DNA of 64,000 nt from a virus, in the IMG/VR virus record IMGVR_UViG_3300044994_000320, positions 23,212 through 87,211 of that record. One strand, written 5' to 3'. Under the pieces are notes generated by a model. It was not told where the DNA came from. It worked only from the letters and a program-made list of their open reading frames with translations, and ran no database searches. Shown piece by piece: positions 1 to 64,000 of this stretch. The position numbers were made by a program, and so were the translations under genes. How positions within the stretch are numbered: the stretch's first letter is position 1; every line of letters starts with the position of its first letter.

Positions 1-50
1 AGCGATAATACGCGCCACCGATAAAAAGATATCAATCGAGAGGCGCCAAA

Positions 51-263
51 ATGAAGCCGTTCAATGTTCTTTGTGCGAATTGTAAAAATACGATTACAGC
101 AATGTCTCATGTCGGGTTTCACCGATGCCAGCTTTGTTTCGCAAAATTAGTAATAACAAGTGAAGAAGATGCGCTTGGAAGATACATATCGAAAAAAGCT
201 CCGATAGACGAAGAAGAGCTAAAAATCGCGCGAAAAATAAACCGCCTGTTAGCTCTGGAATAA
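51..263 (+). CDS. small zinc-ribbon protein
   Basis: Two CxxC pairs (CANC, CQLC); GAGG SD upstream. Confidence 0.55.
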   Translation: MKPFNVLCANCKNTITAMSHVGFHRCQLCFAKLVITSEEDALGRYISKKAPIDEEELKIARKINRLLALE

Positions 264-268
264 AGCCC

Positions 269-571
269 ATGGCCGTAGAGAGAATCAACAACAAAGCGCT
301 GTTAGTTGCTTGCGCGGTATGCCACGCAAGAAACTACCTCGAAGTAGAAAACAGCCGCACGGTATGTCCAGAGTGTATGTCCGGGCTTTACGTCAATTCC
401 GATACGAATAAGCATGCATTCGAGATCGCCCGCGGCACGGCCGCATCAGGCATAACGGTAAGCAAAGGCGAAGAAGACCTCTTTCGCCGCGCCGGCGTTG
501 CTGCCAATCACGGCAAACCGCCACGCGCTCTACGGCCAGAAAAGACCGGTAATCGCCTTCTGGACTTGTGA
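269..571 (+). CDS. small zinc-ribbon protein
   Basis: Two CxxC pairs (CAVC, CPEC); starts just after the previous ORF. Confidence 0.55.
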   Translation: MAVERINNKALLVACAVCHARNYLEVENSRTVCPECMSGLYVNSDTNKHAFEIARGTAASGITVSKGEEDLFRRAGVAANHGKPPRALRPEKTGNRLLDL

Positions 572-918
572 TTCTGGCGCAGAACAAATGCCCCTAAAAT
601 TCGCGCCGTAAAACAGCACAAAGCTCCCTATAAGGAAATACAGGAGAGGTAAATGATCGCCGCTTTCTCTGCCATCTTTTAGGGCCGAATAGCACCATTG
701 TCTTTTTCCAGTAATTTGCGCAAAATTTCGCGCGAGGAAAGAGACTATGTGATATTAGGAGAGAGAAGAATACCTTAAGAGTAGCATAGAAACAAGCAGA
801 AAAGAGTCTATTCTCTGATCATTTTAGCATTGCGATTATGATATAAAAACCTGCCTCGACCCGCCGGGCCTCGAAGCGGGCAAGAAACACGATAATAGCC
901 CGGTAAAAGGAGATCAAA

Positions 919-2169
919 GTGAATAAAAAAGCTGGTAATACGGAACGTCTTTTAGACGCCTTTAAGGATTTGTGGCCGGCAAAGGGCTTGGATGGTTTGC
1001 CTTCTTCTCTCTCAGAAGAGGCTTCTAAAAGTCCAGAAAGCTCTTTTTCGCGCGAAAAAGGCGAGGAAAAGGAGAGTGTTTCAAAGTCCGGTCTGGGGTA
1101 TTGGCGTCTGCCTCGTAAGGGTTCAGGAGAGTTTCACGCTTCTTGTTCTTTGGTTATTTTAGTTCCTCGCCCTCTTTTAGCGGAGATTTTTTCGCGATTT
1201 TCGGACTGGGAATTGGCAGAACTCAGTAGCAGAGTAGAGAAGGAGCTTGAGGACAAGATGGGGCCTTCTTCGACCTGGAAAAATAACCCCGCTAATTGCG
1301 AGGCGGTGGTTTCGTTTCTTTTACAGGACGCTCTTACAGAAAAGACTAAAAGCCAAGTTTTAGCGCAAAAAATACCAGAAGGCTTAGTAAAAGAGCCTAT
1401 GGTGGAGATAGGCTTATCGGTTAGTACGTGGAGAACACTTCTTTTAGGGGCCTCTGTTTTGAAGGTGTTTTACGGCGACCAGTCCTTGCGTTTTGCGCCA
1501 TCAAAGATTTCAGATACAGAAAACCCAGTAGAGCTGCACCCGGCAGATATTCAAGAGCTACTCGCCATGGAAATAGGCGCGGCTCTGGGCAGACTGCAGG
1601 GCCGCAAAAGACCCATAAACATAGAAGACGTTATTAAATGGGCGCACGATGCGGTAGCCCAAATGGAACTACCGTCTCAAGAGGATATAACAATGGGCAG
1701 AGAACCCCGCACCGCACAGAAAGAAGTACAGCAGGTAGAGGCTAAAGTAAATGGCCCGAGAACGCCATCGCTACTCCCCACCCCCACCTACCAAAAGGCA
1801 TTCAGGGCCGCGTCATTTTTAGCGCAAACAGACCAAACGGCGCTAAGATATATAGACCCTGTGCAATGGCTAATGCTCAGAGAATTATTCCAAGAGGTAG
1901 CCCACAGCCTTATTGCGTACACGCAAGACCATAACGTGCAGTACACACTGCTGTACGAACAAGACCCGCCTACGACCATACCAGAAGTATTCGACCCGTC
2001 TCTAAAAGATTCCGCTTCAGCTAAAAGAAATAGCTATATCGAGAATTTTTTAGCGCCGAGTAAAAGCAAAACAAGTGAAGAGCAGGAGAGCATAGAGCAG
2101 ATCGAGAAAAGACTCAGAGAAGGCCAGTCGGGATTTGTTACGCCCACTCAAGATTTGTCCCAAGGATAA
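919..2169 (+). CDS. hypothetical protein (positional candidate for small terminase)
   Basis: 416-aa ORF, GTG start with strong AAGGAG SD; no recognisable motif; nearest ORF upstream of terL. Confidence 0.6.
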   Translation: MNKKAGNTERLLDAFKDLWPAKGLDGLPSSLSEEASKSPESSFSREKGEEKESVSKSGLGYWRLPRKGSGEFHASCSLVILVPRPLLAEIFSRFSDWELAELSSRVEKELEDKMGPSSTWKNNPANCEAVVSFLLQDALTEKTKSQVLAQKIPEGLVKEPMVEIGLSVSTWRTLLLGASVLKVFYGDQSLRFAPSKISDTENPVELHPADIQELLAMEIGAALGRLQGRKRPINIEDVIKWAHDAVAQMELPSQEDITMGREPRTAQKEVQQVEAKVNGPRTPSLLPTPTYQKAFRAASFLAQTDQTALRYIDPVQWLMLRELFQEVAHSLIAYTQDHNVQYTLLYEQDPPTTIPEVFDPSLKDSASAKRNSYIENFLAPSKSKTSEEQESIEQIEKRLREGQSGFVTPTQDLSQG

Positions 2170-2751
2170 AATTCGGCCACGGGGCCAGCGGGCCTACCTA
2201 CATCGTAACGGCAGAATAATTTCAAAGTCCCGATATTTTCGGCCAAGCCTACCGCATAAAAAAGTCCACCGCTTTTAGCCCGCTACTACGGCCCGACCAG
2301 CCCGCCCGCCGAAACACCGCCAACATAAATTTAAGAAAAACCGCGCAAAGATTTAGCCGGCTTACAGATAGATAAAAGTAGAAAGTAGTAAGATGGGATC
2401 AGCGTCTTCCAGAGATAGCGAAAAGGAATTCAGATAGAAGGTAGATTAAGATTAAACCCGTCTTAGCCCTATATTTACGGTTGTCCAAAGAAAGCCCCCC
2501 ACCAGCCCGTTTTTAAGGTTTCACGTATAAATAGGCTAAGAGCGGCTCAGAAACCCCATGATTTGAAGACGGCTGCACAACCCCGCGTTTAAGGGTGTAC
2601 CACAGCTAATACACGCCGTGCTCCGCCGTCGCCCGCTATCACCAACAATAGAATGTAAATTCGCTTGAAATTCTGACCAGATAGCTAAAAGAAGCGTAAC
2701 AAACCCTTTGGAATTTAGCCGGGTAGCCGTACCATACTATCCGGCATTTTT

Positions 2752-4629
2752 ATGGTAGAGAATAGGCCAAAGACATTCAATCTTTCTGAAATGAAGCCTT
2801 CGGTGCGTAAAAAACAATACGCGCCAGATGAGAAATTTTTACCTGAAAATGTAGAGAACAGCCTAAACTCCGATAGGGATGTCTCCGGCCCTGCCCTCTC
2901 CCCACTCGCCGATCAAAGCTCATTACAGAAGCAAGAAGCGCGGCTTCAAAATTTTCAGAAAGCTTTTGAGCGCCGTGAAAGAGCTTTCGATAAGAGGATA
3001 AGAAACGAGAAATGGGGAAATTTTAGCATTTCCGAAGTCGTACAAAAAGCCTTCGATTTAGGTAAAATCCTCACAGGACGTGTGCCTTACCCGTATCAAG
3101 AAACTCCGATCAAAAGGCTATTCCTATCTGTTTTGCTCAATGATGGAGAAGAGCTTGTGTTTGAATTTAGTCGGCAATCCGGCAAAACAGATGCTGTGGC
3201 CTTTGCCATCTGCACGATTTGTACGATATTTCCAGCTCTCGCCGAATTTTTTCCACAGATAGACCATCTAAAGAATGGAGTAAGGTTTGGTGTTTATGCA
3301 GGCACGCATACACAAGCCGAAAACCTGAAAGAGCGCGTTCATTTTTTTATGAACAGCGATCAAGCGAAAGAAGTTTTAAGTGACCCCGATCTTGAAATCG
3401 AAGTTGAAGATAACGCCTGGTCTAACGGCTCCTCGGTGTTTTATTCCTCTGCCGCAGCGCAAACAAAGATCGAAGCTAAAACTTTTGACATAGTTATCTG
3501 CGAAGAGTGCCAAGACATCCCAGACATAAAGATTACAAAGTCAATTCACCCGATGCTCGCCGCCCGTAACGGGACTCTGGTGAAGATCGGCACTCCGATC
3601 CCAACAATTTGCGAACTTTACAAAGCCGTTACGCGTCAACGGCGAATGGACCTTACAAGGAATAAAAACCGTCAGTGCTGTTTTATCGTCGATTACAAAG
3701 AGGCGCAAAAATACAACGTCAAGTACCGTAAGTACATTCAACACGAGAAAGAGCGTATCGGAGAAGATAGCGATGCGTTCCGTATGTCGTATGGTCTTGA
3801 GTGGATTCTCGACAAAGGGATGGTCATTACTCACGACGAGTTTGAGCGCAAACTTGAAATGTCCAACCTGCATCTCGGCAATACGCAATTTGATGGAATA
3901 GTCGTCGGCGGTCTCGACCTCGCTAAAGAAGTAAACTCTACTGTTTTTACCGCTATCGGCTTGCGGCCCGTCATTATGTACAGGGACGGTTTCAAAGAAA
4001 CGGTCTTTGAACACCAGATCCTCGATTGGATGGAAATGCAACAAAAAGACTGGGATGAGCAGCTTCATCATATTAAGAATTTTGCGCGGAAATTTCGCAA
4101 TATGCAATGCCTCGCATTCGATCAAACCGGGCTAGGCAACGTCGTGTTCGACTTACTCAAGAAGCATTTTAGAGAAGCTGGGGTAAAGCCAATCGGGGTA
4201 AACTTCACAGGAAAAAAGGGTGAAATGGCTGAAGCATTCGATCAGCTTATCGCCGATAACTTGCTAAAAGTCCCTGCGTCGTCTCAATCAAAAAAGACCC
4301 GCAGATGGCAAAAGTTCTATTACCAGCTTATTGAGTGCGAGCGAGTGTTCAAAAACGGCGAAATCCGGTTTCAGAAACCCAAAGAAGCCGGGGCAATGGA
4401 CGATTACGTAGATTCTCTGCTACTCGCCATTTATGCCGCTAGAACAAAACTAAGGTCTCCGGTTGTTCACCAGCACGTTAATGTCTTTAAGAACAGTTTT
4501 AGGGAAGTTCGCGATAACAAGATAGTCGGTTTCGACAATGTGCGGCGTATCGGCCGGCAAAAACTCGCGATAGCCATGGCAAGATCAATGAGCGAAAACC
4601 GCTTAGCCGCCCTTTCCGAATCCGACTAA
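2752..4629 (+). CDS. terL: terminase large subunit
   Basis: Walker A SRQSGKT, Walker B IVICEE, coupling motif GTP, RNase H-like nuclease motifs GGLDLA and DDYVDS; precedes portal. Confidence 0.93.
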   Translation: MVENRPKTFNLSEMKPSVRKKQYAPDEKFLPENVENSLNSDRDVSGPALSPLADQSSLQKQEARLQNFQKAFERRERAFDKRIRNEKWGNFSISEVVQKAFDLGKILTGRVPYPYQETPIKRLFLSVLLNDGEELVFEFSRQSGKTDAVAFAICTICTIFPALAEFFPQIDHLKNGVRFGVYAGTHTQAENLKERVHFFMNSDQAKEVLSDPDLEIEVEDNAWSNGSSVFYSSAAAQTKIEAKTFDIVICEECQDIPDIKITKSIHPMLAARNGTLVKIGTPIPTICELYKAVTRQRRMDLTRNKNRQCCFIVDYKEAQKYNVKYRKYIQHEKERIGEDSDAFRMSYGLEWILDKGMVITHDEFERKLEMSNLHLGNTQFDGIVVGGLDLAKEVNSTVFTAIGLRPVIMYRDGFKETVFEHQILDWMEMQQKDWDEQLHHIKNFARKFRNMQCLAFDQTGLGNVVFDLLKKHFREAGVKPIGVNFTGKKGEMAEAFDQLIADNLLKVPASSQSKKTRRWQKFYYQLIECERVFKNGEIRFQKPKEAGAMDDYVDSLLLAIYAARTKLRSPVVHQHVNVFKNSFREVRDNKIVGFDNVRRIGRQKLAIAMARSMSENRLAALSESD

Positions 4630-4713
4630 AAGTTTGCGTCAAATCGAGAAATTCGCTTAAATGACTCATTTAAGGCAGGTATAGTGTCCTTATTTTCAGA
4701 TCTGTCAAAAATA

Positions 4714-4800
4714 GGTATAAAGAATTTTTATACCACCTATAAAAAATTTTTCGACCCCTATTAAAATTCTTTATACCACCTATAAAAAATTTTACCCCTA
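4714..4800. repeat. AT-rich direct and inverted repeat cluster between terL and portal
   Basis: Perfect 24-bp direct repeat TTTATACCACCTATAAAAAATTTT at 4727-4750 and 4770-4793; perfect 15-bp inverted repeat GGTATAAAGAATTTT (4714-4728) / AAAATTCTTTATACC (4763-4777). Confidence 0.85.
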
Positions 4801-4931
4801 AATACATAAACAAAATAAAGAAATAGAAAAAGAGAAAAGAACTTGCGCTTTCGCGCGCCGGAGGCAAATGACCTAAAACGATTGACCGCCTAAAAACAGC
4901 ATTTTAGAGCGCTTTAGTTTCCCGCAAAAAT

Positions 4932-6554
4932 ATGAGTTTTATCGCCTCAGTCGTTTCTTATGGTTCCAAAGTCCTTAGAACTGTTTTTCGCGTTTCGACA
5001 CATGAAGAACTATTGCGGGAAGAGCAGGCAAGACTTAACCGCTATCAGGAAAACTGGGACTGGTACAACGGCTTTCACTGGAAACATTCTCGTGAATCCG
5101 GTGATATGCCTTACGTAAACTGGGCGAAGCGTGTTGTTAATCGTTTGACTTACGCACTTGTAGGCATCCCACCAAAGCTCCGCGTAGATGAAACGCACAA
5201 AGACATGCTGAAATACCACCAAGACACTGTAAGGGCTTCCGGAAAATCCATCTTTTTAGATGCGGTTCAAATGGGCTCAGTTACAGGCGACCTGTACTTA
5301 AAAGCAGAGTATGACGCTACTAGGCCAATAGATGACCAAGTTTATTTTCGTGTTTTGGAAAGTGGCAAGTGCTTCCCTATTTATCGTCGCGGTGAGCTTA
5401 TCGCATTTCGTCACTACTACGCTGAAACCTCTGATCAGGGTGAGATTACGCTCCTGTATGAGCATTGGACAAAAACAGAGTGGTACATCGCAAGGGTTAA
5501 AGACGATGAAATTGTCAGCAACAATGGTAAAAAGACCCCCCATTCTTGGGGCTTTGTTCCATTTGTCCATGTCGCAAATAATAAGTCCGGCAATCTGGTT
5601 TTCGGTATTTCTGACATCGAAGATTTGCGCGAAGTAAATCGCGAATTCAACAAAAATTTGGTTCGTTATCGTGATGCGGCAGAGTATGACGGAGACCCCC
5701 AGCTTGCTTTTTTTGGTTTTGATGCAGAAGAAATCGAGCGCGGTGCAGATCAAGCATGGGGTGGTTTACCGATAGAGGGTCGAATAGAGGTAATAGGCGC
5801 TTCTAGTGATTACCCTGCTTTGCAAAAGCTTATGGAGATCCTAAAAGAGGCCATCCATATAAATGCCTCTATGCCAAAAGGCGCGCTTGGAGATGAAACC
5901 GATCCATACTCTTCTTCTGCTGCGTTGCAAACCAAGCTTTTACCTATAGAAGAAAACCTCGTCCGTAAACGCGCAGCTTATTCAGAGGGTTTCGAGAAAA
6001 TTTTAGCTATTTGTCTTCAAATTCGTAATGCTGTACAAAACCTCGGTCTTGAAAAGAGGAAGTTTACTGCCACGAGAATGAAACCGCTCGAAAAAGCGGA
6101 AGTTTTTGATCCAGAAGGAGAAGTCAAGATCGAAACAGAAGAGGTTGTGAGCACTCGCCCTTATTATGAAGTCTATGTAAAATTCCAAGACAGTCTGCCA
6201 AAAAATCGTGCAGAAATGCTTGTATCTATAGGTCAAGAAATGCAGCTCGAACTAGAAACCCGGCGTGGCGCACTCGAACGTTTGGGTGAAGAAAATATCG
6301 ATCAGAAAATGCTCGATCTCGCACAAGATTTTCAAGAGCGCCTTGATAGAAAAATACGAGAAGCAGAGGCCCTCGGTGAAGTCTCTACAGAATATCAAGG
6401 TGACACGAGTACTGATGGCGAAACCAATGACACAGGCAACGAAGCGCGTAAAATCGGTCAAGGTGCCGACACTAGAATGGGCCAAAGACGTATAGGCTCG
6501 AAAAGAAATAAAAACGGCGGATTCAAAAACGATCGCGGAGAAAAGACTCAATGA
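4932..6554 (+). CDS. portal protein (SPP1 gp6-like)
   Basis: 540 aa after terL; SPP1-portal-like segments WDWYNG, NWAKRVVN, WGFVPFVHVAN...GISDIEDL, SSAAL. Confidence 0.9.
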   Translation: MSFIASVVSYGSKVLRTVFRVSTHEELLREEQARLNRYQENWDWYNGFHWKHSRESGDMPYVNWAKRVVNRLTYALVGIPPKLRVDETHKDMLKYHQDTVRASGKSIFLDAVQMGSVTGDLYLKAEYDATRPIDDQVYFRVLESGKCFPIYRRGELIAFRHYYAETSDQGEITLLYEHWTKTEWYIARVKDDEIVSNNGKKTPHSWGFVPFVHVANNKSGNLVFGISDIEDLREVNREFNKNLVRYRDAAEYDGDPQLAFFGFDAEEIERGADQAWGGLPIEGRIEVIGASSDYPALQKLMEILKEAIHINASMPKGALGDETDPYSSSAALQTKLLPIEENLVRKRAAYSEGFEKILAICLQIRNAVQNLGLEKRKFTATRMKPLEKAEVFDPEGEVKIETEEVVSTRPYYEVYVKFQDSLPKNRAEMLVSIGQEMQLELETRRGALERLGEENIDQKMLDLAQDFQERLDRKIREAEALGEVSTEYQGDTSTDGETNDTGNEARKIGQGADTRMGQRRIGSKRNKNGGFKNDRGEKTQ

Positions 6555-6874
6555 ATACCCCTTACTTCGACCCCTCTATCCCTATAGAGCGCCGTGAAGA
6601 ACTCACAGCTCTTCTAGAAAAAATTCGTGATTCCCTCGTCTGCACTGCAGTTATTCCAGAAGAAGAAAGAAACTTGCGCATTCGTCGTGCTCGATTTTAC
6701 ATCGAAATGGAAGATGAAAACAAGGTCCCTATTCATTTTTCTACGGATGACTTTAACGTCCTTTTATTTTTAGAAGGAACCCCCGAATCTCAGCAGCATC
6801 AAGCATGGCTTGAACGCGAATTAGATGAGGAAATAAAATTTCAACAAGGAGATTACGATGCCAGAACCAATTGA
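6551..6874 (+). CDS. hypothetical head-module protein
   Basis: Overlaps portal stop (ATGA); acidic 107 aa. Confidence 0.6.
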   Translation: MNTPYFDPSIPIERREELTALLEKIRDSLVCTAVIPEEERNLRIRRARFYIEMEDENKVPIHFSTDDFNVLLFLEGTPESQQHQAWLERELDEEIKFQQGDYDARTN

Positions 6875-7583
6875 AGGAAATCAGGCCAAAGACGCTCCTG
6901 CAGAAACCACCACGACACCTAAAACAGACACAAAAAAGATGTACACGCAGGATGAACTCGATGAGATCGTAAAAGCCGCTGTGTCAAAGGCGGTGAATAC
7001 CGAAAAAGACAAGCTTTACGAAACTATCGAAAAGCTTAAAAGCGACATTGAAAAGAACAACAAGTTCTTTCAACAGATTGAAGAAGAGAAGAAAAAAGCG
7101 ATAGCAGACGCTGAAAATCAAAAGCGTGAAAAGATGAGTGAAACACAGAAACTCTCTTTGCAGATTGAGGAGTTACAGAAGCAAATTGCCGAAATGGCCG
7201 AAAATCACAGAAGTGAGCTTGACGCCATTCGTAAGCGAGCCGACCAAAAAGCTCTTGACGACCATAAGGAAAAATTGCTTCTGAAGTACCAAGATGAGAT
7301 TGTTCCAGGTCTTGTGTCTGGTAACTCTATCGAAGAACTCAACGCTTCGGTTGAAGTTGCCCGTCGCGAATACCAGAACATTCTCGCTAAGGCTGAAAAG
7401 AAAAAACAAAATGACACACAAGTACAAGCTCAGAATACCGCTCCGATACCTCTTGAAACAAAAGAACCTCTTTCACCACAGCCCAGCGCTTCCAACGTGA
7501 ATCCACGATCTGCCCGGAGTCTTCAAGACCTCCGGACTATCGAAGAAGAAATCGTTGGTAGCTTTGTAAAAAACCTAAAGTAA
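6858..7583 (+). CDS. capsid scaffolding protein
   Basis: Coiled-coil, charged; YTQDELDEIV motif typical of scaffolds; immediately before MCP. Confidence 0.85.
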   Translation: MPEPIEGNQAKDAPAETTTTPKTDTKKMYTQDELDEIVKAAVSKAVNTEKDKLYETIEKLKSDIEKNNKFFQQIEEEKKKAIADAENQKREKMSETQKLSLQIEELQKQIAEMAENHRSELDAIRKRADQKALDDHKEKLLLKYQDEIVPGLVSGNSIEELNASVEVARREYQNILAKAEKKKQNDTQVQAQNTAPIPLETKEPLSPQPSASNVNPRSARSLQDLRTIEEEIVGSFVKNLK

Positions 7584-7595
7584 AAGGAGTAAAGG

Positions 7596-8504
7596 ATGGC
7601 AGCAACCTTAATAGCTGATATACCAGACGCAGTTTTGCAGGTATATTCGCGAAAAGCGATTTTGAAGGCCATGCCACGTCTCGTTTTTGCTAACTTCGCT
7701 ACGCGCGAAGATCAGCTTGGCGAAGAAAGTGGTGAAAGGCTTAACTTTCTCAAGTACGATAACTTGACGAAAGGCGGTAAATTGGGGAACGAGACAACCC
7801 CAATCCCAAAAAGAAAATTGTCTGAAAGTCAGGTAAATATCACCGTTGACGAATACGGCAATGCAGTTCAAGTCTCACGTCGTGCTCTTCGCGCGTCTTT
7901 CCGTCGAATCATGGACGATATCGCAACCCTTCTGGGCCGCGACTACGCTTTGGTTTTAGACGAAATGATTCGCGATGCGTACCTCACTACGGCAAACAAG
8001 TTTTATGGTATTAAGTCAAATACTGCTACGAACCAGATTACTTCTGCCCACAAGCTGACGACTGCCAGTATCAAGGACGTGATCGAGCGCATGAAAACTT
8101 CGAACATTCCGCCAATGATCCGTGGCGGTGACCAGCATTTTGTTGGTATATTCCACCCAACGCAGCTTCGTTCGCTTCGAGACGACGCCGCATGGCTGTC
8201 TCCACACCAGTATGTAGATACCGCAGAGATTTACAATGGTGAAGTCGGTAAGTACGAAGGTGTTGTTTTCATCGAAACCACTCAAATCCCGGCCCTTGCA
8301 GGTGCAGGTTCGGGAGGTATCGACGTTTATCGCGGTCTTGTTTTCGGCGAAGACGCCGTAGGTTTTTCAGAACCCGTTCCATTCGAGCTCGTTGATGACG
8401 GTATCGAGGATTTTAAGCGCCTGCAGTCAATCGGTTGGTATTCAATCATGGGTGCCGGCATCATCAACGACCACGTTTTTGAACTGCAAACTGCAGGTTC
8501 GTAA
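7596..8504 (+). CDS. major capsid protein (N4-gp56-like, HK97 fold)
   Basis: Motifs VTVDEYGNAV, HPTQLRSLRDD, YNGEVGKYEGVVFIET, DFKRLQSIGWY; strong SD. Confidence 0.9.
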   Translation: MAATLIADIPDAVLQVYSRKAILKAMPRLVFANFATREDQLGEESGERLNFLKYDNLTKGGKLGNETTPIPKRKLSESQVNITVDEYGNAVQVSRRALRASFRRIMDDIATLLGRDYALVLDEMIRDAYLTTANKFYGIKSNTATNQITSAHKLTTASIKDVIERMKTSNIPPMIRGGDQHFVGIFHPTQLRSLRDDAAWLSPHQYVDTAEIYNGEVGKYEGVVFIETTQIPALAGAGSGGIDVYRGLVFGEDAVGFSEPVPFELVDDGIEDFKRLQSIGWYSIMGAGIINDHVFELQTAGS

Positions 8505-8518
8505 AAGGAAGGTAACAG

Positions 8519-8806
8519 ATGGCAACAGGTAATGACAAGTTTCCGGGATCAAAGGTACCGTACCATTTCACTGCGTTCGACACAGCGCTCGCCGCTGCTG
8601 GAACGATTGCAGTTACGCATGCCGCAGATCCAAACAAAGTGCGAAAAGTTACTGTTATTGATCAGGCAACTGGCAATATCGTCCCTTTTAGCACTCCAGC
8701 CGGTAACACCGCTCAATGCACATTTACCAGCAATACCGTAACCACAATCACGAATCGTACCGGCGGAACAGTAAACTGGCTCGTCGTAGTTACGGTTAAC
8801 CCGTAA
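8519..8806 (+). CDS. putative capsid decoration protein
   Basis: Small beta-rich Thr/Ala/Val protein directly after MCP. Confidence 0.5.
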   Translation: MATGNDKFPGSKVPYHFTAFDTALAAAGTIAVTHAADPNKVRKVTVIDQATGNIVPFSTPAGNTAQCTFTSNTVTTITNRTGGTVNWLVVVTVNP

Positions 8807-8815
8807 GGAGATTTT

Positions 8816-9292
8816 ATGGCAGCAGAAGAATTTCAAGAAGGTGACGAACCGGTTGATACCAGCTTTGATACACCCGATGAAGGCCAAGTGCTAGAATCAG
8901 AGTCAGATTCGGTTTCATCCGAGCCCCCTTCCCCTAAAAACGCTATCCAGGGTATGCGACCACTATCAAATGTTGGTCGCGGCCGTGCACAGGCAAAAGC
9001 AGAGACAGCCGGATTGAGCATCCCTATAGATGACGGCGAAATTATCGACGAAGAAGAAACGCGCGTCGATCCAGCGGAAGCAGCCGCCTCCGTTTTTGGC
9101 GAGCCGCGCAAAAAAGCTCACTTCGTTGTGGAATCCGATAGCGATTCTGAAAAATTCGTCGTTTGGGTAGATACCAACATTCGTTGCTGGATCGGCCCAA
9201 AACATCTAGAATTTAAGAAAGACCAGAAGTACCGTGTTTCTAAAAATGTGAAAGACGTGCTTCTCGCACGCGGCGCCCTAAAAGCCGTGTAA
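8816..9292 (+). CDS. hypothetical virion-associated protein
   Basis: Acidic disordered N-terminus, compact C-terminal domain; strong SD. Confidence 0.65.
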   Translation: MAAEEFQEGDEPVDTSFDTPDEGQVLESESDSVSSEPPSPKNAIQGMRPLSNVGRGRAQAKAETAGLSIPIDDGEIIDEEETRVDPAEAAASVFGEPRKKAHFVVESDSDSEKFVVWVDTNIRCWIGPKHLEFKKDQKYRVSKNVKDVLLARGALKAV

Positions 9293-9298
9293 ACCAGA

Positions 9299-9330
9299 AG
9301 GCGTCGAAGTAGCACTTCGACGCCTATTTA
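9299..9330 (+). terminator. intrinsic terminator-like hairpin closing the capsid operon
   Basis: 12-bp perfect stem AGGCGTCGAAGT/ACTTCGACGCCT, loop AGC, short ATTTA tail. Confidence 0.65.
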
Positions 9331-9340
9331 GAGGTACTAA

Positions 9341-11593
9341 ATGGCTTTAATAACAAGAGACACCTACAACCCAGAAAAAAATCGCGCTAAGGTTGTTATT
9401 CAAAAGGGAAAGCCAGGAATAGATGCCGAAATAAATGAAATGCAGGACATTTTGCGCGGCTACCTCAACAATTTCTACGATCTCCTATTTACCGGTTTTA
9501 GCGCTCTAGGTTTCCAGATACAAGAACACCCAACAGTTAAAGAGCAAAATTTTTTGATTAAGCTTGGTCGTTTTTACGGCAAACTCCCGCGATTAAACAG
9601 TATCGATACAAGCTATGTAAATCAGGCCGTAGACTATACGTTTCAAACAATTTCTCCAGTAATGCTCACTACTCCTGTCAGTAACAGGACAGACCTCGTC
9701 TATTTAGACGTTTGGCGCGAAGAAGTAAACTCTACAACAGACGTTTCGCAAATCGACACTTCTTTAGGTGCAGAAACGGCCGTTCGTGATGTAATTAAGT
9801 TTGCAGTTAAGGTTCTCGAAGGCTCTACGACATTACCAACGCCGGCCAGTGGTCACGAGCATCACGTGCTTGCGCATATAAATCGTCTTGCTGGGAACGC
9901 GCAAATTTTAGCGTCTATGATTGTCGATAAGCGAAACATCATCGCCAGTCTCGACGACACAATCAAAGCTCGAAGAGCCTACCCATTTAAGGTTTCAAGC
10001 GCGAAGGCGAATCTTCTTAACGATAATAAGGCATACGGCGTAAGTAATATGCTCTTAAACGGATGTGAGGGTGATCGAGAGTATTTTATTACAAAGATTT
10101 CTCGCAATGTTGGAGGCGCTTGGATTGTCGAAATTTCCGATACTGTTAGTCTAGTTGCGCGGTTTAGTTCTACGATTAACCCAGAAGGGAGTGAGTATTT
10201 CCAAGTATCCCCCGTTGGTATTTCAAATGTTCGCGGGTTTGGTCGTATAAAGTGGTCTGATATTCCAAATGGTGCTACGTACACTTTCGCTCAAGGCGAC
10301 TTGATTATTCTTGATCAAAACTGCTCTACTTCTACGCAGAATACCGGCCCCGGCGGTGCCGGTAGTGGAAATAAAGTCACCACGTATCGTTCAGGTCAAG
10401 CCCCTCTTTATGTCGATCCCAGTGACCCTACTGGTCGTCGTTGCCGCGTTTTTAGGCGCGATGTACAGCTTGTATCCGCTGATGGGTCATTACAGCAGCA
10501 CGTTGAACAAGAGCAAGAAAATCCAGTTTCGCGCGTTGATAATAAAGCTGAAGATATTTCAGATGTTTACATCTTGCAAAACGCGATGTCTGAACTTCCC
10601 GCAAACAAGATCCTCTTTACCCCCAACCCCGATGTACTATTCAGTGATCGACACCAACGTGTAGGTTTCTACGTAGCTGTAAAAGGTCTTGGCTATACCG
10701 GTATTCGCATAACTATTCATGATGACACTAATCAAGTTATCAGCACAGCCGATGTTCCAATCGGCAGCATCCCTAACGGGGATTGGATGTATGTCGACCT
10801 GCCGTGTATTTTAGAGTACGGTAGAACGTACCACTATCATTTCCACACTCTGAACTTTACCGTCGGTACATCCCCACGTTTTGGTGCTTCTTCGAGCGGT
10901 GTTATAGCTTTTCGTGAAATGTACAAGCCGTTTAGCGGAAAATTCGGAAGCCCCGACTGGGAAGACGTGGTTGTGCTATTTTCAGAGGCCGGTCTTTTGA
11001 TCCCCGCCCGTGTTTTGGGCGAAGATGTCGGCTATGCCAGCGGCCCCGGCGTTTTTGACGTTATGGCCGTCGATTTTAGTGATGACGCTAAATGGGCTGC
11101 GTGGGAGTACAATGACTATATCGGCGTTGATTTGCTTACAGGCCGCGTAAAATTTCCACCGTCTCTTAACCCGCTTAATTATGGCGTAAATTTCAATGCG
11201 CTTGAAAACTGGGAGCAGGCAGACGGAAAAAATACGCTTATGCACGGCGAAAGCCGCTCTGTTCAAGAGGAACTCGTCTTTTTACGTAATAGTTTGATCG
11301 TCGGAGCGCCTTACGGTTTTTCTGCAGTAGTTTCTGGCGGAACAGTGGCCCAACCCGCAGAAGTTGTTTTTCAGCGCACCCCAACAAGCGAACCCTACAA
11401 CCAAAATTTGCGCTGGAAAGCGGCCCTTTCTTGGACAAATACCCCCATCGTCGGCCTTTTAGCTTCTGTTGTTTACTCGAAGAGTTTCGATGGCGGCACT
11501 ACCTATACAGAGATAGGATCAGACGTCTATGCATACGATGGATCAGGTTATTTAGTTTCAGTATCTTCGTCCGACAAACAACGTATAACGTAA
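9341..11593 (+). CDS. tail fibre / baseplate-anchor protein with DUF6519-like N-terminus
   Basis: N-terminal RDTYNPEKN..VVIQKGKPGIDAEINEMQDI and RTDLVYLDVWREEV..ETAVR resemble DUF6519/DUF4815 anchors of contractile systems. Confidence 0.7.
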   Translation: MALITRDTYNPEKNRAKVVIQKGKPGIDAEINEMQDILRGYLNNFYDLLFTGFSALGFQIQEHPTVKEQNFLIKLGRFYGKLPRLNSIDTSYVNQAVDYTFQTISPVMLTTPVSNRTDLVYLDVWREEVNSTTDVSQIDTSLGAETAVRDVIKFAVKVLEGSTTLPTPASGHEHHVLAHINRLAGNAQILASMIVDKRNIIASLDDTIKARRAYPFKVSSAKANLLNDNKAYGVSNMLLNGCEGDREYFITKISRNVGGAWIVEISDTVSLVARFSSTINPEGSEYFQVSPVGISNVRGFGRIKWSDIPNGATYTFAQGDLIILDQNCSTSTQNTGPGGAGSGNKVTTYRSGQAPLYVDPSDPTGRRCRVFRRDVQLVSADGSLQQHVEQEQENPVSRVDNKAEDISDVYILQNAMSELPANKILFTPNPDVLFSDRHQRVGFYVAVKGLGYTGIRITIHDDTNQVISTADVPIGSIPNGDWMYVDLPCILEYGRTYHYHFHTLNFTVGTSPRFGASSSGVIAFREMYKPFSGKFGSPDWEDVVVLFSEAGLLIPARVLGEDVGYASGPGVFDVMAVDFSDDAKWAAWEYNDYIGVDLLTGRVKFPPSLNPLNYGVNFNALENWEQADGKNTLMHGESRSVQEELVFLRNSLIVGAPYGFSAVVSGGTVAQPAEVVFQRTPTSEPYNQNLRWKAALSWTNTPIVGLLASVVYSKSFDGGTTYTEIGSDVYAYDGSGYLVSVSSSDKQRIT

Positions 11594-11606
11594 GGAGCCT
11601 AAAAAA

Positions 11607-12188
11607 ATGTTTCTTTTTCAGCAAGCTCTTGCACGTCTTCGTGTAGAAAAAGTCGATAAGGTAAATAACATTGCCGAAACGATTACCGGGCAAAAAACTT
11701 TGTCTTTGTCGCCACTTATTGCAGTTGGCGGAGAGTCTTCTAATGCCCAAGCCGTACAAACGCGTTCACAAATTGTTGCTGTCGCTCAAGCCGAAGGAGC
11801 GGCTGCAGCTGCCGCAGTTATTAAGAATATTCCTACATGGACAGAAACTTTACAGGCTCCCTCCGCTCGTGCTGTAGAAGAGCGCGTTACCCCAGGTGTA
11901 ACGGTTGAAACCTATACCTCTGGCCCCCTCGTTTTGAATTTTTCTACTGGCTTTCCTGTGAAAGACGTTCAAGGCGCAAGTGTGGCTCCAGCCAATATAT
12001 CCATAGTTGGCGTAGCAGAAGGCGGTTCGTATGCGTTTAAGTTCATTTCAGACGTAAGTACCAGTTCAGAGTCACTCGGCTGCGTTTGGCCGAATGGTAC
12101 AAACCCGATATTTGTTGAAAGCAAAACGTATATGATAAACTTTATCGTAATCTCTGGAGTTAAGCACGCTGTATCCACTGCGTATTAA
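11607..12188 (+). CDS. putative tail fibre-associated protein
   Basis: ETITGQKT fibre-shaft motif; C-terminal WPNGTNP beta domain. Confidence 0.55.
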   Translation: MFLFQQALARLRVEKVDKVNNIAETITGQKTLSLSPLIAVGGESSNAQAVQTRSQIVAVAQAEGAAAAAAVIKNIPTWTETLQAPSARAVEERVTPGVTVETYTSGPLVLNFSTGFPVKDVQGASVAPANISIVGVAEGGSYAFKFISDVSTSSESLGCVWPNGTNPIFVESKTYMINFIVISGVKHAVSTAY

Positions 12189-12190
12189 AA

Positions 12191-13213
12191 ATGAAAGGTA
12201 TACACTACCCGATTACCCCGAGAACCGGTTTTTTCGGTGGAGGCTCAAGTTGGCCTAATGGCTCAGATGGCGACCTAAATATCACAACGCATGTTATAGT
12301 TACAACGTGGTCGGTTAAAGATTACAGGAACATCTATATCTCGCCAACCGGCATTTTAGAGATTCAGCAGAATGCGTTTTGGACTTTTATCGGTTGTACC
12401 GGGACGTTCGTAATCGATGGTATTTTGCGCGTTGTAAATACCGGTGCAGCAGGTACTATTTTAAGTAATACCCCAGGTCTTTCCGGCGCGCTCACAGGCC
12501 CCCCAATAAGTCACAACATTGTCCAAAAAAACGGAGGCAATGGTGGGTTTGGTAATAAAACAAGAAATACTTTGTTCGGCTGTTCGGAGTCCAACAGTTC
12601 TGGCGGCGCTCAAAACGCCGGCGGTGGCGGTGGCGGTGGCGGTGGCAATACTTGGCACGGCAGTTCCTGTTCAAACTACGTTGTAGGCAATAACGGCGCT
12701 CCCGGCGGCCCTAACGGTGAAGGTGGTTCAGGTGGTTCAGGCGGAAATTGGGCAAGCGTTGTCGGAGGCTCAGGTGGTTCTGGCGGCGCTTTATCTGGTG
12801 GAAACGGTGGCGGAGGTGGAGTAGGCAACGTCTCTGGTGCCAGTGGCCCTGGTGGAGGTGGAGGCGGTGCTCGAGGTTTTCACGGCGGGTGCCTTATGAT
12901 ACGTATGCGCTCAAGCAATCTTGTCATAAACGGTTCTATTCAAGCCAAAGGCTATCCCGGTGGTAACGGCGGTGCCGGAGCGAGCACAGGCGGTAATGCC
13001 GGCGGTGCCGGTGGTGGAGGTGGAGGCGCTGGAGGATCAGGTGGAAAAGTCTCCATTCTTACCCCATTCTCCGTAATAAATTTCGGAAATATAGACATTA
13101 GCGGAGGTCCCGGTGGAACAGGCGGCACACAAGGCGGCGCAGCAATTATAGGTTCCGCCGGAGATAACGGGCAAAATGGCAATCCTGGCGTTAAAGAGGT
13201 CATCGTTGGGTAA
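12191..13213 (+). CDS. glycine-rich virion protein
   Basis: GSDGDL N-terminal motif and long GG(G/N/A) runs with GGGGGGAGGSGG. Confidence 0.7.
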   Translation: MKGIHYPITPRTGFFGGGSSWPNGSDGDLNITTHVIVTTWSVKDYRNIYISPTGILEIQQNAFWTFIGCTGTFVIDGILRVVNTGAAGTILSNTPGLSGALTGPPISHNIVQKNGGNGGFGNKTRNTLFGCSESNSSGGAQNAGGGGGGGGGNTWHGSSCSNYVVGNNGAPGGPNGEGGSGGSGGNWASVVGGSGGSGGALSGGNGGGGGVGNVSGASGPGGGGGGARGFHGGCLMIRMRSSNLVINGSIQAKGYPGGNGGAGASTGGNAGGAGGGGGGAGGSGGKVSILTPFSVINFGNIDISGGPGGTGGTQGGAAIIGSAGDNGQNGNPGVKEVIVG

Positions 13214-13314
13214 AAGAGTTTACATACTCAATGCGGCGCCAGAAAAAGGCGAGGCTCTTTTAGCAGACCCGCATCTCGAAATCATCCAGCACAAAAGAGT
13301 AAAGGAGTTTTCAG

Positions 13315-13584
13315 ATGCCAGCGTATATAGATGAACCGAGAGCAATCCCCCGTGATCCTTTTAATGCTCCAAACTATGATTTTTCTGTTCCTATCGATCA
13401 CCCGTTACTTATTCGTGAGGAAATCGATAAAAATGCGTCCGGTGAAGTAGTTCGTTGGCGCAAAATATATGAAACATCTTCGACTGACTCAACCCCTAGA
13501 ACCTTTCAAAAAGTCATCGACCCTGGCTCCGGCGACACTGCGGTAGCGACTACAGTTATTGTCTATCCTTGGGTGGAGATTTAA
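13315..13584 (+). CDS. small protein, paralogue of 17914-18204
   Basis: Shares DH.LLI, VRW...Y.TS.TD.TP.T.QK.I.PG.G...VATTV.VYPW..I with 17914-18204; AAGGAG SD. Confidence 0.8.
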   Translation: MPAYIDEPRAIPRDPFNAPNYDFSVPIDHPLLIREEIDKNASGEVVRWRKIYETSSTDSTPRTFQKVIDPGSGDTAVATTVIVYPWVEI

Positions 13585-13585
13585 T

Positions 13586-16500
13586 ATGGGCCCAGGAGCA
13601 GCTTTTTATCAGCAGGTTCTTTTCCCAGGTCCTTCCGATACTGCGGAAAATGTAGGTACAGGCGCGAGTGTTTTTAGAAACAAGATTAATCGGCGCTTTT
13701 ATTTTAGGTCGCTAAAATCGCAAACTTCTGCACTCGTAATTTCTGTTGTTGGCGATGAAGTGCAGTTTACCTTAAATTTCCCGCCAATGCTTAACTACAA
13801 AGGCAGTTGGAACGCTAACACGAATTCTCCTGATCTCACTACGGGTTCTCATGCTGTCGGTGATGCCTACGATGTGTCTGTTGCTGGTACAACAAACCTC
13901 GATGGCATTTCTGATTGGGAAGTTGGTGATCTGGTTGTGCGTTTCGATACAGGTTCTGGCCAAGCATGGAAAAAATTTGATAATACTGATAAGATTATTT
14001 CTGTAAATGGCCAAGTCGGTGCTGTAGCTTTAACTACAGATGACATTCCTGAAGGCGCAAACAAGTATTACGATGACGCACTTGTCTCTGCAAATACTGA
14101 TGTAGCTGCCAACACCGCTGCGCGTCACGTTCATTCCAATTTTGCGCTGCTTGAAACTTATACGCAAACAAATGCTAATATTGCAGACGCAGTTACAAAA
14201 AGGCACACTCACGCTAATCTTGCTCTGCTTCACAGTTATTCACAAACAGAAGCCGATCTTGCTGATGCTGTTAATAAGAAACACACGCACTCAAATTACG
14301 CGCTTTTAGAAACTTATACAGTTTCAAATGCAAATATCGAAGCGGCTTATACTCACTCTCAGGCAGGTATTAGTGCGCATTCCGATGTAGATACCGAAAC
14401 CACCCCGCCTACAGACGGGCAAGCTCTCGTTTGGTATGATACAGAAAGCAAGTGGAAGCCAGGAACAATTTCAGGTGGCAGTGGCCATGTAATTCAAGAT
14501 GAAGGTTCCCCTTTAACTCAGCGATCAGCACTTGATTTTGTTGGGGCTGGAGTTACTCTTACTGACGACCCTGTAAATGATAAGACGATTGTGTCAATAT
14601 CTGGCGGTAGCGGTGGAACATCCAATATCGCTATCTACGATCCAGATATTGCAGCTACGGTTGACAATCGTTACAAGACATGGGCAGAGGTTATGGCCGC
14701 AGTTTCATCATGGGGGCCGGTAGGTGGTGAGATTGTAGTGCATAAGGTCGGTCTTTTTCAGAATGCTGCCGTTCCGGATGGAACGTATGATTTATCTAAT
14801 GTTTCTATTGTTTCTTCGAATGCTTCTATTGTTCCCGGCCTATCCTTTGCTGATGGTACTACGCTATCTGGTTTTCCGCGGCTACTTGAAGGTGTACGAA
14901 TCTTAAATAACAATACTTCTGCTCCACTGTATACTGTAAGTAGTTTTGGTCTTTTAGTGATTAGAGACTCTTCTGTGGTTAATGCTAGCAGTGCAACGCA
15001 TGCAGCTATCCACTTATCCTCTGGCTCTAACCTTACTTGTTCTGTTCATACAGGGATAAGTCCTTTCTTTAAGGAAAGTGGTGGGAGTGAGCCTATCTTT
15101 TGTGAAGGTTCTTTGTCTTTAGATATATGGAGAGTCCCAGAAAGCTCTTTTTTTTCTCAAAACGACATTTTCTCCAATGGTCTTTCAGGCAACGGTGTAA
15201 TTTACATTAACTCTCGTGTGCTAGTTTCTGGCGGATACGTTGCTACGCATACTAACTTTGATGGAACACTCAATGTGCTTCAACGATACGAAGAACGCGT
15301 TAATGAATTGATTGGTAATAAAACAGAAGAGGTTTTCTATTTCAACCCTGATTTGGCTCCGGGTGGAAATCTTTACGACAATTTCGATAACCTCGCAAAC
15401 GCTATCGCAAGTTCCACGAGCCAGTCAATTATCGTGTATTTTAATCTTGAAAATGGCGCTTACTATGTGCCAACGCCTAATACTTACGATTTTAGTAGAT
15501 GCGTATTCAAAAACATCAGCCGTGTAGATACGAATGCCACTCTCGATTTCCCTGATGGCACAACAATAACACAATGGCCGATAGATTGTGAAATTTCTAT
15601 GATTTTTCATAATTATACTGCGCCAGTTTCACAGACTTCAGGCATTTACAAAAACGCAAGATTTTCTAAAAAGGCAGCGATAGACAATTCTGGATCTCAA
15701 CCTGTTTTTAGGGCTTCTAATAATGGGGATAATTTTGAAATAATCTTAACAGAAGAATCCAGATGCAATAATGGTACGCTCTTTCACGCGGCTTCGGCAA
15801 ATAGTGCAATCAGAATTAAACTATTTGATTACGCAAGGATTGGTAATGTTTTTACTTCAGTTTCAGGTTCTATGATCGCTATAGAAGATCATACGCTTGT
15901 TGATGGTGGAGCAGATATTTCTAGTTATGGATCTGGAACACTGTATTATGATAATCCAGGTGAAGAAAGAATTAGTCAAGTTTCGGATCAACGTCTTGCA
16001 GATATTACTTGGAGAATATCGGACACAACGAATAAAAGCCTTCGTTTGTTTGCTGGCAGCTCCACACAGCTTTTAAGTAACTTAGCTATTTCTCAAATAG
16101 GCCCACAAGGTCCGTATTTTCCTAGGAAATTTGGTTTTTATTCGAACCTTACTGGCTTAACTACATTACACGGTATTTATCCCGGTATAGCCACCTACAT
16201 TGCCGATGGAATGGTGATTGTTCTGGAAAACATACAACAAGATGCAACAGTAGGAACTCTGGCTATTGAAATGAAGCACAACTCTGTTAGCGGAATAAGT
16301 AATGGAAAAATCTTTACTCAAGATGGTCACAGCTTGTGGCTTTACCAAAACGATAAAGTAAAATTGCGCTATAACAATAATGCTTCTTTCGGACCGATAG
16401 GATGGCATGTGATTGCCGTAGAAAGAGCCAATAGCTTTTATTCTGGAGCTGTTGCAGGCATTACATGGACCGCTACAGTTAACCCGACAGTGCTTGACGC

Positions 16501-16816
16501 AGAATACAAACTACGCTTTGAAGGAGGATACTGCTATTTAGATGCGTATATTCAGTGCAATGGTACAAGTGGTACGAATATTACGCAAATTATTTTCAAC
16601 ATGCCTCAAGGAACTCCAAAATCAGGCGGTCCTCTAGGCACCGGACGAATTGGTACGTTAGTAAATCAAGGTGCAGACTACTTAACTGGTTTTACCTCTG
16701 CTTGTATTGCGCACGCCGGAGATGAAGCTATTCAAGCGGCGTTTCCAGCAATCAGTAACCCAGAGTTTTTAAGATTCAGTATGATTATTCCGTTAGATGG
16801 ACCTCCAGTTCCATAA
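13586..16816 (+). CDS. long fibre / receptor-binding protein
   Basis: Start moved to ATG 13586 (GGAG SD); YKGSWNA domain, SVNGQVGAVAL motif, three 26-aa HxH repeats, DGQALVW..KWKPG motif, duplicated beta-rich modules. Confidence 0.8.
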   Translation: MGPGAAFYQQVLFPGPSDTAENVGTGASVFRNKINRRFYFRSLKSQTSALVISVVGDEVQFTLNFPPMLNYKGSWNANTNSPDLTTGSHAVGDAYDVSVAGTTNLDGISDWEVGDLVVRFDTGSGQAWKKFDNTDKIISVNGQVGAVALTTDDIPEGANKYYDDALVSANTDVAANTAARHVHSNFALLETYTQTNANIADAVTKRHTHANLALLHSYSQTEADLADAVNKKHTHSNYALLETYTVSNANIEAAYTHSQAGISAHSDVDTETTPPTDGQALVWYDTESKWKPGTISGGSGHVIQDEGSPLTQRSALDFVGAGVTLTDDPVNDKTIVSISGGSGGTSNIAIYDPDIAATVDNRYKTWAEVMAAVSSWGPVGGEIVVHKVGLFQNAAVPDGTYDLSNVSIVSSNASIVPGLSFADGTTLSGFPRLLEGVRILNNNTSAPLYTVSSFGLLVIRDSSVVNASSATHAAIHLSSGSNLTCSVHTGISPFFKESGGSEPIFCEGSLSLDIWRVPESSFFSQNDIFSNGLSGNGVIYINSRVLVSGGYVATHTNFDGTLNVLQRYEERVNELIGNKTEEVFYFNPDLAPGGNLYDNFDNLANAIASSTSQSIIVYFNLENGAYYVPTPNTYDFSRCVFKNISRVDTNATLDFPDGTTITQWPIDCEISMIFHNYTAPVSQTSGIYKNARFSKKAAIDNSGSQPVFRASNNGDNFEIILTEESRCNNGTLFHAASANSAIRIKLFDYARIGNVFTSVSGSMIAIEDHTLVDGGADISSYGSGTLYYDNPGEERISQVSDQRLADITWRISDTTNKSLRLFAGSSTQLLSNLAISQIGPQGPYFPRKFGFYSNLTGLTTLHGIYPGIATYIADGMVIVLENIQQDATVGTLAIEMKHNSVSGISNGKIFTQDGHSLWLYQNDKVKLRYNNNASFGPIGWHVIAVERANSFYSGAVAGITWTATVNPTVLDAEYKLRFEGGYCYLDAYIQCNGTSGTNITQIIFNMPQGTPKSGGPLGTGRIGTLVNQGADYLTGFTSACIAHAGDEAIQAAFPAISNPEFLRFSMIIPLDGPPVP
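14123..14356 (+). repeat. 3 x 78-bp (26-aa) HxH tandem repeat inside the fibre gene
   Basis: RHVHSNFALLETYTQTNANIADAVTK / RHTHANLALLHSYSQTEADLADAVNK / KHTHSNYALLETYTVSNANIEAAYTH starting at 14123, 14201, 14279. Confidence 0.85.
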
Positions 16817-16856
16817 TGCTTTACAGGTGACGCCCAAGATTACTAAGGAGTAAATT

Positions 16857-17594
16857 ATGACGCAGCTTTTAGTCACACTTATGAATTTCTTGTGGCCGCT
16901 GTTAAAAGGTGTTTTTTCTAAAACAGCGCTGCTAAGAAACCAAAATGGGTGGAACACCCAAGAATCCGAAGATCGCGCAAAAAAGATTTCAAAAGAAGAG
17001 GTTTTACAGAAAGTAGGTAAAAAAGCAGAAGAGCCTACGTCTTTAACATGGCCTACCAAGCGCGTACCGATTGTTGTTACTTCCAATTTTGGGTGGCGCA
17101 TTTTGAAACCAAACGGCGTAGAGAAGCGTGTGTGGCACGCTGGTGTAGACTTTCGCTCTTTCGATAACCCCGATATTATCGCTTGCGAAGACGCAGTCGT
17201 CAAAAAGGTCGTCGTTCCAGATACGCAATACCCTGTGCGATTTCAGCGTGTTAATGGTGTATGGAAAGAAATTGCGCCTAAAGATCGTGCATGGACTCCG
17301 TATCTCGTGTTAATTGGCAAGAAGTCCAACAATATGTATGTGTACCGCCATGTCTCGGTTATACCAAGCCTCAAGCCCGGGGATTCAGTTACCTGCGGAC
17401 AAGTTTTAGGGCGCACAGGAAATTTAGGGTATAGCATGGGAGAGCATCTGCATTTTGAGGTCTATGATTTCGATGAGCGCAATCAAACCTGGAAGTCACC
17501 AGAAGACCCGTTAAAATTTTTCAAAAAAGCCGGGTTGAAACAAGAGATCGAACATCAAGTCTCTGTCCCGGAATCTTTTTTCTTGGAGGATTAA
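16857..17594 (+). CDS. M23 family peptidase (probable endolysin)
   Basis: HAGVD (HxxxD) and HLHFE (HxH) zinc ligands; GQVLGRTGNLG; followed by holin-like gene. Confidence 0.85.
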   Translation: MTQLLVTLMNFLWPLLKGVFSKTALLRNQNGWNTQESEDRAKKISKEEVLQKVGKKAEEPTSLTWPTKRVPIVVTSNFGWRILKPNGVEKRVWHAGVDFRSFDNPDIIACEDAVVKKVVVPDTQYPVRFQRVNGVWKEIAPKDRAWTPYLVLIGKKSNNMYVYRHVSVIPSLKPGDSVTCGQVLGRTGNLGYSMGEHLHFEVYDFDERNQTWKSPEDPLKFFKKAGLKQEIEHQVSVPESFFLED

Positions 17595-17595
17595 A

Positions 17596-17910
17596 ATGGA
17601 AGAACAAAAAAGGAATATCGTATCACGCATTTTAGCGGCCTTTTGGCACGCCTTCTTTACAGACGCAAAAAACCAGTTTTCAACGCGCAAAACTTTTGCG
17701 TTAATCTTTGTGAGTTTAGCTATTGTAGAAAAAGTCTGCCTTGTCTTTTTCCCGGCTCACCACTTTATGGTTTTTTTGCAAGCTAAAGGTTTCAGTGACG
17801 CTGTTTTGATTGCTTTACAAGCATCTCTCGATGCAGTTGCCATGATTTCTCTCAGCGTTTATGGTGTTAAAGCCGCTTTAGACGCAAAAAGTCAAACATC
17901 TCAAGGTTAA
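17596..17910 (+). CDS. putative holin
   Basis: 104 aa with two or three hydrophobic segments; adjacent to endolysin. Confidence 0.6.
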   Translation: MEEQKRNIVSRILAAFWHAFFTDAKNQFSTRKTFALIFVSLAIVEKVCLVFFPAHHFMVFLQAKGFSDAVLIALQASLDAVAMISLSVYGVKAALDAKSQTSQG

Positions 17911-17913
17911 GCA

Positions 17914-18204
17914 ATGCCAGGGCCTAATGATCTACCACCTTTAGCGTCAAAGGACACGCCCTTTGTCCATATGCATGATAAGCTGGGGCACCCTATTCTT
18001 GATATAATACCTGTAGATCATGCCCTGCTTATTTACGAGCGCCTACACTACAATAGCCAAAAGGATATGGTTCGTTGGGAACGCGTGTACAAGACATCAG
18101 AAACCGACCCTACACCGATTACTTATCAAAAGCGCATAATTCCTGGAAACGGTAATGAGACTGTCGCCACAACCGTAACTGTCTATCCATGGGAGAGAAT
18201 ATAG
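17914..18204 (+). CDS. small protein, paralogue of 13315-13584
   Basis: Clear C-terminal similarity to 13315-13584. Confidence 0.8.
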   Translation: MPGPNDLPPLASKDTPFVHMHDKLGHPILDIIPVDHALLIYERLHYNSQKDMVRWERVYKTSETDPTPITYQKRIIPGNGNETVATTVTVYPWERI

Positions 18205-19011
18205 GTGTTTAATTACCTGTGGATACATGTTGGCTCAAAGCTTTCGGGCTCCATCTCTGGTGGGTCAGCAGTCATTGTTTTAGGTGAATACAATACCTAT
18301 GCCGAGTTACCGCCAGCAGACGCTACGAATAACCAGCATATCGCCAAAGTTTTAACGACTACAGGCATTATCGGTATAAATCGGCGCGTAAAAGGTTGGT
18401 ATATCAGTAACGGCGTTACCTGGGAAAAGTATGAAACAGATCAAGAAGGCATTGATGCGATAACTTCTCATGAGGCTCTTTACGCGCACGATCAAATTGC
18501 TCTAAATTCCGCTGCCAGGCATTCTCATGCCAATAAAGCGCTACTCGATACATATGACCAAACAAACGCCGACCTTTTAGACGCGGTTTCAAAAAAGCAT
18601 TTGCAGAACACCGATACCCATACAAGCTCTGCGTCTTTTCAGCTACAGCCAGGTAACGGCCCTATTCTTAAAAACGTAGGCGGCGAATTACAGTTGCGCA
18701 ATTATTTGGACTTGATTTACGGAAATTTACGTGTCGGCTCTGTGTACTACGACGGGGATCTCGTAGGCCCCTTGCGGGATTCTTACTTGGAAATTTCACG
18801 TACCAGCGGCTTGGTTTCTTCGGCCATACTCTGGACTTCGGCGGCAAAAGTGCAAAAAATCCGCGAAATAAACGTCACGCGTTCTGGCTCTACCGTAATA
18901 CAGGTTCAGCATAAAGAGTACGATAAAGCTGGATTTTTAGTGAAAACCTACGATGGAACATTATCACGCTCTAGTGGTCAGATTGTTAGTGTTACAGGGG
19001 TTGAATCATGA
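18205..19011 (+). CDS. short fibre-like protein
   Basis: Contains NSAARHSHANKALLDTYDQTNADLLDAVSKKH, a homologue of the 26-aa repeat in 13586-16816. Confidence 0.7.
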   Translation: MFNYLWIHVGSKLSGSISGGSAVIVLGEYNTYAELPPADATNNQHIAKVLTTTGIIGINRRVKGWYISNGVTWEKYETDQEGIDAITSHEALYAHDQIALNSAARHSHANKALLDTYDQTNADLLDAVSKKHLQNTDTHTSSASFQLQPGNGPILKNVGGELQLRNYLDLIYGNLRVGSVYYDGDLVGPLRDSYLEISRTSGLVSSAILWTSAAKVQKIREINVTRSGSTVIQVQHKEYDKAGFLVKTYDGTLSRSSGQIVSVTGVES

Positions 19012-19640
19012 TTCAATTCATTATCGGAGAAGTCGAAGCGCTTTTACGCGACGCTCTCGGTAATTTTCTTACATCAAAAGACGAAGGCTTGGGTGTGCGC
19101 TCCCTCGATGTAAATTTACGTTCAAGGGCTTTACCCGCAACGTATCGCGCCGCTTTCGCGTCTCTTGCAACGTACACGGTAAATGCGGGAACAAATGGAG
19201 ACTTAATTACCCTTTTAGGTAGTGCGTCTAAAACAGTCAAGATTCACAAAGTCTTGATTAGTGGTAACGGCTCTACGGCGCAACAAGGTTCAGTTAACCT
19301 TATCCTGCGTTCTACGGCTGATACGGGCGGTACAAGTTCCCCGATCGCCGCCGTACCTTTGGATAGTAGCAATGCCGCAGCAACCGCGGTCGCGCGCTCA
19401 TATACGTCCGCTCCAATACAAGGAACCGCTGTAGGTACACTTGCGTCTATTCGGAAACTTTTCCCATTGGCTAGTTCAGCCACTCTTTCGGGCGATGTTG
19501 CTCTTTTTGACTCTTTTAGAGAGCATGTGCAACCTATTACGTTAAGGGGAAATTCTGAACAGCTTTGCATTAACTTAAGTAATACGTCCGGTAATTTCGC
19601 CCCTACTCTTAGTGGTTTTATCGAATTTACGGAGGAATAA
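19008..19640 (+). CDS. hypothetical virion protein
   Basis: Ala/Thr/Ser-rich beta protein ending FTEE; coupled to neighbours. Confidence 0.65.
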   Translation: MIQFIIGEVEALLRDALGNFLTSKDEGLGVRSLDVNLRSRALPATYRAAFASLATYTVNAGTNGDLITLLGSASKTVKIHKVLISGNGSTAQQGSVNLILRSTADTGGTSSPIAAVPLDSSNAAATAVARSYTSAPIQGTAVGTLASIRKLFPLASSATLSGDVALFDSFREHVQPITLRGNSEQLCINLSNTSGNFAPTLSGFIEFTEE

Positions 19641-20257
19641 TGATAGAGATTTCAAAATCTTGGTCTCAGCTAAAAAATATCCTTACGTACAATAACTTAT
19701 ATTTTGATTTTGACGACTCTGATGATGGTTCTCGTCGAGTAATCTACTGTCAAAGAAATGCTTATATTGTTTACGTTTGTGGCATGGACTTAGTTGAAAA
19801 CCCGGCTCAAGGTTCAGATCAATTTGATTTTGAGCAAAATTGGATGGCAAAAGCTGGAGAAAAAAAGTATATCTATTATTCTAAAGCTTTTGATGTGGTT
19901 CTCACAGATGGGTTATTTATAGCCGATTTCAAATTAAAAGCAAACGATGAAACCACCGATGTAGAGGCCTTTTTGTACCAAGGCTCTTTGGACATAGGCG
20001 AAGGCGCAGTTCGAGGCGATTCTATCGAAGTCCAGGTTATTGACCTCGACAATGTACTGGGTCATGGCTACGGTACCGTGTTGGGTTGGGTTGTTCGAAA
20101 AAAGATTCTTTCAGGGGCGCAGTTTGTGCGTATACGCCCACCACAGTACGACTTTCTTTCAAGTAAAAGAAAGCTTCCACAGGGAGTGTACCTGAGACTT
20201 CGATATATTGGACAAGGTGAACCGAGCATAATTGCCGATTACGAATACGAATACTGA
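19640..20257 (+). CDS. hypothetical protein
   Basis: TAATG overlap with previous gene; 205 aa. Confidence 0.65.
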   Translation: MIEISKSWSQLKNILTYNNLYFDFDDSDDGSRRVIYCQRNAYIVYVCGMDLVENPAQGSDQFDFEQNWMAKAGEKKYIYYSKAFDVVLTDGLFIADFKLKANDETTDVEAFLYQGSLDIGEGAVRGDSIEVQVIDLDNVLGHGYGTVLGWVVRKKILSGAQFVRIRPPQYDFLSSKRKLPQGVYLRLRYIGQGEPSIIADYEYEY

Positions 20258-20265
20258 GGTAACAC

Positions 20266-20799
20266 ATGGAAACGCACAGTTTAATCGTGATTCCTTTTCA
20301 ACTGATCTTTTCAATTTTCCTTGTTCGCGCCGTTTTTAGTCGCGTAGATTGTGTTACTTATGTTTTGATCTGTATTGCGCTCGCTGTCGATTTTATCGGC
20401 ATGTTTATTCCAGACTTTTTGCCTCTATCTTCTTTTTTGCTTATCTTCGCTTTTTTACGCTATTACGATAAAGGAAACTGGGCAAAAGTTTATGCTCTTG
20501 GGTTTAACTTTTTTATGTACCTTATTTACTCAAAGATTCCTATGGGGGCATATTTCGTCACCGCTGTAAATTACTATGTCGCTTACACAGTTATGCAATC
20601 TACAGAAGAGAATGAGATTTTCATTAAGAACATCCTCTATTACGCAAGCTTAAGACATCTTTCGATTGTTGCCGGGTACTGGCTTGCTTCGAAAATAATG
20701 TTCGCTTACGTTGCAGAGTTTTTTTCTGTTGTAGTCGTATATTACATGATCCGCGCGATCATGTATTACAAGAGGCAAAATGGCGATAAAAAAGAATAA
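20266..20799 (+). CDS. multi-pass membrane protein
   Basis: About six hydrophobic segments; GAGG SD. Confidence 0.7.
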   Translation: METHSLIVIPFQLIFSIFLVRAVFSRVDCVTYVLICIALAVDFIGMFIPDFLPLSSFLLIFAFLRYYDKGNWAKVYALGFNFFMYLIYSKIPMGAYFVTAVNYYVAYTVMQSTEENEIFIKNILYYASLRHLSIVAGYWLASKIMFAYVAEFFSVVVVYYMIRAIMYYKRQNGDKKE

Positions 20800-20995
20800 C
20801 GCATACGATCTTCTTGCATATCGTGTTGATCAACTCGAAGAAAAAGACAAAATTCACGAAGAGTTTATTGAAAAAATTCGCGAAGAACAAAACGCAATTA
20901 AGATTGAAGTTATGCGTATGGCTACTAAGATAGCCGTTGTAGGGAGTCTTTTAGGCTCTATCGGTACGTATATGCTACAAAAATTCTGGAAGTAA
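20780..20995 (+). CDS. coiled-coil plus C-terminal TM protein (XhlA/holin-like)
   Basis: RVDQLEE coiled coil followed by IAVVGSLLGSIGTYML TM. Confidence 0.55.
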   Translation: MAIKKNNAYDLLAYRVDQLEEKDKIHEEFIEKIREEQNAIKIEVMRMATKIAVVGSLLGSIGTYMLQKFWK

Positions 20996-20998
20996 CCC

Positions 20999-21832
20999 AT
21001 GAAAGTATGTTTAATCCTCTCCGGCGGAGGTTCAAACGGTATCGTTCAGGTAGGCTACTGTAAGTATTTCGCCGAAAAAAACGTTCAATTTGAAGTTATT
21101 ACCGGCACGTCTACGGGAGCTTTACAAGGCGCAATGTACGCACAAAATCGATTCGACGAGCTAATGAAAATCTGGTACTCCATAGGTAGCCACAAGGACA
21201 TCTACAGGCACCATTTTCCGTTCTCATTTTTGCAAGGTATTTTTAAGAAGTCTTTGTACTCCGCTGCGCCGCTAAGAAATAAAATCGACGCTTTTGTTGA
21301 TGTAGATGTTTTGATCAAATCGCGCCAAAGATTCATTTCGTGTTCTACGAATATCACTACTCAGAAAGTGCATTACGTGGAGTCCACTGAAGACAACCGC
21401 CATCTGATTAAAGATTTCATCTATGCCTCTGCTGCTTTTCCCCTTGCTTTTGAGCCAGTACAAAAAAACGGAGAGTATTTTTGGGATGGCGGGTTGGTAG
21501 AGCCTATACCAGTTAAACGCGCAGTAGAGGCGTGCCCAGATGCGGATCTTTATATCATCGGTCTAACCAACCCGGTGTACGAAGTACCCAAAAAAGATTT
21601 CGGCAAAACCATTTTAGGTTTTACCTTTCGAGCTATAGAAAGCATGTTTCAAGAAATCTGGGAAAACGACATCGAAAAAGGTCAGAAGTATTGGGTAGAT
21701 TCTAAGTTTGTTCTACTCTCGCCAGACTATCCGCCGTTTCCATCTTCACTTGAATGGTATCCTAACATGTACGATGATAAAATCGCTCTTGGGTATAACA
21801 TCGCGCGAAATGTGCTCCAAGGAGTTTTATGA
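20999..21832 (+). CDS. patatin-like phospholipase
   Basis: GGGSNG oxyanion loop, GTSTG nucleophile elbow, ASAAFP, catalytic DGG. Confidence 0.92.
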   Translation: MKVCLILSGGGSNGIVQVGYCKYFAEKNVQFEVITGTSTGALQGAMYAQNRFDELMKIWYSIGSHKDIYRHHFPFSFLQGIFKKSLYSAAPLRNKIDAFVDVDVLIKSRQRFISCSTNITTQKVHYVESTEDNRHLIKDFIYASAAFPLAFEPVQKNGEYFWDGGLVEPIPVKRAVEACPDADLYIIGLTNPVYEVPKKDFGKTILGFTFRAIESMFQEIWENDIEKGQKYWVDSKFVLLSPDYPPFPSSLEWYPNMYDDKIALGYNIARNVLQGVL

Positions 21833-22095
21833 GCTTATCAAGTATATGGAATAACCTCAAAGCCATTCCGAAAGCTGTATGGGTATTTTTAGCTGGTGCG
21901 GCCGCAAGTTTAATTTTGTATTTTAAGTTTCGCGGAAAACCTTCTAGTCAAGGCGCTCCAGATCCGAATATTGATAGAGTAGGTATCGACGGTTGGAAGA
22001 AAGCTGAGTCAGATAAGAAAAAGCCTGTGGTAGAAAATCCGCTGACTGAGGAAGAGATAAATGCCGGTGAAAAGCATATTCGCGGTCTTGATTAG
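21829..22095 (+). CDS. small N-terminal TM protein (i-spanin-like)
   Basis: Single TM AVWVFLAGAAASLILYF followed by a charged tail; overlaps next gene. Confidence 0.45.
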   Translation: MSLSSIWNNLKAIPKAVWVFLAGAAASLILYFKFRGKPSSQGAPDPNIDRVGIDGWKKAESDKKKPVVENPLTEEEINAGEKHIRGLD

Positions 22096-22558
22096 TTTTG
22101 TTTCTCTCGACTGTGCTTCTCGGGTAGTGCAAGCCTCTACCTTGCCTTTGTCTGAACCCTCGCCTGTATCTTCGCCTACGTCCGCGAAAATCCAAAGCTG
22201 TCTTTCTTCTGAAGAAAAAACGCGCATTCTTAAAGCCTATGAAATGGCTCGATATTACAAGTATTATGACTCTCTGGTAAAAGGCCAGGACAGTATCGAA
22301 ATTGTCGAGGTAGAAAAACTCGAAGATGTGGTTGTTGCCGATTACGAGTATAGGGCCATCTTTAGGATGGTTTTGCGTATTCGGATTGACGACGCGACAT
22401 TTGACCGGACATTCACCATACCTATATTCTATTCCAGAAAAGAAGCGCCTGACGCCCCAAAAGGGGTATGGGCTAAAGTAAAAGCTGATTTCTGGAAATT
22501 CGGAACAGGATTCGCATTAGGAACTCTCACAGGTATAGGTATTTGTGCAGCAAAATAA
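22061..22558 (+). CDS. putative lipoprotein with C-terminal TM (spanin-like)
   Basis: Signal-like N-terminus ending VSLDC, Pro/Ser linker, C-terminal FGTGFALGTLTGIGICAA TM. Confidence 0.5.
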   Translation: MPVKSIFAVLISFVSLDCASRVVQASTLPLSEPSPVSSPTSAKIQSCLSSEEKTRILKAYEMARYYKYYDSLVKGQDSIEIVEVEKLEDVVVADYEYRAIFRMVLRIRIDDATFDRTFTIPIFYSRKEAPDAPKGVWAKVKADFWKFGTGFALGTLTGIGICAAK

Positions 22559-22570
22559 CGGAGGCCAAAA

Positions 22571-22885
22571 ATGGCAGAAGAAAATGAAAACACAGCGAGT
22601 ACCGGTTCTGAAAAAGAAGGAAACGTCGCAGGTAAAAATCCAGAAAAAAGTGCAGCTCCAAAGATTGAGCCCAAGAAAGGTGCCGTCAAGTCGCTGGACA
22701 AGGACGCAGAAAAACCAGTCGGGTGTCAAATCGGCACCGCAGGAGTCACCGCCGTCATACCCAAAGATGAAAAAAGCCAAAAAGAGTTTCGGTGCAACCA
22801 TTGTGGGAAAACTCTCGGAAATGACTGGCCGCACAAAGTCACAGGAATAGGTCAACCCGCCGGTTGCCCAAAAGCAGTGAAGTAG
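22571..22885 (+). CDS. hypothetical protein with C-terminal Zn-binding-like motif
   Basis: GGAGG SD; disordered N-terminus; CNHC..H..C. Confidence 0.6.
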   Translation: MAEENENTASTGSEKEGNVAGKNPEKSAAPKIEPKKGAVKSLDKDAEKPVGCQIGTAGVTAVIPKDEKSQKEFRCNHCGKTLGNDWPHKVTGIGQPAGCPKAVK

Positions 22886-22889
22886 CGTT

Positions 22890-23957
22890 ATGAAAATCGC
22901 CATACTCAACCGCTCAGAAATAGAAAGCATGGTGCAAGGCGACTCATACCCAGCTTTGCGTGTCCAAGTGCTTCAAGACAACGGTATCGACCCATACCCG
23001 CTTACGGATGGTCACGATCTATTTTTAGTCGTCAATGTTCGCAGCGAAGATGGCGCTATAGGCGCAAACAAGTTCAAAAAACGTTTCATTATCACCAACG
23101 CCGCAAGCGGTCTTGCCGAGTATCGTTGGGCAAACACTCAAACGCTCAAAGATCTTTCCGACGCCGGCAGTTTTGCTTACGACGTGGTACTTCATCTGCC
23201 TGAAACGCCAGCAAAAGTCTACGCCGCACAAAAAGATGCCGCAAATACCGGTGACGATACTTTGAGTGCTTCGGGCGTCTTTATCGGTAATCAAGACACC
23301 GTTTACAACCTCGAAGTTACAACGCAAGGCGTATTTTCGCCAGGTGTAAAGGAAGTGGTTACAATCACCACTATTGCCGATTCCAGTGGAAGTCTCAACA
23401 ACAAGTATTTCTTGTTGAGCGACACTCATTACGTTTGGTTTAACGTAAATGGTGCAGGTGGAGACCCCGCACTTTCCGGTCTTACAGGTATCGAAGTACC
23501 TATCCCTACAGATGCTACAGAAGACGATGTAGCTACCGCGCTTCGTTCTGCTCTCGACACCGCTCTTTCAAACGTAACTGTTACTGGTGCGGCTGATCAG
23601 GTTGTTATCGAATTCGATACTCCAGGTAACGTAGCAGATACCGCAGACTCTGGCGGTAGTACTGCTACCGGATTTACCATCGTAATTACTACTCAAGGTA
23701 ATGCGGTTTTAGGTACGATTCAGGTTACTCCTGTCGGTGCTGAAACAGACGTAACGTATGTTACCCCACAAAAGAATGTGCCATTCGCTATTGGGACAAA
23801 AGGCGTAATTGGGCGCATTACCGAATCAGGTGCTGGGGATGGTATTCTAACCCTTGGCGATAAATGGACAATCCAGGCAAAAGCCAAAGTTCCAGGTTCA
23901 GTGCAGACCCTCACAAAGGAGCCTGAAACTTTTATCGTGCGTGCAAAGTTGGCTTAA
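22890..23957 (+). CDS. virion protein with BppU-like N-terminal domain and nested inserts
   Basis: QGDSYPAL...GLAEYRW...DAGSF is BppU-like; inner part resembles the sheath insertion domain. Confidence 0.6.
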   Translation: MKIAILNRSEIESMVQGDSYPALRVQVLQDNGIDPYPLTDGHDLFLVVNVRSEDGAIGANKFKKRFIITNAASGLAEYRWANTQTLKDLSDAGSFAYDVVLHLPETPAKVYAAQKDAANTGDDTLSASGVFIGNQDTVYNLEVTTQGVFSPGVKEVVTITTIADSSGSLNNKYFLLSDTHYVWFNVNGAGGDPALSGLTGIEVPIPTDATEDDVATALRSALDTALSNVTVTGAADQVVIEFDTPGNVADTADSGGSTATGFTIVITTQGNAVLGTIQVTPVGAETDVTYVTPQKNVPFAIGTKGVIGRITESGAGDGILTLGDKWTIQAKAKVPGSVQTLTKEPETFIVRAKLA

Positions 23958-23958
23958 A

Positions 23959-24126
23959 ATGAAGTCTATTTTGAAAGCAAAGGCTTTGAAAAAAAAGAAA
24001 GTGGCGAAAGTTATGCGTGAGTGGAAAGAAGGCAAGCTTCGTAGCGGTCATAAAGGCCCTCTTGTAAAATCTCGTAAGCAGGCCATCGCCATCGCGCTTT
24101 CCGAAGCAAGAAAGCAAGATGCCTAA
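23959..24126 (+). CDS. small basic protein, DUF6496-like
   Basis: KVAKVMREWKEGKLRSG..VKSRKQAIAIALSEARK matches the DUF6496 pattern; start moved to ATG 23959. Confidence 0.75.
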   Translation: MKSILKAKALKKKKVAKVMREWKEGKLRSGHKGPLVKSRKQAIAIALSEARKQDA

Positions 24127-24901
24127 CGAACTAAAAAAAGAAATCTTTTTTCTCATTGAAGTCCCGGATGTGTCCGACCCTATCATAAAAGCTGACGGAG
24201 ACGTTATTGCGCAAGAAAAAGATGTCGATGGACGTATTGAAAAGAAATCTTTCGATATAAAGTACATAGTGCTTTATGAATCCGATTCTCGCGAAGGCAC
24301 GTATAAAAAAATCGACAAATTTCGAGCTGTTCAAGGCGTTAAGAAATACGGCACGCGAGAGTACACTGACCCGAGCCACTGGTTTAAGTTCCGTTTTCAA
24401 TCGTCTACGCTCGTAGAGTCGCAGTTTTCTGACCCTATTTTGCCTGACGACATTGATTCGCTCATCCTCGCTATCCGAAATGACGTTTTCGATAATCGAG
24501 AGAAAAAAGTCCACGATGACGATTACTATTTGCGTAAATTACGCACAGCCGCATTTCGGCACGGCAAATACACCAATTTTAGCGAAATCCCTGATCACGA
24601 ATTGGATTTAGTGCTTATGCTCGCAAAGTCGAGTATATGTCGCGATTTAGCGCAAGCGTCTGCCAAGTTTCATTCTCTTACCTTACCCGGCGGCTTGACC
24701 CTACAAAAAGGTGAAATTATGCGGCACTATCTCGATCTTGCTGAGTCGTATGATAAAGGCTATAGAATGGCTATGGACAACATCGATACAGCAACGAGTG
24801 AAGGTGGAATCCACTCAGTAAAAATTCGCAGAAAAGACCTCTACTCAAATTCAGACATAAGCCCTTCTCGAATAAGAAGAAAATTGGACAGGATGATGTA
24901 G
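24119..24901 (+). CDS. putative head-tail adaptor
   Basis: Helical C-terminal half typical of adaptors; first gene of the neck block. Confidence 0.5.
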   Translation: MPNELKKEIFFLIEVPDVSDPIIKADGDVIAQEKDVDGRIEKKSFDIKYIVLYESDSREGTYKKIDKFRAVQGVKKYGTREYTDPSHWFKFRFQSSTLVESQFSDPILPDDIDSLILAIRNDVFDNREKKVHDDDYYLRKLRTAAFRHGKYTNFSEIPDHELDLVLMLAKSSICRDLAQASAKFHSLTLPGGLTLQKGEIMRHYLDLAESYDKGYRMAMDNIDTATSEGGIHSVKIRRKDLYSNSDISPSRIRRKLDRMM

Positions 24902-24909
24902 GTAGATAA

Positions 24910-25569
24910 ATGCCGGTAACTGGCGAAGAATATCAAGACCTATACGATACCGTTCGAGAAGCTATCGAATCGGTCTCCGGCTTAGAAGGTAAAGAACTGC
25001 CCGTACAATGGAAAAAATTTCGCCCGAGTAAATACGATAAGACTTTCAATTCCGATGCTAAAAGAGAGTATGAAAGCCCTGTACCTCTCGTGGCCTTTTT
25101 TCTACCTACAAAAGCCGTCGACCTATTTACGAACAGCCCACAATCTATCGTTACGGCAGACATGCTTGTTTTAGTGGCTGCTTCCGAGATTGAACGCATT
25201 GGTGGAGTTTCTGAAAAAGACCAGGCTATCATTGAAGGTCACGTTTACAACGTCGGTTCTGCTAACCCCGTAATTTATGGGGGGCCGTTGTGCACGCTTT
25301 TTTATATGAACAAGGCACCACTTCTCGATCAAAAAAAAGAAGTTCGCGATAAGTACGTCAAACCACCAGAAGCCCCGACCGCTAAGACCGCTCAATTAAA
25401 ATCTAAGGTAAAGTCAGGTGTAGAGCCTATTGTTTCCCATAAAAGAGAGCCTGAAATAAATCCCAACGTCAGTCAGCCAGTCCCGGTTACGCCAGCAGCT
25501 TTTCCGAAAGAAGAGTACGCTACTCCGCCAAAAGAGGATTTTACGGATGTCTTTGAAAATCACAGTTAA
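24910..25569 (+). CDS. putative head closure / stopper protein
   Basis: Position; KDQAIIEGHVYNV stopper-like beta motif. Confidence 0.45.
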   Translation: MPVTGEEYQDLYDTVREAIESVSGLEGKELPVQWKKFRPSKYDKTFNSDAKREYESPVPLVAFFLPTKAVDLFTNSPQSIVTADMLVLVAASEIERIGGVSEKDQAIIEGHVYNVGSANPVIYGGPLCTLFYMNKAPLLDQKKEVRDKYVKPPEAPTAKTAQLKSKVKSGVEPIVSHKREPEINPNVSQPVPVTPAAFPKEEYATPPKEDFTDVFENHS

Positions 25570-26041
25570 TGAAGAGTCCGGCAAAATTACTGCTTATATT
25601 ACTGGTAAGAAATCGTTACTCAAGAAAATTCCGCGGTCTGATTTTATTCGTGCCCTAAACGCTTTTCCAAAGATCGTTCGACGCCATATAGATCGACAAG
25701 ACCTAAAAGTTCCAAAGTTAGCTGCATCTACCATTCGTAGAAAAAAAGGCGAAACTCGTGTGTACTATGAAACCGGGGAGCTCTACCGGGACATCGGTGT
25801 GCATAAGTATAGTTCTGACGCAGGCCAAGTTTTAGGGGCATGGGCCGGCTGGGATGCAAAAAAAGTCCACAAGCCATCGAATACCACTTATGGCGTTCTA
25901 TTAAAGCGTTTGATGTACGGTTGGGGAGATGTTCCAGGTAGAGACCTAATTACGCCTTCAATAAAAGAGTGGAAAAAGCGAATTTGGAACCCATATATGG
26001 CTAAGATGAAACGCGATTTTCATAAAACGGGGACGGTGTAA
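25547..26041 (+). CDS. putative neck / tail completion protein
   Basis: Basic; LAASTIRRK..ETGEL..YG..VPGR resembles virion morphogenesis (neck-1) family. Confidence 0.6.
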   Translation: MSLKITVNEESGKITAYITGKKSLLKKIPRSDFIRALNAFPKIVRRHIDRQDLKVPKLAASTIRRKKGETRVYYETGELYRDIGVHKYSSDAGQVLGAWAGWDAKKVHKPSNTTYGVLLKRLMYGWGDVPGRDLITPSIKEWKKRIWNPYMAKMKRDFHKTGTV

Positions 26042-26044
26042 CCC

Positions 26045-26731
26045 ATGGCCGATTTTAATGACATTGACTCTTTTTTTAAGAATAAGTTTTTCGCCGCGGA
26101 AGATTTCAAAATTTCGCTCAACGTAGACGGAGTATTAACTTGGGTACGTCCTACGGTCATAGCCAACGCGCTGGTAAAAGACTTTAACGAAGCTACTTAT
26201 GATCCTGAAATTCGTATTCGCCACGAAAATGCCTATATCCACGAGTATTCAGATGATCTTAAGCAAGTTGCTCGAATACCCCAAAAAAGCGACGTTAAAA
26301 AGATAGATATAATTACACGAGAAATTATACCCGTGCAGTGCACTACAATCATAGAACACTTGACGAAAGACCCAATAGTGGATAATTGGTTAGCTACGGA
26401 GTTTTTGAAAAGGCTTAAAAGAGTAAGCGAGTTTCGAGTGTCTGAAAAATCCGGTAAAAAAGATGACTGGATTGTAATGATGCTCGATGACATTGTAGAA
26501 TTGAACAATGACAAAACATATAGACGTGCATACCGCTACAAAACAGAGTTCAGCATCGTTACGACTTCTAAAAGAGAAGCTACTAGAGCCAGATCGATTA
26601 AGATTAAAGTGGGGCCTATACCAGAGACTGCGCGAGGCGCAGGTGCAAATTCGGCCAAAATCGTTAGCGATGATGGCTCGATTCTTGACTCAAGTAGGCT
26701 TACACCTGTCGATATCGATATTAAACTCTAA
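26045..26731 (+). CDS. putative tail terminator
   Basis: Directly upstream of sheath. Confidence 0.45.
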   Translation: MADFNDIDSFFKNKFFAAEDFKISLNVDGVLTWVRPTVIANALVKDFNEATYDPEIRIRHENAYIHEYSDDLKQVARIPQKSDVKKIDIITREIIPVQCTTIIEHLTKDPIVDNWLATEFLKRLKRVSEFRVSEKSGKKDDWIVMMLDDIVELNNDKTYRRAYRYKTEFSIVTTSKREATRARSIKIKVGPIPETARGAGANSAKIVSDDGSILDSSRLTPVDIDIKL

Positions 26732-26743
26732 CAGGAGGAAGGT

Positions 26744-28645
26744 ATGCCAATTTCGACTTTGAACCAAAGTCCCGGCGTGCTTTTAGAAGAAGTTCCTGCA
26801 GATGCGGTGGCGCCAGTCCTCGTATCTACCGGTGTTGGCGCAATGCTTTGCGTCACGGAAAAGGGGCCAATCGAAGCACGACAAGTAACCTCTTTCGGAG
26901 AATGGAAGAGGCTTTATGGCAGACAACTTCAAGATTTGGATTCAAACGCCAATCTTAAGTATTCTGCAAACCAGCAAGCCAAGAATTTTTTTCGCAACGG
27001 CGGAAGAGTTCTATGGACTAAGCGCGTCGTTCACTATACAGACATTACCGACGCAGCAACGATTACGGCTAAAAAATCCGCGGTTATTCTGCGCGACGGC
27101 GATGTAGCAGTTCCGGCTACAATCGGCGCCTCTGTTCAAAGCGTAGGCACTGGAACAGCGCACGTATCCAGTGGCACTTACACAGGGTTGTTTGATGCAA
27201 CTTATGTGATTACGTGCTTGACCGGCGGTTTGCTTAACGGTAGCGCAGCTACATTTCAAGTTTCGGCTATTGGGGGCGATGAACACGGAATTATTAGTTC
27301 TACAGTTACCCCAACAACCGGTGTTGCTTTTGCTGTCGGCACTAAAGGTGTCATGCTTACACTTACAAATGCTGGATCAGTATCGGTCGGTGACACTTTC
27401 AAGATTTCGGTAACCGCAAAAGGTAACCCAGTCCTTAAGGTAGAAGCTCGCTGGCATGGAGCATACGCTAACACAGACTTTGTTAACAACAAAGGCTTAG
27501 CTGTCTCTGTTTCCGCAGGCGCTATCAGTGGAACATACAAAATTACCGAATGGGTCGATGGGGTAGTTGGACGAACTTTCGACAATTTGCAAAATCAGCG
27601 CACTGACACTCTCGGAAATTTGCGCGCGGATTTCGCCGAGCTCGAAATAAACTCGCCAAGTGGGTCAGAAGAAATTCGAGTATCAGTTTTAGGGCCCACA
27701 AACCCTGTAACAGGTTTTGCAACCCCTATTCCGCTTGTTTCCGGTGACGACGGTCTCGTAGGACTCTCAAATTCAGATTATACTGGTGATTCTGATGCTG
27801 AGACAGGTATTCACGGATATAACACTGTGAAAGAAATCCTCGTTTTAGGATGCCCAGATAAAGAAAACGATATTACAGTCGTAAATGAACTTATCGCATG
27901 GGTCGAACGGTATCACCCCCGTAGCCACCTTGTGCACTCACTTCCTTACGACATCGGTTTTGATGGCGCGAAGGTGTATATGCCTATAACTTTGGCAAAG
28001 GACTCTTCTCGTTACTCCGCGTACTACCCATGGATTAAGACCGATGGAAACTGGGTTTCGCCTACTATGGCTATCGCTGGCCTATACATGGTCAACGACG
28101 CATTACCGCAGCGTGGTGTATGGTCATCCCCAGCAGGGACAGATTTGTCGTTTACTGGCGTAGAAGACATCGAAGTACGTATCGGCGATACTAAAGGCGG
28201 AGTGCTCAACGAAAACCGAGTAAATGTTTTGCGAATTATGCCAAATGCTGGACTCGTTATTTGGGGTAGTCGTACAGGTACGGTTTCACAACAAAAGTAC
28301 TTCCGGTTCATCGGCTCACGACGTAACACTAACTATGTCGCTATGTCTCTTGAAAAGTCGTCCGCTTTCGCTGCCCACCACGATACCGGCCCGGATTTGT
28401 GGAGAAAATTGACAAATACGTTCGAGTCTTTTTTATTCCGGCATTGGCGAGCAGGCGGTTTTAGAGGGCAGAGCAAGTCAGAAGCGTACTTCGTAAAAGT
28501 CGATGGTGAGATTAACCCACCGTCTAACGAAGAACAAGGCATTACGCGCAGCCAGGTCGGTATTTGGAATAAGAAAACAAACGAGTTCCTGATTATCGAA
28601 CTTTCGCAACTCGGTGGTGAAACCTCCGTAAGCGAAGGCGTGTAA
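26744..28645 (+). CDS. tail sheath protein
   Basis: SPGVLLEE, GPIE..VTSFGEW..YG, YYPWI, GVWSSPAG, WGSRT, YFVKVD sheath motifs. Confidence 0.95.
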   Translation: MPISTLNQSPGVLLEEVPADAVAPVLVSTGVGAMLCVTEKGPIEARQVTSFGEWKRLYGRQLQDLDSNANLKYSANQQAKNFFRNGGRVLWTKRVVHYTDITDAATITAKKSAVILRDGDVAVPATIGASVQSVGTGTAHVSSGTYTGLFDATYVITCLTGGLLNGSAATFQVSAIGGDEHGIISSTVTPTTGVAFAVGTKGVMLTLTNAGSVSVGDTFKISVTAKGNPVLKVEARWHGAYANTDFVNNKGLAVSVSAGAISGTYKITEWVDGVVGRTFDNLQNQRTDTLGNLRADFAELEINSPSGSEEIRVSVLGPTNPVTGFATPIPLVSGDDGLVGLSNSDYTGDSDAETGIHGYNTVKEILVLGCPDKENDITVVNELIAWVERYHPRSHLVHSLPYDIGFDGAKVYMPITLAKDSSRYSAYYPWIKTDGNWVSPTMAIAGLYMVNDALPQRGVWSSPAGTDLSFTGVEDIEVRIGDTKGGVLNENRVNVLRIMPNAGLVIWGSRTGTVSQQKYFRFIGSRRNTNYVAMSLEKSSAFAAHHDTGPDLWRKLTNTFESFLFRHWRAGGFRGQSKSEAYFVKVDGEINPPSNEEQGITRSQVGIWNKKTNEFLIIELSQLGGETSVSEGV

Positions 28646-28657
28646 GGAGGTAGGTAC

Positions 28658-29140
28658 ATGCCAGCACCAGTAACATTTGCGAATGGATATTACGCGCCGA
28701 ACCCAGAAGTTCGTCACAAGTATCGCTTTCGCGTTTACGATAACGCAAATCAGCAAATCGGTTCGTTTACCGAGATTAACGGTTTGCAAAAAGAAACAGA
28801 GGTCGTTGAGTGGAGAACAGGTGATGATAATTTCACAAAAACTCTCCCCGGCGTCTCAAAACAAAGTCCGATTACACTGATCCGAGGCATTGACGATAAC
28901 TCATATTTTGAGCTATGGTATGAGCGTGTGTGGAGTCGTAATTCGGAACCATCCCGTCAATATAAGCGTGACTTGTACATCATTGTCTCCAATCGTGACG
29001 GCACTGACTACAAGCAGATTAACGTGTACGGAGCGTGGCCATCCAAGTATATTCTTGGAGACCTTAACGCCAAAGATTCTGCTCCATGGGTTGAAACATT
29101 AGAAATGCAGCACGATGGCTGGGATTCAGTCAATCTGTAA
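28658..29140 (+). CDS. tail tube protein (T4 gp19 / Afp1-5 type)
   Basis: FTEINGL..ETEVVEWRTG..LPG..ITLIRG..AWPSKY..L.A..E.LE. Confidence 0.93.
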   Translation: MPAPVTFANGYYAPNPEVRHKYRFRVYDNANQQIGSFTEINGLQKETEVVEWRTGDDNFTKTLPGVSKQSPITLIRGIDDNSYFELWYERVWSRNSEPSRQYKRDLYIIVSNRDGTDYKQINVYGAWPSKYILGDLNAKDSAPWVETLEMQHDGWDSVNL

Positions 29141-29162
29141 GTTTCAGGAGGGTTGATTACAA

Positions 29163-29945
29163 ATGGCTAAAATGGAAGGTTGTCTTGAAAAAGAAGTTCC
29201 GCTCATGTTTCCGATAAAAAATTCGGAAGGGCAAGACATCAAAAAATTAACTGTAAGAGAAGTGGTAGGCTACGACGAAGAGCATGTCAATCAGCCGCAA
29301 ATAAGAAACGCGCCGGTCGAATATCTTGTGAATCTCGTCTGGCGCTGTTCTTACCCTACAGTAGAAGGAGTGTCTTTTAGCGAAGAAGATGCCGCTAAAT
29401 TGGCCGTCCCTGATAGAGATAATCTTGTAAACCAAATAGGGATTCTTTCTGTCGGAGATGATTATACTGTTGAATGGTCTTGTCGATTTTGCGGCGCTAA
29501 TAATACGGAAAAAAGAAAACGCTCAGAGCTTAAGGTGATCAATAAGCTAAAAGAAGGCGCTGTTGCAGCGCCTTTTAAGTTCAAAAAACCCTATGTTAAA
29601 AACATAGTCAAGGAAGACAAGAAAGAGACTTTGACGTACACAGAAGGCATGATCACTATTGTAAATAATAGTGAGCTTTCTCGTGAGCTTTACAAAAAAT
29701 TCGGGTCAGTGGATACGAACAACGGCGAAGTACGTTCGTATATCTATGCCCGATCTTGCCGTTACCCCGGTAAGCCAAATTTACAGATCACTGATTACCA
29801 GCGTATGACTAAGTCGCAGCGAGACGATATACAAGCTGCGTATGACGATTACGCGGTGTCTTTTGGGTACGGCAAAGAAAGCTCCTGCTTCAAATGCGGT
29901 AAAAGGCAAGAAGTTTTAGGGGCCCCAAGTTTTTTCTTCGCTTAA
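29163..29945 (+). CDS. tail assembly chaperone (gpG-like, Zn-ribbon)
   Basis: Between tube and tape measure; DRD motif, CRFC and CFKC; ends at a slippery site. Confidence 0.75.
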   Translation: MAKMEGCLEKEVPLMFPIKNSEGQDIKKLTVREVVGYDEEHVNQPQIRNAPVEYLVNLVWRCSYPTVEGVSFSEEDAAKLAVPDRDNLVNQIGILSVGDDYTVEWSCRFCGANNTEKRKRSELKVINKLKEGAVAAPFKFKKPYVKNIVKEDKKETLTYTEGMITIVNNSELSRELYKKFGSVDTNNGEVRSYIYARSCRYPGKPNLQITDYQRMTKSQRDDIQAAYDDYAVSFGYGKESSCFKCGKRQEVLGAPSFFFA

Positions 29946-30148
29946 ACCTCTTCGATGAGAACCCAGACCCGACTGTCGAAGAGGGAGAGCATCACGCCTC
30001 GATCTATTATCAAGCGCTGATTTTAGGTCGATTTGTTGGGTGGAGTTGGCATGATACCATGTCAGTACCATCAAGGGTTCGGGCCGTTATGCTCGAAGTA
30101 GTAACGAAAAAATTTAAGGACCCAAAGGACGGTAAGTTACACCTATGA
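29930..30148 (+). CDS. -1 frameshift extension of tail chaperone (gpGT-like)
   Basis: Slippery T TTT TTC at 29930-29936; -1 frame open to TGA 30146-30148, overlapping the TMP ATG; reads ..IYYQALILGRFVGWSWHDTMSVPSRVR.. Confidence 0.8.
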   Translation, partial: FFLRLNLFDENPDPTVEEGEHHASIYYQALILGRFVGWSWHDTMSVPSRVRAVMLEVVTKKFKDPKDGKLHL

Positions 30149-32874
30149 CCTCGACAGAGACATCCATTCTAGGCATCGTCGCTACGTTCAAAGACATGGC
30201 CTCTGCCGGTCTGGATAAGATGAGCGCTTCTTACAAGAATTTTACAAATCAAGTTAAAGGCGATGGCGGGAAGAGCTTCCGTCAAATATCCGAATCTGCG
30301 GACAATTTTTCAAAGAAAGCAGACAAGTTGGCACTAACCGCAGGTGTTGCTGCAGCAGGTACGGGTATGGCCTTTAATTCTTTAATCAAAGAGGCGCGCG
30401 AATTAGAGGCTGTCATGCTTAAGCTCGATATGTTTGGTGGTATTACAAAAGGCACCAAAGATTACGAAAAAGCAGAAGCCATGATTAAAAAATTTGGTGT
30501 AGATTCGGTTTTTACACTTAAAGAAGTAGGCGATGCTGTTACCGATTTTTTGAAACGCGGATATTCTCTTGAAAAAGCTGAATTTTTAGCTAAAGCTGCG
30601 GATAAGTTTGCAGTAATTTCTGGCGGAGAAATCACCATCGCCCAAGCCGCAAATTTTATGATTTCTGCAATCGACAAAGCCGGAATAGACATAAACAAGT
30701 TCTCTACTGATGGCGGTAAACAGATTAGCGAGCTAAGTTATGCTTTTGATATGATGGCAAAAAGTGCAGACATCGCCAAAATGGACATAAAAGACCTCCC
30801 TATTCTATTTAACTCTATGCGTCAGTCTATGCAAGAAACCGGCTCTACTATGAAAGACCCCAAAAAGTTTGCTGGTATGCTTGTCCAAGCTGGAATTGCC
30901 CAGAACCTCGGTATGCAGCCTGCCGAAGCAGGTCAGTTACTTGCAGCAACTTCAAGAAAATTTGCCGAGTTTGCTCGCACAGCCACTTTAGATAAACTGG
31001 GTGGTGGCAAATCTCGCGGAGGCCAAGCTCGAAATATCTTAAGTAGAATTTTTGGCACAAATGAAGAGTTGCGTAAGTGGATGACGGATGCAGATGGAAA
31101 TTTTCGCGATACAGGCGAGATGATTTTGGAGTTTAATCAACGTATTGATAAACTCGGGCTAAATAACGTAGAACGGCAAGGAGCTCTCGGCATGATTTTC
31201 GACATGCTGTCTAAACAGTCTTCGGCGAATTTTAGGTCTATAAAAGTAGAAGCCAGAGACGTGCTTTATGAAGTGGATAACATGGGAAGAAAAACGAATA
31301 AAGTCTTGTTTGACCCTACTGCGCACAAGAATTGGAGAAAAGACATAAAAGCTGCGGTATTGGAAGGAGCAGAAGCATACGCTTATCTACAGTTGCAAAT
31401 TCAAAATGCTTCTGGCTACCAAGATGTGCTTTATGATAAAGTGGTTAAAGGTTCAGAGTACACTAAAAAAGCTTTCGAAGGCGCTATTGGAACTATGAAA
31501 GCTGTTTATGGTAAGCCCGCGCTCGAAGTGTGGGATGCCCTATTAAATAAGATAGGCGCGTTTGCAACTTGGTTGACAAAGATAGGGGAAAACAATCCAG
31601 CTTTTGCAAAATTTGTATCGTATGGCTTTATGGCTGCCGCTGGATTTACTGCTTTACTCACGGTTTTAGGGGTTGTTGGTAGCGTACTCGGTAGAGGTTT
31701 TGCCATTATGACCGGAGGTCTTGCTTCGCTTCAAGCTCGTCTTGCGAGCGTAACTGGTGCTGAAACTGCGTTAGCCGCTAATTCAACTGCCACGGCAGCG
31801 GCCCTTACCCGGCAAAATCTATTGATGAACACTAAAGCCGCTACGTCTACCCGTTTGGCTTATTCGCTTCAAGGTGCGGCCATTGCCGAGACTACTCTTG
31901 CAAAAGCGTCTGCAGCTGGCATGGTTACTACCGGTGGTTTTAACCCCGGAGCGAGTATCCCAGTAGGTGTTGCCGGAAAAGGCAACATCTTAAAGCGTAT
32001 GTGGCAAGGTACTAAAGGCATGCTTAAAGGTGGTGGTCTTATCAGCGCTGCCGTAAGCTTGGCCCCAATGGCCGTTTCTGCTATGAGCGAAATACCTACT
32101 GCCAAAGGACTTACTCCTGACCAAACTGCTCAAGGTGCAACAGCCGAGAATATCGCCGCCGTTTCAGAGCAAAAAAAGCAAGAAATGCTTTCGCAGCTAC
32201 AGAATCACGGGTTTACTAAGGCGCAGGCTGAAGCCGAAGTCGCAAAATATAGCGCAGAGCATTTTGCTACGGCCGCAAAAAATGACATAGAAAAAGCCAA
32301 AAATGAGTGGACTATTGCTAAAGGTCTTGCCTCAGAAACATCTTCTACTGCAAGTACGGTTTTTGCTATTCTTGGTGGAGTTGTAGGTGCAGCTATCGGA
32401 TTTTTTGGTGGTGGCGTAGGCGCGGCTCCGGGAGCTATGGCTGGCATGGGCTTGGGTTCAGGTCTCGGCAGTTTCATAGGCGCAGCTATGGACAAGTACA
32501 ATCTCGATTGGAAGGACATTGCAATCGGCGCTATCCCGGGCTACGGCGCATACCACATCGGCAAAAAAATCATGGCAGGTCCAACAGGCTCCAGTGTTAC
32601 AGGATCAGATGTTGTTGGGCCGGTGCAAGGCCCCGTTCAGTTTAAGCCTGGCGACAATAAAGTTAATATAAATCTTGTTGTTCCGAAAGCTGACGAAGCT
32701 CGTATTGCCCAAGAAGTTCGTTCAGGTATTCAAAGCGATATGGCAAATGGCGAGTTAAATGTTCGCATAAATGGAACTTCTGTTTCCTCAGAAAGAAAAG
32801 GCAGTACGGCACCCTACGTATCTTCCTCGCCTCTATCGGCTGATAAGGCTGCGGCATTTCTAAGAGGCAGATAA
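30145..32874 (+). CDS. tape measure protein
   Basis: 909 aa, Ala/Gly-rich helical, FKDMASAGL N-terminus, hydrophobic segments; canonical position. Confidence 0.9.
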   Translation: MTSTETSILGIVATFKDMASAGLDKMSASYKNFTNQVKGDGGKSFRQISESADNFSKKADKLALTAGVAAAGTGMAFNSLIKEARELEAVMLKLDMFGGITKGTKDYEKAEAMIKKFGVDSVFTLKEVGDAVTDFLKRGYSLEKAEFLAKAADKFAVISGGEITIAQAANFMISAIDKAGIDINKFSTDGGKQISELSYAFDMMAKSADIAKMDIKDLPILFNSMRQSMQETGSTMKDPKKFAGMLVQAGIAQNLGMQPAEAGQLLAATSRKFAEFARTATLDKLGGGKSRGGQARNILSRIFGTNEELRKWMTDADGNFRDTGEMILEFNQRIDKLGLNNVERQGALGMIFDMLSKQSSANFRSIKVEARDVLYEVDNMGRKTNKVLFDPTAHKNWRKDIKAAVLEGAEAYAYLQLQIQNASGYQDVLYDKVVKGSEYTKKAFEGAIGTMKAVYGKPALEVWDALLNKIGAFATWLTKIGENNPAFAKFVSYGFMAAAGFTALLTVLGVVGSVLGRGFAIMTGGLASLQARLASVTGAETALAANSTATAAALTRQNLLMNTKAATSTRLAYSLQGAAIAETTLAKASAAGMVTTGGFNPGASIPVGVAGKGNILKRMWQGTKGMLKGGGLISAAVSLAPMAVSAMSEIPTAKGLTPDQTAQGATAENIAAVSEQKKQEMLSQLQNHGFTKAQAEAEVAKYSAEHFATAAKNDIEKAKNEWTIAKGLASETSSTASTVFAILGGVVGAAIGFFGGGVGAAPGAMAGMGLGSGLGSFIGAAMDKYNLDWKDIAIGAIPGYGAYHIGKKIMAGPTGSSVTGSDVVGPVQGPVQFKPGDNKVNINLVVPKADEARIAQEVRSGIQSDMANGELNVRINGTSVSSERKGSTAPYVSSSPLSADKAAAFLRGR

Positions 32875-32875
32875 A

Positions 32876-33619
32876 ATGACCAGCATTGTAACAGCCCTTT
32901 TAGGGTCTACTGCGCAAAAGAATTTCAAAGGATTTTTGTTTAGTTATGATAACATCCCCCCACTGTTCGTTAAATTTGGATGGAACCCTGAAACCTATAC
33001 GGATGATTGGCAGTCAGAATTTGCGGAGATAAAAACTCCTTTTTCCCGCGCGCCACGTTTAGTGTGGACTGGTAATTCCTCAAGAATCTTTACTTTCGGC
33101 CTACGTGCCGACCAAGATGCGCCTACATCTTGTTGGGATGGGTTTCTCAAGAGACAACAAGCTCTCGAAGCGGCAAAAGCAACTGGTAAAACAGGCGAAC
33201 AACTTCGCGCAGAAACTATCGCAAAAACTTCGGAGGTAAAAAGCGAAGAAGACGCTTCTATTGGCCCGGAAGGTATTGAAGTCTTAATTTCGGCCATGGA
33301 GCAGCTCAAGTTACCAAAAAGCCCGCTTATCACCGGCGCTTTAAGCTTGGCTGGCAGCTTCGGCCTCCTAAAAGGCGGCGCCGGTGCGTCAAACGCGGCA
33401 CCACCGAGGGCAATTTTAGGTCTGGGATGGGGAAAGTTCGTCCAAGGCTACGTTCGCAAGTGCACGCCAAAAATTGAAAAGCTGAATAGCGCCATGCGTC
33501 CAACACGTGTGCAGTTTGAGATTGAGTTTGTTGTTGAGCCCGGTACTCTTCTTCAATATGTGGAAGACATGGCACGTATTGCAAACAATTTTATCGGTCT
33601 GTCTAATTTTTGGAGCTAA
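32876..33619 (+). CDS. tail tube initiator (CIS-tube / gp48-54-like)
   Basis: F.WNPETY, PPR..L.WG, P.R...IEF motifs; after TMP. Confidence 0.7.
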   Translation: MTSIVTALLGSTAQKNFKGFLFSYDNIPPLFVKFGWNPETYTDDWQSEFAEIKTPFSRAPRLVWTGNSSRIFTFGLRADQDAPTSCWDGFLKRQQALEAAKATGKTGEQLRAETIAKTSEVKSEEDASIGPEGIEVLISAMEQLKLPKSPLITGALSLAGSFGLLKGGAGASNAAPPRAILGLGWGKFVQGYVRKCTPKIEKLNSAMRPTRVQFEIEFVVEPGTLLQYVEDMARIANNFIGLSNFWS

Positions 33620-33621
33620 CA

Positions 33622-33900
33622 ATGATTTTGTTTGACCAAAATACTTCTGTCGTATTCTTTGGAAACGACGTAGTTCGTATTCGTGAATTCCGTTCTCGCC
33701 TGAATTTGTCAGACGACCAAAAAGTGCATGTAACAATGCCACTAGAAAATTACAAGCGCCTTGATTTACAAGCCGCCGCGCTCTACGGTGATATATCCAT
33801 GACCGACCTTCTTTTAGAATTTACTGATAAGCCATATTTCGAGTGGGGTGTTAATGAAGCTATTATTGCTGTCAGCCCTCAGTACGCTGTTATTTTTTAA
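33622..33900 (+). CDS. baseplate LysM / tail-X-like protein
   Basis: RLDLQAAALYGD motif; start moved to ATG 33622 (GGAG SD). Confidence 0.65.
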   Translation: MILFDQNTSVVFFGNDVVRIREFRSRLNLSDDQKVHVTMPLENYKRLDLQAAALYGDISMTDLLLEFTDKPYFEWGVNEAIIAVSPQYAVIF

Positions 33901-33904
33901 GTGT

Positions 33905-35689
33905 ATGAATCCTTCCGTAAGCAGCTTACTCGACAAAGTCCTTTACGATAAAAATTCCGCTTTCTACGACATCGAGTTCACAGACATCGACGGTAATGAG
34001 CAACCATTCAGCACTTTCGTAGAACGTTTCTTTTCGAAAACTCTTCGAGATCGTGTTGAGAGCATCGAAATTACAGATCAGATTAACGGCCCAAACTCAG
34101 CCGTAATTGTTTTTTCCGGGCTTTCAAGAAATGAAGCAGATAGCCCTTTTTTCGATGAAATGAATTTGACTTATGTAAAAGTAAAAGTCGGATACTACTA
34201 TACTGCAGCGCCTGTGCCAGCTTCACGACAATTATTTGAGGGTTTGCTGTACAATATCGAATGGGATTATCGCGAAACAGGTATCGTGGCAATTTGCCAT
34301 TTCGTAGAGAAACTTTACGATGTTTTTGATCAACCTTTTAGCGAATTTGCGAGTCTCGTTTCTGACAAAGAAACAAAAAATCAATCTGTTACTGTTGTTG
34401 AATTTCTTACGCGCGTGGCTAAAAAAGAGAATTTCAATTTCGTTTCGTATGTCGTGGATAATGAAAATCAGCCCGTGAAGTCTTTTTATGAGGCGCCGTA
34501 TAAGCCATCTATGTCTGCAAAAGCTACGCTCATGGATTACATAAAAGACGTTGTTAAGAGGTATCATACCGGTTATTTAGTTAAAGAGAACTTTTTGTAT
34601 ATCGGTCACCCAGATACTCCTATTGACGCTTCAAAAGTTTTTGTGTACGGGGTTAATCAAGATTTTTCAGTAGGTGGAGTCAGCTTACCTATTCCACTTG
34701 GGCCCCCAACTTCCGGGTTAAATAAGGAAAACGAAGAATTAAGCCCTAATGAAAAAAAGCGCCTCGCAGCTTTTGTAGAAGACCATTTTGAAAAGATACA
34801 GATTCAGTACAGAGACCCAAAAGACGTGTATAGAAATAACTTTGTGGCTATTGTTGGAGAAGACAACGGCTTTCCCGTTCTCAAAAAAATCAGCCAACTA
34901 GCAAAAGATGCGACGTTCTCTCAGAAAGCAATAAAAAAAGGATTAAAGAAAGAAGCCAAGAAAAGGCTAAAAGGCGAATCTAAGTCTTCTTTTTTTGTCG
35001 AGACTCCTGGTGTTAGCGTAGGCAAAAAAGGAGTTACACGTGCGCAGTTAAAAAAAGCCCACGCAGAAAAAGGTAAAAAAATTGAAGCGGCCCAAGAGTC
35101 GGTCGACTCTTATGTTCTGCATAATCCTACGCAGGTCTCTGGAACGGTAAAAGATGCGCAAGAAAAAGCGCTTCTCGATATCAGGAAAAAAATGCTCCAG
35201 CAGCTTGTATGTATAGTTACCGGTTGTCCAGGCGATAACGCCTTCGGAACTCCGTTTGCGTTTACCGTTTTAGGGTTGGCTAAAATCCATCAGGGAAAAT
35301 ACAGTGCAGTAAAAGTCGTACATCGCATTGATACCTCTCAAGGGTACTCTATGGATATTCACGGAGTAAAATTTAGGCATTTCGCGGTAGATGCGGTCAT
35401 AGACAAAGCCCTGCCTCCAAAGCCTACGGCTCCTCCAGGCCCTAAGCCAAAAGAAAGATACGTCTATCGAATTAAAAGATTCAATGGTCATGTCATTTCT
35501 CACCACAAGGTAGAGTCCAAGGCTGTATCTGACGCAAAGCACCGTCTACTTAAAGCCGAACTCAACCTTGATGACGCTTTTCAGTTTGAGGAGATATACA
35601 AAGAAGATCTTGCCACAGTTCGTGGAGAGGGCCACCAAACCCCACAGTTCGAGACAGTCCCAGCGGGGACACCTAGAACCCCATTTTAG
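33905..35689 (+). CDS. baseplate hub (late control D / gp27-like)
   Basis: VKVGYY..LFEG N-terminus, GKYS..V.H.I..GY C-terminus; before spike; start moved to ATG 33905. Confidence 0.75.
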   Translation: MNPSVSSLLDKVLYDKNSAFYDIEFTDIDGNEQPFSTFVERFFSKTLRDRVESIEITDQINGPNSAVIVFSGLSRNEADSPFFDEMNLTYVKVKVGYYYTAAPVPASRQLFEGLLYNIEWDYRETGIVAICHFVEKLYDVFDQPFSEFASLVSDKETKNQSVTVVEFLTRVAKKENFNFVSYVVDNENQPVKSFYEAPYKPSMSAKATLMDYIKDVVKRYHTGYLVKENFLYIGHPDTPIDASKVFVYGVNQDFSVGGVSLPIPLGPPTSGLNKENEELSPNEKKRLAAFVEDHFEKIQIQYRDPKDVYRNNFVAIVGEDNGFPVLKKISQLAKDATFSQKAIKKGLKKEAKKRLKGESKSSFFVETPGVSVGKKGVTRAQLKKAHAEKGKKIEAAQESVDSYVLHNPTQVSGTVKDAQEKALLDIRKKMLQQLVCIVTGCPGDNAFGTPFAFTVLGLAKIHQGKYSAVKVVHRIDTSQGYSMDIHGVKFRHFAVDAVIDKALPPKPTAPPGPKPKERYVYRIKRFNGHVISHHKVESKAVSDAKHRLLKAELNLDDAFQFEEIYKEDLATVRGEGHQTPQFETVPAGTPRTPF

Positions 35690-35690
35690 T

Positions 35691-36641
35691 ATGAATCTGT
35701 TTCTCGGTAAATACAAGGCCACAGTATTCGATGTCATCGAAGGAGACGACGTTGGTGCAGGCTTCGCAAAAATTCGCGTAATCTGCCCAAAAGTTTATGG
35801 TATTGATTATGAAGGCAATTACGTCGTAAGTCCTCCGTGTCAGGCGTGTGTCCCTTCTCCTCACGATTACCACGTACCAGAGCCAGGTCAAAAGGTTTGG
35901 ATAGAATTTGAAGAAGGCGATCCTGAATTTCCAATATGGGTAGGCTCTTACCCCTCTATCGACCAACAGCGTGTAGACGAGCCAAAAAAAGCAGGCGATA
36001 ACCCACTTCTCATAGAAAAGAAAAAAGAAGGTCGCCCAAAATCTGTCGTAAATGATGAAGAGGTTCACGATAGAGTAATCGGTAGCCGTTTTGGAAGTTA
36101 CTTAAAATTCGACGATACTAACGAGTTGCTTATTCTACAAGTTTTTGGCCCGACTGCCGATAAGCCAGATCAAGCAGGCCCTATTATCATTCTTGACAAT
36201 AAAAATAAGCAAGTGCAGTTAATGTCACCGAGCGGTAATTTAATCAATGTCACAAAAGACTCCATCTACATGACAGCGTCTGATGGCTCAAAAGGTGGGT
36301 ATATTGGTCTAAAGCCGAATAAATTGGATATAATTGCCGGCTCCGTTGTAATGACTTGCGAAGATACGTTTCATCTAAGATCCGCTAAATTGTTACTCGG
36401 CACAGGTACAGGTGGAGAGCCCGCCGTTTTAGGTAATAAGTTGCTGCAGCAGCTTTCAGACATGCTTAACCCGCTCAATACACTCGCACAGCAGTTTCTT
36501 GTGCCACTCATAGGGCCTGCGTCGTATTCGCCCTCGGTTGCTCTGGCTGCGTCTACAGTAATAGCGCAAATTTCCGCTATGCAACTTTTATTGACGCCGT
36601 TGACTTCTACTCTCGTGAGTAAGCAGGTTACGGTTTCATAA
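35691..36641 (+). CDS. baseplate spike (gpV / VgrG OB-fold)
   Basis: GKYKATV..IRV.CP..VPEPGQKVWIEFEEGDPEFPIWVG; EPAVLGNKL; start moved to ATG 35691. Confidence 0.88.
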   Translation: MNLFLGKYKATVFDVIEGDDVGAGFAKIRVICPKVYGIDYEGNYVVSPPCQACVPSPHDYHVPEPGQKVWIEFEEGDPEFPIWVGSYPSIDQQRVDEPKKAGDNPLLIEKKKEGRPKSVVNDEEVHDRVIGSRFGSYLKFDDTNELLILQVFGPTADKPDQAGPIIILDNKNKQVQLMSPSGNLINVTKDSIYMTASDGSKGGYIGLKPNKLDIIAGSVVMTCEDTFHLRSAKLLLGTGTGGEPAVLGNKLLQQLSDMLNPLNTLAQQFLVPLIGPASYSPSVALAASTVIAQISAMQLLLTPLTSTLVSKQVTVS

Positions 36642-37082
36642 ATGCCATGTATTGTATGTAAGAGATTCCCGGAAGCAGAGCATTGTTTTGACTTCCCCGT
36701 AATTACGCCCCCAGTATTGCCTGAGTTACCAAGCCTGCCTGAACTTCCCGAGATCCCCTCGTTCAGTCTCGATTTAGGCAGTTTCAGCCTCGGTTTACCG
36801 GGAATTGGTGGTCCGTCCTTTACGTTGCCCACTGTATCGCTCCCTGTTATCACACCGCCTATTTTGCCTTCTCTACCTGAACTTCCTGAACTCCCCGAAA
36901 TTCCAGATTTCGGTCTCGATCTCGGAAGCTTCAATTTTGGGTTACCAGGAATAGGCGGTCCGAATTTCACTTTACCCGCCGCGTCTCTGCCCTCTATTGT
37001 TCCCCCGGTGCTGCCATCACTCCCAGAGATTCCCGCACCGCCCGAAATCCCTAGTTTCGACATTTTACCGTGCGAGGTGTAA
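36642..37082 (+). CDS. Pro-rich repeat protein with terminal Cys residues
   Basis: About 2.5 copies of a 49-aa P/L/E-rich unit; fills the gap between spike and gp25 exactly. Confidence 0.7.
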   Translation: MPCIVCKRFPEAEHCFDFPVITPPVLPELPSLPELPEIPSFSLDLGSFSLGLPGIGGPSFTLPTVSLPVITPPILPSLPELPELPEIPDFGLDLGSFNFGLPGIGGPNFTLPAASLPSIVPPVLPSLPEIPAPPEIPSFDILPCEV

Positions 37083-37085
37083 CGA

Positions 37086-37451
37086 GTGAGTTTGAGCGTA
37101 GTGACACAATGGCAGATTAACGCTTCTGGTTCAATCTCTGTTGTTCAGGACACGCCTATCGACCTCGCTGGGGTGCGTGAGCAGGCTAAGATGCTTTTGC
37201 TTACCGATTTAGGCGAACTGGAAAACGAACCTACTTTCGGTACTCGTCTGAGCGAACTTGTTCATGCAGATCACAATTCTCAGACTTTGCAAGATTTGGT
37301 ACGAATTATCGTGTCCGAGTCTTTGGCTCAATGGATGCCCTATGTTTTTCTGCGCTCAGTTTTAGTGCAAGAAAAAGAACAAGGAGAAAAAAAGGTAGTG
37401 CTCGGCCTCGGCATCTTAGGCACAAGCCAGACTTTTCAGGTTGAGGTTTAA
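37086..37451 (+). CDS. baseplate wedge gp25/GPW-like protein
   Basis: LLTDLGE...PTFGTRL..W.P motif. Confidence 0.88.
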   Translation: MSLSVVTQWQINASGSISVVQDTPIDLAGVREQAKMLLLTDLGELENEPTFGTRLSELVHADHNSQTLQDLVRIIVSESLAQWMPYVFLRSVLVQEKEQGEKKVVLGLGILGTSQTFQVEV

Positions 37452-37453
37452 TT

Positions 37454-38866
37454 ATGCCAAAGTTTGATATAGACTACACCGCGCTTGATTACGATTCGCT
37501 ACTCGCGTTTCTTGATGATTCCGCAAAAAAATTGATTCCAGAATGGACTAATAGGTCTCCCACGGATGTAAACTGGGCTTTGTTGCAGCTTGTAGCGGGT
37601 ATCGTAGAGATTGCGAACTTTTATACCAATTTTGCGTACAACGAAAGCGTTCCATCTACTGTGCGCACGCGCTCCGGCTTTTACCGTCTTGCAAAATCTC
37701 GTGGCTTTTTCCCAAAGTTACGCCAAAGCGCTGTGCTGACTATGCAAGTAGAAAGAAGTGATGACACTGACCCCTATACTGTTCTTGAAGGTAGTAAAGT
37801 TACGGCTATTGACGGCAGGGAATACTTTGTTTTAGATAGAGTTACCTACGGTGCTGGCGAAGCCCTAAAAGAGATCGTAGCATTTTATGGACAATTTTTG
37901 CGCGTGGATATTGCTACTCCATCAGATGGTTCTGCATGGCAAGAATTTCGGGTCGCTCAAGACAGGATCATTACAGGAACTCTTCGCGTGTGGGTAGACT
38001 CTGGTTCAGGCTACGAGTGGTGGAAACCTGTAGATTCTTTAGCTCTTTCGTCCGCTACAGACAAAGAAGTCATGTATCAGATCGAAGAAGACGGCACAGT
38101 CTCTTTTCTTTTCGGTGATGGTGTAAACGGAGCAATCCCCCCATTAAATGCTAACATTCGCTATACTGTTGGTATCCAGCCAGCGCAATCCGAAGAAGAA
38201 GACTACGGCAATATAGGTGAAAACAGTATTGCCAGCATCGATGGCCTTCCCACGTCGTTTATTGTTCACCCGGCAGCAACAGCTGGAGCAAGCCCTCCCA
38301 CCCTATCTGATCTTGTCCGCGACTTAGCTCTTTTTGAATCCAGCTCCCAGCGGGCCGTGTCTTTGCGAGATTACGAATTTTTAGCGCGCCAGGTAAACGG
38401 CGTAAATTTTGCTAAAGCGGAAGTTGGTGGGCTAAATCTTACATTGCTGTATTGCTTTGACATTGCTGGAAATGCTCCGCCGCTTTATACGCGTCAGGCT
38501 GTTGAGGCATACGTTGGAAAGCGTCTTATTGAGGGCAAGCTTGTGAATGTCCGCATCCCAAGTGATTTGCCTGTCAACCTCGGCGTAGAGTTTAAGCTTA
38601 ATGCCAATGTTTCGCGCGATACCGCACAGACACTCTTAAACTCGCGCATTACTGCGCTATTTAAGTACCTGCGTTCAAATTTCGTTAAAGACGTAGAAAT
38701 TATGACCGTATATGCTTTCTTTTACCAGACACTCTCTCAGTACGGGCGCATTACGATAACGGAACTTAACAACGGCTCTTTTTTCGGCGCAAATAATTTT
38801 AGTCTGCAGCCATCACAAATTGTTTCTCAAGGCACTGTCAGCACAAGTCTTATAGGCGGTGTGTAG
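37454..38866 (+). CDS. baseplate J-like wedge protein
   Basis: IDYTALDYDS..IPEWTN, FGDGVNGAIP, RAVSLRDYE. Confidence 0.9.
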   Translation: MPKFDIDYTALDYDSLLAFLDDSAKKLIPEWTNRSPTDVNWALLQLVAGIVEIANFYTNFAYNESVPSTVRTRSGFYRLAKSRGFFPKLRQSAVLTMQVERSDDTDPYTVLEGSKVTAIDGREYFVLDRVTYGAGEALKEIVAFYGQFLRVDIATPSDGSAWQEFRVAQDRIITGTLRVWVDSGSGYEWWKPVDSLALSSATDKEVMYQIEEDGTVSFLFGDGVNGAIPPLNANIRYTVGIQPAQSEEEDYGNIGENSIASIDGLPTSFIVHPAATAGASPPTLSDLVRDLALFESSSQRAVSLRDYEFLARQVNGVNFAKAEVGGLNLTLLYCFDIAGNAPPLYTRQAVEAYVGKRLIEGKLVNVRIPSDLPVNLGVEFKLNANVSRDTAQTLLNSRITALFKYLRSNFVKDVEIMTVYAFFYQTLSQYGRITITELNNGSFFGANNFSLQPSQIVSQGTVSTSLIGGV

Positions 38867-40238
38867 CGTGATTACAGCAAGAATACGCAATTTTCCGGCA
38901 CCTGCTTTTGAAGGGGCCCACGTTCTCGGCTATTTGGTCGATGAAGACCAGATAGACTACTCGTCTTTTGCCGCGTTTCACGCTTCTTTGCTTTTAGCTA
39001 TCGTCGACTTTTTTGAAGGCAATCTAATCAACAACGGCGTTGGCAACGGTTTAGAGGTAGCGATTCCACTGAAGTTCAATGACTATGGTCCGGGCAATTT
39101 TAGAGTGCTCTGTTTTATCGATTTGAATTACACTTGGAGTTTTGAAATAGGTTATCCGTATTTTTGGGGGCCGGTGTTCCCTGTCGCTGATCCAAATGTC
39201 GCAAAAAATTTAGTCTATAATGCATCTCCTACTTTTTTGTGGGATGACTGGCCAGACCCTTCTTTGTATCGTTTCTTGTATGTTCACGCAGAAAACGGCC
39301 TTCTTTGCAAATTCGACACCCCTGTTGAGTACAAGGTTGTCGCTCAAGGAGGAGATTGGAATTCTCCCTCGATTTTCAGTGGTGTAGCCGGTTGGTGGGG
39401 TTTGGAGAATACTGTCCAAACTTTTCTTGATTTTGCTATCGGTTCTTTTGCTCCAGGATTATACACACTGATAATTCGCAATGAAATAAGCCAGAACTCT
39501 GTGTTTGATTTTGGCGATACGTATTTTGCCGCAGATTTTGAAATTGTTTCTTCGGATGTGTACCTAAATATCGCCACTCTAGATTGGTCTATCTACGCCC
39601 CACCAAATGCTTTTTACTCTGGTTGGGGTCTTTATGATTTATGGGAAAAAGTCCCTCAAAAAATTCGCGCAAGAGACAAGAACACTCCGCAGATAAAAGT
39701 TAATGGTGAAGATAGAGGCCAGTTTGAGCGTTTTGTTATGTCTATATCCCACGTTTTAGGAAAGGTTATCGGCAATGTTATTAAGGCGCAGAAGTCGCGA
39801 AATTTCGACGATACGTTTTCTGACTTTCTGATTAAAGACCTTGCATCAAAGTTGTTCCCTTTCGATACTACTTATTCGCCTGAAAGAAAACGGATCATTT
39901 ATTTTGATTCTGTCGGTATGAATAAACACTCTGGAGTTTTTCACGTTTTGCGCGCCTTGTCCGTCAGATTTTTTGGATGGGAAATTGCCAGCAAAAAAAG
40001 TTTCGCCGATTTAGTCTTTTTTTGGAATGAAAATAATTCACGGTTTATAGACGAGTCTAGCTATTTCGATTCCTCAAAGAAGTTCTTTGACCCCTCAATA
40101 CACTCCCCCCTTAATAAGATCACCTATATCATAGATACTCAAGGTGATCCCGACTTCTTAGACAAAAAAGAACGTTACGAATCCTTTATCAAACAGTACA
40201 CGGTTTCTGATTTTATAGTGGAATTTGAGTACCTGTAG
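38859..40238 (+). CDS. baseplate wedge protein (P2 gpI-like C-terminal half)
   Basis: Follows gpJ; LYDL..P..IR.RD and helical C-terminal half; aromatic-rich N-terminal extension. Confidence 0.55.
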   Translation: MCSVITARIRNFPAPAFEGAHVLGYLVDEDQIDYSSFAAFHASLLLAIVDFFEGNLINNGVGNGLEVAIPLKFNDYGPGNFRVLCFIDLNYTWSFEIGYPYFWGPVFPVADPNVAKNLVYNASPTFLWDDWPDPSLYRFLYVHAENGLLCKFDTPVEYKVVAQGGDWNSPSIFSGVAGWWGLENTVQTFLDFAIGSFAPGLYTLIIRNEISQNSVFDFGDTYFAADFEIVSSDVYLNIATLDWSIYAPPNAFYSGWGLYDLWEKVPQKIRARDKNTPQIKVNGEDRGQFERFVMSISHVLGKVIGNVIKAQKSRNFDDTFSDFLIKDLASKLFPFDTTYSPERKRIIYFDSVGMNKHSGVFHVLRALSVRFFGWEIASKKSFADLVFFWNENNSRFIDESSYFDSSKKFFDPSIHSPLNKITYIIDTQGDPDFLDKKERYESFIKQYTVSDFIVEFEYL

Positions 40239-40322
40239 CTACTTTAACAAAAATAACAAAAATAACTTTACAACCTATCTACACTCTCTACTCTTCCCTA
40301 ACCAAAACCCAAGGAGAAGATT

Positions 40323-40592
40323 ATGCTTGAAAAGCAATTTTTGTCTTCTTCCGATCCAAGTAAGTTTTACACGGCAAAGATTTTCGATGATGGTACACAA
40401 CATTGTACATGCAGCGGATTTTCTTTCCGAAAAACTTGTAAGCACACGGAAGAATTGAAAAAAACAGCCCAACCTAAAAAAGATGAAAAGGTTGAAGAAC
40501 AGGCCAAGTACCTTTTTCAGAAAGTGATAAACCACTCAAAAAAGATAATCCTAAAAAAGTTGGAGGACCCGCGTGTTAGAAAAAGCGCTTAA
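40323..40592 (+). CDS. SWIM zinc-finger protein
   Basis: CTC..F.FRKTCKH (CxC..CxH); AGGAG SD. Confidence 0.75.
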   Translation: MLEKQFLSSSDPSKFYTAKIFDDGTQHCTCSGFSFRKTCKHTEELKKTAQPKKDEKVEEQAKYLFQKVINHSKKIILKKLEDPRVRKSA

Positions 40593-41469
40593 AAATCGAT
40601 CACTTTTGTATCAAGGATGCTTAGGAAAGATTGAACCGTCGAGAGGAGGATTTGCCGAGTTTTTTTCTGAGTACTCACAAGTTCTGCTTGAAGAAAAATT
40701 CGACGGTCAGTGGGGTGCACTAGAGATTTTGCCCAACACAAAAAAAGCGAAGGTCACGTCTAGAAATGGGTTAGAAAAAAACCCAGAAGGAGTTCTTGAG
40801 TATGCCGCGGCGTTCTTTAACGATAAAGGCGTTTCCGGTCAAACCATTTTAGCTGGAGAGCTCGGTTTCGGTTCACAGGCAGAAACAGAATTGGCTAAAA
40901 AGAGAGGCCATCACAGGTATCTGGCTTATGACGTAATCTTAGCAAATGGTCGGTTTGTAGGTGACAAGCCTCTCCTAGAGCGAAAAACCATTCTAAAGGG
41001 CTTGCTTCACGGGGCTAACCCAGATTTATTGGTGGAGTCCCCATACCGCGTAGAAACGTCTGTAGACGCCGCATGGGATTACTACCGACAAATCGTCGAT
41101 AAAGGCGGAGAAGGGCTAATAGCTAAGCTCTTAGAAACAAGGTACTCTGTAGTCGGAGGTAAAATTCGCGAGTGGTTTAAGATCAAAAAAACTGTTTCAA
41201 AAGAATTCCGCATTGTTGGCTACGAGTATTCAGAAGCTTTGAAATACAAAGCCAAAGGATGGATTAAAAATATCCATCTAGCTGAAATCGAAGATAAAAC
41301 AGATACGGTGATCGTTCATCTTGGCTCTATGGATGAAGCTACTCGTGAAGCTGTCTCTAAAGACCCTAAAGGGCATATCGGCAAAATAGTTGAGGTAGGC
41401 GGTAACGAGATATTTAAGTCTGGGTCTATTCGCCACCCGTTTTTTATTAGGTTTAGGGAGGACATATAA
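40573..41469 (+). CDS. lig: ATP-dependent DNA ligase
   Basis: EEKFDG (KxDG), AYDVI, EGLIAK, WFKIK, SIRHPFFIRFRED. Confidence 0.92.
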   Translation: MLEKALKNRSLLYQGCLGKIEPSRGGFAEFFSEYSQVLLEEKFDGQWGALEILPNTKKAKVTSRNGLEKNPEGVLEYAAAFFNDKGVSGQTILAGELGFGSQAETELAKKRGHHRYLAYDVILANGRFVGDKPLLERKTILKGLLHGANPDLLVESPYRVETSVDAAWDYYRQIVDKGGEGLIAKLLETRYSVVGGKIREWFKIKKTVSKEFRIVGYEYSEALKYKAKGWIKNIHLAEIEDKTDTVIVHLGSMDEATREAVSKDPKGHIGKIVEVGGNEIFKSGSIRHPFFIRFREDI

Positions 41470-41473
41470 GACT

Positions 41474-42082
41474 ATGGAAAAGATAAAATTGAAAATTCCG
41501 CTCGAAAAAAGCAAAAGCTACTTTTTCACAGGTAGGTATTTTAGCGATTCAATCATGTTGCTATCTTCGGACTTTTACACTCTTACGAATAAAGAGTTTA
41601 GTGACCTTTACGAAAAAGGCACTCCTTTTAAGTGCTCTTTTGACAAGAATAAAAAGAAGTTTGTAGTGGTTACTGAAAACCTTGTTCTACCTGATGTTGA
41701 TAAGTTGCTTAGCAAGCTTTTAAGCAATAAGCGCGTTGCAGTGGCGCCTACAGGTGTGGCAATTTTTAGCTCTGCACATGACGAAAACGGGTATAACCAT
41801 TTGTACTGCTCTAAAGATACTCTTGAACATTTGTATATAGCGTCAAAGTATGACGCGATTCTTCTTGTTCACAAGAACTTAAGTCTTTACGGTACTTCTT
41901 CTGATAGTTTTCCAATGCTTGAAAGAAACGCAATGATTGCAATGATTACGGTTCCGCATAAAGAAAAAATGCTCGAAGAAGTTTTTGTGTGCTGCGTTAT
42001 GCCGATTAAATGCCAGAATGCGTTTCTCGACAATCTTTTTAGTAGTGTTTTGCAAAAAAATCAGGAGCACAGAAATGATTGA
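41474..42082 (+). CDS. hypothetical protein
   Basis: 202-aa ORF in operon. Confidence 0.6.
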   Translation: MEKIKLKIPLEKSKSYFFTGRYFSDSIMLLSSDFYTLTNKEFSDLYEKGTPFKCSFDKNKKKFVVVTENLVLPDVDKLLSKLLSNKRVAVAPTGVAIFSSAHDENGYNHLYCSKDTLEHLYIASKYDAILLVHKNLSLYGTSSDSFPMLERNAMIAMITVPHKEKMLEEVFVCCVMPIKCQNAFLDNLFSSVLQKNQEHRND

Positions 42083-42620
42083 AATAGCAAAGATACAAGA
42101 GCCGCGTTTTCAAGATACGCGGTTTCTTTCCATAAATGATAATAGGTATAATAGCGAGCTTCTTATCTTGGATTCTAAAGAGTCTTTACGAGAAGCGTTA
42201 AACGGCCTTGTTGGTTTTAATGAGTGCTATGTGAGTTTCGGCGTCCTTACTCCGCGTATATTGGTTGAAAAAAGGTTCGGATACAATTACGATAAGTGGA
42301 GTAAGTACGCGTTTTATTCTTTTGGGCTACTTCTCCCAAAAAGTAGGCAAGACTGGCTGAATGACGACAAATGGCACAAGTTTTTTGTGCCACTTTTTAG
42401 TGAAGAAGAAGAAGATAGAGGCACGCTAGCCCACGTTTCTTTGGTTGAAAGTATTGATTACCTCGATCCAGATTTTTTTAAGATTCTGCAGAAATCTAAA
42501 GAAGTCTATGACACTATTGGTATGAGTATAGCCTTTGGCCCTGCGCCGTTTTTAGAGTCGGCTTATGCTGAAATTATTCGTGCAAAAGAAGAGCAGAAGT
42601 CTATCGCCGCAAGTTCATGA
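42075..42620 (+). CDS. hypothetical protein
   Basis: Start moved to ATG 42075 (AGGAG SD). Confidence 0.6.
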   Translation: MIEIAKIQEPRFQDTRFLSINDNRYNSELLILDSKESLREALNGLVGFNECYVSFGVLTPRILVEKRFGYNYDKWSKYAFYSFGLLLPKSRQDWLNDDKWHKFFVPLFSEEEEDRGTLAHVSLVESIDYLDPDFFKILQKSKEVYDTIGMSIAFGPAPFLESAYAEIIRAKEEQKSIAASS

Positions 42621-43996
42621 AAAACGTAGTTATCGACTTGTTTAATCTTGAAGCAAAAATTCGCGGGAGTATTACGCAAGACGACTATTATGCTCTAAGC
42701 GTCGTGCTTTCTTACAAAGTTAAAGACGCGGAAAGAACAGCGGCGTATCAAACCGGCAGGTGGTCTGGAAGAGTTCGCTTGTTAGAGTCTTATACTTTTC
42801 CTTCTGGCCTCCTTACCAATGCTGTGAAAAAATTGCGCAGTTTAGGGTATACGGTTTCGATTAACGATCTACGTGTAGTTCCTAAAAAAAGTGTTAATTT
42901 CGGATGGTATTACCCCCATCCTTTAAGGAAGTATCAGAAAGAAGCTCATGATGCTTTCATTAAAGCTACGCGTGGAACTTTAGTTTTGCCCACTGCTTCA
43001 GGCAAAACAGTTGTTGTAGCCAAGATCATTCATACGTTGCAGGTACCTACCTTGTATCTCGTGCAGACTCAAGAAGCGAAAGCTTCTGCTATAGAAGATT
43101 TTTCAACATGCCTTGGGTATTCTGCCGATCAAATGGAGCAAATAGGCGATTTTACTGTTTCGACTATTCAAGCTTTCTCAAATAAACGGTCTAAAAAGTT
43201 CAGCGCTTTGGATAAAGACCATTACAAATTCGTAGTTTTTGATGAAGTACACCACTACGGGGCTGACACTTTTTTTGCCGTGGTTAAGAAGCTTAACGCG
43301 TACTATCGCCTCGGCATTACGGCCACGTTTATGCGTGGAGATGGGGCGACACTTCGTCTTGCCGCAGGCACAGGTAGAGTAATTTATGAGCAAAAGCCAT
43401 CTTCTTTGGTAGAAGCAGGAGTTTTAGCAAGGCCAATTATTCATTGGCTAGAATACAAGCACTCTACCATAAGCCCTTATGCAGACGGTAAATCCGCGTA
43501 CCTTTACGGTATTGTAGAAAACGCTCATAGAAATGAAAAGGCGCTCGATGTTATCGAGTCCCTTTTCAGACAGAACAAGTCAGTTTTAAGTGTAGTAGAA
43601 AAACTCGAACACGGAGAAACCATTTTAGCAGGTTTGTTAAAAAGAGGTATTCCATGCGAGTTTATTCATGGTGGTAAGAAAAACAGAAAAGTTTTGCAAC
43701 AAAGATTCAAAGACGGCACACTGCGTGTCGCTATCGCTACTCGTATATATGACGAATCTGTTAATCTACCTTTTTTGAACGCGATCGTCAATCTCGCTGG
43801 AGGAAAGTCAGATATTCGGACCCTACAGCGTATAGGCCGCGCGTTGCGTAAACCAGACAACAGTAAAGAGTTCGCCGAGTATTACGATTTCAAAGATCTC
43901 GGACACAGAACTCTCGAAGATCACTACGAATCAAGAAAAGATATTTTGGAGAAAGTATATGGCAAAGAAAAAGACCAGGTCATTGACCCTGCGTGA
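42617..43996 (+). CDS. SF2 DNA helicase (UvsW/XPB-like)
   Basis: LRKYQ, PTASGKT, DEVH, TAT, QRIGRALR. Confidence 0.93.
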   Translation: MKNVVIDLFNLEAKIRGSITQDDYYALSVVLSYKVKDAERTAAYQTGRWSGRVRLLESYTFPSGLLTNAVKKLRSLGYTVSINDLRVVPKKSVNFGWYYPHPLRKYQKEAHDAFIKATRGTLVLPTASGKTVVVAKIIHTLQVPTLYLVQTQEAKASAIEDFSTCLGYSADQMEQIGDFTVSTIQAFSNKRSKKFSALDKDHYKFVVFDEVHHYGADTFFAVVKKLNAYYRLGITATFMRGDGATLRLAAGTGRVIYEQKPSSLVEAGVLARPIIHWLEYKHSTISPYADGKSAYLYGIVENAHRNEKALDVIESLFRQNKSVLSVVEKLEHGETILAGLLKRGIPCEFIHGGKKNRKVLQQRFKDGTLRVAIATRIYDESVNLPFLNAIVNLAGGKSDIRTLQRIGRALRKPDNSKEFAEYYDFKDLGHRTLEDHYESRKDILEKVYGKEKDQVIDPA

Positions 43997-44183
43997 GTAC
44001 CGTTTTTCAAAGTCGCTGTCTCAAGAGGTCTTTGCAAAAAAACTTGGGTATTCTCGTGAGGCTATCACGCTTGCTGAAAAGAAAAACCGTGTTTCGCAAA
44101 AAATGCTTTTCCGTTTGCGCGGTGCGTTTCCAGATTTTGAAAAAGCAAACGTCTTGTTAGAGGTCGAAAATGGCGGAAAATGA
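43959..44183 (+). CDS. XRE-family HTH regulator
   Basis: LREYR..LSQEVFAKKLGYSREAITLAE. Confidence 0.8.
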   Translation: MAKKKTRSLTLREYRFSKSLSQEVFAKKLGYSREAITLAEKKNRVSQKMLFRLRGAFPDFEKANVLLEVENGGK

Positions 44184-44991
44184 TAGCAGTGAAGGCAGAG
44201 AGCTACATTTTAAGTCTATAAAGGGTATCCAGTTTGTTCCTTGTGAATTTTCACTTATTGACGATTGGAGCCCTATACTTGAATCGTTAGCTAAAGGTAG
44301 CTGCTGGACGTATATCGTCATCCAACGCTTTTTGAACAGGCAAAAAGCTAACCCGAATTACGGAAAGGCTTGGCTAAGTGAAAGGCTGTTGGCTGAGATT
44401 ACCGCGTCATCTATACCTACGGTTGACAAGCGCTTGGCTGTGCTCACCGAGCATAAGTTTTTAGAATTAGAAACTCGGAACCACAACAAGCTGTTCTACA
44501 CCGTTTTAGAATTACCGAGTCCACCTGTCGTGTCTACGCGCCGTGCAGATACGCCTAAGCTTAACGAAGTTAATCTAGACGCGGCTTTCAACGCCCCTCC
44601 ACCAGAGCGCATAGCCAAAATGGAGTCGCCCGAGCATTGGAAAAACGTTAAAGATGTTGCGAGATACTGGCAGTACGCTTACAGCGAAATGATGCGCCGG
44701 GAAAAACGTACCCAAGAACCAGTCGAATACGGGTTCCCTAACCAGAAAGAGTTGAAGCATCTAAAAAGCCTTCTCGAAGAGTATGGTGCGGTTCGTGTAA
44801 AAGAGGCCATCGACCATATGATGTCAGATTTTAGAAGCTACATTGATAGTTACCCTACTATTGCCGCTTTTTATGGCTATCGAAGGTCTATTTTTCCAGA
44901 AGCTTCTGTCGGAAAGCCCGGAAGAAAAGACCAGTGGAAGTCCAGCAAAGTAAACGAGTTTAAGAAGAACGGAAAGATAGGTGTATGGTAG
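44170..44991 (+). CDS. replication initiator-like winged-HTH protein
   Basis: AW.SERLLAEIT..S..TV...L..L...FL wHTH; directly upstream of DnaC-like loader. Confidence 0.65.
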   Translation: MAENDSSEGRELHFKSIKGIQFVPCEFSLIDDWSPILESLAKGSCWTYIVIQRFLNRQKANPNYGKAWLSERLLAEITASSIPTVDKRLAVLTEHKFLELETRNHNKLFYTVLELPSPPVVSTRRADTPKLNEVNLDAAFNAPPPERIAKMESPEHWKNVKDVARYWQYAYSEMMRREKRTQEPVEYGFPNQKELKHLKSLLEEYGAVRVKEAIDHMMSDFRSYIDSYPTIAAFYGYRRSIFPEASVGKPGRKDQWKSSKVNEFKKNGKIGVW

Positions 44992-45584
44992 TCTTTGAAG
45001 GTAAAGTTCCGCGGCTAAAAGACCTCTTAGTAGACTCAAGAATTCGTTCAAGAATATCAAAGAGCCACTTAAAAGAGTATCTGTCTATTCTGGAAGTGTG
45101 TAAGACGTTTGTATCGGCTGCAGACTTTTCCCCTCCGGGCAAGGGCCTCTTTTTTTACGGCCCAAATGGTGGCGGTAAAAGCTGGGTTGCTGCAGCTGTC
45201 GCTAACGAGATTAGTTCGAGAACTAAATGCGAAGCTTTACGCAGGTCAGTTCCCGAGATTCTATTTCAGTATTTCAAGACGTGGGAGATTGACGAACAGC
45301 TTATGTACGCTCCCGTGCTCGTTTTAGAAGAAATCGGTAAAGAAATTCGCACTAAAAACGAGCACGCTGAAAAGCAGATTGAGTTCATCCTTAAATATCG
45401 CTTCGAGGAAGGCAAGATTACGATTATCACAGCCAACGTAACTGCACAAGAGATTACCGATATTTATGGAGGTACAGTCGCGTCTATTTTCTACGGTCGA
45501 TGCTTTCCTATCGAATTTCCTGATGTAGACCTAAGAATTTTACAGAACCAAGACTTTCAAAAAAGAATTCTAAAAGGAGATTAG
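44985..45584 (+). CDS. DnaC/IstB-like helicase loader
   Basis: GLFFYGPNGGGKS Walker A, LVLEEIGKE, R....TIITAN, DLR. Confidence 0.85.
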   Translation: MVVFEGKVPRLKDLLVDSRIRSRISKSHLKEYLSILEVCKTFVSAADFSPPGKGLFFYGPNGGGKSWVAAAVANEISSRTKCEALRRSVPEILFQYFKTWEIDEQLMYAPVLVLEEIGKEIRTKNEHAEKQIEFILKYRFEEGKITIITANVTAQEITDIYGGTVASIFYGRCFPIEFPDVDLRILQNQDFQKRILKGD

Positions 45585-45585
45585 T

Positions 45586-46233
45586 ATGAACAAAGAAGAT
45601 CAAGAAAAAGACTACGCCTTGCAGCAAAAAGTTTTCTGCGACATCGTTGAAAAAGCTTCGAGCACTGCCAAGGTCACCTTCGACTCACGTGTTGTAGGAA
45701 AGGTGTACATAGAAGTACGATCAGCAGAAGAGCAAGAAAAAATCGCCAACGCTCTGAAAACGCAATGGCCTTTCGAGGCATCTTTTAGGGTGTCTTGTGC
45801 TATTGTTGAAGGTAGCTCCAAGCCCATCGAAAATGAGCAAGAAGTCTTTGAAGATTCTTCACCGAAGAAATCTCGTATGGAAAAACTTGAAGATGCGCTT
45901 CGTAGTGGAGCTAATCGCGATACGTTTAAAGCCGCTTCTGAATGCACTCAAAAGTTTGCAGAACTTGTCGGTTCTTTTATTGTTAGTGCTACCATGCAAC
46001 CTTCGGCAAAAGCTTTGATTACTTTCGCTAAAATTGAAAATGGCGCGTTAAGGCAATCGTATATTGAGGTAGACTTTGATACTCTATCTACCTTTAGCAC
46101 GCATGTTAAAGCCGATGTCGAAAACGATGACGATGCGGTCACTAACGCTAAAAATGCGATAAAGAATGTCGATTCGGTTGCTCCTGTTAAAGAAGATGAG
46201 CATTCTGATGATTCTTTAATGCAGGACAGCTAA
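45586..46233 (+). CDS. hypothetical protein
   Basis: AGGAG SD; 215 aa. Confidence 0.6.
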   Translation: MNKEDQEKDYALQQKVFCDIVEKASSTAKVTFDSRVVGKVYIEVRSAEEQEKIANALKTQWPFEASFRVSCAIVEGSSKPIENEQEVFEDSSPKKSRMEKLEDALRSGANRDTFKAASECTQKFAELVGSFIVSATMQPSAKALITFAKIENGALRQSYIEVDFDTLSTFSTHVKADVENDDDAVTNAKNAIKNVDSVAPVKEDEHSDDSLMQDS

Positions 46234-46234
46234 A

Positions 46235-46693
46235 ATGGACTGGATTTTTGAATTGCAGAAAAATTCCGCTCTTGTTGAGATAGAACGATACGAAGCCTAT
46301 GCGGATAACGCGTATTGGAGTGCTATTTTAAGCATACACTCAACGTCCAGTATCTATAAAAATTTCGTAGAGTTCCTTTCGACAGATAAAGAATTCTGCG
46401 AAAGTTTGCCAGATATTTTGTACGACGCGCAAATGACTAACCTTAAGGTTGACTACCCTGTCCGGTTATATCAGTTTTCTTCACTGAAAATAGATGACGC
46501 CTCTTTTTCTGAGCTCCTATCTGTGCTTTTAGGTAAAAAGCCTCTTACCGAATACAGATTGGATTATAGAGCTAATCAGGTTATGGTTTCTATGATCAGT
46601 TCGCACCAAAGAGTCGGTTGCCTATCTCCAAAGCAGTTTCCCTACGCTTGGAAAGTGCTAAAAAGCAGGTTTTCCCAGCGCATGACGAAATGA
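46235..46693 (+). CDS. hypothetical protein
   Basis: In operon. Confidence 0.55.
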   Translation: MDWIFELQKNSALVEIERYEAYADNAYWSAILSIHSTSSIYKNFVEFLSTDKEFCESLPDILYDAQMTNLKVDYPVRLYQFSSLKIDDASFSELLSVLLGKKPLTEYRLDYRANQVMVSMISSHQRVGCLSPKQFPYAWKVLKSRFSQRMTK

Positions 46694-46700
46694 CAAGTAT

Positions 46701-47132
46701 ATGGCGATGATCCATACGGTAAAGAAAATCGGCCGGCGCTATCAAACCGGGCAACAGCCGCTCGTAGTTATCGACTCTAATTGCACGTTCGATAAAGTGC
46801 AGGAGAGAGCTTTAAGACGACTTTTTAGGGTGTCCGATCTTTTTGTTTGGCACGCGCTTTACAGTGATAGCTTTTTTGAATGGTTATCGACAGCTTCTCT
46901 TGTAGAAAAAGACTACGAGCGTATAGCTGGTGTTCACACTAGATACCGTTTTCGTGGTTATCATGTTTTTGGCCCGGTGTTTGCGCAATTACATGAGCTC
47001 TTGCCATGGCTGTGTAGAGTTAACGGTTTGTTAGTTACACAAAATCCGGCTATAATCGATAAAGCAGACTATTTTAGGGTTACAACCCCGTTATCTGCTT
47101 TGCATTACTTGAAGCAAAAAAGGAGAATGTAG
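46701..47132 (+). CDS. hypothetical protein
   Basis: In operon upstream of dnaB. Confidence 0.55.
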   Translation: MAMIHTVKKIGRRYQTGQQPLVVIDSNCTFDKVQERALRRLFRVSDLFVWHALYSDSFFEWLSTASLVEKDYERIAGVHTRYRFRGYHVFGPVFAQLHELLPWLCRVNGLLVTQNPAIIDKADYFRVTTPLSALHYLKQKRRM

Positions 47133-48478
47133 TGGATTACGGTTTTGCCGTTGTATGTAAGATTCTCTCGGCTCCTACGCAAGAAGACCGAGAAATAGGG
47201 TTAAAGAAAGTAATCAATGCCGGTATCCATGCAGAGATGCTCGGCCCTGTTAGGGATAAGCAACTCGACTATGTGTTGAAGCATTACAAAAAATTCGGCG
47301 CGGTAATAGACAAAGCCACCTTCTTTTCGCGTTTCAAAAGCGAGATAGACATCGATACTCCAGAACCGATCGAGTATTACATAGAAGAGGTTAAAGATTC
47401 TTTCCTTTTCATGAAACTCAAAAATGTTCGCGAGGTTATCGAAGAAGGTCTAGAAAACGACACGAGCGAAAATATCGTTAAGAAGGCTTTAGGCATTTTG
47501 CGTGAATGCATGATAACTACAAAGCCTATGGTAGACCTCGAATACTCAGGTTCTATGGATCAGAGGTTACAGACATACTATCAGCGCACTCTTATAGGTG
47601 ACAAGATTACCGGTGTGCCTACAGGTATTTCTGCCATAGATAGTGTAGTAAAAGGCTTTAAGCCAGGAGAGTACATCGTTATTCACGGTAGGCCAGAGTC
47701 ATATAAGACTTACCTCACCCTTTTCATGGCGTACAACGCTAATAAAGCTGGATACAGAGTCTTATACGTTTCAAGAGAGATGCCCCCAGCGCAGCTTCTT
47801 ATGCGTGTAGACTCTTTTTATGCAAAAGTCGATCCAGCTAAGATTAAACATGGGTTTATCGACGAAGAGGATTTCAACCTTTTTCGTGACGCGTTGGTTA
47901 AGACGAAAAACAGCACGGAATTTGTGATTTCTGGCGCGATGGGTGACGACAACGGAGCGTATACCGTAGAGGCCGTACAAGCTAAGATAAAAGAAGTACG
48001 ACCGCAGCTTGTATTTTTAGACGGTATTTATTTGATGTCTGTTCCAGGCCACAAAGGTTCCGATTGGGAGAGACTCAAGACAGTCTCACAAGGCATTAAG
48101 CAGCTTGCTATGACCGAATCCGTGCCCATAGTTGCAACGTCCCAAACAAAAAAAGGTTCGACGTTCAATAGTTACGGTGGAGATAACGTAGCTTTTGGTG
48201 ACTCTCTTTTTCAAGATGCAGACATGATGTTCAGCATCGGCAGAGAATGGGACCATGTTATGAATACCAAGTCTCGTGTGCAATGGGTCAAGTGGGATAA
48301 AACGCGCGATGATAGCCCAGGTCAGACCTTTTATCTTGATTGGAATTTTCTTTCGATGCGTATTCGAGAGTCTTTCGACAAAAGCGTATTTTTAGGAGGT
48401 CTGGCCGATCCTGAAAAAGGCGCGATAAAAAACAGTGCCGAAGTTGAAGGCCCAAGTTGGGCTGGCGAAGAGTTTTAG
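47132..48478 (+). CDS. dnaB: replicative DnaB-like helicase
   Basis: GVPTGI..ID..G..PGE, GRPESYKT, VSREM, FLDGIYLM, K.LA...PI..TSQ, QDAD. Confidence 0.9.
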   Translation: MDYGFAVVCKILSAPTQEDREIGLKKVINAGIHAEMLGPVRDKQLDYVLKHYKKFGAVIDKATFFSRFKSEIDIDTPEPIEYYIEEVKDSFLFMKLKNVREVIEEGLENDTSENIVKKALGILRECMITTKPMVDLEYSGSMDQRLQTYYQRTLIGDKITGVPTGISAIDSVVKGFKPGEYIVIHGRPESYKTYLTLFMAYNANKAGYRVLYVSREMPPAQLLMRVDSFYAKVDPAKIKHGFIDEEDFNLFRDALVKTKNSTEFVISGAMGDDNGAYTVEAVQAKIKEVRPQLVFLDGIYLMSVPGHKGSDWERLKTVSQGIKQLAMTESVPIVATSQTKKGSTFNSYGGDNVAFGDSLFQDADMMFSIGREWDHVMNTKSRVQWVKWDKTRDDSPGQTFYLDWNFLSMRIRESFDKSVFLGGLADPEKGAIKNSAEVEGPSWAGEEF

Positions 48479-48479
48479 C

Positions 48480-48638
48480 ATGAGAGAAATACTTGTTGGA
48501 TTATTAGGCATGCTCGCCAGCGCTGTTATCGGCTTTCTTGTTTGCTACATCATGTACGTTAAGACTATCAGTTACGCGTATTTTGCCCTACCTGTTGTGT
48601 TTATGGTTACTATAGGCTACTGGGCTAAAAAGGAGTAA
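48480..48638 (+). CDS. small two-TM membrane protein
   Basis: 52 aa, hydrophobic; start moved to ATG 48480. Confidence 0.5.
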   Translation: MREILVGLLGMLASAVIGFLVCYIMYVKTISYAYFALPVVFMVTIGYWAKKE

Positions 48639-48640
48639 AG

Positions 48641-49561
48641 ATGCTTGACCCGAATTTTTTAATAAAGACGCTTGGGCTTAAAAAAGCGCGAGTCGTCGGT
48701 AAAAATCTTATGGCTTGTTGTCTATTCCATAAAGAGAATGAGCCAAGCATGGGCATCAATTTGTTTAATGGCCGGTGGAACTGTTTTTCGTGTCTTGAAA
48801 AAGGTCGAAAACTCGATACGATTTATTTCAAGCTCAATATGGAGGTTCCGACTACTTACCCCACGACTGACGGGAAGCCTTTCAATCCTGAAGAAGAGCC
48901 TGGTAAAATGGAGGAGGAAGTAGAGCCAGAAATAAACCAGTCTTGGATGGGTTTTCTTATGGCGAACCCAAGCAAGGCCCTAGAGGAACTGCATCTGCTG
49001 GGGAAAAAAGACATAACTTTAGATATGGTCGGTCGATATCGAGTAGGCTATAGCGATAAAAAAGGTTCAATCTTTTTCCCTATTACGGTTCGTGACACCT
49101 TGATTTCATACATGGAGCGAAATAAAGATTGGAAAGAACGGTACCGCATACGCCCCGCAGGCGCTAAAAAAGGCAAACTGCTATTCGGGCTAGATCAAGC
49201 GTATAACTGTAACTACAACGTCTCGCGCCAGAAAAAGATGTGCATTTTAGTAGAAAGCTGCACAGATGCTTTGCAGGTCGCGTCAGCTATAGGGCACCCA
49301 CTTGCCGTAGCTACCTGTGGTGGGTATATATCAGACTACCATGTCGATATGACAATAAAGCATTTCGATGTAATTTATTTGCTCCCACAAAATGATGATG
49401 TTGGGCAAAAGTGGACTCGTGATTTGATCCATAAGCTAAAAAAGAACCCAAGCGTAAAAAAGCTGTGGGGCGCCAGAATGCCTATAAAGTACAAAGACCC
49501 TGGAATGGCCCCTTTCGATGAGATTAAAAAAGCGCTTCGAGAGGCTAAATTTATTCTATAA
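48641..49561 (+). CDS. dnaG: DNA primase (CHC2 Zn finger + TOPRIM)
   Basis: CLFHKE..PS..WNCFSC; LVES..DAL; NDDVG; KDP. Confidence 0.88.
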   Translation: MLDPNFLIKTLGLKKARVVGKNLMACCLFHKENEPSMGINLFNGRWNCFSCLEKGRKLDTIYFKLNMEVPTTYPTTDGKPFNPEEEPGKMEEEVEPEINQSWMGFLMANPSKALEELHLLGKKDITLDMVGRYRVGYSDKKGSIFFPITVRDTLISYMERNKDWKERYRIRPAGAKKGKLLFGLDQAYNCNYNVSRQKKMCILVESCTDALQVASAIGHPLAVATCGGYISDYHVDMTIKHFDVIYLLPQNDDVGQKWTRDLIHKLKKNPSVKKLWGARMPIKYKDPGMAPFDEIKKALREAKFIL

Positions 49562-49612
49562 AATAATACTTTACACAATACCTAAATTAACCAAATTAAC
49601 AAAGGAGCTTAA

Positions 49613-51397
49613 ATGCTAAACATAGAAGAATTGAAACGGGGAGACGCGTCGTTTTACGACACTATTCTCCCGCTACTTCCCTCTCTGTACGTTTCGTTAG
49701 ACTTAGAGTGGGAAATCGAAACAAAGTTTCCAGAGCTTTTTTCGATCGCTTATCGTGTGCCTGAAACGAATCCTGTAGAATGGCGTTCAAGATCTTTCAT
49801 CTATTGCGATGACACCATGCATATTCTTGAAGCCATTCTGCAAAAAAGTCGCGGGTTGGTTTTTCATAACGCCAAAGCGGATTTGGATGTTTTAGAGTGT
49901 AATGGGCATGAAATCGAGTATTTACGAGGGAAAGTCCATGACACGCTTCTTATGGCCCATTTGGTTGATGAGGTTCGCCGAAAAGGGCTAAAAGTGCGTG
50001 CAGAAGATGTCGGTATGACACTAAAAGAACTCGATGAAGTAGATCGAGGCAACATAGAAGAGTACATGAAGTACAACGAAAACGACGCTTTGGCTACGAT
50101 AAAGCTTTTCTACAAATACGGCGCCACGTTAAAAAGAGACGACCTACTTATTGCCTACGAACTTGAACGCATGTGCGTGTATCCGACAATGCGTATGGAG
50201 CAACAGGGCCTATACATCGACCGAGCTAAAACGCTTGAGCTTGAGCGCCTAGCCAATGAACGTATAAAGTTTATTGAAGGAGAGCTCTTCAAAGCTAACG
50301 GCGGCCCATTTAACCCAGCCTCGTCTAAGCAACTGGCCGTTTTTCTTTTTAAGACACTGGGGTTAGCTCAAGATAAGCGTTGGATAACGGACGCTGGTAA
50401 CGTGTCCACTGCGGCTAATGTTTTGGAAGAACTTTATGAGCGTGAGAAAAAAGGGCCTCACGGAGAGATTCTTACGTTGTTAATGGAGTACAGAAAACTT
50501 CGCAAAATTGTGTCTACCTATGTTGGTGAAGCTATTTTGAAGCATGTAGGCGCAGACGGGTTTATTCACGCCAGTTTTAGTCAAGTTGGTACCGTTACAG
50601 GCAGATTCAGCTGTTCCGATCCAAATTTACAGAATCAGCCTAAAGACCCCCTTTTCAAAGATGACCCCGATACGCTTATTCGTAAGCAGTATGTGGCGCC
50701 ACCCGGTAAAAAGATGGTTGTTATCGACTATTCTCAGATCGAACTTCGTGTTATGGCTTACCTCTCTCAAGATAAGCGTATGCTAGAGGTCTATGCCAAT
50801 GACGAAGACCTACACGAGGATATGGCTAAGTTCGCAGGAGTTGAGCGCGATTTTGCTAAGACTCTAAACTTCGGTATGGCCTATGGTCTTGTCGAAAAGA
50901 CTTTTGCGGCAAACACAGGTCTTCCGCTTAAAAAAGTACAAGAAATGTATGCTAAACACGAAGAGCGGTTCCCTGGCTTGTACAAGATGTTCGCAAATAT
51001 CCGGCAGTTTACTCGTGAAACGGGCTATACTATTACGATGAGTGGTCGTCGTCGGCGTATTCCCGAGATATACAGCGATAACTTTGTTGAAAAGGCTCAC
51101 GCTCAACGGCAGGCAGTAAACACTACGATTCAAGGCAGCGCGGGGGATTTAATAAAACTCGCGATGATTAACCTTTACGAAAACACCGATCACAAAGAAG
51201 TTCAAATGGCTGCTCAGATTCATGATGAGCTTCTGTTGTACATCCCCGATGTCGGTAAAGACGAAGAGTACCTCGAAAAGATACAGCACCTTTTCGAGAC
51301 TGCTATGGTCGTAAAGTCTATACGTTTCAAAGCTGAAGGAAAAATCTGCGCGACGTGGGCAGACAAAAACCTTAAAGCACCAAAAGTCGAAGTGTAA
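49613..51397 (+). CDS. polA: DNA polymerase family A (3'-5' exonuclease + polymerase)
   Basis: DLE, FHNAKAD, TGRFSCSDPNLQN, DYSQIELR, AKTLNFG.AYG (Phe at the E. coli 762-equivalent), IQGSAGD, IHDEL. Confidence 0.96.
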   Translation: MLNIEELKRGDASFYDTILPLLPSLYVSLDLEWEIETKFPELFSIAYRVPETNPVEWRSRSFIYCDDTMHILEAILQKSRGLVFHNAKADLDVLECNGHEIEYLRGKVHDTLLMAHLVDEVRRKGLKVRAEDVGMTLKELDEVDRGNIEEYMKYNENDALATIKLFYKYGATLKRDDLLIAYELERMCVYPTMRMEQQGLYIDRAKTLELERLANERIKFIEGELFKANGGPFNPASSKQLAVFLFKTLGLAQDKRWITDAGNVSTAANVLEELYEREKKGPHGEILTLLMEYRKLRKIVSTYVGEAILKHVGADGFIHASFSQVGTVTGRFSCSDPNLQNQPKDPLFKDDPDTLIRKQYVAPPGKKMVVIDYSQIELRVMAYLSQDKRMLEVYANDEDLHEDMAKFAGVERDFAKTLNFGMAYGLVEKTFAANTGLPLKKVQEMYAKHEERFPGLYKMFANIRQFTRETGYTITMSGRRRRIPEIYSDNFVEKAHAQRQAVNTTIQGSAGDLIKLAMINLYENTDHKEVQMAAQIHDELLLYIPDVGKDEEYLEKIQHLFETAMVVKSIRFKAEGKICATWADKNLKAPKVEV

Positions 51398-51403
51398 AAA
51401 AGC

Positions 51404-51450
51404 GCCGAAACTCGGTTGGGAGTTTTTAGGGTTCGATTCCCTATTCGGCA
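51404..51450 (+). ncRNA. anticodon-less tRNA-like structure
   Basis: Acceptor-like stem GCCGAA/TTCGGC + A; D-like hairpin ACTC-GGTTGG-GAGT; canonical T arm TAGGG-TTCGATT-CCCTA. Confidence 0.6.
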
Positions 51451-51508
51451 AAAGCTCGTATAAAAGTCAAAGACTTAAAAGAGCTAAATAATAAGTAGGA
51501 GGTACTCG

Positions 51509-52237
51509 ATGAGTACAGAAGTTACAAGTCTCGATTCAATTTTTGATAAGACTGAGTCGATTCAAGATAAAGCCAAGGATGTCGATGAGCGAAGAAAGAA
51601 CTCCGGAAAAGGCGTTCCGTGGCTATTTTTAGAGGAAGGTGATGAGGCCCTTGTGCGATTTTTGCACCGTGACCCCGTTCTTTACTATTCCCATCGAGTT
51701 TGGGACCCGGACAAAAGCGAAGGCAAAGGCGGATATGTCAATCTTACCTGTACAAAAGCTGCCGGTCGTTGCCCTTTGTGCGAAGTAGGCGAAAAACGTA
51801 GCTATAAAGGTGCGTACCTTGTTTTGCATATAAACAACACCGGTGATGGCGACAAGGTTGTTCCGATGGTCAAGATGCTGATTCGTGGTATTAACGACTT
51901 GCGTATGCTTGAAGCTAAATCGAAAAAGTTCGATCTTACAAAAGTAAACCTCGAAGTGTCGCGTGTCGGTTCCAGCACAGATTCGCGGCTTATACTCGAT
52001 CGCAGTGAGGATACTACAATGCCTGAGTTTGACCGTACCCCAATCGACGGTGCGTCAAACGAAGAGCAGTATGTAGCGTTCCTCAAAAAGAAGCTGAAGC
52101 CAGACATGAAGAAAATGGAGGCCATAGCCGGCACAAAGCGCGGCTCTTCAAAAGGCTCGAACAGCCAGGAATCCGACAAAAAATCGCAAACAAACACCAG
52201 TACGGAATCCGATGATGACGATGACATTCCATTTTAA
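51509..52237 (+). CDS. single-stranded DNA-binding protein (gp32-like, Zn-binding)
   Basis: VRFL, H..C..CPLC ligands, acidic tail DDDDDIPF; AGGAGG SD. Confidence 0.85.
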   Translation: MSTEVTSLDSIFDKTESIQDKAKDVDERRKNSGKGVPWLFLEEGDEALVRFLHRDPVLYYSHRVWDPDKSEGKGGYVNLTCTKAAGRCPLCEVGEKRSYKGAYLVLHINNTGDGDKVVPMVKMLIRGINDLRMLEAKSKKFDLTKVNLEVSRVGSSTDSRLILDRSEDTTMPEFDRTPIDGASNEEQYVAFLKKKLKPDMKKMEAIAGTKRGSSKGSNSQESDKKSQTNTSTESDDDDDIPF

Positions 52238-52247
52238 GGAACACCAA

Positions 52248-52274
52248 GGAGGGCGCTCAGCCCTCCATAATTTT
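52248..52274 (+). terminator. hairpin between ssb and recA
   Basis: GGAGGGC-GCTCA-GCCCTCC followed by ATAATTTT. Confidence 0.45.
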
Positions 52275-52288
52275 AAGGAGAATCGCAA

Positions 52289-53305
52289 ATGCAAAAAGCG
52301 TTTTTAGACGCGCTTGCGAAGCGTTTTGGAAAAGACGTTCTCGTACCGGGCGCAAATTTTGAATCAAACAGTTTTCGTGTATCTACCGGAAGTTTTGGCC
52401 TTGATTGGGCCACGGGTGGAGGATGGCCGAGAGGTAGGTTGAACTTACTCTGCGGTCCGTATTCTTCCGGTAAAAGTTTTCTTGTGTATAAGTCAATCGC
52501 ACAAGTTTCAAAGGAAGGTAAGCAAGTAGCTTGGCTTGATGTAGAAGGGGCTTTCGATACCGATTGGGCTAAAAAGTGCGGCGCAGATGTATCGAATATT
52601 TTAGTAAACCGCGGAGAAACCGCAGAAGAAGTCCTCGATCTATGTGAGGCTCTCGCAGAAAGCGGAGAAGTAAGTGCCATTGTTTTAGATTCCATCGCCG
52701 CCCTTGTTCCAAAAGATGAAAAAGAAGAGTCTCTTGAACAGTGGCAAATGGGTCTCGGTGCAAGGCTATTAAACAAGTCCATGCGAAAATTGCAGTCGGC
52801 GTTAAACAAAGCTTCACGAGGTAAATCAGAACCACCGCTTGTTTTCTTCATTAACCAGTTAAGAATGAAAATAGGCGTAGTGTACGGTAGTCCAGAAACT
52901 CTTCCTTACGGAGAAGGGCAAAAGTATTTTGCACAAGTACGCGCAGATGTTCGCGGCGAAGGTGTCGACGAAGATGGAATGGCGCAAAGTAGGGTTAAGT
53001 TTGAGAAAAACAAGACCGCTCCGCCAAAAAAGGTGTGGTCTGTTCAGTTTTACACCGAAGGCCCAAATGCGGGTAAGCTAAACAGTTCTTTCGACCTAAT
53101 GCGATTCGCCGAAGATTGTGGGCTAATTCAAAGAAACAAAGGTTGGCTTACCGTTGCTGGCAACGCTAAAAATTTTCGCGAAAAAGACATCTTTGAGATG
53201 TTTGTGAACGATACTACGTTTCGTGAAGAAGTAATAGCACTCGCTACGTCCTCTTGGCCTACAGGTCTATTGCGCCACCCAGCAAGCACTTATGAGTGGC
53301 TTTGA
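52289..53305 (+). CDS. recA: RecA/UvsX recombinase
   Basis: STGSFGLD..GGG.PRGR, GPYSSGKS, DSIAALVP..E, FINQLR.KIGV.YGSPET, KNKTAPP. Confidence 0.95.
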   Translation: MQKAFLDALAKRFGKDVLVPGANFESNSFRVSTGSFGLDWATGGGWPRGRLNLLCGPYSSGKSFLVYKSIAQVSKEGKQVAWLDVEGAFDTDWAKKCGADVSNILVNRGETAEEVLDLCEALAESGEVSAIVLDSIAALVPKDEKEESLEQWQMGLGARLLNKSMRKLQSALNKASRGKSEPPLVFFINQLRMKIGVVYGSPETLPYGEGQKYFAQVRADVRGEGVDEDGMAQSRVKFEKNKTAPPKKVWSVQFYTEGPNAGKLNSSFDLMRFAEDCGLIQRNKGWLTVAGNAKNFREKDIFEMFVNDTTFREEVIALATSSWPTGLLRHPASTYEWL

Positions 53306-53669
53306 CGAAAGTCGTTTACCTAAGTGGCTCCGTAAATCCACGGAGCCAACGTCAGTAAAAAAGAAGTCGCAAAAAGCCGAAAGAGTTTTAGCAAAAGCGT
53401 TATCTATGCGCGCGACCCCAGGATCGGGCAATAAGTTTTTGCACCCAGGCGACATTGCCGGTAAAGGTTTTCGTATTGAGCACAAGATGACGGAAAAAAG
53501 CTCTATTTCAATTAAAGGGGAATGGCTCGATAAAATTCGCCAAGAAGCGATTAGCAAAGGAGATATACCGGCTCTTGCATTAAAAATCGGTGAACGAGAA
53601 GAATGGGTTATGATAGACCTCGAAAGATTCAAGCTGCTTATTGCTTTTATTGATACCTTGGAGGATTAA
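53292..53669 (+). CDS. Hjc-like PD-(D/E)XK Holliday junction resolvase
   Basis: E..AK..TPGSG..PGD..IEHK..WL.KI..EA. Confidence 0.75.
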   Translation: MSGFDESRLPKWLRKSTEPTSVKKKSQKAERVLAKALSMRATPGSGNKFLHPGDIAGKGFRIEHKMTEKSSISIKGEWLDKIRQEAISKGDIPALALKIGEREEWVMIDLERFKLLIAFIDTLED

Positions 53670-54161
53670 ATGCGAAAGCAAAAGATCGCAGGTAAAGATG
53701 TGACCTTTTATTCGTTAAGCCAATTTGCGCACCTTTTAGGTAAAAAGCCCCTTACTTTGCGTCGTTGGATAAAAGCCGGCATTATGCCGCCTGCTTTTTT
53801 TGTGCGCAATTTTCACAGTAACTTGGCAAAAGAAACAAAGCAAGCGTACCTTTTTAGCGAGCAAGAAGTAAACGCTTTCCTCGCTATTAAAGATAAATGG
53901 CGGCTGAGCCATTATCGAAATGTTCCTAAAGGGTTCAAAGAAGAGTTGCAAAAAGTCTGGGACATCATTCGTCAGGAAATAGTCGAAGGAAAACAACGCC
54001 CCATAGAAGACGAAGTCGGCTTTATAGTTCGTTTCAATAACAGGCAAGAAGCGGAGCTAACGCTACAAAAAATTTTGAAAAAGAATTACACCATAAACAT
54101 GAGTATCACGGAAATTTCTGCTATGCTTGTGCGTGAGTTGATTGCTATAAGGCATTCTTAG
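53670..54161 (+). CDS. MerR-like HTH protein
   Basis: QFAHLLGKKPLTLRRWIKAGIMP. Confidence 0.7.
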   Translation: MRKQKIAGKDVTFYSLSQFAHLLGKKPLTLRRWIKAGIMPPAFFVRNFHSNLAKETKQAYLFSEQEVNAFLAIKDKWRLSHYRNVPKGFKEELQKVWDIIRQEIVEGKQRPIEDEVGFIVRFNNRQEAELTLQKILKKNYTINMSITEISAMLVRELIAIRHS

Positions 54162-54169
54162 GAGGTTCT

Positions 54170-54325
54170 ATGAAATCAGAGATTAAGATTGGTGTAAAGC
54201 TATGCGTATTCGTTTTCGCTATAGCTCTTTACTATGTCGGAGTTGTCGAATTTCATAAAGTTAAAGAGCTTATCGGAATCGCGATTATTGTCGGTCTTGC
54301 TCTTCCGACAGTTTTTCGTAAATAA
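54170..54325 (+). CDS. small membrane protein (not in ORF track)
   Basis: 51 aa MKSEIKIGVKLCVFVFAIALYY..., two hydrophobic stretches; GGAGG SD. Confidence 0.6.
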   Translation: MKSEIKIGVKLCVFVFAIALYYVGVVEFHKVKELIGIAIIVGLALPTVFRK

Positions 54326-54344
54326 TTGAGCAAAGGAGAAAAAA

Positions 54345-54509
54345 GTGAAGAAGACCACAAAAAAGACCACAAAAAAGACCACAAAAAAGGCTGCGCCCAA
54401 GAAAACAGCTAAGAAAAAAGCCGCGAATAAAAAAGCGGTGAAGAAAATAAGCACGCGTGCAAAGAGTCTAGAAACCCCGGCAATGCAAAAACCCGAGGCA
54501 GTAATCTAA
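54345..54509 (+). CDS. histone H1-like Lys-rich protein (not in ORF track)
   Basis: GTG start, AAGGAG SD; MKKTTKKTTKKTTKKAAPKKTAKKKAANKKAVKK...; TAATG overlap with next gene; 12-bp unit AAGACCACAAAA x3. Confidence 0.75.
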   Translation: MKKTTKKTTKKTTKKAAPKKTAKKKAANKKAVKKISTRAKSLETPAMQKPEAVI

Positions 54510-54724
54510 TGGCTAAGGTTACAGAGGTTGGTGTTACGTTGGGTATGACTCTCAATATCGGAAACTTCGAGAGCATGCGTATAGACGCGGAATGCAAGAT
54601 GATGTTGGAGCCCGAGGATACCCCAGAGAGTGCGTACTCTGCGGCTTGGGCTCATGTGCAAAATCAAATTCGCGAACACGCGAAAGTTATCCGCGAAAAA
54701 CAGAAAAAGACGACAAAGGAGTAA
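54509..54724 (+). CDS. conserved-type phage hypothetical protein
   Basis: TLNIGNFESMRID motif seen in small phage proteins. Confidence 0.65.
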   Translation: MAKVTEVGVTLGMTLNIGNFESMRIDAECKMMLEPEDTPESAYSAAWAHVQNQIREHAKVIREKQKKTTKE

Positions 54725-54727
54725 ACT

Positions 54728-55654
54728 GTGGGGCTGCAAGACTTAATGGACGAAATTTCTCTTACAGGTATCGCGGAGACGCAAAAAGAAAGGCAAACAA
54801 TCGTTAAGCCTCTAGAAGAATACCTGTGGCGACTTAACTTTAGTAAAGCTTATGAAGAGCAGCAGTATGGTGGCGTTGTCGAACGAGGCTTTCACCCATC
54901 AGGTCTTGTTAACTCCGAGTGCTGGCGCCAGCTCGCTCTGGAATTTTTAGAGTGCCCAAAGGTAGACGGAGAGTGGGAAATCCCACACCTCACCCGCCGC
55001 GTTTTTGATAACGGGCATAGCGTTCACGAACGTTTGCAGGGGTACTTACAAGGCATTTCAAAGATTCCAGAGCTAGGCGTCGTATTAAAGGGTACTTGGA
55101 AGTGCCGTAGCTGTGGTAAGTACCACGGCGATAATTCTACAGGCCCTATTGTTGAGCCTGAAGTTTGCGAGTGCTCGTGCAAGTCGTTTAAGTACAAAGA
55201 GTGGCGATTGCGTCACAAAGAATTGCGTATCACGGGTAAAACCGATGGTATTTTACAATTCGCCTTTGACAAAAGCCATGTACTTTTGGAAATCAAGAGC
55301 ATAAACACTTTTAGTTTCCAAAATTTGCGCGGAGTTTTAGATGAACACAAGGTGCAGATTAACTTGTACATGTGGTTATCAGGCATTCATCGAGCGCTTT
55401 TTATCTACGAAGATAAGAATAACCAACGTATTCAAGAGTATTCAGTCGATTTTGACTCTAATGTCATCGCGCCGATAATAAAGCAACTCGAAGAGGTAAA
55501 CGCTTTGCTCGATAAAGGACTACTTCCGGATGTGTTGCCAAATAAAAACGCGCAAAAAGCAAAAGATCGAAATAAAGTCTGTAAGCAGTGTGTTTTTAGG
55601 GATCACTGTGAGACTTTCGAAATTCCAGATTGGTTTAAGGAGACCTTAAAATGA
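54728..55654 (+). CDS. Cas4-like PD-(D/E)XK exonuclease
   Basis: HPS..C.R, G..VH, GKTDG..LEIKS, Q..LYM, C-terminal CKQC....HC (Fe-S staple pattern). Confidence 0.82.
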   Translation: MGLQDLMDEISLTGIAETQKERQTIVKPLEEYLWRLNFSKAYEEQQYGGVVERGFHPSGLVNSECWRQLALEFLECPKVDGEWEIPHLTRRVFDNGHSVHERLQGYLQGISKIPELGVVLKGTWKCRSCGKYHGDNSTGPIVEPEVCECSCKSFKYKEWRLRHKELRITGKTDGILQFAFDKSHVLLEIKSINTFSFQNLRGVLDEHKVQINLYMWLSGIHRALFIYEDKNNQRIQEYSVDFDSNVIAPIIKQLEEVNALLDKGLLPDVLPNKNAQKAKDRNKVCKQCVFRDHCETFEIPDWFKETLK

Positions 55655-56820
55655 AAAAAGAAACGCAAACAGAACTGAAAGTAAATCAGAAAACTACTCT
55701 TGTTGATGAAGCGCGGTTAAACGCCGCAAAAGAAAATTACCTACAGTTTTTTAAGGGCATAAAAGAATGCCTTATTGGAAGAGACATAGAGATCGCTGCA
55801 ATAGCCACCGCTATTTGCATGAAAGAGCATGTCCTGCTTAAAGGACCGCCTGGTGAAGCCAAGTCTATGGTTTCAAAGCTTGTGTTCGAGAATATCCAAG
55901 GAGCGACCATGTTCAAAGCACAGCTTAGCCGTTATACCTCAGAAGACTTACTTTTTGGCCCACCAGATTTTGAAGAAATTAAAAAAGGGCGCTTAGTAAG
56001 AAACATCCAAAACTCGATGCTTACTGCCAATTTTGTGTTCTTAGATGAAATCTTGAACGCTTCTTTGGAGCTTATCTGCTCTATGAATGAGGTGTTAAAC
56101 GAGCGGTCGTTTACACGTAACGCTCAGCAAGTATCTTGTCCTCTTGTAAGCGCCGTTATGACAACAAATGAGCGAAAAGAAAAGCATAGCGAGTATGCGG
56201 CATTCTATGACCGTGTTTTGTTTAACATAGAGGTCTCTCCGTTGAGCTACGAAGATATGGAGAAAGTCCTTTTAGGCGCTTACAGCAAAAATCCCCCCAA
56301 AATAGCTTTCGAGGATATTCAGCTTGTGGTAGAGAACTTCGACCCTTCGAGTATCACGCTCCCACCTATGTTCGTAAAAGACTTTATCGAGGTTATGCAA
56401 GATTTAGCTCGATGCATGGGTCGTACGTCATTTTCTACTCGTACCGCGCAGAAAATTATGACGCTTCTTAAATGCAGCGCATACATGAATATGCGTTCTC
56501 GTGTATCCGCTCAAGACCTCGATATTTTAGGTCTCTTGTCGGAAAAGCCAGAAGAAAAAGATCGCATAGAAGAGTTGTTTCGTGACATTAAAAAGAAAAC
56601 TTACTTTATCGACGACTCAAAAGTTCGTGCGGTTTTTGATAAGATAAAATCTAATTCATCGCAGTCTATCTCTGATAAATCAAAAATGCTTGGAAAACTG
56701 CAAATAGACGCCGCCAAAGCTGGATTTTCAAGTCTAAGTAAAGAAATCTTGGAGTACGAAAAAACGCTAACGGCGCAAGCTAAGAGTCTTGAAGACTTCA
56801 CTATCGGGAAAGGTCAATGA
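55651..56820 (+). CDS. MoxR/RavA-type AAA+ ATPase
   Basis: GPPGEAKS, LFGP, FLDEI, LNER.F, TNE, AFYDR. Confidence 0.88.
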   Translation: MKKETQTELKVNQKTTLVDEARLNAAKENYLQFFKGIKECLIGRDIEIAAIATAICMKEHVLLKGPPGEAKSMVSKLVFENIQGATMFKAQLSRYTSEDLLFGPPDFEEIKKGRLVRNIQNSMLTANFVFLDEILNASLELICSMNEVLNERSFTRNAQQVSCPLVSAVMTTNERKEKHSEYAAFYDRVLFNIEVSPLSYEDMEKVLLGAYSKNPPKIAFEDIQLVVENFDPSSITLPPMFVKDFIEVMQDLARCMGRTSFSTRTAQKIMTLLKCSAYMNMRSRVSAQDLDILGLLSEKPEEKDRIEELFRDIKKKTYFIDDSKVRAVFDKIKSNSSQSISDKSKMLGKLQIDAAKAGFSSLSKEILEYEKTLTAQAKSLEDFTIGKGQ

Positions 56821-57140
56821 CTGAAGCTAAGATAAAGGTACTCTATCAAGGTTCCTTACTTGAAAAGTACGTTGATGACGCCGAAAGCCTTTTTAATACT
56901 GCAGGTGTCGATTTTGCTTCTATAAAGGCTGTGCACTTCGGCGATATAGTGCCTCCGCCAGAGTATATACAAGCTCTTGGTCAAACAATCGACAACAAGA
57001 TTATCGTTCTTACGAAACTGGATAAAAAATGCGCGGTTTCGACCGTAAAGGTAGGAGCCGAAATCAAAAGGCTAAAATACGTTTTGTACATAGGCCCGAT
57101 GTTTTTTGCTGTTAACGAATTCAAACGGAGGATTCCATGA
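56817..57140 (+). CDS. hypothetical protein
   Basis: ATGA-coupled on both sides between AAA+ and VWA genes. Confidence 0.6.
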   Translation: MTEAKIKVLYQGSLLEKYVDDAESLFNTAGVDFASIKAVHFGDIVPPPEYIQALGQTIDNKIIVLTKLDKKCAVSTVKVGAEIKRLKYVLYIGPMFFAVNEFKRRIP

Positions 57141-58534
57141 AACTGTTTCCAACAAATTTCAGATTTGTGCGTATTGACCTTCCACAAGAAATGGAAGATT
57201 TGATACAGAGTATTTATGAGGCCCTTTCGCCAGAAGTTCGCGGAATGGTCAGTTCGTTTTATTTTAGCGATATGGTTTCAGCGCAATTTTTAGGCGAACG
57301 AGTAAAGAACTATCTTGCAACGATAAACGAATTGCGTATTGAAGCGTCAAACCAAGGCGTTCTTAATTACAAAGACGCAGTAGAGCTTTTTATTGAGTAT
57401 CGTCGATCCATTCTCGAATATGTTCAGTGCAATATGTATTATGCTATTCAGATGGCTCCCGGCACAGCTTTAGAGCTTACAGAAGTCGTGTGTTTTTTTC
57501 TTGCCGGAATGCTCGAAGGCTTAGCCAATTCAAATACGCCGCCAGTTCCTGTTCCTGGGCAGAGCACTTCTGTCCCTGGGCCGCAGGTTTCCAGAAACAG
57601 CAAAAGTTCTGTTGATTATACGGCTTCGGCTCTAGCTGCGTGGAGAGACATCCCATCGCTTTTCGATTTGCTTAGTAGCTATTCCGGCATAAGGCAAAAG
57701 AACACTGGTAATGCTACAGGTGCGAGTAGAAGTAATGCTCGAACTTTTACGAGAAAGCAGCTTATCCGCGAAATCGAAGAACGCATGGTAGATATAAGCA
57801 GTAAGGTGTACCAAGTTGGCAGCCTGTTCGATATTGCCAGGTCAATCCAAGCGTCTCTTGATTTAGCTCTCGGAGGAGCGACAGAGGAGTCTCACGTTGT
57901 CTCAACCGATGTGGATTTTAGGAAAATCCAATCGTTGAGTGAACTACCGAATCAAGTTATCGAATACCCAGAAGAAATGGCGGATTCTTTGGCGCTATCT
58001 AAGAATCTACGTGTGCAAAAGTATGCCCGTCGTGTAAAAGGTAAAATCTCTGCGGCGATAGCTTTCGATGTTTCAGGGTCTATTAACGATCGCAGAGAGA
58101 CCCTCATAAAAGGTTGTGTTATGGCTTACGGGCAGCGTGTTGCAAAAGAAGGCGGCGTTCTGGATATTGCGTATTTTCACGATTGGGTTTCTGACTACTT
58201 GCATGTAACCGACGACAGAACTTGGTCTGCAAGTTTGAAAGAGATTTTTGAAATCGAAACAGATGAAGGTACCGACATCGACCGCGCCGTGGCGTCCATT
58301 GCTGAGAGAATCACGATGCAAGGTCTAGATCACGGTATCCTGATAACCGACGGCACACAGGATATGGTCGATACTTCTCGTGTCCCGCAGTCGGCTTGGG
58401 ATAAGATTACCGTTATCTGCCTCGATAGTATGCTACCAAATTTACGTGAAAAGGCGGCAAAGTATTTTAGAGTCGATAGCATGAACATTTCGGCTCATAA
58501 CTTTGCGTCAATCTTCTACGAAATAGAAAAGTGA
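57137..58534 (+). CDS. VWA domain protein (ViaA-like)
   Basis: MIDAS DVSGS, GTDI, ITDG. Confidence 0.85.
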   Translation: MKLFPTNFRFVRIDLPQEMEDLIQSIYEALSPEVRGMVSSFYFSDMVSAQFLGERVKNYLATINELRIEASNQGVLNYKDAVELFIEYRRSILEYVQCNMYYAIQMAPGTALELTEVVCFFLAGMLEGLANSNTPPVPVPGQSTSVPGPQVSRNSKSSVDYTASALAAWRDIPSLFDLLSSYSGIRQKNTGNATGASRSNARTFTRKQLIREIEERMVDISSKVYQVGSLFDIARSIQASLDLALGGATEESHVVSTDVDFRKIQSLSELPNQVIEYPEEMADSLALSKNLRVQKYARRVKGKISAAIAFDVSGSINDRRETLIKGCVMAYGQRVAKEGGVLDIAYFHDWVSDYLHVTDDRTWSASLKEIFEIETDEGTDIDRAVASIAERITMQGLDHGILITDGTQDMVDTSRVPQSAWDKITVICLDSMLPNLREKAAKYFRVDSMNISAHNFASIFYEIEK

Positions 58535-58540
58535 GGAACA

Positions 58541-59077
58541 ATGGACATTAAAAAAGAAATCGCAGAATGGGAGCTACTTGATTCAGAAATCGAAAAAGAA
58601 ATGGCCGAAATCGGCCTTCCAAAAATAAGAAAACCAAAGAACGAAGAATTCCCTGAGTTTCCGCCAGATATATCCACCCTTACCGGGCATGATATTACAA
58701 GGTTAATGGGTGAGTATTCTGCTTGGGCCGGGTATGTGCGCCCATTGCTGGCAAAAGTTCTTGCAAGAAAAGGCATCGAAGAGAATCTACGCGAGAAAGT
58801 CTATTCCCGCGTAGTCATGGAAAATCGCGCAAAAGAAGAAAAAGTTTCTGACGCCAAGTCTGCCGCAGAGGTTGACAGCCACATCATGGCCCTCGATAAG
58901 AAGATTGCAAAAGATGAAGCAAAAGCCACGCATCTACGAGAGCTTCTTACCACGTTGGACAGCTACGTTAAAACGCTTTCTCGGCAGCTTACTCTTTTAG
59001 CTATGGATGAAGATTCCGAAGGAAAGGGGGATCGTCGTGTTATCGGTAAATCCAAAGGAGACATTTATGCAGGTTAG
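58541..59077 (+). CDS. coiled-coil protein (possible UvsY-like mediator)
   Basis: Helical, charged, LSRQLT near C-terminus; function inferred only. Confidence 0.35.
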   Translation: MDIKKEIAEWELLDSEIEKEMAEIGLPKIRKPKNEEFPEFPPDISTLTGHDITRLMGEYSAWAGYVRPLLAKVLARKGIEENLREKVYSRVVMENRAKEEKVSDAKSAAEVDSHIMALDKKIAKDEAKATHLRELLTTLDSYVKTLSRQLTLLAMDEDSEGKGDRRVIGKSKGDIYAG

Positions 59078-59765
59078 TTCAGACATCCCTGTTCACGAGA
59101 TATTCCCTACAGTACAAGGAGAGGGTAGATATTTGGGCTACCCCGCCGTGTTTATTCGACTTCAAGGGTGCAACTACGGGCTAAAAATTTGTCCGTGGTG
59201 TGACCAGGCCGATTCCACAATTATGTCCAAGAGAGCAGAAAGGCTTATGTCTCCAGAAGACGTTTTTCGGCGTGTAGTAGAAGCTGCAGATGCTATCAAG
59301 GCAAAGCTTGTCGTTCTCACTGGTGGAGAGCCTACCGCGTTTAAGTATTGGGAACCCCTAATCCAAGGTCTTATGGGGTTAGGTAAGTTTGAGCGCTGTG
59401 TCGTAGAAACTAACGGCTCTACAAAAGAAATCTTGATTCCGCGCTATTTACACGATGTGACCTTCTCCATCGCCCCAAAAATAGCTACATGGCGTCCAGA
59501 CATCTATAAAGATGTCGATTCTTACTTAAAGCTTACAGTTGGCCCAGATTCTTTAGAGATCAATGATAACGCAATAAGTCAATTCCTTGCTTTACGTAAA
59601 GACGTTCAGGTCTATATACAGCCTTGCGATATGTCCTCAGTTACAGGAAGTGCCAAGTTTACTTACGCCGAGTCTTACGCGTATTTTCTAGAGCTGTGCG
59701 AGAGATACCCAAAAGCTGACTTGCGTATGGGTATTCAAGCGCATAAAGTGTGGGGTGTCAGATGA
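59067..59765 (+). CDS. queE: 7-carboxy-7-deazaguanine synthase (radical SAM)
   Basis: EIF.TVQGEG..G.PAVFIRL.GCN..CPWCD, TGGEP, VETNGS, QP, Q.HK; start moved to ATG 59067 (AAGGAG SD). Confidence 0.92.
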   Translation: MQVSSDIPVHEIFPTVQGEGRYLGYPAVFIRLQGCNYGLKICPWCDQADSTIMSKRAERLMSPEDVFRRVVEAADAIKAKLVVLTGGEPTAFKYWEPLIQGLMGLGKFERCVVETNGSTKEILIPRYLHDVTFSIAPKIATWRPDIYKDVDSYLKLTVGPDSLEINDNAISQFLALRKDVQVYIQPCDMSSVTGSAKFTYAESYAYFLELCERYPKADLRMGIQAHKVWGVR

Positions 59766-60028
59766 TAGAAAACCCAGAAAAAATTCGCGCGATTGTAAAT
59801 GCCACAATGGCTGTAGCGACTACAGGTGGCGTCGCCTCTAACCTTTTAGGTAACGCGCTTCGAATGGACAACACTAAGATCACGGATGATATTGAAAAAC
59901 AGCTAGCCGCTCGCGCGGGTCATTGTATCTTAACGGCTAATGCCTTGCTCGCCCTTTTAGGAGTGAGTCAGCAAGAAGCTATCTCTGCCGCAGAAAAAGA
60001 AATCGCCAATTCGGGTAGTTTGAAATGA
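59762..60028 (+). CDS. hypothetical protein
   Basis: ATGA overlap with queE stop. Confidence 0.55.
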   Translation: MIENPEKIRAIVNATMAVATTGGVASNLLGNALRMDNTKITDDIEKQLAARAGHCILTANALLALLGVSQQEAISAAEKEIANSGSLK

Positions 60029-60231
60029 AGCTCTATACTTTCACTGAATTGGTTAAGCATTTGTACTATGGTGGAGCTATCGCAGAAAACGGTTGGCCGA
60101 AAGAAAAGTTCATAAAGATGCACAGGCAGACCTCGCGTTTAATTCTCTACAACGGTAATTTGCGGTCAGAGACAAAAATAGCAGACGAAGATCGCCTAAA
60201 AAAGAAGTGGGTTATCAGTAATGGAAAATGA
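60025..60231 (+). CDS. hypothetical protein
   Basis: Coupled small ORF. Confidence 0.5.
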   Translation: MKLYTFTELVKHLYYGGAIAENGWPKEKFIKMHRQTSRLILYNGNLRSETKIADEDRLKKKWVISNGK

Positions 60232-60394
60232 ACATATGAGCTTTATAGACAATATTGACGCGCTTCGTTTATTTATCGTGTTAGTTGTCTTTTACCTCAT
60301 TGCGTATAGCCGAGAAAAGCGTTGGGCTTCTCAAGTTTACGCGTGGATTCGCACAGGAGTCGCAAATTCATGGAAAAAACTAAAGAAAAAGTGA
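60221..60394 (+). CDS. small TM protein (not in ORF track)
   Basis: 57 aa with LFIVLVVFYLIAY; fills the gap between neighbours. Confidence 0.4.
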   Translation: MENEHMSFIDNIDALRLFIVLVVFYLIAYSREKRWASQVYAWIRTGVANSWKKLKKK

Positions 60395-60906
60395 CAGCAA
60401 TCCGACGGCGAGTCGAGGCGACTCTACTGTATGCCTTAGCAAAGGCTATGTCAAAAGTCAGTGTGTTCTTTACTGAGCAGCGCAAAAAGCGCGGAAAGTA
60501 TAAGCCTTCAGAGATCATCCAGCTTGCTCACGGCTTAATTTCAGAAAAAGAAAAAACGTGTAGAAGGTATCGCCTTATAGGTATAAAACCTGTACCACAG
60601 AAAATAAATGCGATAAAAGTTCGCTACCAGGTGCAGTACCACTTTTCCGGTTCCAACGCGGTTACCCGAGAAGAAGAGTTTGTTTTAGACGGCCCTATCT
60701 GGCCTATGGACTTTTCTGACGATGTTGACTTTTTGAACTTTATGGCTGGAAAACCTTACGGTAAAAAAAGGGAAAAAGCGCAAAAGCTTTACGATAAAGC
60801 TGTGTTCAATGCAGCCAAGCAAATTCAGCGAGATCCGACAAAAAAGGTCTTGATAAGGTCTCCAGAAGGAAAACTACTCCAGTTATACAGCGCTAAAAAA
60901 GATTGA
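60370..60906 (+). CDS. basic hypothetical protein
   Basis: Start moved to ATG 60370 (AGGAG upstream). Confidence 0.55.
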   Translation: MEKTKEKVTAIRRRVEATLLYALAKAMSKVSVFFTEQRKKRGKYKPSEIIQLAHGLISEKEKTCRRYRLIGIKPVPQKINAIKVRYQVQYHFSGSNAVTREEEFVLDGPIWPMDFSDDVDFLNFMAGKPYGKKREKAQKLYDKAVFNAAKQIQRDPTKKVLIRSPEGKLLQLYSAKKD

Positions 60907-60974
60907 CGTATGCATTGTAACTCTGATTAAAGCGCACAAACGTAGCCTACTACGTGATTTGAAAGGAGACTTGC

Positions 60975-61538
60975 ATGATTGTCTTGGGGCTCGATTCCGG
61001 CGGTCGCTATAACGGCTTAGCTGTTGGCGACTTGGTTAAAAAAAGCATAAATCGCGCAGAGCTTTTTATGCAACCATTTACAAAACCATCTCCCGATAAG
61101 TTAATCCAAGTTGTAGAATTTGCTACAAGTTGGGTCACAAAATTTAAGCCCGCGTGCGTCGTAGCAGAAAACTACGCATTTGGTGGTATGAATTTTAATC
61201 GTGAAGTGCCAGAAGTTTTTGGTGTTTACAAGATGGTTTTTCATAAGTGCCGCGTGCCCTTGATACTTGTTCCACCGTCAAGCGCAAAGAAAGCAGTCAC
61301 CGGTTCAGGTAGAGCGACTAAAGCAGAAGTTCAGAAAGCCGCAAAAGAGTTCATCGTTAAAAATAAGGTCGATGTTGTTATTGAGGCTTTACCTCGTGAG
61401 CTTCAATCTCATCCGTATGATGCGCTTTCACTTCTTGTAGCTTTGGTTCGAGCAGACAAAGAGTCGCCTATACGCAGAGACTTGCGAATAGTAGGAGAAT
61501 TTTACGGGATCAATCTTTTAGGAGCACTGTATGAGTGA
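60975..61538 (+). CDS. ruvC: RuvC-like Holliday junction resolvase
   Basis: VLGLDSG, VAE, P...KKAVTGSGRATKAEV, DAL. Confidence 0.85.
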   Translation: MIVLGLDSGGRYNGLAVGDLVKKSINRAELFMQPFTKPSPDKLIQVVEFATSWVTKFKPACVVAENYAFGGMNFNREVPEVFGVYKMVFHKCRVPLILVPPSSAKKAVTGSGRATKAEVQKAAKEFIVKNKVDVVIEALPRELQSHPYDALSLLVALVRADKESPIRRDLRIVGEFYGINLLGALYE

Positions 61539-61830
61539 AGCCCCAACAGGTACAAGCAGTAGTATAGAATTGAAAGTCGCTGCTTCCAATAATGTTCAAA
61601 AAACTGCTACTGCTATTGTTAAAAATATCCAAGAAGGAAAACAAGTAAGCGTTTCAGCAGTAGGCCCAGAAGCTGTTAATCAAGCAGTCAAAAGTGTGGC
61701 CGCAGCACGAGGTAAAATTGCTTCAAACGGTGTGAACCTTCTGGCGCAAATCGGCTTTCGTACTTTCAAACAAGACGAAAGTGACGCACGAGAAAAAACA
61801 GCGATGATTTTCAAACTGCTTATACAGTAA
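61531..61830 (+). CDS. spoVS: stage V sporulation protein S-like protein
   Basis: LKVA..SN....A.AI...AVG..AVNQAVK.VA.ARG..G..F..E.TA..F matches SpoVS. Confidence 0.85.
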   Translation: MSEAPTGTSSSIELKVAASNNVQKTATAIVKNIQEGKQVSVSAVGPEAVNQAVKSVAAARGKIASNGVNLLAQIGFRTFKQDESDAREKTAMIFKLLIQ

Positions 61831-62429
61831 TGCCTAAAGCTCAAAAGCCTAAGATACCGGGCGTCGATTTTAGGCGCCTTCCAGTTTTAGAAAAACTGTA
61901 CGCGCAGTTTATGACAGAGTTAGGGATAGACCTTAAAGACCCTAACTGTTCAGATACTCCAAAACGTGTGTCCAAGATGTTTCTTGAAGAGTTTACTCCA
62001 GCGTTGTTCAGTCAGCCAGAAGGTATCGTAACCGCTTTTCCAAACGAAAAAAACGTCTATGATCAGTACCTTGCTGTTGGCAACATACCTTTTTACTCGA
62101 TCTGCGCTCACCATCACGTCACGTTTTTCGGCACAGCAAATATCGTGTACCATCCAAAAGATAAGTTGTTAGGACTGAGCAAATTCTCGCGAATTGTGAA
62201 CCATTATTGCAAAAAGCCTCAGATACAAGAAAACCTCACGGCTGAAATTTTAGATGCGGTTGTACGGGCTACAGACCCACACGGCGTTTACGTCAATTTA
62301 GTAGGAAGGCACTTCTGCATGGAATCTAGAGGTGTTCGGTCACACGGGGCCCATACGGTTACGTCAAAAATTTACGGCGAAATCGACAAGAATGAAGCCA
62401 TAAAATTGTTAAGGGAGTATCAACGATGA
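61830..62429 (+). CDS. folE: GTP cyclohydrolase I
   Basis: DTPKRV, FYSICAHH, LGLSKF.R, PQIQE.LT, HFCM..RGV. Confidence 0.95.
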   Translation: MPKAQKPKIPGVDFRRLPVLEKLYAQFMTELGIDLKDPNCSDTPKRVSKMFLEEFTPALFSQPEGIVTAFPNEKNVYDQYLAVGNIPFYSICAHHHVTFFGTANIVYHPKDKLLGLSKFSRIVNHYCKKPQIQENLTAEILDAVVRATDPHGVYVNLVGRHFCMESRGVRSHGAHTVTSKIYGEIDKNEAIKLLREYQR

Positions 62430-62851
62430 TAAAACTGTTGAAAGATAAAAAGAAATCAAAAGTGCGGGAGCGTCTCGACAAAAAAGTGCGTAGATTTATC
62501 GAATTCAAGTTGCAGTTCCCCAAGGTGCACTGGTTCCCCAAAGCCGAAGGAATTTTCGCGTATTTGAAAAGCCCTCATCGTCACCTATTCCACGTTCATG
62601 TGCGAGTCGAGGTATTTGAAGCCGATAGAGAAATCGAATTTTTAGAGCTTCAAAGAATTACCGCTAACTATATCGGTAGTTCAAAGTGGATAGAGCCGAG
62701 TGAAGATTCCTGCGAGCATATTGCAGAGTACATTCACGGTTTTCTATCCGGCTACCTTGGTAAGTTATCCCCTAATGGTCCGGTTCGCGGTATTTCAGTT
62801 CGCGTACTGGAAGACAACGAAAACGGCGCGGAGTTTCAATCAGACTTATGA
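62426..62851 (+). CDS. queD: phage-type QueD-like 6-carboxytetrahydropterin synthase
   Basis: T-fold His ligands H.FP..HRHLF, IEF, SCE, EDNENGA; coupled to folE. Confidence 0.65.
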   Translation: MIKLLKDKKKSKVRERLDKKVRRFIEFKLQFPKVHWFPKAEGIFAYLKSPHRHLFHVHVRVEVFEADREIEFLELQRITANYIGSSKWIEPSEDSCEHIAEYIHGFLSGYLGKLSPNGPVRGISVRVLEDNENGAEFQSDL

Positions 62852-63660
62852 GCTACATAAAAAGTTATTGTAAGTACCCGCATATCACCGCCGCGTATTG
62901 TACTTATGCAAATCCTCAGAATGTCGGCGCTATCATAGGGTCGATGCACTCCCTTATTCACGAGGGTATTTCAAAGTTTGTTATAGTGGATAATGGCTCG
63001 AACTGCACAATGTACACGTTCTCAAATTTTGTTGAGTATTTGGATTTGATCAAAGAGCATTTTGGTGTAGAAGTCGAGTACATTCGTGTTACCGGTAAAA
63101 CCCTTTGGGAATACCGAGCCATTGCGTACAACGCTGTAAAGACCGAGAAAATTTTGATTATTGACGATGATATGTTCGCTATGCCTAAAGCAGTTAGCGC
63201 GCTGGATAGTGCACTTCTCGATCAAGGCTTTGTCTCCGCCACAGTTTCACAAGAAGGAGGAATAGGGCTAAAAAATCGCGATTTTAGCGAGACCTTCGAT
63301 ATTGGGCTTATAGCTACGGGCTTCTACAAAGAAGACCTCATAATCGAAGGTATAAAGATCGTCGGGCCACCTATTCTGACCTTTGCAAAGTATTTGCAGT
63401 CAAAGGATTTCAGCGATTTTATGTCTGACATTAAAAAACGTATTACTGATGCGGGGTTTGATCTTTCAAAGGTTGGTGGTGAAGACTCTGCAGTGTCTTT
63501 TTTTCTCGCGACATATTGTGGTAAAAGAGACGGCTCTGTAGTTACCGGTTCAAGGTTCATCCATAACGGTGCAAAGTCTCCGTACATGAAATGGTACGAC
63601 GGCGGAGACATCTTGCCGTTTATTTTTAAGACGTATCCAGAAAACAACAGGAGAAAATAA
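62848..63660 (+). CDS. glycosyltransferase, GT2/GT-A fold
   Basis: VIVDNGS, ILIIDDD (DxD), GGED. Confidence 0.75.
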   Translation: MSYIKSYCKYPHITAAYCTYANPQNVGAIIGSMHSLIHEGISKFVIVDNGSNCTMYTFSNFVEYLDLIKEHFGVEVEYIRVTGKTLWEYRAIAYNAVKTEKILIIDDDMFAMPKAVSALDSALLDQGFVSATVSQEGGIGLKNRDFSETFDIGLIATGFYKEDLIIEGIKIVGPPILTFAKYLQSKDFSDFMSDIKKRITDAGFDLSKVGGEDSAVSFFLATYCGKRDGSVVTGSRFIHNGAKSPYMKWYDGGDILPFIFKTYPENNRRK

Positions 63661-64000
63661 ATGAAAAATCTGATAGTAGTCGCGCACCCGGATGACGAAA
63701 GCTTCTTCTTCGGCGGGAGAATGCTGCAGTCGCCCGAGCAAACATTCGATGTTTTAGTAATCACTGACGGAGGCCATCACGACGGGGAAACAAAGCAAAA
63801 TCCCGGCAAGCGCCTCGAACGGTTATACGCAGCCGCAAAAAAATTCGGCTTTCGAGTTATTCCTAACCCTAACGCGCTCCCTGACTACTACTCCAAACGC
63901 CTCGACTTCGACGCCATCGTATCCCTGATAGAACCCCTCGCAGTCGGTAGTCATTACGACCGGGTCTATACGCACAGCCCTATTGGTGACGAAGGCAGGC
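63661..64000 (+). CDS. PIG-L/LmbE family deacetylase (3'-truncated by window end; not in ORF track)
   Basis: Own translation: MKNLIVVAHPDDESFFFGG...ITDG...VYTHSPIGDEGR; AGGAG SD. Confidence 0.85.
   Translation, partial: MKNLIVVAHPDDESFFFGGRMLQSPEQTFDVLVITDGGHHDGETKQNPGKRLERLYAAAKKFGFRVIPNPNALPDYYSKRLDFDAIVSLIEPLAVGSHYDRVYTHSPIGDEGR

Follow-up and report, generated by a model that had tools for sequence, protein, structure and literature searches.

The locus examined here raises the question of why a phage should carry genes for sugar transfer and sugar trimming within a gene set for 7-deazaguanine synthesis. The window analysed is a stretch of 64,000 nt from a viral record (IMGVR_UViG_3300044994_000320, positions 23,212 to 87,211), and the source is a hot-spring phage. 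Five glycosyltransferases (GTs) and a sugar-trimming enzyme lie inside the deazaguanine gene set, which predicts a previously undescribed sugar chain on a DNA purine. A sequence-only reading had proposed that a GT2/PIG-L pair may add an amino sugar to a deazaguanine or another base, giving a mark not recognised as described; we too found no paper on a sugar-linked deazaguanine in DNA, and the interpretation as a whole is partly supported. With confidence a little above even, we read the region as the first half of a block that would place 7-deazaguanine in the phage's own DNA, attach a first sugar through a core GT and build on it a deacetylated, N-methylated amino-sugar glycan.

The window contains neither dpdA nor queC, as had been noted, and it stops at the contig end. 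The contig begins and ends with the same 187 nt, save for one mismatch; therefore the cluster extends beyond the window edge, and the PIG-L frame resumes at the first position of the contig (Table 1). The block then reads FolE, DpdL, GT-A, a PIG-L/NodS-like methyltransferase fusion, GT-B, GT-B, GT-A, GT-B, DpdA, a small ORF and QueD. Reading downstream for dpdA, as had been advised, located it 4.7 kb further on, whereas queC was not found in the 87-kb record and a search of the genome for sugar-nucleotide genes found none. The queE, folE, ‘QueD-like’, GT and PIG-L genes lie where they had been placed, all five on the + strand and with profile or structure support, and their junctions are as described (ATGA at 62426-62429 and at 62848-62851; TAA at 63658-63660 followed by ATG at 63661). 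The earlier queE start, 59067, is an internal ATG, the gene starting at 59007; the best NCBIfam match of its product is TIGR03365 QueE (9.7e-20, under the curated cut-off). The RuvC-like resolvase gene that follows is probably outside the pathway. The SpoVS-like gene is translationally coupled to folE by a TAATG overlap (61828-61832), and its homologue in the nearest relative also adjoins deazaguanine genes (L107:4734-5042, 42% identity, E 3e-16). From the SpoVS-like gene to dpdA, eleven consecutive + strand genes are separated by gaps of 0 or overlap by 1-28 nt, taking GTG 2014 as the start of the GT-B p361, and promoter-like and terminator-like sites show no excess over shuffles.

Table 1. 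Features of the block. Coordinates prefixed C1 lie outside the window and are those of the contig (C1 = L003).
Feature	Coordinates	Strand	Evidence
queE, 7-carboxy-7-deazaguanine synthase, radical SAM	59007..59765	+	PF04055 1.9e-10; phrog_2076 QueE-like 3.4e-25
RuvC-like resolvase	60975..61538	+	PF02075 4.8e-07; between queE and folE
SpoVS-like small protein	61531..61830	+	PF04232 5.2e-18
folE, GTP cyclohydrolase I	61830..62429	+	PF01227 5.1e-48
dpdL, T-fold protein, proposed CDG decarboxylase, 141 aa	62426..62851	+	LxxxHRHxF motif; phrog_17812 2.4e-12
GT-A (GT2-like) glycosyltransferase, 270 aa	62848..63660	+	ESM Atlas structure neighbours
PIG-L deacetylase/NodS-like methyltransferase fusion, 5' part; 395 aa total	63661..64000, onward C1:1-1035	+	PF02585 2.7e-09
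GT-B	C1 1026-2030		weak GT4/GT1 matches
GT-B	C1 2014-3045		GTG 2014 start with AAGGAGG site
GT-A	C1 3018-3722		GT2 PF00535 5.6e-06
core GT-B, 345 aa	C1 3719-4756		weak GT4/GT1 matches
dpdA	C1 4753-6153		phrog_887 1.8e-40, over full length
small ORF	C1 6165-6512
queD	C1 6539-7372		PTPS PF01242 1.2e-14; CxxxHGH motif

FolE, QueD and QueE would make 7-carboxy-7-deazaguanine (CDG) from GTP, which is the established chemistry for these families. The gene after folE had been read as QueD-like; however, the PTPS profile matches its 141-aa product at E 0.021 only, and the protein matches the DpdL of phages ACP17 (tblastn, 37% identity, E 2e-6) and phiST (E 5e-3) and carries the LxxxHRHxF motif by which DpdL is defined (Cui et al. 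2023, PMC10516641). The gene is dpdL, and the pathway is therefore the phiST-type branch from CDG to 7-deazaguanine rather than the preQ0/ADG branch. DpdL would decarboxylate CDG to 7-deazaguanine, as Cui et al. 2023 propose for phiST-type phages with a prediction that it acts on the free base, and a DpdA-type transglycosylase would then swap guanine in DNA for the deazapurine. The least probable of the readings weighed here is that DpdL of GT-bearing phages is not a decarboxylase, so that the DNA would contain CDG or some other derivative, with the GT making a glycosyl ester or using a handle that DpdL provides. Decarboxylation is a proposal, no dDG was formed in E. coli with dpdL plus dpdA of phiST or ACP17 (for ACP17 the authors allow that further enzymes may be needed), dCDG is known from viral DNA (PMC10516641), and the strict pairing of GT and DpdL described below suggests that the product of one is the substrate of the other. 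Against this, phiST carries DpdL and its G is reported to be replaced by plain dDG (PMC10516641), and the LxxxHRHxF residues are invariant across GT-bearing and GT-less phages (alignments A2 and A5). As phiST has dDG without the core GT, this GT is dispensable for base exchange.

The proposed link between deazaguanine and sugar stands in that the genes form one tightly packed block reaching DpdA, but the GT2/PIG-L pair is not what carries it: the decisive link is the last GT-B (345 aa), which abuts dpdA. Among the best 80 of 443 IMG/VR loci with this core GT, 73 have DpdL, 63 FolE and 53 QueE no more than 10 kb away; as the top-scoring relatives of a single query, these loci are non-independent, so that 73/80 is inflated by shared descent. 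DpdA was detected in 70 of the same 80 with an HMM made from matches in those very loci. QueC was found in none of 49 whole IMG/VR core-GT records, nor in any of the 16 with a completeness of 90% or more. In GenBank phages (tblastn), 18 of 23 records that match the 345-aa GT also match DpdL, and the core GT occurs in 18 of 29 DpdL records; in ACP17, PA5oct, Phosso and BUCT-ZZ01 the pair lies side by side or no more than ~3 kb apart, in varying order. The GT family is virus-specific in the Atlas, and across 185,579 species genomes it was found in 7 MAG contigs only. In other phages the GT is a near-constant companion of the QueC-less DpdL pathway, and most phages with DpdL and no QueC have it in this module. 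One phage with both genes, PA5oct, is reported to have restriction-resistant DNA, read as carrying a modified G whose structure was not assigned (10.1101/2025.03.31.646159). The possibility that another base is the target finds no hydroxymethyl-pyrimidine route in the genome: thymidylate-synthase family, TET/JBP and C5-methyltransferase genes were searched for and none was found, which leaves no 5hm-pyrimidine DNA handle as an alternative.

The remaining five sugar genes (two GT-A, two GT-B paralogues and the fusion) are an inserted stretch that separates dpdL from the core GT gene. In the nearest relative by PolA (G046/L107, 43% identity), the interval from folE to dpdA holds Epimerase, Methyltransf_24, PIG-L, NTP_transf_3, a second GT-B and Glyphos_transf. 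Of 49 related IMG/VR records only one has PIG-L, within the module; it is the record of the nearest relative and so does not count as independent. No relative of the 270-aa GT was detected. Comparative support for the five inserted genes is lacking. This bears on the strongest of the alternatives, which we nonetheless hold to be unlikely, namely that the DNA contains plain dDG or dCDG, as in phiST, that the sugar genes act on virion proteins, host surface glycans or a cell-wall/teichoic-acid step, and that the block is a tolerant insertion site. It would fit the making of dDG (PMC10516641) by phiST, which has no GT, the teichoic-acid type Glyphos_transf enzyme of L107, the orphan status of the 270-aa GT and the location of PIG-L and GT2 relatives away from deazaguanine genes in other viral and metagenome loci. 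It accounts poorly for the tie of the core GT to DpdL and DpdA, seen also in cultured phages that are unrelated and differ in gene order, for the strict confinement of the inserted genes to the dpdL-core GT interval with overlapping stops and starts, and for the fact that in the nearest relative this interval is filled by other sugar genes.

The fusion protein was retrieved uninterrupted, at 395 aa, from a protein database (P0016), and its AF2 model has a pLDDT of 89.7. Foldseek ranks NodS first (3ofk, E 2.5e-8), matching the C-terminal half, followed by MshB, diacetylchitobiose deacetylase and BshB, which match the N-terminal half. The methyltransferase half has no significant Pfam match (CheR, E 0.16); among 17 aligned homologues, 16 match PIG-L, five Methyltransf_23 and four NodS. 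On the model, this half is NodS-like and a putative SAM enzyme. With PIG-L fused to a NodS-like methyltransferase, an N-methylated amino sugar is more likely than free glucosamine. Elsewhere the genomic settings of PIG-L relatives are unrelated: 28 viral loci are removed from deazaguanine genes, and so are the 80 metagenome PIG-L loci, including that of the sole true fusion homologue, L129, whose neighbours are GNAT, ATP-grasp and radical SAM genes. The GT-B paralogues, GT334 and p361, share 26% identity (E 2e-19), and alignment and reading show the acidic residues of their conserved QET...E motif to be partly replaced.

The 270-aa GT has no Pfam match at E<=0.01 (TIGR04440, E 0.0046), and a search of 5.8 billion proteins returned it alone, marking it as lineage-specific. 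In the ESM Atlas it falls among GT2/GT-A clusters (TM 0.61-0.69, feature score 0.96-0.97), and by eye a DDD run stands where DxD is expected; the single-sequence AF2 model has a pLDDT of 38. The gene caller behind the protein database takes residue 33 as the first (238 aa); should that start be correct, there would be no ATGA coupling at 62848. We prefer the long form, as we read residues 12-50 to give the first strand-helix-strand of the GT-A fold.

In the scheme we infer, the 345-aa GT-B would add the first sugar to deazaguanine, probably once this is inserted in DNA; T4 glucosyltransferases likewise transfer sugar onto DNA itself. The five inserted enzymes might then lengthen it into a short glycan from host nucleotide sugars, in which at least one N-acetyl-hexosamine would be de-N-acetylated and then N-methylated, although this order too is conjectural. 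Attachment at N2, C7 or elsewhere is a guess, and 7-deazaguanine has no obvious hydroxyl handle, which counts against the scheme. A further possibility, which we judge improbable, is that the substrate of the GTs is the deazapurine as a free base or a nucleotide, and not DNA. The product would then be a soluble glycoside of the huimycin type, or else a precursor already glycosylated when DpdA or the polymerase puts it into DNA. HuiG attaches GlcNAc to the 2-amino group (N2) of free 7-deazapurine to give huimycin (PMC7439116), which demonstrates natural N-glycosylation of the ring system; DpdL is predicted to use the free base, and BUCT-ZZ01 has an annotated xanthine-guanine phosphoribosyltransferase within its deazaguanine block, which hints at nucleotide-level steps in some phages. 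Such a route would, however, require a DpdA pocket with room for a base bearing a sugar or glycan, and phages are reported to build multi-sugar chains stepwise on DNA-bound 5hmC (10.1101/2023.12.21.572611). A secreted antibiotic would be of no evident use to a lytic phage. If glycosylation of 7-deazaguanine in DNA is correct, the finished mark would be large and in part cationic, protecting the DNA against restriction and other defences aimed at it.

Several known systems come close to this proposal. As with NodB/NodS, MshB and BshB, GlcNAc would be deacetylated and its free amine then modified, but here, unlike NodB/NodS, deacetylase and methyltransferase-like halves are fused in one protein; the NodB deacetylase family also differs from PIG-L. 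In animal tRNA, queuosine is glycosylated by QTMAN/GTDC1 and QTGAL on its cyclopentenediol. There too GTs act on a 7-deazaguanine derivative in nucleic acid, but the present pathway cannot make cyclopentenediol, and QTMAN_N (PF12038) has no match in this genome at E<=10. The systems that glycosylate 5hmC in phage DNA after replication, with the alpha- and beta-glucosyltransferases of T4 as examples, likewise cluster phage GT-A/GT-B with base-modifying enzymes and use hexose, HexNAc or heptose from host nucleotide sugars; their sugar sits on a pyrimidine hydroxymethyl, whereas a purine analogue is the acceptor predicted for this phage. Pyle et al. (10.1101/2023.12.21.572611) describe multi-GT phage clusters that place mono- to trisaccharides on 5hmC, and their abstract mentions no PIG-L/NodS-type tailoring. 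The huimycin and dapiramicin clusters (PMC7439116; 10.64898/2026.04.15.718813) resemble the phage block, by description, in having a Glyco_transf_4-kind GT with FolE/QueD/QueE; as described there, however, they yield free actinomycete secondary metabolites, with QueC, O-methylation and no DpdA. Cellulophaga phage phiST, as far as PMC10516641 describes it, shares FolE, QueD, QueE, DpdL with LxxxHRHxF, a DpdA-family transglycosylase, the lack of QueC and the adjoining of folE and dpdL; its DpdA3 (259 aa) is not detected by the HMM of the present DpdA type. phiST has plain dDG DNA and no glycosyltransferase, whereas this phage has six sugar-handling genes between dpdL and dpdA, and the new part is the multi-enzyme elaboration of the sugar.

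The gene set that the sequence-only reading had described at 59067-64000 (deazaguanine genes followed by a glycosyltransferase and a PIG-L deacetylase) was confirmed in the window, and on re-reading of the sequence the claimed junctions read exactly as described. The window corresponds to C1:23212-87211 of the 87,211-bp record of this phage (G000, contig C1), which is uncultured and stems from hot-spring or microbial-mat metagenomes; the four sequencing entries listed as its possible source are all DNA assemblies of that kind, and none is RNA. In IMG/VR the record is listed as linear, at a CheckV completeness of 80%; the contig ends share a 187-nt repeat (C1:1-187 and 87025-87211, the latter being window 63814-64000) that differs at a single position (T/C at 60), and the record is probably a complete genome that either closes circularly or is terminally redundant. 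Because the contig ends repeat and the assembly closes on itself, the PIG-L frame cut by the window edge continues into C1:1-1035, and the uninterrupted 395-aa protein (henceforth the fusion) is also present in the representative protein library (as P0016). From the SpoVS-like gene to dpdA, adjacent genes either abut exactly or overlap by 1-28 nt, the per-gene GC content in the block (0.41-0.47) is in line with the genome value (0.442), and promoter and terminator scans gave no signal exceeding shuffles.

Genes of the deazaguanine module and the sugar genes within it (window positions, or positions on contig C1 where marked)
Feature	Position	Strand	Evidence
QueE	59007..	+	PF04055 1.9e-10; phrog_2076 3.4e-25; best NCBIfam TIGR03365 9.7e-20, under curated cut-off
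Three small ORFs	within 59007-64000	+	ORF list
RuvC-like gene and SpoVS-like gene	within 59007-64000	+	Pfam search
FolE	61830-62429	+	PF01227 5.1e-48
DpdL, T-fold protein, 141 aa	62426-62851	+	LxxxHRHxF motif
270-aa protein	62848-63660	+	GT2 structural neighbours
PIG-L protein, 5' start	from 63661	+	PF02585
GT-B-like, 334 aa	C1:1026-2030	+	
Paralogue of 334-aa GT-B	C1:2014-3045	+	26% identity to 334-aa GT-B, E 2e-19
GT2	C1:3018-3722	+	PF00535 5.6e-06
Core GT-B, 345 aa	C1:3719-4756	+	
DpdA-like, 466 aa	C1:4753-6153	+	phrog_887 1.8e-40, full length
115-aa ORF	downstream of dpdA, before QueD	+	
QueD, two-domain	C1:6539-7372	+	PF01242 1.2e-14, CxxxHGH

Profile searches established that FolE, QueD and QueE are all encoded by the phage. 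In the main text of Cui et al. 2023 (PMC10516641), DpdL is described as a QueD-like T-fold protein in which LxxxHRHxF replaces CxxxHGH, phages with DpdL are described as having DpdA, FolE, QueD and QueE and as missing QueC, and the role suggested for DpdL is the decarboxylation of CDG to 7-deazaguanine. The 141-aa protein, previously read as ‘QueD-like’, bears LxxxHRHxF, with L47, H51, H53 and F55 invariant in our DpdL alignment (which includes phiST CGPG_00067 and ACP17 gp125), and by tblastn it matches ACP17 with 37% identity (E 2e-6) and phiST at E 5e-3; judged by its sequence, it is DpdL. Given this motif and these matches, we assign the base pathway to the phiST type and, on the same sequence criteria, the deazaguanine module to the known DpdL type. 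The QueC profile PF06508 was without a match at E<=10 across the 87-kb record, the control being positive in 14/14 genomes.

Reading on downstream for dpdA, queC and sugar-nucleotide genes, as had been proposed from the window, returned a DpdA-like protein but neither QueC nor any Epimerase or NTP-transferase gene in this genome; the absence of the latter two means that sugar donors would be host nucleotide sugars. The DpdA-like protein aligns over residues 1-464 with phrog_887, annotated ‘queuine tRNA-ribosyltransferase’, and over its full length, with 24% identity, with Streptomyces phage proteins annotated DpdA-like. The Pfam TGT profile PF01702 had no match in the record, this protein included, and at HMMER sensitivity the protein is not of the phiST DpdA3 type. 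Beyond its barrel the protein continues with an acidic linker, a segment rich in Cys and a helical tail; this C-terminal extension is a family trait, since the full length aligns with the Streptomyces phage proteins and with that of the nearest relative (IMG/VR locus L107, in record G046). A partial DpdA match in Bacteroides phage BS162P1 was uninformative because nearly all genes of that phage are annotated hypothetical.

Two neighbouring features deserve mention in their own right. The gene for the SpoVS-like small protein (61531-61830, PF04232 5.2e-18) is in translational coupling with folE, and in the nearest relative a homologue with 42% identity (L107:4734-5042) is encoded directly ahead of queD; this protein may accompany the deazaguanine genes as a conserved feature of the lineage of these two phages. 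Just upstream of queE, 55651-58534 encodes a MoxR-type AAA+ ATPase (PF20030 bpMoxR 4.6e-35, AAA_5), followed by two further ORFs of 107 and 465 aa, the longer one without a Pfam match; from its sequence, this looks like a MoxR and partner pair in a phage.

The glycosyltransferase most closely tied to the deazaguanine genes is the 345-aa GT-B (henceforth the core GT), which adjoins dpdA via an ATGA overlap. The core GT matches ACP17 gp124, encoded immediately upstream of DpdL gp125 (E 7e-37 by local tblastn), and shows all invariant motifs of the family alignment (N-terminal EPxExRY, central PHRxxxEKxP and C-terminal QE...E). In a tblastn survey of 50,697 GenBank phage records, the core GT was found in 23, DpdL in 29 and both in 18, namely ACP17 (x2), PA5oct-like phages (x11), Phosso, X1, BUDD, BCSR5 and BUCT-ZZ01. 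The five GT matches without DpdL (PhiXhv-12/15/16, Ep026 and Ep032) were weaker, and the 11 DpdL records without the GT comprised five Cellulophaga phages including phiST, together with Bakedbeans, RHph_I1_18, D479, Ahp1, Roos and MA9V-3. Where neighbourhoods are annotated the GT adjoins or sits near DpdL, in varying order. Searching IMG/VR with a family profile built from five members yielded 443 loci, and among the best 80 of these, which are related loci rather than independent events, ORFs for DpdL were present in 73/80, FolE in 63/80, QueE in 53/80 and QueD in 20/80. DpdA was detected in 34/80 of the same loci (best 80 of 443) by single-sequence phmmer and in 70/80 by an HMM made from the phmmer matches, the latter count being partly circular. 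The commonest order among them was FolE-DpdL-GT-DpdA. QueC was found in 0/49 whole core-GT records, hand-picked among the best 80 loci with short or duplicate contigs and L112 left out, and in 0/16 of those at least 90% complete.

The core GT family is large (E<=0.001 for 7,886/8,000 scored candidates), is virus-specific in the Atlas, is seen among species genomes only in 7 MAG contigs, and spans very diverse hosts and phage types, among them a T4-like cyanophage, a jumbo Pseudomonas phage and a 469-kb rhizobiophage. Its C-terminal motif may resemble that of QTMAN. Membership of QTMAN/GTDC1 was rejected, as PF12038 (QTMAN_N, which in that family precedes a GT1 C-domain) had no match at E<=10 in the record and no QTMAN chain was among the PDB sequence matches; searches with the core GT and its profile returned only generic GT1/GT4 matches (E>=0.014). 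In 37/80 loci (best 80 of 443; for example L050:8622-9995), dpdL and the core GT are separated by an ORF of ~420-470 aa; its family, of which ACP17 gp123 and BUCT-ZZ01 UTS52034 match phrog_10773, is missing from this phage. In BUCT-ZZ01 (L040, ON615601.1), an annotated xanthine-guanine phosphoribosyltransferase (locus 2084-2545) sits between queE and queD inside the DpdL/GT block, which hints that some phages may process the deazapurine at the nucleotide level.

Between dpdL and the core GT this phage has five genes. The 270-aa protein encoded by the first has no Pfam match at E<=0.01 and only a weak TIGR04440 match (E 0.0046); no relative came up when IMG/VR was scanned by pattern, and a word-index search returned the protein itself alone. 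Its structural neighbours in the Atlas are all GT2 clusters (TM 0.61-0.69), with a DDD run read at the expected DxD place; a single-sequence AlphaFold model was discarded (pLDDT 38). The fusion, searched as the full protein, matches PF02585 (3.1e-10), has the AHPDDE and HWHH columns conserved among its aligned homologues, and was modelled with a pLDDT of 89.7 from a 17-sequence alignment. The Foldseek ranking of PDB structures for this model is headed by the N-methyltransferase NodS (3ofk, E 2.5e-8, TM 0.66 on target), followed by the PIG-L enzymes MshB (1q74), diacetylchitobiose deacetylase (8bgo/4xm1), BshB (6p2t), LnmX and Orf2*. Motifs and predicted fold together identify the N-terminal half as a member of the PIG-L deacetylase family. 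For the predicted methyltransferase half the best Pfam match is only CheR, which is not significant (E 0.16), and among the 17 aligned homologues PIG-L is found in 16, Methyltransf_23 in 5 and NodS in 4.

The expectation that such genes accompany deazaguanine genes in related phages was borne out for the core GT, which is tied to DpdL, but not for PIG-L, which is present in only 1/49 related core-GT records. That record is the nearest relative among them (PolA 43% identity; DpdA E 7e-46, full length), in which the folE-dpdA interval holds Epimerase, DpdL, Methyltransf_24, core GT, PIG-L, NTP_transf_3, a second GT-B and Glyphos_transf. As this is a different set, the lineage retains sugar-tailoring genes in the module and swaps which ones. 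Scanning IMG/VR with the PIG-L alignment gave 28 loci with the deacetylase half only, in which none of 11 cluster proteins was matched by tblastn; the tail of the fusion, used as a single query against IMG/VR, brought up L006 alone, and that weakly, and a metagenome scan for PIG-L gave 80 loci, with the full fusion only in L129. Away from these two phages, PIG-L relatives showed no linkage to deazaguanine genes. L129 was rejected as a deazaguanine-DNA locus on its GNAT/ATP-grasp/radical-SAM surroundings, as was L130, which has FolE and PTPS but housekeeping neighbours (Sua5, TerC and pseudouridine synthase). At L129:8103-12494 (Ga0182027_10002783) the fusion homologue comes after a FemAB-like GNAT (PF13480) and an R2K ATP-grasp, with two radical SAM genes close by, and the locus may be an unrelated cluster that tailors amino sugars or peptides. 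Among the loci of this analysis, the one of this phage is the most elaborate form, with five predicted GTs and the fusion of a deacetylase to a predicted methyltransferase.

We considered whether the sugars could be destined for a 5-hydroxymethyl-pyrimidine, as in T4-like or MT-TET-dependent glycosylation. The 5hmC/5hmU-making enzyme of such systems was not found in this genome: across the full record, none of the profiles PF00303 (thymidylate-synthase family, to which the dCMP/dUMP hydroxymethylases belong), PF12851 (TET/JBP) and PF00145 (C5-methyltransferase) reached E<=1, and 20 replication-module proteins were without any 5hmC/5hmU-forming domain, having only ligase, helicase, primase, PolA, RecA and similar functions. 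With a deazaguanine as the target, GTP would be converted to CDG by FolE, QueD and QueE, as is established for these families, and CDG to 7-deazaguanine by DpdL, as proposed by others and still unproven. The DpdA-like protein, from its family membership, would exchange this base into DNA. The core GT would then add a first sugar, the two predicted GT-A and two other GT-B enzymes would extend it, and the fusion would de-N-acetylate and then N-methylate a HexNAc. There is precedent in huimycin (PMC7439116), where a GT can place GlcNAc on N2 of a 7-deazapurine; the strict pairing with DpdL, not QueC, would, speculatively, fit attachment at C7, the position freed by decarboxylation.

Tentatively, and with somewhat less than even confidence, we propose that the virion DNA carries 7-deazaguanine bearing an oligosaccharide of up to ~5 residues with an N-methylated hexosamine, and that a one-sugar form is widespread; the strict GT-DpdL pairing would fit a major-groove linkage at or next to C7, which may be a C-glycoside. 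Of the candidate new sugar-linked hypermodification put forward by the sequence-only reading, the embedding of sugar genes in a deazaguanine module stands, but the module is of a known type and the product is predicted only; it is the embedded glycan-building set that, by sequence, appears to be new. Our literature search found no description of a glycosylated deazaguanine in DNA; Data S1 and S12 of Cui et al. 2023, which lie outside that search, may list DpdL neighbours including the core GT, and the main text (PMC10516641) has no word beginning ‘glycosyl’ or ‘sugar’. A study of PA5oct (10.1101/2025.03.31.646159) describes restriction-resistant DNA that is read as carrying a modified G, with the structure left unsolved there, and the main text of PMC10516641 reports that in E. 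coli dpdL together with dpdA, from ACP17 and from phiST, did not yield dDG.

If correct, our proposal would suggest what the modified G of PA5oct-like jumbo phages, a group of phage-therapy interest, might be, and might account for the failure of dpdL and dpdA alone to give a product in E. coli. The one-sugar form would extend to at least 443 IMG/VR core-GT loci, thousands of metagenome proteins and cultured phages such as PA5oct and ACP17. A glycan on a deazapurine would also bring new enzymes to label G positions in DNA and a new target class for modification-dependent defences. By analogy with O-antigens, the differing tailoring genes of this phage and its nearest relative suggest arms-race diversification of the glycan. 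The deazaguanine marks of phages known so far are small (dPreQ0, dADG, dG+, dPreQ1 and its methyl and formyl forms, dDG and dCDG), and the DNA glycans known to us are borne by hydroxymethyl-pyrimidines. A glycosylated deazapurine would unite both types of mark, add a new class of DNA base and be the first case, in DNA of any kind, of a purine-type base that bears a glycan.
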